Virus record (IMG/VR): IMGVR_UViG_3300042349_000541
Coordinates: 158,773-168,799 of that record
Length of the DNA: 10,027 nucleotides
Strand: one strand, 5' to 3'
Origin: a virus
Taxonomy: Duplodnaviria; Heunggongvirae; Uroviricota; Caudoviricetes
Made by a program: the position numbers and the translations under genes. Under the pieces are notes generated by a model. It saw only the letters and a program-made list of their open reading frames with translations, was not told the DNA's origin and did no database searches. Below are positions 1 to 10,027 of the stretch, one piece after another (the stretch's first letter is position 1; every line of letters starts with the position of its first letter).

Positions 1-300
1 GAGTTTTATAGCTTACTTAAAAAACATGGAGACGTTGTTATTTCCACATCGCCAAGTTCCCACCCTTTATGCACTCAGGAAAAAATTGCTTTTTGTCAAG
101 ACAAACTAGGTATTAAAAGAAGAGATATAATGGTTGGAGGAAGAAAAGAATTACTTGCAGGTAAAGGTAGAATACTAATAGATGATTACACTGAAAATAT
201 CAATATTTTCAATAGATATGGCGGAAACGGAATTTTGTTTAAACAGCCTTGGAATAACGGAATAGATCGCCAAGAAATAATTGAAATTATTAACTTATAA
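1..300 (+). CDS. 5'-truncated HAD-superfamily 5'(3')-deoxyribonucleotidase (NT5C-like), C-terminal 99 aa
   Basis: Frame +1 is open from base 1 to TAA at 298-300: EFYSLLKKHGDVVISTSPSSHPLCTQEKIAFCQDKLGIKRRDIMVGGRKELLAGKGRILIDDYTENINIFNRYGGNGILFKQPWNNGIDRQEIIEIINL*. It shows HAD motif II-like ISTSP, motif III Lys (QEK), motif IV LIDD and the C-terminal GILFxxPWN typical of NT5C/phage deoxyribonucleotidases. The start lies upstream of the window, so it is absent from the ORF track. Confidence 0.75.
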   Translation, partial: EFYSLLKKHGDVVISTSPSSHPLCTQEKIAFCQDKLGIKRRDIMVGGRKELLAGKGRILIDDYTENINIFNRYGGNGILFKQPWNNGIDRQEIIEIINL

Positions 301-308
301 ATATTAAC

Positions 309-312
309 GGAG
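309..312 (+). promoter_or_regulatory. Possible Shine-Dalgarno site (GGAG) for the CDS at 319
   Basis: GGAG lies 6 nt upstream of ATG 319, in the only intergenic gap longer than 4 nt (301-318). Confidence 0.4.
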
Positions 313-318
313 CACTTT

Positions 319-1317
319 ATGGAAATTAGTTACGCCAGATCTTCACTGCTTGGTTCTTACGCCTACTGTCAGTTAAAAACATATATTACATACAACTTAG
401 GAATTCAAGAACCTAGTCAGCTAAAAGCAAATTTGGGGACGATTACCCATAAAGCACTTGAAATATTAGCTAACTGCAAAAAACAAATACAGGATAATCC
501 TAAAAATAAAAAATTTATATTCAACGATACGGATTTTGGGGAAATTAAATATAGCTATAAAACATTAATGTCGGAAGAATTTGTTAAAACTATATTAAAT
601 TTATCCTATGAATATTATACTAAAAACACTCCGCATTTAAACTATATTCGTAATGAGCATTATCCTTTTTGCGAAAAAATGGTGGACGCTTGCTTAAATA
701 TAAACAGTGGTCAATTTGATCCTAGAAAAATGAATATATTGCAAGCAGAATGCCCATTCGATTTAGAAGTAAAACAGCCTTGGGCTAACGGCTTAAGGCT
801 GAAAGGCACAATGGATTTATTGACACTCGGAGATTCTGACACTATAGAGTATGTAGATTATAAGACAGGGGCAAGAAAAGATTGGGCCACTGGCGAGATT
901 AAAGACCTGCCTAAACTGCAAAAAGATATACAACTATTGCTGTATTATTACGCAATAAGACAAATATTTCCGCAATACAAGAATGTAATTATGACAATAT
1001 TCTTTCTGCGTGATGGCGGACCTTTCACCGTCTTGTACGATAGTAAGGACGAAGAATACTTCATGAATGAACTAAAAAGACTTTATATAGAAATAAAAAA
1101 TAACAAAAATCCTAAACCGATCAATAGATGGAGAAGCGATTTTAGATGTCAAAAACTTTGCCATTATTACAAAACAAATTGGCCGGAAACTAAAACTAAC
1201 ATTTGTCAATATGTAGAAGATAACATAAAATTGTACGGAATAGAAGAAACAACACAAAATTTAAAGAAAAAGGGGTTTGAAACAAGTTTTTATCAATCTC
1301 CGGGATCAGTAAAATAA
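319..1317 (+). CDS. PD-(D/E)XK nuclease, RecB/AddB/Cas4-like exonuclease (332 aa)
   Basis: N-terminal SSLLGSYAYCQ (S.S....y..C pattern), G(T)xxH (GTITH), AECPF, catalytic KGTMDLL and EYVDYKTG, motif IV QLLLY, and a C-terminal Cys cluster CQKLC...IC. Confidence 0.85.
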   Translation: MEISYARSSLLGSYAYCQLKTYITYNLGIQEPSQLKANLGTITHKALEILANCKKQIQDNPKNKKFIFNDTDFGEIKYSYKTLMSEEFVKTILNLSYEYYTKNTPHLNYIRNEHYPFCEKMVDACLNINSGQFDPRKMNILQAECPFDLEVKQPWANGLRLKGTMDLLTLGDSDTIEYVDYKTGARKDWATGEIKDLPKLQKDIQLLLYYYAIRQIFPQYKNVIMTIFFLRDGGPFTVLYDSKDEEYFMNELKRLYIEIKNNKNPKPINRWRSDFRCQKLCHYYKTNWPETKTNICQYVEDNIKLYGIEETTQNLKKKGFETSFYQSPGSVK

Positions 1318-1318
1318 T

Positions 1319-1834
1319 ATGATTGAATTTAAAATTACAGACGAAATGGTTAGAAAAGCTTGGGCTAAATCTATTGATATGGGCAAGCTTAAGAATTCCA
1401 TAACCGAAGGCGATGGAAATATTGCGGGATTTATCGGAGAACAGGTTGCAAACCTTGTGATCGGTGGTACAATAGTCAATACGAAGGATTACGATCTTGT
1501 CGGGCCTGATGGAACGACTTATGATGTCAAAACGAAGCGGTGTACTTCCGAGCCTATGGCTCACTATGAATGTAGTGTTGCAGCTTATAATACAGTCCAA
1601 AAGTGTGATAAGTATATTTTTATTAGAGTTGAGTTTGTTGATAATAAATATACTAGAGCGTGGTATCTTGGCAGTATAGATAAAAATCTATATTTCAATA
1701 AGGCCCGAAAGCTATACAAGGGCCAAAAAGACGGTTCTAATTGGTTTACTGTTAAAAGTGATTGTTACAATTTGAAAATTGAGGATTTGAATGACGATAA
1801 CAATGCGGACAACTCAGAAGAGGGAAAAGTTTAG
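1319..1834 (+). CDS. Putative restriction-endonuclease-like PD-(D/E)XK protein (171 aa)
   Basis: Motif order GFIGEQVA (motif I Glu), KDYDLV (PD-like Asp), YDVKTK ((D/E)xK) fits the restriction-endonuclease fold. The call rests on motif pattern only. Confidence 0.55.
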   Translation: MIEFKITDEMVRKAWAKSIDMGKLKNSITEGDGNIAGFIGEQVANLVIGGTIVNTKDYDLVGPDGTTYDVKTKRCTSEPMAHYECSVAAYNTVQKCDKYIFIRVEFVDNKYTRAWYLGSIDKNLYFNKARKLYKGQKDGSNWFTVKSDCYNLKIEDLNDDNNADNSEEGKV

Positions 1835-2168
1835 TTATTTTTTAAGTATTATTAAGTCAGCCGGTCTTATGTATAAATATGGCGGCATATCTCAACTATT
1901 TGACAAACTTGACTCTATAGATACCATTGGTATATTATACGTTGACGGGCTTGCTTGTTCTTGTGCTATAACAACTAAGAGTAATGCAATATTTGATATG
2001 TATAATATTGCTGCATATACAAGTATGCCGTTCAGACGTAAGGGTTATAGTAAAATGCTTTTGAAAAAAGTGCTATCTAGAGACAAGCGAAAGTTTAAAA
2101 ATAAACTATACAAATCTTCCGACTATAAATTTTACTCTAGAATAATTACAAAGAATTTGGTGTTTTAA
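1791..2168 (+). CDS. Putative minimal GNAT-family acetyltransferase (125 aa; alternative start ATG 1803)
   Basis: Beta-strand-like IGILYVDG / LACSCAIT / YNIAAYT followed by an acetyl-CoA-binding motif A-like PFRRKGYSKMLL. It fills the gap between its neighbours exactly (stop 2168, next ATG 2170) and overlaps the upstream CDS by 44 nt, so the start is uncertain. Confidence 0.55.
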   Translation: MTITMRTTQKREKFSYFLSIIKSAGLMYKYGGISQLFDKLDSIDTIGILYVDGLACSCAITTKSNAIFDMYNIAAYTSMPFRRKGYSKMLLKKVLSRDKRKFKNKLYKSSDYKFYSRIITKNLVF

Positions 2169-2169
2169 T

Positions 2170-2862
2170 ATGAATAAGAATCATTTTTGTGTTTTCGATT
2201 TTGAAACGGGCGGCGGCGAAAATCCGTCCAAGTGCCAGATAACTCAATTATCGGCAATTATAATTAATCCTAGAAGTTTAAGGGCAGAACCCGGAGGAAT
2301 ATTTGATTCCGAGGTTCAGCCCATATTTGATAACGATAAAGCTATTGCGGCGGACCTAAACCCTGTTCAGCAAGAAGCTTTAGATGTTACACGTAAGACT
2401 AAAGAAAAACTTATGGAGGCCCCGCCGGAAAAAATCGTATGGGAAAAATTCAAGCAGTTTATCAAACGATTTAATATAAAAAATAGCGTATACACCGCAC
2501 CTATTCCCGTGGGATATAATATAATAAATTATGACATGCCCATTATTAATAGGTTGTGCCTGCAATACGGGCCTGCATCTAAAGATAAACAATCGATATT
2601 TAATCAATTATACAAAGTCGATTTGCTTGATTATTTTATGATGATGACTGAAAATTCGGTCAATATAACTTCCCGCAAGCTTGTTGATATGATGGATTTT
2701 ATGGGAATGCCCTCTCATATGAAAGCTAACGCACACGATGGATTGCACGATGTAAAATGCACCGCTAATATTTTTATTAAGCTAATGCATTACCAGCGTG
2801 CTATTACTTTAAAAACAGATTATTCCAAGGCTTTTGCCGACAGCCCTTTATTTATAGAATAA
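2170..2862 (+). CDS. DEDDh 3'-5' exonuclease, DnaQ/Pol III epsilon-like (230 aa)
   Basis: ExoI VFDFETG (D10, E12), ExoII GYNIINYD (D122) and ExoIII AHDGLHD (H189, D194) are all intact. It lies directly upstream of dnaE. Confidence 0.9.
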   Translation: MNKNHFCVFDFETGGGENPSKCQITQLSAIIINPRSLRAEPGGIFDSEVQPIFDNDKAIAADLNPVQQEALDVTRKTKEKLMEAPPEKIVWEKFKQFIKRFNIKNSVYTAPIPVGYNIINYDMPIINRLCLQYGPASKDKQSIFNQLYKVDLLDYFMMMTENSVNITSRKLVDMMDFMGMPSHMKANAHDGLHDVKCTANIFIKLMHYQRAITLKTDYSKAFADSPLFIE

Positions 2863-2866
2863 AAAA

Positions 2867-5800
2867 ATGACAGAATTTGTTCCTTGGGTTCCTCTACATC
2901 AACACTCAAATCTTAGCCTGCTAGACGGTTTCTCCGTTCCTAAGGATATTGCGAAGACATGTGCGAGTTATGGTTATCGGGCCGCAGCTATTACTGACCA
3001 CAGAAACGTAGCCGCCCACGTAAAATTCTTTAAGGCTTGTAAAGATGCCGGTATTAAACCGATTTTAGGCTGCGAATTTGATATATCAGATGATTTGTCC
3101 ACTGTTAGAACTGCGGCAAATCGCTCTACTAATCACTTAGTAGTTCTGTGTAAAAATTTGGCCGGGTGGTATGAAATGCTTCGGGCCGTATCAAAAACAA
3201 ACGATCCTAATTCTTTTTATTACAAGGCCCGCATATCTTTAGAAGAATGCAAAGAGTTTCTATCTAGCGGAAACCATGTAGCTATCAGCGGCCATGCCGG
3301 AAGTACAATTTGTGATATACTTTTTACTTCCACATCTGTTTACAGAAGCAAGAGTGAAGAACAAGCCCGGACATTTTTACGCGAAGACTGGGAAACAGTT
3401 CTGGAGCAACATATACAAAAGCATATTGATGTATTCGGCAAAGAGAATTTTTTTCTTGAGATTCAACTAATCGATAAAGAACATTTACCCATGACTTCCG
3501 TAACGGCTGAATGTCTAAGGTATATGTCTCAAAAATTAAACATTAAAACAGTGGCGACCGCAGATAGTCATTACGTTCGTAAGAGCGATGCTATTTACCA
3601 AAGAATTTTGCTATGTTCTAACTTGGGGCGTACCCTGCCGGGAGTCATGCGAGATATCCAGAACGGAAAAGACGTTCCTCTTGGTACATTCTTCGTGTCT
3701 GATAACTATCATATTCCTACATATGCTGAAATGCAAGCATTGCACACTCAGGAAGAACTGGAGAATGCAGTTTTGATAGCGGACATGTGTGAAGAGTACG
3801 ACATTCTTTCAACTCCACAATTGCCAAAATTTGATTGTCCAAACGGTATGTCTGAAATCGAATATGTAAAACAGTTATGCCGTGAAGGATGGAAAAAACT
3901 TCCTTTTAAAAAACAAAAAGATCAAGTTTATATTGATCGTGTGAAGGAAGAACTTCAAGTTATTGAGGAAGCTAATCTGGCTGGATATTTTCTTATTGTT
4001 TGGGATATCATCAGATTTTGCAAGTCTAAAAACTGGAAAACGGGCGTGGGTAGAGGGTCAGCTTCAGGTTGTTTAATATCATATCTTATAGGCATTACAG
4101 GCATTGACCCCATTCCGTACAATCTACTATTTAGTAGGTTTTATAACTCCGGAAGAAAAGGTACTTTGCCAGATATTGATCTTGATATTCCGAGTCAACA
4201 TAGGGATGAAATCATTCAGTATATTAAGACTAAATATGGTGAAGATAAAGTTTCACAGATGGCTACATTCTCTTCCTTAATGGGTAAGTCTGCCATGAAA
4301 GAAGTCCTACGCATTGAAGATGTTGTAACTCCAGCAGAAGCGAATGAAATCACGGAACATATTCCCGATAAAGCAGAAATTGCCGATGAATTAGAAAACA
4401 TGGAAGATGCATCTATTATTAAATGGGCATTGATTCATAGAGCAAGCAAGCTGTCTCAATGGTGTACTATCGATGAAGACGATAACTTGTCCGGGTCTTT
4501 GGCGGGATCTTTTTATAGGGCCATACAAATTGAAGGCTGTTATAAATCTCAAGGCAAGCACCCAGCGGGCGTTATTATCTCTTATAGGCCGCTACAAGAG
4601 ATTTGCCCCATCGTTAGGGATAAAGACGGGGCACCCATCGCGGGCTTAGAAATGGGCGATTTGGAGGCTTTGGGGCACGTAAAATTTGATATTCTTGGTG
4701 TGTCTATCTTAGATAAGTTAATGGATATAATTCCGCATTTGCCAGAAGGGTGTAATGTTGAAAATCTAGAAGATAAAGCGACTTGGAAAACTTTCGCAGA
4801 TGGTGACGTAAAGGGTATATTTCAGCTAGAAAAACAAAAACGATGGGTTAAAAAATTAAAACCAGAAAACATTCACCATTTAGCTGCTCTAGTTTCAATT
4901 ATCCGTCCGGGATGCGTTGAATCACTGGGAGAAGATGGTGTATCTATGACTCAGCACTATATCGACAGAAAAAACGGAGAAGAAGAAGTTCCAAGTATAC
5001 ATGAGGTTGTAGATAAGACCCTTAAGGATACATATGGAGTTTTGGTATATCAAGAAACAGCGATGTTATTGTCCAGAGATGTCGCAGGATTTACTCTGGA
5101 TGAAGCCGATGAATTAAGAAAAGCTATTGGTAAAAAACGCACCGATGTTATGGCTAAAGTAAAAGATAAATTCTTCAAAGGTTCTTCCAGAGTATCAGTT
5201 ACATCAGAAGAGATTACTAAAAAAATATTTGACTGGATTGAGAAATCGCAGCGTTACAGCTTTAACGCGAGTCATGCGTACTCATATGGACACAATGCTT
5301 ATTATTCCGCGTACTGTAAAACTCATAATCCGATTAAGTTCTACGAAGTCTATCTAAATCATTCTAAAAATGGTCCCGACCGAATGGAAGAAATAAAAGA
5401 TTTAGTAAATGATGCCAGACAGCATGGAATTAATGTTGTACCGCCATCTTTGAGTAATTTATATGAAAATTTTACTGCTGTTCCGGAACAAAATTCGATT
5501 GCTTTTGGATACGGGCACGTTAAAAATGTAGGTGTAAAAGAAGCAGCTAAAATAGAAGATATAAAATCCAAACACGATGTAGAGAAATTCAATTGGATAG
5601 ATATATTATGCACTTTTAATAAAATCAATAGCCTTTCAATGAATGCACTCATCGCAGTCGGTGCTTTTAATGGTGACTATAATAAAAACAGTAGAGATAA
5701 AATGCTTTACGAATATAATACCTTTAAGGATCTTACCGATAAAGAAATATTATTTATTAAAGAAAACGTAGAAAATGACAAGGGTTTGCTGTATCATATA

Positions 5801-6286
5801 AATTTGCTTATAAATAAATATAAGCTCACAAGCAGTAGAATGGCTAAAGTTTTAGGAATGAAGTCGGCACTGGAAAATCCAATGTACGATATTAATGATT
5901 CTGCGGCTATGATATTACAAAAAGAGCGTTTTTATATGGGGCTTCCTCTTTCTTATTTAGGTAATGTATCTCCGGGAAGTTATTCTTCCGATACTACATG
6001 TCTTGATGTTGTGAGCGGAAATGCTAAGGGGACGATTAATCTTATAGTTAATATAACAAATGTTAGAGAACATAAGGTCAAAAGCGGTAAGACGGCGGGC
6101 CAAATGATGGCTTTTATTAGTGGTGAAGATAGTACAGGATGCTTGAAGTCTATTGTTGCTTTTCCTAAAGAATATGCAGAATACAGAGCTTTGTTAGTTG
6201 AAAATAACAACATTATGATTCAGGGATCGGTAGAATCTAGAAATGATGAATACTCGTTAAATGTTAGGAAAATTGTACAGGTTTAA
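2867..6286 (+). CDS. dnaE: DNA polymerase III alpha subunit (C-family DnaE), 1139 aa
   Basis: PHP domain (LHQHS, SLLDG, ITDH, GCE, HLVVL, TADSHY), GRGSASG, LLFSRF, catalytic PDIDLD (D436, D438) and KFDILG (D608), GIFQLE, GVLVYQE, LRKAIGKK, FNASHAYSY, HhH-like GHVKNVG, and a C-terminal OB fold (KSGKTAGQMMAFISGEDSTG...). Confidence 0.97.
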   Translation: MTEFVPWVPLHQHSNLSLLDGFSVPKDIAKTCASYGYRAAAITDHRNVAAHVKFFKACKDAGIKPILGCEFDISDDLSTVRTAANRSTNHLVVLCKNLAGWYEMLRAVSKTNDPNSFYYKARISLEECKEFLSSGNHVAISGHAGSTICDILFTSTSVYRSKSEEQARTFLREDWETVLEQHIQKHIDVFGKENFFLEIQLIDKEHLPMTSVTAECLRYMSQKLNIKTVATADSHYVRKSDAIYQRILLCSNLGRTLPGVMRDIQNGKDVPLGTFFVSDNYHIPTYAEMQALHTQEELENAVLIADMCEEYDILSTPQLPKFDCPNGMSEIEYVKQLCREGWKKLPFKKQKDQVYIDRVKEELQVIEEANLAGYFLIVWDIIRFCKSKNWKTGVGRGSASGCLISYLIGITGIDPIPYNLLFSRFYNSGRKGTLPDIDLDIPSQHRDEIIQYIKTKYGEDKVSQMATFSSLMGKSAMKEVLRIEDVVTPAEANEITEHIPDKAEIADELENMEDASIIKWALIHRASKLSQWCTIDEDDNLSGSLAGSFYRAIQIEGCYKSQGKHPAGVIISYRPLQEICPIVRDKDGAPIAGLEMGDLEALGHVKFDILGVSILDKLMDIIPHLPEGCNVENLEDKATWKTFADGDVKGIFQLEKQKRWVKKLKPENIHHLAALVSIIRPGCVESLGEDGVSMTQHYIDRKNGEEEVPSIHEVVDKTLKDTYGVLVYQETAMLLSRDVAGFTLDEADELRKAIGKKRTDVMAKVKDKFFKGSSRVSVTSEEITKKIFDWIEKSQRYSFNASHAYSYGHNAYYSAYCKTHNPIKFYEVYLNHSKNGPDRMEEIKDLVNDARQHGINVVPPSLSNLYENFTAVPEQNSIAFGYGHVKNVGVKEAAKIEDIKSKHDVEKFNWIDILCTFNKINSLSMNALIAVGAFNGDYNKNSRDKMLYEYNTFKDLTDKEILFIKENVENDKGLLYHINLLINKYKLTSSRMAKVLGMKSALENPMYDINDSAAMILQKERFYMGLPLSYLGNVSPGSYSSDTTCLDVVSGNAKGTINLIVNITNVREHKVKSGKTAGQMMAFISGEDSTGCLKSIVAFPKEYAEYRALLVENNNIMIQGSVESRNDEYSLNVRKIVQV

Positions 6287-6288
6287 AT

Positions 6289-6582
6289 ATGAATAATTGT
6301 TATTTTGTCGGAAGAATATTAGAAGATTTAACTCTTAATGTTGAGCATGATTGTAATGTGTGTGATTTTGTCATAGAAGTTGAAGAGAAGTGGCAAGGAA
6401 AAACTGATGGTAAAAAAAATATCATTAAAACTATGATTAACTGCACTGCTTGGGATAAAGGTGCTGACGCATTATATGCCAAACTTGTCAAGGGCGATAT
6501 GATTTTTATTGAAGGCTCCTTACGTCATGACGAAGACGGAATAGATTACATAAGAGTCAACAGTTTCAGAAAGGCATATTAA
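6289..6582 (+). CDS. ssb: Single-stranded DNA-binding protein, OB fold only (97 aa, no acidic tail)
   Basis: SSB pattern NNCYFVGRILEDL...DFVIEV...MINCTAWDKGADAL...KGDMIFIEGSLR. It follows dnaE after a 2-nt gap. Confidence 0.75.
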   Translation: MNNCYFVGRILEDLTLNVEHDCNVCDFVIEVEEKWQGKTDGKKNIIKTMINCTAWDKGADALYAKLVKGDMIFIEGSLRHDEDGIDYIRVNSFRKAY

Positions 6583-8216
6583 TGAAAAAAATATTGCTAT
6601 GCACAGAGTTTAGCGGATTTAGTACGGGATACGGAGTTTACGGTAGAGAGCTTCTAAGCAGGCTGTCTAAACACTACGAAGTGGCCGAGCTAGGTTGTTA
6701 CATAACACCTGATGATCCAAGAATGTCTAATTATCCTTGGAGGGTTTATCCGAACAAGCCTAGCGAAAACAGTCCTGATTATAATAATTATTTAGCGTCT
6801 AGTTCTTTTGAATACGGCGAATATACATTCAACAATGTATTATTAGATTTTAAACCTGACTATGTCATAGACTTTAGAGATCCTTGGGCGTTTGAATATC
6901 AAAGCAGATCGCCGTTTCGGAATTTTTACAACTGGCTTATATGCCCAACTGTAGACGCTAGACCACAAAATGCTGACTGGATGGAATTGTACGGAAATGC
7001 CGATGGTGTTTTAACATACTCTGAATTCGGCAAAAAAACTATTCTGGCTCAATCTAGCAATATTAACGTCTTAGGAGTTGCAAGTCCTGCGGCGAGCGAA
7101 AACTACAAGCCTTTTACTATAGAAGAAAAAAATCAGTTGCGGGCCTTCAATAATATTCCTCAGGATATTTATATTCTAGGCACCGTTATGCGTAATCAGC
7201 CTAGAAAATTGTTTCCGGAATTATTTAAACTATTCAAGAGATATGTCAGAGAGTCGGGCCGTAGAGATGTTTACTTATACTGCCATACTGCATTTCCTGA
7301 TGTTGGATGGAATATTCCGGAATTATTAATGGAATCAGAATTATCCAGTAGAGTTCTTTTTACTTACAAATGTAAGACTTGCCAAAACATATCTGTCGAG
7401 CATTTTTCCGATACAGTAAAATACTGCAATAAATGCGGAAACTTTAGTAAAAATATCGCGGGCGTTAATAATAGCCTGACAGAACAAGAGCTTAACTTTG
7501 TATATAACCTATTTGATGTATATATTCAATACGCTACAAATGAGGGTTTTGGAATTCCTATAGTAGAAGCGGCTAAAGCGGGTGTTCCGGTAATGAATGT
7601 TAATTATTCTTCAATGGAAGATTTTTCACAAACGATATCTACTATACCTATTGATGTAAAAGAATATGTTAAAGAGGCTTCTACTTCAAGATTGCTTGCA
7701 GTCCCCTGTGAAAATTCGGCAGTAGATATTTTGTTTGATTTATTCTCTCTCCCAAGAGATTACATGCATTCATCTCTTGGAAAAGCCTGTCATAAATTAT
7801 CTAGTGATTTTTATTCTTGGGATAAAAACGCACAGGTTTGGATCGACGCAATCGAATCAATTCCTTTAAAGAGTAAAAAATGGAATGATCCCGTTGAAAT
7901 TTTGCAGCCGGACCCTATAATGAACGTGGGCATGTCTCCGTGCGAACAGGCTGTATTTTTAATCAATAACGTTTTAAAGAAGCCGGAATTTATGTTTTCT
8001 AATTTATGGAGAAGGCTTGTTAAAGATCTTACTTATAGAAGTACAATGCCGGGTATGGGACTATTATATTTTAATGAAAATTCATTCAAGGATAATTTAA
8101 AAGGCAGACCATTTACATTTGAAGATGCATATGAATCAATGGTTCAGCTAAGAGATTTTTATAATAAATGGGAACAGAACAGAAATGAAAGTATTGTACA
8201 TAGGTCATTACGCTGA
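6582..8216 (+). CDS. GT-B fold glycosyltransferase, GT4-like (544 aa), with a Cys4 zinc-ribbon insertion and a C-terminal extension
   Basis: N-terminal KKILL...STGYG, donor-binding VMRNQPRK, canonical GT4 EGFGIPIVEA (E321-x7-E329) and closing YSWDK helix. CxxC-x14-CxxC lies at C264-C285. Confidence 0.9.
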   Translation: MKKILLCTEFSGFSTGYGVYGRELLSRLSKHYEVAELGCYITPDDPRMSNYPWRVYPNKPSENSPDYNNYLASSSFEYGEYTFNNVLLDFKPDYVIDFRDPWAFEYQSRSPFRNFYNWLICPTVDARPQNADWMELYGNADGVLTYSEFGKKTILAQSSNINVLGVASPAASENYKPFTIEEKNQLRAFNNIPQDIYILGTVMRNQPRKLFPELFKLFKRYVRESGRRDVYLYCHTAFPDVGWNIPELLMESELSSRVLFTYKCKTCQNISVEHFSDTVKYCNKCGNFSKNIAGVNNSLTEQELNFVYNLFDVYIQYATNEGFGIPIVEAAKAGVPVMNVNYSSMEDFSQTISTIPIDVKEYVKEASTSRLLAVPCENSAVDILFDLFSLPRDYMHSSLGKACHKLSSDFYSWDKNAQVWIDAIESIPLKSKKWNDPVEILQPDPIMNVGMSPCEQAVFLINNVLKKPEFMFSNLWRRLVKDLTYRSTMPGMGLLYFNENSFKDNLKGRPFTFEDAYESMVQLRDFYNKWEQNRNESIVHRSLR

Positions 8217-9303
8217 TGGAACTGGTTGGGGCAATGCCGCACTCCATAACATTATAGCTATGAACAGAATTGGAATAGATGTTGTTCCAAGGAGAGTTTC
8301 ATACAAACCAGAAGAAGCACAATCAGTACCTCAAGAAATAGCAGAGCTAGAACAAAAATCTTTGTACGGAGTAGATGTATGCGTTCAACATACATTACCG
8401 ACTAATTATAGTTATTACTCCGGTAGGTCAAAAATCAGAAACATATGCATGTACGAAACTGAGACTAACGATTTTGGATATACTCAGTGGCATAAGTACA
8501 TCAACATGTTTAAAGAGTGTTGGGTTCCAAATAATGATATGGTTATGGACTCATTTTTGTCCGGGGTAAAATGCAAAGCAACTGTAGTTAATCATTGCAT
8601 TGATGTTGATAAGTATAAAAATTTTGTACCGCAAAATGTTATAGCGGGACTTGAAGATAAAAATGCTTATAACTTTTGTTACGTCGGGGAATTAAGTAAG
8701 AGAAAAAATGTTAAAGCTATCTTGCAGGCTTTCCATTTGGAGTTTGGTATGCATGAGAATGTGAACTTATTTTTAAAACTTAATATGCCCGGAAAGAGTG
8801 CTAATGAAACGCTTCAAATAGCAAATGAATTAAATGAAAATGTTACTCGCGGCCTTAAAATAAGAAATAAATACAAAGAGCCGTTTGTTTTATGCGGGCA
8901 CTGCGATGACAACGATCTTTTGTCTTTCATGAGTCAGTGTCATTGCTTCGTATGCGCTAGCAGTGGCGAGGCATGGTGCATTCCGGCACTAGAAGGAATG
9001 GCATTAGGTCTAGACTTAATATATACTAAAGGTACTGGTTTATCAGAATTTGCTTTTAGTGACGCAATAGCGGTCAATAGCACGATTAGTCCCTGTACAG
9101 ATGCCTTAGACACATTACCTGAAATATACACAGGTTTTGAAACATGGAGAAATATTGACATATCATGTTTACAGATTGCTATGAGACGGGCATTTTATAG
9201 AAAAAATTTTATAGATAGAGAAAAAATTAAGGAGCGTGCTTTTGAATTCGGTTACGATAGAACCGGAAAGCAAATTATGGAGGCATTAAATGATACAAAA
9301 TAA
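8185..9303 (+). CDS. GT-B fold glycosyltransferase, GT4-like (372 aa)
   Basis: MKVLYIG...GTGWG, NHCID, YVGELSKRKN and the E-x7-E motif GEAWCIPALEGM (E262, E270). It overlaps the upstream GT by 32 nt. Confidence 0.85.
   Translation: MKVLYIGHYADGTGWGNAALHNIIAMNRIGIDVVPRRVSYKPEEAQSVPQEIAELEQKSLYGVDVCVQHTLPTNYSYYSGRSKIRNICMYETETNDFGYTQWHKYINMFKECWVPNNDMVMDSFLSGVKCKATVVNHCIDVDKYKNFVPQNVIAGLEDKNAYNFCYVGELSKRKNVKAILQAFHLEFGMHENVNLFLKLNMPGKSANETLQIANELNENVTRGLKIRNKYKEPFVLCGHCDDNDLLSFMSQCHCFVCASSGEAWCIPALEGMALGLDLIYTKGTGLSEFAFSDAIAVNSTISPCTDALDTLPEIYTGFETWRNIDISCLQIAMRRAFYRKNFIDREKIKERAFEFGYDRTGKQIMEALNDTK
9279..9283 (+). promoter_or_regulatory. Shine-Dalgarno site (GGAGG) for the CDS at 9290
   Basis: GGAGG lies 6 nt upstream of ATG 9290, inside the 3' end of the preceding CDS. 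Confidence 0.5.
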
Positions 9304-10027
9304 AATAAGGCAATATTTAAGATCCGCAGATTTATTGAATAACGCCGACTCACTAAATATATTAGTCATAGGATCTACACATGAACGCTATGAACAACAA
9401 TTATGTAAAACCGGCCATAACTTTTTCTCAATTAATCATGGGAAGCAATGGGATTTAAACTGCGGTGATATTCCGAAAAATTATCATATCATAGATTACA
9501 TTCCTCATGATTTAAAACCCGACTTAATTTTAACTCATGTCTCCGGAGAAAGACTTGATATAGCTAATGAATACGCAAGAATTTTTAATGTAAAAGTAAT
9601 ACGACATACGCATACATTGCCCGAAAATGATTATGAACTAAAGGTATTCCGTTCTCAATATGCAGATTTAAATACATTCATATCTGAATACAGTAAAAAT
9701 GCATGGGGTTTAAATAATCAGAAAACCGATGTTATTACGCACGGAATTGATACGAGTTTTTTTTCTGATAAAAATATAGAAAGAAAAAATACAGTATTAT
9801 CTGTTGTGAACAAATGGGCTAATCGAGATTGGGCCTGCGGCTGGAAGTTATACCAAGAAATCGTTAATGGAAATAAAGATAAAACATTTATTGTTGCGGG
9901 AGATAATCCGGGTTTATCTAAACCGGCCAGTAGCACAAAGGCACTCGTTGATTTGTATAACGAATCATCTATATTTCTAAATACATCGCAATTTTCTCCC
10001 GTCCCGATGGCTTTAATTGAAGCTATG
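9290..10027 (+). CDS. 3'-truncated GT-B fold glycosyltransferase, GT4-like (first 246 aa)
   Basis: Hand translation is open from ATG 9290 to the window end: MIQNKIRQYLRSADLLNNADSLNILVIGSTHERYEQQLCKTGHNF...KPDLILTH...RHTHTLP...TFISEYSKNAW...VITHGIDTSFF...IVAGDNPG...LYNESSIFLNTSQFSPVPMALIEAM. PDLI, FISEY, HGIDT and FLNTS...LIEAM are GT4 hallmarks. It is absent from the ORF track because no stop falls in the window. Confidence 0.85.
   Translation, partial: MIQNKIRQYLRSADLLNNADSLNILVIGSTHERYEQQLCKTGHNFFSINHGKQWDLNCGDIPKNYHIIDYIPHDLKPDLILTHVSGERLDIANEYARIFNVKVIRHTHTLPENDYELKVFRSQYADLNTFISEYSKNAWGLNNQKTDVITHGIDTSFFSDKNIERKNTVLSVVNKWANRDWACGWKLYQEIVNGNKDKTFIVAGDNPGLSKPASSTKALVDLYNESSIFLNTSQFSPVPMALIEAM

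Follow-up and report, generated by a model that had tools for sequence, protein, structure and literature searches.

A conserved glycosyltransferase module behind the replisome genes of a lineage of aquatic phages: a candidate pathway for a glycan on a phage-encoded acceptor

In a circular phage genome of about 168.7 kb, the genes of a DnaE-type replisome are directly followed by a set of glycosyltransferase genes, and this arrangement is maintained in a widespread lineage of uncultured, aquatic, long-tailed phages. We hold with moderate confidence that the products of this set work in the cytoplasm and build a methylated oligosaccharide on an acceptor that the phage itself encodes, probably one of its virion proteins. 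An earlier examination of the same DNA, made without database searches (the sequence-only reading), had proposed that the transferases build a multi-sugar modification on newly replicated DNA, with glycosylation of virion proteins among the alternatives. A multi-sugar product is indeed plausible, whereas the DNA acceptor is not supported, as no acceptor-making enzyme was found and restriction-site avoidance argues against it; glycosylation of virion proteins is now the better reading of the two.

The replication operon

The stretch of DNA analysed, hereafter the window, comprises 10,027 nucleotides and represents the end of a record of 168,799 bp with a 127-bp terminal repeat (Table 1). Its open reading frames lie exactly as described by the sequence-only reading, that is exonuclease, dnaE, ssb and three transferases with junctions of +4, +2, -1, -32 and -14 nt, with a one-base overlap between the ssb stop codon and the GT1 start. 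The single transcription unit that had been proposed is likewise probable: the genes are tightly packed and co-oriented, and promoter-like (52 versus 40.8 +/- 6.8 in shuffled controls) and terminator-like matches (8 versus 5.7 +/- 2.0) are not above the shuffled level and all fall inside genes.

Table 1. Features of the window (positions of the 10,027-nucleotide stretch) with their family matches or diagnostic residues.
Feature	Position	Strand	Match or residues
5'-deoxynucleotidase (NT5C family), 3' part	1..300	+	Pfam NT5C E 1e-7; phrog_2643 E 5e-12
PD-(D/E)XK (Cas4/RecB-like) nuclease	319..1317	+	PDDEXK_1 E 2e-19; phrog_69 'exonuclease'
Two small ORFs	1319..2168 (171 aa, 1319-1834; 125 aa, 1791-2168)	+	
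DnaQ-like 3'-5' proofreading exonuclease	2170..2862	+	RNase_T 32.5 bits (cut-off 24 bits); phrog_192 E 8e-24
DnaE-type replicative DNA polymerase	2867..6286	+	DNA_pol3_alpha E 2e-67; phrog_405 E 7e-248
SSB, short, 97 aa	6289..6582	+	SSB 44.1 bits (cut-off 26 bits); phrog_44
GT1, 544-aa GT4-type GT-B glycosyltransferase	6582..8216	+	Glycos_transf_1; phrog_2170
Cys4 zinc ribbon in GT1 C-terminal Rossmann domain	7371..7436	+	C264, C267, C282, C285
GT1 EX7E catalytic / sugar-donor motif	7542..7568	+	E321-GFGIPIV-E329
GT2, 372-aa GT4 glycosyltransferase	8185..9303	+	Glycos_transf_1 45.0 bits; phrog_2170 E 2e-20
GT3, N-terminal 246 aa of 327-aa GT4 glycosyltransferase	9290..10027	+	Glyco_transf_4 E 8e-4

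The polymerase displays PHP, alpha NTPase, finger, HhH and OB domains and is about 29% identical to the nearest DnaE of a cultured phage, and the family matched by the exonuclease, phrog_192, is annotated as 'DNA polymerase exonuclease subunit'. Among 86 related IMG/VR loci, the exonuclease is present in 84, the PD-(D/E)XK nuclease, thus a conserved member of the replication operon, in 81, and SSB in 70. The product of the 171-aa ORF occurs in 44, and neither this ORF nor the 125-aa one matches a significant family in Pfam/PHROG scans. The 5'-deoxynucleotidase, whose whole gene spans contig positions 158569-159072, is found in only 2 loci. Also conserved in the operon (77/86 loci) is a T4-gp1-like dNMP kinase (phrog_139 E 4e-32; recorded in relatives as PF21448 DNMK), an enzyme that is not specific to modified-DNA phages.

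Three GT4-type glycosyltransferases

GT1, located directly behind dnaE/ssb, is the hallmark gene of the lineage; it encodes a GT4-type enzyme into which a zinc ribbon is inserted and which ends in a helical stretch of about 110 aa. The score of GT1 against Glycos_transf_1 is borderline, being exactly the Pfam gathering threshold of 26.4 bits, as the inserted ribbon splits the domain. More than 1177 homologs share 42-70% identity with it, and the relatives in cultured phages, the Synechococcus siphoviruses S-CBS4 and S-EIVl, only 22%. The AF2 model (pLDDT 89) shows two domains with alternating beta/alpha elements, and its best 50 matches in the PDB are all GT-B enzymes, mostly GT4 (E 1e-10 to 8e-20). 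The closest solved structure is 3oy2, the glycosyltransferase B736L of chlorovirus NY-2A (E 8e-20, TM 0.78 on the target); it is 16% identical to GT1 and differs from it in that the zinc ribbon and the C-terminal domain are found in GT1 only. The viral fold neighbours are glycosyltransferases of giant and archaeal viruses, and neither the alpha- nor the beta-glucosyltransferase of T4 is among the top 50 of the solved-structure or of the viral fold-neighbour list.

The four cysteines of the ribbon, which the model places among beta-strands at residues 258-292, do not vary across 29 GT1 homologs, and in the same set E321, G322, G324, P326 and E329 of the EX7E motif (NEGFGIPIVEA) are present without exception. 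Moreover, in the homolog P0047 exactly this motif is the insertion site of a LAGLIDADG intein about 378 aa long. Invariance of the motif and placement of the intein suggest that GT1 is an active enzyme under selection.

GT2 is found in 77 of the 86 loci with a median identity of 40%. The GT3 gene, whose ATG is preceded by a GGAGG ribosome-binding site, runs off the window; its remainder lies at contig positions 128-373, beyond the terminal repeat, and the frame joins without a stop, with the C-terminal half matching Glycos_transf_1 at E 2e-20 and 73.7 bits. All three proteins match phrog_2170 and are GT4-type GT-B glycosyltransferases, since each reaches its Pfam threshold and GT1 in addition possesses the GT-B fold and the EX7E motif.

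An extended glycan module

The 'at least three' transferases counted by the sequence-only reading turned out to be an underestimate, as the operon wraps past the window end to occupy contig positions 128-5946, where GT3 is followed by five further glycan genes. These encode a small methyltransferase, two proteins of GT-A type, a sugar nucleotidyltransferase and a CgeB-like glycosyltransferase. Family matches in the cluster are clear for five glycosyltransferases, to which one GT-A-like fold, a methyltransferase fold and an NTP_transf-like protein are added; in particular, the 148-aa protein is a putative SAM methyltransferase and the 247-aa protein a putative divergent GT-A-like enzyme, as judged from language-model and structure look-alikes only. 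The GT2-family protein has 260 aa and no C-terminal membrane helices, and its match to a GtrB-like phrog (E 2e-4) concerns the catalytic domain. No membrane or hydrophobic segment was detected in any cluster protein, so that all of them are predicted to be soluble.

Further genes of this kind lie elsewhere in the genome, namely an additional GT4 gene at 96.8-97.9 kb (E 1e-13) and, at 142-146 kb, an FkbM methyltransferase (E 3e-13) accompanied by weak GT-A and GT8 matches. In addition, a GDP-mannose 4,6-dehydratase (E 3e-95) is encoded in the head/packaging operon, flanked by the gene for a sigma-like factor on one side and those for prohead protease and terminase on the other, a placement kept in four complete or near-complete relatives. 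Together with the NTP_transf-like protein of the cluster, this late-operon enzyme provides the phage with its own sugar-nucleotide supply.

Conservation across the lineage

In IMG/VR the lineage is represented by at least 596 contigs, and its protein clusters number more than 1100. The order DnaB, primase, dNMP kinase, PDDEXK, exonuclease, DnaE, (SSB), GT1, GT2, GT3 and onwards was recovered in 85 of the 86 related loci, and the same order from DnaB to GT3 in all 14 MAG-binned phage contigs of sufficient length, so that the replisome-glycosyltransferase arrangement is not due to chance and the dnaE-ssb-GT synteny proposed by the sequence-only reading as a check is borne out. The neighbours of GT1 are invariably dnaE/ssb and never structural genes; a location of the homologs mostly beside structural or capsule genes, which that reading had listed as evidence against a role on DNA, was not what emerged.

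The module transferases are conserved to the same degree as the replisome proteins: the median identity is 40-50% for GT1, GT2, GT3, the GT2-family enzyme and the CgeB-like enzyme, and 46% for DnaB, 46% for the exonuclease and 48% for DnaE in the same loci. The relatives range in GC content from 31 to 42% and differ in their restriction-avoidance profiles, which implies different hosts. Conservation of the transferases at replisome level points to a conserved acceptor intrinsic to the phage and not to host-specific polysaccharides. Around this core, relatives contain additional genes for an NDP-sugar epimerase, GT47-like, GT10 fucosyltransferase and GT25-like proteins and methyltransferases.

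A proposed glycan on a phage-encoded acceptor

On the reading that we favour, the module would be transcribed as one unit with the replisome genes, and its soluble enzymes would act in the cytoplasm to produce a methylated hetero-oligosaccharide. The core of this glycan would be conserved, and relatives would decorate it differently, with fucose through GT10 or with GT47-like or GT25-like additions. The many distinct linkages and the methylation fit a complex glycan. The acceptor would most likely be one or more virion proteins, by analogy with chloroviruses and mycobacteriophages, and the position of the module behind dnaE would reflect inherited operon order and middle-phase expression, as far as gene position can tell, instead of an action on DNA. 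Against a virion protein, the fixed adjacency to dnaE/ssb would also fit a replication-linked role.

Chloroviruses such as PBCV-1 and NY-2A encode soluble glycosyltransferases, a GDP-mannose 4,6-dehydratase and sugar methylation for the glycans of their capsids. The phage module resembles this machinery in its virus-encoded soluble transferases, its own GDP-mannose dehydratase and its methyltransferases, in the best solved-structure match of GT1 and in having, among relatives, a core that is conserved and accessory transferases that vary; it differs in host domain and virus realm. Virion O-glycosylation is described for the mycobacteriophages Che8, Corndog and Myrna (Freeman et al. 2023, cited in PMC12619734 and PMC12801897). 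According to these citing accounts, soluble phage glycosyltransferases and methyltransferases encoded outside the structural module decorate capsid and tail-tube proteins there, a similar layout, although those systems consist of 2-4 genes and involve C-terminal acceptor tails, whereas here at least 8 genes belong to the replication operon, and the virion-module proteins were seen to lack the Ser/Thr-rich tails or tracts that go with O-glycosylation in other phages.

Other possible targets of the transferases

An unlikely alternative is the remodelling of the host cell envelope, with the transferases working at the inner membrane face on lipid-linked intermediates of LPS, O-antigen, capsule or teichoic acid and altering the surface of the infected cell, which could, for instance, prevent superinfection or keep progeny off debris. 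Soluble GT4 and GT2 enzymes also act on membrane lipid-linked intermediates, peripheral transferases normally being devoid of membrane segments, and for this reason the predicted solubility of the cluster proteins is also compatible with envelope targets. The GT4, GT2, GT10 and GT25 families and the GDP-mannose dehydratase are classic enzymes of LPS and O-antigen synthesis, and the best NCBIfam matches of the cluster proteins, albeit weak, are to EPS, LPS and teichuronic-acid transferases. Marine T4-like cyanophages, that is S-SCSM2R with 13 glycosyltransferases, S-SCSM1 and P-SSM2, are described as carrying gene sets for 'cell wall synthesis and modification' (PMC12801897), with many GT1, GT2, GT10 and GT25 transferases and NDP-sugar epimerases/dehydratases as in the present lineage. 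However, these cyanophages are unrelated to it (here a DnaE replisome and a tape measure protein of 2720 aa), and their sets are variable islands, in contrast to a fixed syntenic core. The cluster also contains no initiating phosphoglycosyl transferase, flippase, polymerase, ligase or GtrA/GtrB/GtrC-type membrane protein, and thereby differs from GtrABC seroconversion modules with their membrane flippase, bactoprenol glycosyltransferase and serotype-specific transferase. Moreover, a core conserved like the replisome across apparently different hosts would be unexpected for enzymes of host-specific polysaccharides, and the only occurrences of the GT1 family in cellular genomes are on phage contigs binned there by mistake.

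Less likely still is another cytoplasmic acceptor, such as a non-virion phage protein, a host protein modified during takeover, RNA, or a soluble glycoside or oligosaccharide product. The fold neighbours of GT1 include GT4 enzymes acting on small molecules (MshA, BshA, GlgM, sucrose-phosphate synthase and TreT), soluble cluster proteins would suit such a product, and the phage invests in RNA biology with an RNA ligase, a Thg1-like enzyme and a nucleotidyltransferase. Nevertheless, six or more transferases plus variable accessory ones exceed the needs of a simple metabolite, no phage precedent is known and no specific candidate acceptor stands out.

DNA as the acceptor

It appears decidedly improbable that GT1, perhaps through its zinc ribbon, and the following transferases place a sugar chain on newly replicated phage DNA. 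In favour of this possibility are the universal dnaE-(ssb)-GT1 adjacency with overlapping stop and start codons, the invariance of the Cys4 ribbon and C-terminal domain of GT1, and the dNMP kinase, as found in phages making modified dNMPs (PMC13326640). Similarly, the T4 b-gt gene adjoins gene 42 and is close to genes 43, 41 and uvsX, and GT-B enzymes that act on DNA may be similar to BshA and MshA (10.1101/2023.12.21.572611), both fold neighbours of GT1. More in general, phage DNA glycosylation pathways, including a-gt/b-gt of T4, share with the module the GT-B (and GT-A) folds, a location among replication or early genes with a dNMP kinase nearby and, in some cases, a phage NDP-sugar supply.

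What these pathways possess and the present phage lacks, as far as can be judged from its sequence, is an enzyme making the acceptor, be it a hydroxymethylase, hydroxylase, C5 methyltransferase or dioxygenase, the very absence that the sequence-only reading had regarded as speaking against its proposal. The sole ThyA homolog (contig 135186-136217) reads MALPPCH and QRSCD...PNNIAS and retains L143, C146, D169 and N177. Hydroxymethylases are recognised by Asp at the N177 position together with an acidic residue at L143, and the 5-hydroxy-dCMP synthases of RB69, DLP3 and RL38J1, whose pathways involve DNA arabinosyl/hexosyl transferases and have the dNMP kinase in common with this phage, by D169N and N177D (PMC13326640). 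The homolog was rejected as either enzyme for want of these substitutions and, since L143, D169 and N177 are kept, is an ordinary thymidylate synthase. Five relatives with the glycosyltransferase cluster have no ThyA-family gene; among complete relatives with the same cluster, two have ThyX and two neither ThyA nor ThyX.

Searches for TET/JBP or other 2OG dioxygenases (PF12851, PF13640, PF13532) gave no match in six genomes, the PF12851 control being without a true positive and the sensitivity for divergent phage TET/JBP enzymes thus unproven, and Pfam/PHROG scans of about 85 proteins revealed no TET/JBP, 2OG dioxygenase or C5 methyltransferase. The C5 DNA methyltransferase family (PF00145) is absent from this genome and five relatives, with a control that matched in 9/14 genomes; in these searches no counterpart of the clusters of C5-MT, 5mYOX (TET) and GT genes (Pyle et al.) was found. 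Furthermore, no cluster protein has a Pfam match to the T4 beta-GT/alpha-GT family or resembles T4 a-gt or b-gt in BLASTP (E above 0.3 for every one), and a six-frame search with PF09198 found nothing, as did its control.

Restriction-site avoidance argues in the same direction. In the phage genome CCWGG occurs 0 times against 106 expected and GCGC 20 times against 190, and 19/22 six-base palindromes have at most one occurrence, versus 3/286 non-palindromes. The relatives G001 and G003 have no CCWGG (151 and 181 expected), and G003 no GCGC, CGCG or GGWCC either; across 36 loci the observed/expected ratio is 0.72 for palindromes and 0.98 for mirror controls. In T4, whose glucosylated DNA withstands 94% of type II enzymes (PMC7653180), none of 41 six-base palindromes expected at least 3 times is absent and CCWGG is found 30 times against 34. 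Extreme, genome-specific purging of sites that the T4 control does not show indicates that the phage DNA looks unprotected and cuttable by type II enzymes. Finally, known DNA sugar marks comprise three sugars at most (10.1101/2023.12.21.572611; PMC13326640), and the number and kinds of enzymes in the module exceed any known DNA glycan.

That GT1 could glycosylate nucleic acid, be it replicating phage DNA or phage RNA, without known hydroxymethylase, hydroxylase or dioxygenase steps, with the downstream transferases extending the mark into a long methylated glycan, is highly improbable, although GT1 is fixed directly behind dnaE/ssb and has an invariant zinc ribbon; it requires a mark so sparse or so site-specific that it would not shield the genome from type II restriction.

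Implications

For annotation, these results call for caution, in that the occurrence of glycosyltransferase genes within a replication operon should not be taken as evidence that DNA is glycosylated, and two cheap discriminators are available, that is the diagnostic residues of the ThyA homolog and genome-wide restriction-site avoidance. GT1 itself, in which a GT4 enzyme, a Cys4 ribbon and a helical tail come together and which in one relative hosts an intein in its catalytic motif, represents an uncharacterised enzyme architecture. If the virion is sugar-coated, glycosylation of phage particles would no longer be confined to a few actinobacteriophages but include a widespread lineage of aquatic phages, and its logic of a conserved core with variable decorations would resemble that of the capsid glycans of giant viruses.

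Genome organization and the replication-glycosyltransferase operon

The window corresponds to the final 10,027 bases (positions 158773-168799, plus strand) of a 168,799-bp IMG/VR record with a GC content of 36.4%, and a 127-bp direct repeat common to both record ends indicates a circular assembly of ~168.7 kb. According to a simple ORF map, the genome is divided into a late block on the minus strand and an early/middle block on the plus strand, the latter starting at 53 kb, passing over the record ends to 5.9 kb and carrying the window genes at its very end. The six genes and the junction distances described in the sequence-only reading were reproduced exactly, and Pfam and PHROGs uphold the family calls: the exonuclease is DnaQ-like and of the proofreading kind, DnaE is full length, SSB is short and the three transferases (GT1, GT2 and GT3, in gene order) are of the GT4 type. 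The same reading had seen no room for a promoter or terminator between these genes; sequences resembling promoters or terminators are about as frequent in the window as in shuffled sequence, and all of them fall inside genes.

GT3 crosses the contig end. When joined over the terminal repeat it is a stop-free protein of 327 aa, whose C-terminal half strongly matches Glycos_transf_1. Past GT3, the operon resumes at contig positions 370-5946 with further candidate glycan genes, and a terminator-like hairpin is found at contig position ~6000, after the last plus-strand gene. The CgeB-like transferase of this segment has no match among PDB sequences. Other glycan genes are located elsewhere in the genome. 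Several core genes of the record are interrupted by mobile elements, as with the large terminase and the nicotinamide phosphoribosyltransferase.

Features of the record in contig coordinates (GMD, GDP-mannose 4,6-dehydratase; Atlas, source of language-model/structure look-alikes)
Feature	Position	Strand	Description
148-aa protein	within 370-5946		class I SAM-methyltransferase fold, Atlas look-alikes only
247-aa protein	within 370-5946		divergent GT-A-like, Atlas look-alikes only
GT2-family enzyme	within 370-5946		E 5e-17
222-aa protein	within 370-5946		weak GlmU N-terminal match; homologs in relatives carry NTP_transf_3
CgeB-like transferase	within 370-5946		Glyco_trans_1_2, E 1e-19
Three further small genes	within 370-5946		one is an HNH endonuclease
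Late-block genes	~5.9-53.1 kb	minus	sigma-like factor, prohead protease, intein-bearing large terminase, portal, cement protein, 2720-aa tape measure protein, large distal tail proteins
Segment between minus-strand tail genes	9284-10168		885 nt without an ORF of >=60 aa, in an otherwise tightly packed late operon
Major capsid candidate	41313-42305		candidate only
Cement protein	42343-42819		virion protein
Large terminase	46335-49475	minus	intein with LAGLIDADG domain
Late-operon start	50783-53123	minus	sigma-70 region-2-like factor, conserved 263-aa protein, GMD; then prohead protease, ERCC4 nuclease, terminase
Further glycan gene	95.4-97.9 kb		GT4, E 1e-13
Ribonucleotide reductase	104028-107537	plus	1169 aa, long enough for an intein
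ThyA-family gene	135186-136217	plus	the only one in the genome
Further glycan genes	142-146 kb		FkbM methyltransferase, E 3e-13; weak GT-A and GT8 matches
Nicotinamide phosphoribosyltransferase	148538-151024	plus	two ORFs, split by an endonuclease gene

Conservation across the lineage

More than 1177 homologs of GT1 were found at E < 1e-3, and a GT1 relative is encoded on at least 596 IMG/VR contigs. The best 120 homologs match at full length with 42-70% identity and derive from marine and other aquatic metagenomes, often from contigs of 120-171 kb. The dnaE-ssb-GT synteny noticed in the window extends over the lineage: in 86 loci compared by tblastn, the order DnaB-primase-dNMP kinase-PDDEXK-exo-DnaE-(SSB)-GT1-GT2-GT3-(148)-247-GT2fam-NTP-CgeB is kept, dnaE being missing in one locus only, a 2.9-kb fragment. 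Species-representative genomes gave 16 matches, all on MAG contigs assigned to unrelated phyla and each with the phage dnaE-GT1 order. These are mis-binned phage contigs, so that the GT1 family, at such similarity, has no members in cellular genomes.

Median identities among the glycan enzymes are 40% (GT2), 43% (GT1 and the GT2-family enzyme), 45% (GT3) and 50% (CgeB-like protein); among the replication proteins they are 39% (primase), 46% (DnaB and the exonuclease) and 48% (DnaE). In other words, the transferases are conserved to the same degree as the replisome. Relatives carry extra functions, some of them inserted between replication genes, including an NDP-sugar epimerase/dehydratase, GT47-like, GT10 (fucosyltransferase) and GT25-like enzymes and more methyltransferases. 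In some relatives dnaE itself is split into a PHP and NTPase half and a finger and HhH half (L012:5590-9687 and L013:110-4207), with a 78-aa ORF and the proofreading exonuclease gene between the two. No close relative was found among cultured phages: a megablast search of phages with the window gave no match, a tblastn search with GT1 recovered cyanosiphovirus glycosyltransferases only, at 22% identity, and the portal only a 22% match in a Clostridium phage.

Architecture of GT1

The EX7E motif of GT1 (E321...E329) does not vary among 29 aligned homologs, and neither do the four cysteines of an inserted ribbon (C264, C267, C282 and C285) or several positions in an additional C-terminal stretch of ~110 aa. 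The AF2 model is confident (pLDDT 89, pTM 0.88). Among solved structures it comes closest to 3oy2, a glycosyltransferase of chlorovirus NY-2A (E 8e-20), and then to MshA, GlgM, sucrose-phosphate synthase, PimB' and BshA. The nearest entries of the viral structure library are transferases encoded by giant viruses, archaeal viruses and tailed phages that are uncultured. The T4 alpha- and beta-glucosyltransferases appear in neither of the top-50 structural lists (solved structures and viral library), and no cluster protein resembles them in sequence. Prediction of a GT1-SSB complex returned a score of 0.00, which speaks neither for nor against binding.

One GT1 homolog of 911 aa (P0047) contains a ~378-aa insertion with a LAGLIDADG domain between YVQ.A and EGFGIP, that is, at the EX7E motif. 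From its sequence, the insertion looks like an intein in the conserved catalytic site; a glycosyltransferase is an unusual host protein for such an element.

A proposed glycan on phage protein and the competing acceptors

The reading that best accommodates these observations, and to which we give about an even chance, is that the cluster makes a methylated glycan with a conserved core and variable decoration on a phage protein, most likely one of the virion. In its favor, hydrophobic segments are absent from all cluster proteins, and no initiating phosphoglycosyl transferase, flippase or polymerase is encoded among them. At least six distinct transferase folds are found in this genome and up to ~9 in relatives and, with the methyltransferases and the fucosyltransferase of the relatives, they imply a glycan of a complexity far exceeding the one to three sugars known on DNA. 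Moreover, the core is conserved at replisome level over relatives that range in GC from 31 to 42% and differ in their restriction-site avoidance profiles, which argues for a conserved phage-encoded acceptor and not for a host-specific polysaccharide.

Candidate sugar-supply genes lie in both operons. Of the NDP-sugar genes that the sequence-only reading had suggested looking for in the flanking sequence, candidates are the GlmU-/NTP_transf-like 222-aa protein of the replication operon, a weak match, and GMD (E 3e-95) in the late operon, where it has the sigma-like factor on one side and the genes for prohead protease and terminase on the other. Four complete or near-complete relatives share the order sigma-263aa-GMD-95aa-ERCC4/ClpP-TerL. 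By its position, GMD would couple the provision of a 6-deoxyhexose precursor with the assembly of particles. The 263-aa protein next to it has no match in PDB or Atlas searches, and the late operon, with its few intergenic regions, reveals no obvious shared promoter motif for timing the cluster. Against a virion-protein acceptor, which we only infer, count the lack of Ser/Thr-rich tails on virion proteins (at most 50% S+T over any 20 aa) and the fact that GT1 never adjoins structural genes.

Remodelling of the host envelope, the usual annotation of cyanophage transferase sets (PMC12801897), is plausible but less likely here, as the cluster lacks an initiating transferase, flippase and polymerase and its core is conserved like the replisome. 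Other cytoplasmic acceptors appear slightly less probable still.

DNA as a possible acceptor

Glycosylation of DNA, as first proposed from the sequence, now seems quite improbable. In its favor, the dnaE-(ssb)-GT1 adjacency is invariant, GT1 has a zinc ribbon, the dNMP kinase is conserved and T4 offers a precedent, with b-gt beside gene 42 and near gene 43. Against it, acceptor-making enzymes were not found and restriction sites are strongly purged.

All known routes of DNA glycosylation begin at a hydroxylated C5 substituent, which arises either on the mononucleotide, through a ThyA homolog, or on DNA, through a C5 methyltransferase together with a 5-methylpyrimidine dioxygenase (10.1101/2023.12.21.572611; PMC13326640). 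Since the best matches of the single ThyA homolog to annotated phages (~33% identity to 'thymidylate synthases') are not discriminating, residue diagnostics were used, namely N177D for cytosine specificity, an acidic residue at L143 for hydroxymethylation and D169N for 5-hydroxy-dCMP synthases (PMC13326640). Aligned with solved thymidylate synthases, the protein shows MALPPCH and QRSCD...LPNNIAS and retains L143, C146, H147, D169 and N177; all its catalytic and specificity residues are canonical. As it also passes the TIGR03284 cut-off, it is an ordinary thymidylate synthase. Two insertions (~residues 90-130 and 147-180) and an Asn in place of Phe at the folate-contacting F176 position are further features of this protein. 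The gene is absent from five relatives that keep the cluster and hence does not travel with it, and the type of thymidylate synthase is patchy: ThyA in this genome, ThyX in two complete or near-complete relatives (G001 and G002) and neither in two others (G003 and G004).

Six-frame family searches of this genome and five relatives found no C5 DNA methylase and no Tet_JBP, the latter with a control that had no true positive, so that a very divergent dioxygenase could escape; the search of this genome found no 2OG-FeII_Oxy_2/3 either. Pfam or PHROG scans of ~85 of its proteins were likewise negative for all three. The check for acceptor enzymes, with an ordinary ThyA as its only yield, thus goes against the DNA proposal. 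Net charge of the transferases was dropped as a proxy for DNA binding because T4 a-gt is itself acidic.

Restriction-site avoidance is an independent line of evidence. This genome has no CCWGG site, where ~106 are expected, and 20 GCGC sites in place of 190; of 22 six-base palindromes with 8-30 expected occurrences, 19 are seen at most once, compared with 3 of 286 non-palindromic hexamers. Counted per 50-kb third, 13-17 of 40-43 six-base palindromes are missing. Sites still present include, for example, CCGG, GGCC and GATC. Two complete or near-complete relatives, counted whole, behave similarly: G001 lacks CCWGG (0 vs 151 expected) and 9 of 27 palindromes, while G003 lacks CCWGG (0 vs 181), GGWCC (0 vs 98), GCGC (0 vs 108), CGCG (0 vs 67) and 11 of 24 palindromes. 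The purged sites differ in part between the three genomes. Over 36 non-redundant related 21-kb loci, GC-containing hexamer palindromes have an observed/expected ratio of 0.72, versus 0.98 for mirror-repeat controls; CCWGG is absent from 32 of the 36, and single loci show purges of their own (GATC 0 vs 60 in one, TCGA 2 vs 40 in another).

The glucosyl-hmC DNA of T4 is resistant to 94% of type II enzymes (PMC7653180) and, as a control, its first 50 kb contain every one of the 41 six-base palindromes with an expectation of 3 or more, and 30 CCWGG sites against 34 expected. The site-avoidance test, with strong purging here and none in T4, therefore also speaks against DNA as the acceptor. Strong purging that differs among relatives with the same transferases means that the incoming DNA can be cut, and a sugar modification of C or T throughout the genome fits poorly with this. 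A mark placed sparsely or at particular sites could still be compatible with it. The loss of CCWGG points either to an enzyme for this site in every host or to a CCWGG-specific nuclease encoded by the phages. A search for an EcoRII-like nuclease (PF09019) gave no match, its control matching nowhere, and no C5 methylase to accompany the loss was found.

Novelty and implications

Glycan modules of phages and giant viruses are already known, and the module of this genome is accordingly not a new kind of system. In the literature we found no description of its fixed placement in a replisome operon, of its status as a lineage-wide core, of the GT1 architecture, or of the division of its pathway between the replication operon and the head operon. 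GT1 offers this module an enzyme that is tractable by experiment.
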